Source: a virus. From it: DNA of 6,177 bases. Shown one piece after another: positions 1 through 6,177 of the stretch. The position numbers and the translations under genes are program-made. The notes under the pieces were generated by a model. That model was not told the origin of the DNA and ran no database searches. It worked only from the letters and a program-made list of their open reading frames with translations. The DNA lies in the IMG/VR virus record IMGVR_UViG_3300045988_043592, positions 1-6,177 of that record; one strand, 5' to 3'. Within the stretch, counting starts at the first letter, position 1, and every line of letters starts with the position of its first letter.

Positions 1-95
1 AGAAGCCACAGAAAATTACATTGAAAGCATGATTGATTGGGATATGCTAGTGACCATTGTAGGACAATTAAGCGAGCATATCACAGAAAAAAAAG
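1..95. repeat. Terminal direct repeat (copy 1): bases 1-95 are identical to 6083-6177. This is the assembly overlap of a circular 6,082-nt genome.
   Basis: Base-by-base comparison of both ends (agaagccacagaaaattacattgaaagc...catatcacagaaaaaaaag) shows 95/95 identity. Confidence 0.95.
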
Positions 96-121
96 TAAAT
101 GAAATGTTAAACAGTAAATAA
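2..121 (+). CDS. 3' part of the junction-spanning small ORF that begins at 5967. The full product is 78 aa across the circular junction. Hypothetical protein.
   Basis: The frame is open from the window start and continues the frame of ATG 5967 through the 95-nt overlap. It ends ...EKKVNEMLNSK with TAA at 119-121. Confidence 0.6.
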   Translation, partial: EATENYIESMIDWDMLVTIVGQLSEHITEKKVNEMLNSK

Positions 122-129
122 TTAAAACT

Positions 130-2118
130 ATGGTAAAGAAAACTATCGGAAAAAACACATTAGGCGACAGCAATAAAATGAAGGTCGCAATGCGCGACTA
201 TGAGAGAAGTACCCACAATCTATCGTACGTTTGGAGAAATACACAAGCACCGGGAACACTAGTTCCCTGCATGAAAATCCTAGCGACACCAGGTACTACA
301 TACAAGATTAAGGCAAACAGCCATATCTTAACACATCCAACCGTGGGACCTCTATTTGGGAGCTATAAATTTCAAATGGATATATTTACCGTGCCTATCA
401 GACTTTACAACGCATTGCTTCACAATAATGCGTTAAACGTAGGACTAGACATGGCTAAAGTAAAGTTTCCTAAATTCGCCATAACATTAGGGAAAGACAG
501 TTCTAAGACGCCATGGAGTAGCAGCAGTTTGCTAGCTTATCTAGGATTTAGAAACAAGGGTCGCGAATTATCAGATTCATTAGACTTTGTACACAAATTC
601 AACGCTATCCCTGCGATCGCATATTATGACATTTTTAAAAATTACTATGCAAACAAACAGGAAGAAAATTTCTATACAATTGGAATCGGGGAAGAATACG
701 AATTGCCTTATCCAAACAATCTAGAATCAGGAGTAAGAGTAATGCTACAAACAGGTCCTGAAAAATGGGAAATGAGTAGCACAAATGATATCAATTTCTA
801 TTTAATTGCAACAGGAGGAAGAAATTTCGTAATAGAAATTGACAAATCGGTATTTCCTCAGGATGGGAATATAGAAGAAGTAATCATAAATGGATACTAC
901 AGAGGACAAGGAGGACAGCGAGGACAATTCACAGCAAAACAACTCGCAAACGGAAATCAAATCAAATTCGCTAATAACACATGGATGATTCCTATAAAGT
1001 ACGAAGATAAGCCAAATATGCGAATATTTGTAGTAACCTCAATCAAAACTACAGGAGCAATATCCTTAAAAAGCTATCCGCTAGAATCAATTGACAAAAC
1101 TAGAGAAGAAATACTATCTCTAGGCAGCCAAGAAGGATTAATTCAATACGAGGAAGGAAAAGGGAATATTACTCAAGAGTACCTCAAGGACCTTATTCAA
1201 TTAGGAACAGAATTTTACAGCGCAAATCCTCAAGTAGGACTAGTTGTAAAAACTTATCAATCAGATATTTTTAACAATTGGATTAATACCGAATGGATTG
1301 ACGGAGAAAATGGAATCAATGCAATCACAGCAGTTGACGTATCAGACGGGAAATTAGAACTTGACACACTGATTTTGGCGAAAAAGGTTTATAATATGCT
1401 AAACCGAATTGCAATTAGCGGAGGTACTTATAATGATTGGATTGAAACAGTCTATACAACCGACTACGTAAGCAGAAGCGAGATTCCTGAATATCAAGGA
1501 GGTATGTCGAGTGAAATCCAATTTCAAGAAGTTATAAGTAATAGCGCAACAGAAGGAGAGCCCCTAGGAACACTAGCGGGGCGAGGCATTAATGTCGGAA
1601 AGAAGGGGGGAGATATCACGGTGAAGGTTACAGAACCATGTTATCTAATTGGTATATGTAGCATTACTCCTAGAGTAGATTATTCTCAAGGAAATGACTT
1701 CGATATAATGTTAGACAATCTCGACCAAATCCATAAACCACAACTCGACCAAATCGGTTTTCAAGACTTGCTTACATGGAAAATGGATGCAGAACAGATT
1801 GTGTACGGAAATGGAGTACTACGAGAATATAGTATAGGTAAACAGCCTGCATGGATTGATTATATGACGAATTACAACAAAACATACGGAAATTTTGCAG
1901 TAGGAGAATCAGAAGCGTTTATGGTACTAAACAGAATCTACCAAACAGAGTGGAAAGGTGATGTTCCGGAACTAAACAACTCAACATATATCGACCCACA
2001 AGCATACAACTATGTATTCGCAGATACAGACTTACAGAGTATGAACTTTTGGGTACAGATCGGATTTGATATTGAGGCACGTATTGTAATGAGTGCTAAG
2101 ATAATGCCAACACTTTAA
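130..2118 (+). CDS. VP1: Microviridae major capsid protein (VP1 / phiX174 F family), 662 aa
   Basis: It is the longest ORF. The N-terminal signature RSTHNLSYVWRNTQAPGTLVPCMKILATPGTTY...FQMDIFTVPIRLY follows the conserved pattern of microvirus capsid proteins (S-H-x-L-S ... G-x-L-x-P ... PG-[DT] ... F-x-VP-x-R). Size and genome context are typical of the family. Confidence 0.93.
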   Translation: MVKKTIGKNTLGDSNKMKVAMRDYERSTHNLSYVWRNTQAPGTLVPCMKILATPGTTYKIKANSHILTHPTVGPLFGSYKFQMDIFTVPIRLYNALLHNNALNVGLDMAKVKFPKFAITLGKDSSKTPWSSSSLLAYLGFRNKGRELSDSLDFVHKFNAIPAIAYYDIFKNYYANKQEENFYTIGIGEEYELPYPNNLESGVRVMLQTGPEKWEMSSTNDINFYLIATGGRNFVIEIDKSVFPQDGNIEEVIINGYYRGQGGQRGQFTAKQLANGNQIKFANNTWMIPIKYEDKPNMRIFVVTSIKTTGAISLKSYPLESIDKTREEILSLGSQEGLIQYEEGKGNITQEYLKDLIQLGTEFYSANPQVGLVVKTYQSDIFNNWINTEWIDGENGINAITAVDVSDGKLELDTLILAKKVYNMLNRIAISGGTYNDWIETVYTTDYVSRSEIPEYQGGMSSEIQFQEVISNSATEGEPLGTLAGRGINVGKKGGDITVKVTEPCYLIGICSITPRVDYSQGNDFDIMLDNLDQIHKPQLDQIGFQDLLTWKMDAEQIVYGNGVLREYSIGKQPAWIDYMTNYNKTYGNFAVGESEAFMVLNRIYQTEWKGDVPELNNSTYIDPQAYNYVFADTDLQSMNFWVQIGFDIEARIVMSAKIMPTL

Positions 2119-2129
2119 TACTTTATGAA

Positions 2130-2468
2130 ATGAAAAAAATAGGAATTAATTACAGAAGCAAACTAGGAACAGCACTAGTAGAAGGCGAGAGAATTGAGTT
2201 AAAAATTGACAGAATGACGCAAAATAATGAACCTATCGGGGATAGCGCACCATTAATCTACACAGCAAGGAAAGATGGAGTAATAGCAGCATACGACATC
2301 CGAACAGATAAGTGGGATATTGCCTTAGACGCAATGGAGAAAGTTAACCAAACAAGAGGCAAGATTTCAGAGTTAGGCGGTATGCGAGAAGCGAAGAAGA
2401 ATATTGACGAAGAAGCGAAAAAAGCCGTAGCCAACGGTGCAATTGATTCAAAAAATGAACTCAATTAG
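2130..2468 (+). CDS. Small hypothetical protein, 112 aa, with a K/E-rich C-terminus. Its position between capsid and pilot genes allows a scaffolding or structural accessory role, but this is unproven.
   Basis: The ORF starts 11 nt after the VP1 stop, is on the same strand and has non-repetitive, globular-looking sequence. I recognise no family motif with certainty. Confidence 0.65.
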   Translation: MKKIGINYRSKLGTALVEGERIELKIDRMTQNNEPIGDSAPLIYTARKDGVIAAYDIRTDKWDIALDAMEKVNQTRGKISELGGMREAKKNIDEEAKKAVANGAIDSKNELN

Positions 2469-2499
2469 CATGTCACCACTTTAGTGAAACAAGTTCATA

Positions 2500-2514
2500 C
2501 GTGTAAAATGCACG
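2500..2514. other. Small hairpin cgtgta-aaa-tgcacg in the intergenic spacer
   Basis: Pairs 2500:2514, 2501:2513, 2502:2512 and 2503:2511, then a T:G wobble 2504:2510 and 2505:2509, with a 3-nt loop. Confidence 0.4.
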
Positions 2515-2529
2515 ACCATTAAAACCAAA

Positions 2530-2581
2530 GATTCCGCGGGGACGCACGGCATAGATTGTCCAATAAGTTTACCGCGGAATC
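2530..2581. other. Perfect 10-bp stem (gattccgcgg / ccgcggaatc) enclosing a 32-nt loop that contains an inner ggac/gtcc helix
   Basis: 2530-2539 is the exact reverse complement of 2572-2581. The inner 4-bp pairing is 2540-2543 with 2558-2561. The segment is GC-rich, non-coding and sits in an AT-rich genome. Confidence 0.7.
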
Positions 2582-2635
2582 CTCTTAAAAGAGGGTGGTA
2601 CGCACGTAGCATATATTATCAAGTTATAATGTAAG

Positions 2636-2652
2636 GCTCTTTAATAAAGAGC
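2636..2652. other. Hairpin gctcttt-aat-aaagagc (7-bp perfect stem, 3-nt loop), 26 nt upstream of the VP2 start
   Basis: 2636-2642 is the exact reverse complement of 2646-2652. Confidence 0.6.
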
Positions 2653-2677
2653 GAAAACAATGTAAAAACTTATTATT

Positions 2678-3790
2678 ATGGGATTTATAAAAAATGCGTT
2701 AGGAATGATTGGCGATGCAGCCACAGGCGGACTAGCAAGCGGGATAGGGAGTTTTGTAAGCGGGATATTCGGAGATAAGGGGTTATCGAAGAAGGACCAA
2801 TTAGAAATCATGAATAAACAGCACGGGTATGAATTGGAAAACATGGATTACCAAGCGAAGCTTAACGAAGAAATGGCACAGAGAAACCAAGAACGCCAAA
2901 ACGAATACTTCGGAATGACAGCAGAGTATAACTCGGCAAAAAATCAAAAACAAAGATTAAAAGACGCAGGATTAAACCCTGCATTAATGTACGGAAGCGC
3001 AGGAAGTGGCGGAGCAGGAACAGGAAGTACAGGAGGAGCAAGCGGAAGCGGTGTCGGACTATCGCAAGCGCAAGCAGTAGGCATGGGTCTACAGTTAAGC
3101 CAAATCAAGGCACAAACGAACCTGATGAACGCAGAAGCAGCCAAGGCATATGCAGACGCGAACAAGACCAAGGGGGCAGACACGGATAAAGTAAGACAGG
3201 ATATTGCGGAGAGTGAGGCAAGAATCGATGAAATTATAGCCAAGATTCCTTCAGAAAAACAGCAATATTACATAGGCAAGGCACATGAAGAAGCACTCAA
3301 GGCAAGCAAGCTATTAACAGATGCAGCAGCAGCCAAAACAGACGAAGAACGGAAGGTGTTAGCAATACAGCAGCATGTATTGTTTAAGGAAGTTGACAAG
3401 ATGGTTGCCGAAATCGAAGGAGTAGGACTAGATAATGACCAAAAGAAAATTATCAAAAATTCACTACAAAGAAGTATAGATTCTCACATATACCTGAATA
3501 CAGCTCAAGCGATAGCAGCAGAAGCAAACGCAAAGTTCTCAAATGAAAACATAAAAACCATTGAAGGACAATTACAATTATGGTCAAAACAAGCTGAGAA
3601 TTGGGAAGGACAACGGGAAAATGTCAGAAAACAAATCGAAGAACAGGTTAAGCAATGGGGACAAGAAAACATGTTCGAGGGAAAGAAAATCAGCCTAGAA
3701 CAAACAAGAACAATAGCAGATATAATCCTAAGAAGTTTAGAGAGTGTGCAAAAAATCGGTCAAATAGTAGGAACAGCAATAATTAAGTAA
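2678..3790 (+). CDS. VP2: Microviridae minor capsid / DNA pilot protein (VP2, functional analogue of phiX174 H), 370 aa
   Basis: The N-terminus is Gly-rich and hydrophobic (GMIGDAATGGLASGIGSFVSGIFG). The motif QRLKDAGLNPALMYG is typical of microvirus VP2 proteins. A poly-Gly/Ser linker (GSAGSGGAGTGSTGGASGSGVG) follows, then a long A/E/K/Q-rich segment that looks like coiled coil. The gene lies between capsid and rep. Confidence 0.85.
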   Translation: MGFIKNALGMIGDAATGGLASGIGSFVSGIFGDKGLSKKDQLEIMNKQHGYELENMDYQAKLNEEMAQRNQERQNEYFGMTAEYNSAKNQKQRLKDAGLNPALMYGSAGSGGAGTGSTGGASGSGVGLSQAQAVGMGLQLSQIKAQTNLMNAEAAKAYADANKTKGADTDKVRQDIAESEARIDEIIAKIPSEKQQYYIGKAHEEALKASKLLTDAAAAKTDEERKVLAIQQHVLFKEVDKMVAEIEGVGLDNDQKKIIKNSLQRSIDSHIYLNTAQAIAAEANAKFSNENIKTIEGQLQLWSKQAENWEGQRENVRKQIEEQVKQWGQENMFEGKKISLEQTRTIADIILRSLESVQKIGQIVGTAIIK

Positions 3791-3791
3791 T

Positions 3792-4796
3792 ATGTGTCTA
3801 TATCCAAGATTAATACCAAATCCAAAATACAGAACATCTAAGAAGAGAGGGTATTACAAACCCTCTCCTCATGATGCAAGATTAAATTATGTGCCGGTAG
3901 CATGCGGGAAATGCTACGAGTGCAGGAAGAAGAAGGCTAGGGAATGGAGAATCAGACTAGCGGAAGAAATCAGGCACAGCAAGAGTTATTTTGTGACGTT
4001 GACTATTGATAACGAAAATTTAGAGATGTTGAAAAATGAACTAGAAGTAAAATCGGTCAAGGGAAATGAAAACAATATAGCAACACTAGCGCTAAGAAAA
4101 TTTCTAGAACGATGCAGGAAGAAAACAGGAAAATCATTAAGACATTGGTGTGTAACAGAACTAGGTGAAGACAGAGGAAGAATACATTTGCACGGGATAT
4201 TCTTCGGAAATCAAGCAGCGGAATTAGCGATCGAAAAGTGGAAATACGGGTATGTATTTATTGGAAACTTTGTAAATGAAAAAACAATTAACTATATCAG
4301 TAAGTATATGTTAAAAGACGACTTAAACAATAGAGAATTTACAGGAAAAGTATTAACTAGCGCAGGCATGGGAAAACAATACTTCGAACGAGGTGATTGG
4401 AAATTTAACAAGTACAACGGAAAGAATACAAGAGAATATTACGTGTTTAAAAATGGAACGCGAGCAATGATGCCAAGATACTACAGGGATAAGATTTACA
4501 GCGAGGAAGAAAAAGAATTACTTTGGTTGCAAAAACTAGATAAAGGTGATACATGGGTAATGGGAGAAGTCTGCAAAATAGATTCAGATGAATACAAGAA
4601 TCTTCTAAGCTACTACAGAGAGCAAGCAAAACAAATACACGGGGATAATATAGCGTTATGGAAAGAAAAACAGTATTGGCGAAGACTAGAAAAACAGAGA
4701 AGCATGTATAGGAAACGGAGAAATATGAATGAATATATCGACAGGCAAACAGCAGAAAGAATTAACAACTACGAAATTGGCTACTGTCCATTCTGA
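3792..4796 (+). CDS. VP4: Rolling-circle replication initiator, HUH endonuclease superfamily (VP4 / phiX174 A-like), 334 aa
   Basis: Motif I is YFVTLTID (nt ~3987-4010). The HUH motif is RIHLHGIFF, with His codons at 4185-4187 and 4191-4193. The catalytic double-Tyr motif is NYISKYMLK, with Tyr codons at 4293-4295 and 4305-4307. A Cys cluster CGKCYEC lies near the N-terminus. The ATG is 1 nt after the VP2 stop. Confidence 0.93.
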   Translation: MCLYPRLIPNPKYRTSKKRGYYKPSPHDARLNYVPVACGKCYECRKKKAREWRIRLAEEIRHSKSYFVTLTIDNENLEMLKNELEVKSVKGNENNIATLALRKFLERCRKKTGKSLRHWCVTELGEDRGRIHLHGIFFGNQAAELAIEKWKYGYVFIGNFVNEKTINYISKYMLKDDLNNREFTGKVLTSAGMGKQYFERGDWKFNKYNGKNTREYYVFKNGTRAMMPRYYRDKIYSEEEKELLWLQKLDKGDTWVMGEVCKIDSDEYKNLLSYYREQAKQIHGDNIALWKEKQYWRRLEKQRSMYRKRRNMNEYIDRQTAERINNYEIGYCPF

Positions 4797-4802
4797 GGTA
4801 CG

Positions 4803-4847
4803 AAGGTCTCGAGGTTCTCGAGGTTCTCGAGGTTCTCGAGGTTCTCG
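4803..4847. repeat. Tandem 9-nt repeat: four perfect copies of aggttctcg (4812-4847) preceded by one degenerate copy (aaggtctcg, 4803-4811). Each junction forms the palindrome CTCGAG.
   Basis: Read directly from the sequence. The array starts 7 nt after the rep stop codon. Confidence 0.95.
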
Positions 4848-4861
4848 CTACACATGAAGGT

Positions 4862-4874
4862 GTTGCTTCGCAAC
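4862..4874. other. Hairpin gttgc-ttc-gcaac (5-bp stem, 3-nt loop)
   Basis: 4862-4866 is the reverse complement of 4870-4874. Confidence 0.4.
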
Positions 4875-4931
4875 TCATTACTCTCCTCACTTCGTTCGGC
4901 CGTTCCTCGCTCTCCCAGCTCGTCACTCAGG

Positions 4932-4955
4932 CACGCTCGACCCAGTCGAGACGTG
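4932..4955. other. GC-rich hairpin cacgctcgac-cca-gtcgag(a)cgtg: 10 bp with a single bulged A and a 3-nt loop
   Basis: 4936-4941 is the exact reverse complement of 4945-4950. 4932-4935 pairs with 4952-4955, with A4951 bulged. Confidence 0.65.
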
Positions 4956-4970
4956 TAATAGCATCAGGAT

Positions 4971-4992
4971 GTTCTTTGTCTCGGCAAAGAAC
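4971..4992. other. Perfect 8-bp hairpin gttctttg-tctcgg-caaagaac
   Basis: 4971-4978 is the exact reverse complement of 4985-4992, with a 6-nt loop. A T6 run lies 20 nt downstream (5013-5018), which is too far for a textbook intrinsic terminator. Confidence 0.65.
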
Positions 4993-5070
4993 CAAACCGA
5001 CCCCTTCTCTCATTTTTTATTAGCAATGCTGATGGGGAAGTGTTAAAGAAATGTTAAAGTCAGTCATTTA

Positions 5071-5102
5071 TTTGGTTGGCTTATATTTTTGCATTATCTT
5101 TG
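5071..5102 (+). promoter_or_regulatory. Candidate Bacteroidetes-type sigma-A promoter: -33 TTTG (5071-5074), 20-nt spacer, -7 TATCTTTG (5095-5102, matching TAnnTTTG)
   Basis: The motif and spacing match the published Bacteroides consensus as I recall it (TTTG, about 19-21 nt, TAnnTTTG). The site is in the only long AT-rich non-coding stretch, about 50 nt upstream of the first ORF of the small-gene cassette. A second TAnnTTTG match (TATTTTTG, 5084-5091) has no properly spaced -33 element. Confidence 0.55.
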
Positions 5103-5151
5103 TGGTGTGAGAAAGAAATAAACACCATTAACGAACAAAAAATTTACAGTT

Positions 5152-5364
5152 ATGAAAAAGGAAATAATAGTAGAAAGTAAAAGAGAGGAATCGTACAAGC
5201 TAATTCTCAGTTTAGAATTAAACGAAGAAGAGGAAGAATTAATAAAGAAAAGATTTAACTTACTTGCATTGTCACCAAATCTAAGCAGCGAACAGACAGA
5301 AATACTTGAAACACTGTTTGGGTACTATTGGTATAGAAATTGTGAAATTAATATAATTAAATAA
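5152..5364 (+). CDS. Hypothetical protein, 70 aa, acidic (E-rich centre LELNEEEEELIKK)
   Basis: It is the first ORF after the promoter-like site, on the same strand as all other genes, and its stop is 1 nt before the next start. Confidence 0.5.
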   Translation: MKKEIIVESKREESYKLILSLELNEEEEELIKKRFNLLALSPNLSSEQTEILETLFGYYWYRNCEINIIK

Positions 5365-5365
5365 T

Positions 5366-5593
5366 ATGAATAAGATTTACAACGTATTAAGAATAGATTC
5401 TTGGAATAATGCACAGGAAGTGTATAAAGGAAGAATCAGGGACTGTAAGAGAAGTCTAAAAACTATAGGGGAAGAGTATAAGAAAAGAGGATGGGATGTA
5501 AAAAATTACGATTTTACATTAATTCTAAGGTCAAACTCGTTAGATAATAAAAGATATACATATCTAATACATTGTCCCGAATATGAGGAATAA
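5366..5593 (+). CDS. Hypothetical protein, 75 aa
   Basis: It is packed against the flanking ORFs, and its 3' end overlaps the next start by 11 nt. The composition is non-repetitive. Confidence 0.55.
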   Translation: MNKIYNVLRIDSWNNAQEVYKGRIRDCKRSLKTIGEEYKKRGWDVKNYDFTLILRSNSLDNKRYTYLIHCPEYEE

Positions 5594-5774
5594 GACAATA
5601 GCAGTAGTTGCAGACAAGGAGACGGGCGTAATTAAATCAATAGAAACCGAAGTGATTATATCGCAGAAAGAATTAGAATCGGAAATGAGATGGGAATGTA
5701 TGAACGCCATCAAGAAACTAATAAACAAGAAGAAATACAAAATTATTAACATAAATACTTATTTTTATGACTAA
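5583..5774 (+). CDS. Hypothetical protein, 63 aa
   Basis: It has start/stop overlaps with both neighbours (ATGAGGAATAA upstream, ATGACTAA downstream), consistent with translational coupling. Confidence 0.5.
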   Translation: MRNKTIAVVADKETGVIKSIETEVIISQKELESEMRWECMNAIKKLINKKKYKIININTYFYD

Positions 5775-5961
5775 GCATCAGAAAGAAAAATTAATTACAG
5801 CAGTAGTTACATTCATTACTACAGTGTTAAGTATCCTATTTTTACAAGCTTGTACCATGAGTATGAGCATCGCAAAAAATAACAACGGAACATTTGAACA
5901 AAATCAAGAGCAAAGTACTAGTGTGGATAGTACGAAATTTTATAACAATTTTAATAAGTAA
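5767..5961 (+). CDS. Putative small lipoprotein, 64 aa precursor and about 36 aa mature peptide
   Basis: The N-region is positively charged (MTKHQKEK). The hydrophobic core is LITAVVTFITTVLSILF. The lipobox is L-Q-A-C, with the Cys29 codon at 5851-5853. The mature part is polar and N/Q/S/T-rich. Confidence 0.6.
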   Translation: MTKHQKEKLITAVVTFITTVLSILFLQACTMSMSIAKNNNGTFEQNQEQSTSVDSTKFYNNFNK

Positions 5962-5966
5962 AAATT

Positions 5967-6177
5967 ATGAAAAAAAACGGAATGAACCTATTCAGAGTGG
6001 AAAAAACCAAAGTAAACGAAGAAGAAAAATTCGTAATCGTATGCGGAAAGTATCGCGCGTCAAAAATGGAATTCGAAACAAAAGAAGCCACAGAAAATTA
6101 CATTGAAAGCATGATTGATTGGGATATGCTAGTGACCATTGTAGGACAATTAAGCGAGCATATCACAGAAAAAAAAG
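5967..6177 (+). CDS. 5' part of the junction-spanning hypothetical protein. The full ORF runs 5967-6082 and then 1-121 on the circle, giving 78 aa: MKKNGMNLFRVEKTKVNEEEKFVIVCGKYRASKMEFETKEATENYIESMIDWDMLVTIVGQLSEHITEKKVNEMLNSK
   Basis: I translated it by hand in frame 3 from ATG 5967. The frame stays open to the window end and continues through the overlap to TAA 119-121. It is absent from the supplied track only because linearisation cuts it. Confidence 0.6.
   Translation, partial: MKKNGMNLFRVEKTKVNEEEKFVIVCGKYRASKMEFETKEATENYIESMIDWDMLVTIVGQLSEHITEKK
6083..6177. repeat. Terminal direct repeat (copy 2), identical to 1-95
   Basis: 95/95 identity with the window start. Confidence 0.95.

Follow-up and report, generated by a model that had tools for sequence, protein, structure and literature searches.

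Genome organization around the ORF112-VP2 spacer

The window, that is, the whole stretch of 6177 bases analysed here, is a single circular microvirus genome of ~6087 nt with 90 nt repeated at both ends. Positions 1-90 are identical to positions 6088-6177, which identifies the record as circular, with 90 nt of overlap left by the assembly. One strand carries every gene: VP1 (Phage_F capsid; 130-2118), ORF112 (112 aa; 2130-2468), VP2 (2678-3790) and VP4 (HUH rolling-circle Rep; 3792-4796) all lie on the plus strand, followed by small ORFs, the final one of which starts at 5967 and runs across the ends to position 121. The closest database relatives are gut Microviridae with ~65% DNA identity and an identical gene order, and related prophages are found in the genomes of Dysgonomonas, Paludibacteraceae and Bacteroides, which points to Bacteroidales as the hosts. 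Bacteroidales microviruses rank among the commonest ssDNA phages of animal guts.

A spacer of 209 nt (2469-2677, plus strand) separates ORF112 from VP2, and nearly all relatives examined have a comparable spacer of 120-211 nt. An earlier note on this DNA had singled out this junction, which indeed stands out against the neighbouring junctions among the large genes, of 11 nt and 1 nt. The protein identities of ORF112 and VP2 to those of the window are discordant in some relatives, being 94% and 77%, respectively, in L013, and 67% and 85% in L021. Such mosaic relationships of the ORF112-VP2 region (window 2130-3790 compared with L013, L018 and L021) suggest that recombination may have taken place at or near the conserved spacer.

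A second and larger non-coding region, overlooked in the earlier note, spans 4797-5151 and is conserved among close relatives only. The segment following VP4 (4797-5020) is GC-rich (0.52) and non-coding, with four copies of GGTTCTCGA at about 4808-4845; most of 4797-4950 is absent from some close relatives (L012, L013 and L018), which marks it as a variable insert. Downstream of this segment, a Bacteroidetes promoter pair consists of a -33 TTTG (5071-5074) and a -7 TATCTTTG (5095-5102) with a gap of 20 nt. No other coding-strand pair of -33 TTTG and -7 TAnnTTTG exists within the non-coding DNA of the window. The first small ORF (5152) starts ~50 nt downstream, and this pair probably serves as the genome's main promoter.

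The spacer is non-coding and folds more stably than its shuffles

The plus strand of the spacer contains no ORF of at least 30 aa, in agreement with the claim that it is non-coding. Translation of relatives revealed stops in all three plus frames of the window, L013 and L021, and a 43-codon frame on the minus strand meets a stop at codon 9 in eight of the ten close relatives. A short conserved ORF, the coding explanation raised in the earlier note, does not account for the spacer. In GenBank record PP511341.1 (L001:2286-2492), a 68-aa hypothetical protein is annotated over the homologous spacer; this CDS is probably spurious, because the structure covaries and the relatives have no conserved frame.

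The local GC peak claimed for the spacer is present, with a GC content of 0.53 at 2530-2610 compared to 0.37 genome-wide. Fold prediction revealed that the spacer outperforms its shuffles with both ssDNA parameters (z -2.9) and RNA parameters (z -3.9). Two smaller claims fared less well. The repeated heptamer does occur in two copies, GGGACGCACG and GGTACGCACG (at 2539 and 2597), but the first copy is variable among close relatives (L015, L018 and L021). The hairpin proposed at 2500-2514 was abandoned, because it displays no covariation and 8 of 11 sequences cannot form its fourth pair. Close to the 3' end of the spacer, an ATGTAAA motif (2660-2666, plus strand) sits 12 nt upstream of the VP2 start; in many lineages this motif, a start codon followed by a stop, is found 10-20 nt upstream of the VP2 start, and it also recurs within hairpin 1 of other lineages.

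Similarity searches gave matches within the clade only. BLAST of the spacer retrieved matches to its 3' part without recovering the big stem, the phage database matches are confined to its own microvirus clade, and an Rfam 15 covariance-model search of the entire window returned no match at E<=1.

Hairpins 1a and 1b are kept by compensatory changes

Hairpin 1a (2530-2581, plus strand) is composed of an outer stem of 10 bp (2530-2539/2572-2581) and an inner helix (2540-2543/2558-2561), and is directly followed by hairpin 1b (2582-2593, plus strand), a CTCT/AGAG stem capped by a TAAA loop. These helices had been described in the earlier note as a perfect 10-bp stem centred on CCGCGG, an inner ggac/gtcc helix and a small cctc-ttaaaa-gagg hairpin; all three are present in the window, and comparison with relatives revealed that they are conserved through compensatory changes. 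Among the close relatives (10 distinct sequences, ~83% identical genome-wide), the three helices are 99.4% paired. Seven pairs are double-changed, some of the changes counted in L021 actually representing a matched T:A insertion; none of 500 shuffles reached as high a count, and slid registers gave none. Hairpin 1a alone is 100% paired, with double changes at six pairs. Pair 2534/2577 runs through the series C-G, U-G and U-A among close relatives, and L021 keeps a perfect 11-bp stem via the matched T:A insertion together with a G-C to A-T swap.

Hairpin 1 is optional in the clade, being missing from L005, L034 and L101. At the position of the small hairpin of the window, many genomes possess a T-run following hairpin 1 that pairs with an A-run (e.g. 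GGTTTTTTT..AAAAAAACC). As these T-runs pair with A-runs, they are not free terminator tails. This pairing and the optional nature of hairpin 1 weaken its reading as an intrinsic terminator, and the plus strand of the spacer carries no terminator-like site.

A 27-nt core outranks the rest of the genome in conservation

What the relatives actually conserve is an element that the earlier note had not recognised, a 27-nt core GTACGCACGTAGCATATATTATCAAGT at 2598-2624 on the plus strand, which reads GTACGCAYRTAGNNTWTWWTATCWAGT in the clade alignments. Sharing of exact 9-mers across genomes was swamped by A-rich low complexity, and a whole-genome alignment of 13 diverged collinear genomes was used instead. 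Mean column identity was 0.45, and the highest value of any 20-nt window, 0.90, was reached in the core, above all the motifs of VP1 and VP4; the core is also the sole non-coding one among the top 15 windows.

The core is a single-copy element. A scan of IMG/VR found it in 65 viral contigs, at one copy per genome; the only double matches come from two contigs that exceed one genome length, with the copies 6.0 kb apart. Two host genomes (5.2 and 2.0 Mb) contain it once each, within a prophage. In 401 Bacteroidales genomes, matches with up to two mismatches occurred at the chance level given by a reversed-pattern control, save for the known prophage and a CRISPR spacer.

The module built on the core is also portable. 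It precedes genes other than VP2 in three or four lineages, L036, L072 and L010 among them, and in L036 a plain hairpin is left at the ORF112-VP2 junction while the module lies elsewhere. Wherever it is located, the module sits 6-55 nt upstream of a start codon. The earlier note had considered a structured leader controlling VP2 as an alternative; given the relocation of the module before other genes and its one copy per genome, such a leader fits worse than a strand-specific element of the origin type.

Divergence of the core is decoupled from that of VP4, the Rep. L003 has a VP4 only 41% identical to that of the window but an identical core, whereas in the L022 group, whose VP4 (50%) is the nearest one beyond the window's own group, the core has diverged strongly. 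The core is absent from phiHBP1 (L140, PV598014), a microvirus of B. fragilis and the first cultured one of the Bacteroidota (PMC13064476), and is hence not universally required in Bacteroides; phiHBP1 is only distantly related, with a VP4 identity of about 24-28%. It has a 208-nt non-coding region of its own with a GC-rich hairpin (CCCGTCTA...TAGACGGG).

Three further helices in and around the core

The two halves of the core take part in different helices. The GC-rich half is paired by a long-range helix, termed P0 and not noticed in the earlier note, whose 5' arm TACGTGT (2498-2504, plus strand) pairs with 2602-2608 and encloses hairpins 1a and 1b. P0 is 98.7% paired within the close group and encloses 50-95 nt, and its arm and the core co-vary across lineages, as in CTATATGCG/CGCATATAG, CTACATGCG/CGCATGTAG, ACGTGCG/CGCACGT, AACACGTG/CACGTGTT and AGTACG/CGTACT. 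In L034 and L072, where hairpin 1 is missing, the GC half pairs with a downstream arm instead, and P0 pairing is absent from the group C genomes.

The AT half of the core forms a second hairpin (2612-2633, plus strand), in which TATATTAT (2612-2619) and ATAATGTA (2626-2633) flank the loop CAAGTT (2620-2625), with a T.G wobble at 2614/2631. Across the clade, this half pairs with the AT-rich stretch that follows it and places the motif YC(A/T)AGT in the loop; the mean stem length is 6.9 bp, compared to 5.4 bp for shuffled tails (maximum 5.8).

Hairpin 2 (GCTCTTTA/TAAAGAGC; 2636-2652, plus strand), already listed in the earlier note, is likewise kept in relatives by compensatory change. The 59 distinct modules contain 17 different stems, with the bottom pairs fully swapped, and the mean stem length is 7.2 bp versus 3.9 bp for shuffles (maximum 4.5). 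It always lies 9-13 nt past the core and terminates at CGAA. The CGAA directly 3' of hairpin 2 (2652-2655, plus strand) is nearly invariant, with CGGAA in L021 and CGTAA in L005.

RNAalifold on a MAFFT alignment of the module returned no structure, because differences in loop length shift the arms out of register, and an analysis anchored on CGAA and controlled with shuffles was used instead. Unconstrained folds of at least 12 individual lineages recover the common layout, including P0. Altogether, four helices are kept by compensatory change, namely hairpins 1a/1b, hairpin 2, P0 and the AT hairpin.

The wobble pairs reveal the strand on which the fold matters. The non-Watson-Crick pairs of hairpin 2 comprise five G.T and no A.C on the coding strand, G.T making up ~4% of the stem pairs; T.G wobbles are also seen in P0 and the AT hairpin, and U-G intermediates in the stems of hairpin 1. 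The presence of G.T and never A.C on the coding strand indicates that the fold matters on one strand and not as a duplex cruciform. Together with the four covarying helices, these coding-strand-only wobbles argue that the element acts as a single-stranded nucleic acid of plus polarity, either the viral ssDNA or mRNA.

The core is independent of integration and unlike a canonical promoter

The core loosely resembles the dif sites of E. coli and B. subtilis (GGTNCGCA...TATATTAT), which raised the possibility of a dif-like attP used for integration by the host XerC/D. Proviruses of Bacteroidetes microviruses reportedly carry dif-like sites on either side (PMC3091885), and this route of integration was shown for enterogokushoviruses (PMC7062461). 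In the prophages of Dysgonomonas (L034) and Paludibacteraceae (L036), however, the core is intact and internal, and the L034 junctions, which fall between VP4 and the small ORFs, bear other dif-like sites. For the prophages examined, in which the core is neither split nor at the junctions, an attP role is refuted, and we give it virtually no credence for the clade. In the Dysgonomonas sp. 521 prophage (L034:2660-2750 and 8665-8695), ATTAAACATAATAGTAATTATGTAACATT is found at the left end and CTTAATAGTAATTATATAACA at the right end, with an additional dif-like sequence just within the left end, as described previously (PMC3091885).

The location of the element upstream of genes, together with a TATAAT at 2625-2630 of the window, would suit a promoter for VP2-VP4. 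This TATAAT is not conserved, however, and the plus strand of the spacer has neither a -33 TTTG and -7 TAnnTTTG pair separated by 19-21 nt nor a sigma-70 match; a sigma-54-like GG/GC spacing fails because the GG is not conserved. Moreover, a covarying single-strand structure is no property of a promoter, and the core is not found in host genomes outside prophages. We consider a promoter highly improbable. The readings as a DnaA box or an IHF site were also ruled out by scans or by missing conservation.

A host CRISPR spacer matches the core

Spacer 7 of a CRISPR array in the Bacteroidales genome G135, TTGGTACGTACTTAGCATATTATATCAAGT, is the microvirus core. The core is thus precisely what a CRISPR spacer of at least one host targets, and this spacer links the microvirus clade to that host. 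The array (contig C3, 591934-597977; L108/L137-L138) has 33 repeats of 36 nt and spacers of 30-31 nt. Its neighbours are a 188-aa effector with two TMs and a 1079-aa ORF, near both ends of which HEPN-like R-x4-H motifs occur. The 1079-aa protein gave no match in Pfam, NCBIfam, PADLOC or a PDB sequence search, and cas1/cas2 were not seen among the nearby ORFs of at least 150 aa. The locus is probably a divergent type VI-B system. If it is, the repeat degeneracy would point to a crRNA complementary to coding-sense RNA, in which case the core would be transcribed.

This match bears on the possibility that the element works in mRNA, as a folded region between cistrons to which a protein or RNase binds and which sets transcript processing or stability, or the translation of the next gene. 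A plus-strand fold with G-U pairs suits RNA equally well, as does the z-score obtained with RNA parameters, and the constant placement shortly before a start codon is what such an element would show. Since the only canonical promoter (5071-5102) lies upstream, the spacer should be transcribed, and a spacer from a probably RNA-targeting locus matches the coding-sense core. By contrast, a single copy that relocates before unrelated genes is odd for a gene-specific regulator. The T-runs of relatives are taken up by pairing with A-runs and the window itself has no terminator tail; the low share of G.T among stem pairs and the lack of an Rfam match also count against it. On balance, an mRNA element appears unlikely.

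Possible VP4 nick sites on either strand

The minus strand of the core contains AACTTGATA (2617-2625), a 9/10 match to the origin recognition decamer CAACTTGATA of phiX174, the origin of which was read from record J02482. Of 67 genomes, 40 have CTTGATA within the core on the non-coding strand; the coding strand never carries it at a conserved position. The T before the G of this match varies among the ~83% identical relatives, with A, T or C on the plus strand. Strand composition was analysed as well. At fourfold-degenerate sites, the coding strand has 59-60% A and ~16% T (long ORFs of the window and 67 related genomes; A/T 1.7-3.9), compared to an A/T of 0.7-0.8 in flanking host genes and of 0.1-0.5 in the T-rich phiX174, Chp2 and SpV4. 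The coding strand of phiMH2K is also A-rich (A/T 1.9), which means that the composition at these sites is not decisive for the packaged strand.

Taken literally, these features would have VP4 nick the core on its non-coding strand (AACTTG/ATA), in a clade that packages the antisense strand, the hairpins being RNA features. The decamer match sits in the most conserved element, and the non-coding strand is T-rich like the packaged strand of phiX174, Chp2 and SpV4. Nevertheless, the match is short and was found post hoc, the T beside the putative nick is variable and CTTGATA is kept in just those 40 genomes, phiMH2K is A-rich too, and all characterised Microviridae are, to our knowledge, plus-sense. 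We regard this arrangement as very unlikely. If true, it would provide the first negative-sense member of the Microviridae, in an abundant gut clade, and the synonymous A-richness of the coding strand would mirror the usual T-enrichment of the packaged strand.

A nick site on the plus strand was also considered. Every rolling-circle replicon requires one Rep nick site, and conservation in phiX-like phages also peaks at the 30-nt origin. The core might accordingly serve as the viral-strand (double-strand) origin, with VP4 nicking the plus strand in the YC(A/T)AGT loop or at CGAA and the rest of the core acting as the binding site. It is the only non-coding element conserved clade-wide and occurs in single copy, and the conserved motif is presented in a loop beside stems, as in the stem-loop origins of other HUH replicons. 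However, the divergence of the core and that of VP4 do not track each other, and the element is unlinked to the VP4 gene and shifts relative to it. The long-range helix, which encloses 50-95 nt, and the plus-strand-only wobbles are ill-suited to the extrusion of a duplex cruciform, and nothing resembling the phiX/pC194 recognition sequence that precedes the nick is found on the plus strand. We judge such a role for the core to be improbable.

A proposed origin of complementary-strand synthesis

One copy per genome, portability and a conservation above that of coding motifs point to an essential and unique cis function, which in a microvirus means an origin. The folded single-copy spacer element is therefore best read, on comparative grounds, as most likely a replication origin. 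That core divergence does not follow VP4 leans to recognition by a host factor over a Rep nick site. We tentatively favour a plus-strand origin of complementary-strand synthesis that would be recognised by a host factor, and infer that DNA, not RNA, is the form in which the fold acts, with a role in priming. The earlier note had likewise put forward a (-)-strand origin, by analogy with the hairpin recognised by PriA in phiX174. The origin reading gains from the covarying stems, the plus-strand-only wobbles, the single copy, the relocation and the decoupling from VP4, but no sequence likeness to the phiX174 PriA site was found.

We propose that the spacer acts in cis in replication, for which it would fold as single-stranded nucleic acid with plus polarity. 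Three parts would be constant, namely the 27-nt core (its GC half paired in a stem, its AT half in a hairpin that displays the YC(A/T)AGT loop), hairpin 2 and CGAA, whereas hairpins 1a and 1b would be accessory. Once the ssDNA of the virus is inside a Bacteroidales cell, its fold may avoid coating by the single-strand-binding protein and be recognised by a conserved host enzyme, either RNA polymerase or primase, which would then make the primer for minus-strand synthesis. Several observations speak against this proposal: no known priming motif, such as the conserved CTG of G4 or a promoter mimic, was found in the element, phiHBP1 does without the core, and the group C genomes do without P0. 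An analogy with the Bullavirinae would moreover assign the Rep nick site to the best-conserved stretch of non-coding sequence.

We know of no replication origin defined for this clade or for any other non-phiX microvirus, and the 27-nt core and its defined helices represent a precise and testable candidate. The natural variants supply ready-made designs for compensatory mutations, and the core could serve as a clade-wide nucleotide marker.

Comparison with known origins

The spacer element resembles the single-strand origins, including the PriA n' site of phiX174, oric of G4, the minus origin of M13 and the ssoA type, in being non-coding, present in single copy and 75-190 nt in length. They share several hairpins that form on the plus strand only, with conserved unpaired motifs beside variable stems, and they are portable within the genome and conserved independently of the Rep of the replicon. 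However, the spacer element has no sequence or Rfam similarity to them. In particular, it shows no homology to the F-G intergenic n' hairpin that forms the PriA site of phiX174. The primase origin of G4 has a CTG start trinucleotide, compared to the near-invariant CGAA 3' of hairpin 2 in the present element. In ssoA, RS-B lies in a stem and CS-6 (TAGCGT) in the terminal loop. The core has a TAGC(A/C) that is paired within helix P0, and YC(A/T)AGT occupies the loop.

The origin of phiX174 and pC194 (CAACTTG/ATA) is comparable in having a most-conserved block of ~27-30 nt with GC-rich and AT-rich parts and the string ACTTGATA. Differences are found in strand and location: in the core, ACTTGATA runs opposite to the gene strand and the T beside the putative nick is variable, whereas phiX174 and pC194 have CTTG/ATA on the displaced gene-sense strand, where the core does not carry it. 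In addition, their origin lies inside the Rep gene, while the spacer element is intergenic and embedded in hairpins. The stem-loop origins of HUH replicons, such as CRESS-DNA viruses and pMV158-type plasmids, also display an AT-rich stem, a conserved loop motif and an adjoining GC-rich stem, but the present element has no match to the nonanucleotide, no iterons and no adjacent Rep gene.

A literature search found no description of the spacer element, the nearest being speculation on the hairpins of other microviruses (PMC9865509). Conserved intergenic hairpins of the reekeekee- and roodoodooviruses were proposed there, unproven, as minus-strand origins (PMC9865509). Like the present element, they are intergenic, with compensatory substitutions and a conserved loop. 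They belong to other clades and differ in position and sequence, and the element described here adds to such hairpins an invariant 27-nt core, a long-range helix and the tests provided by prophages.
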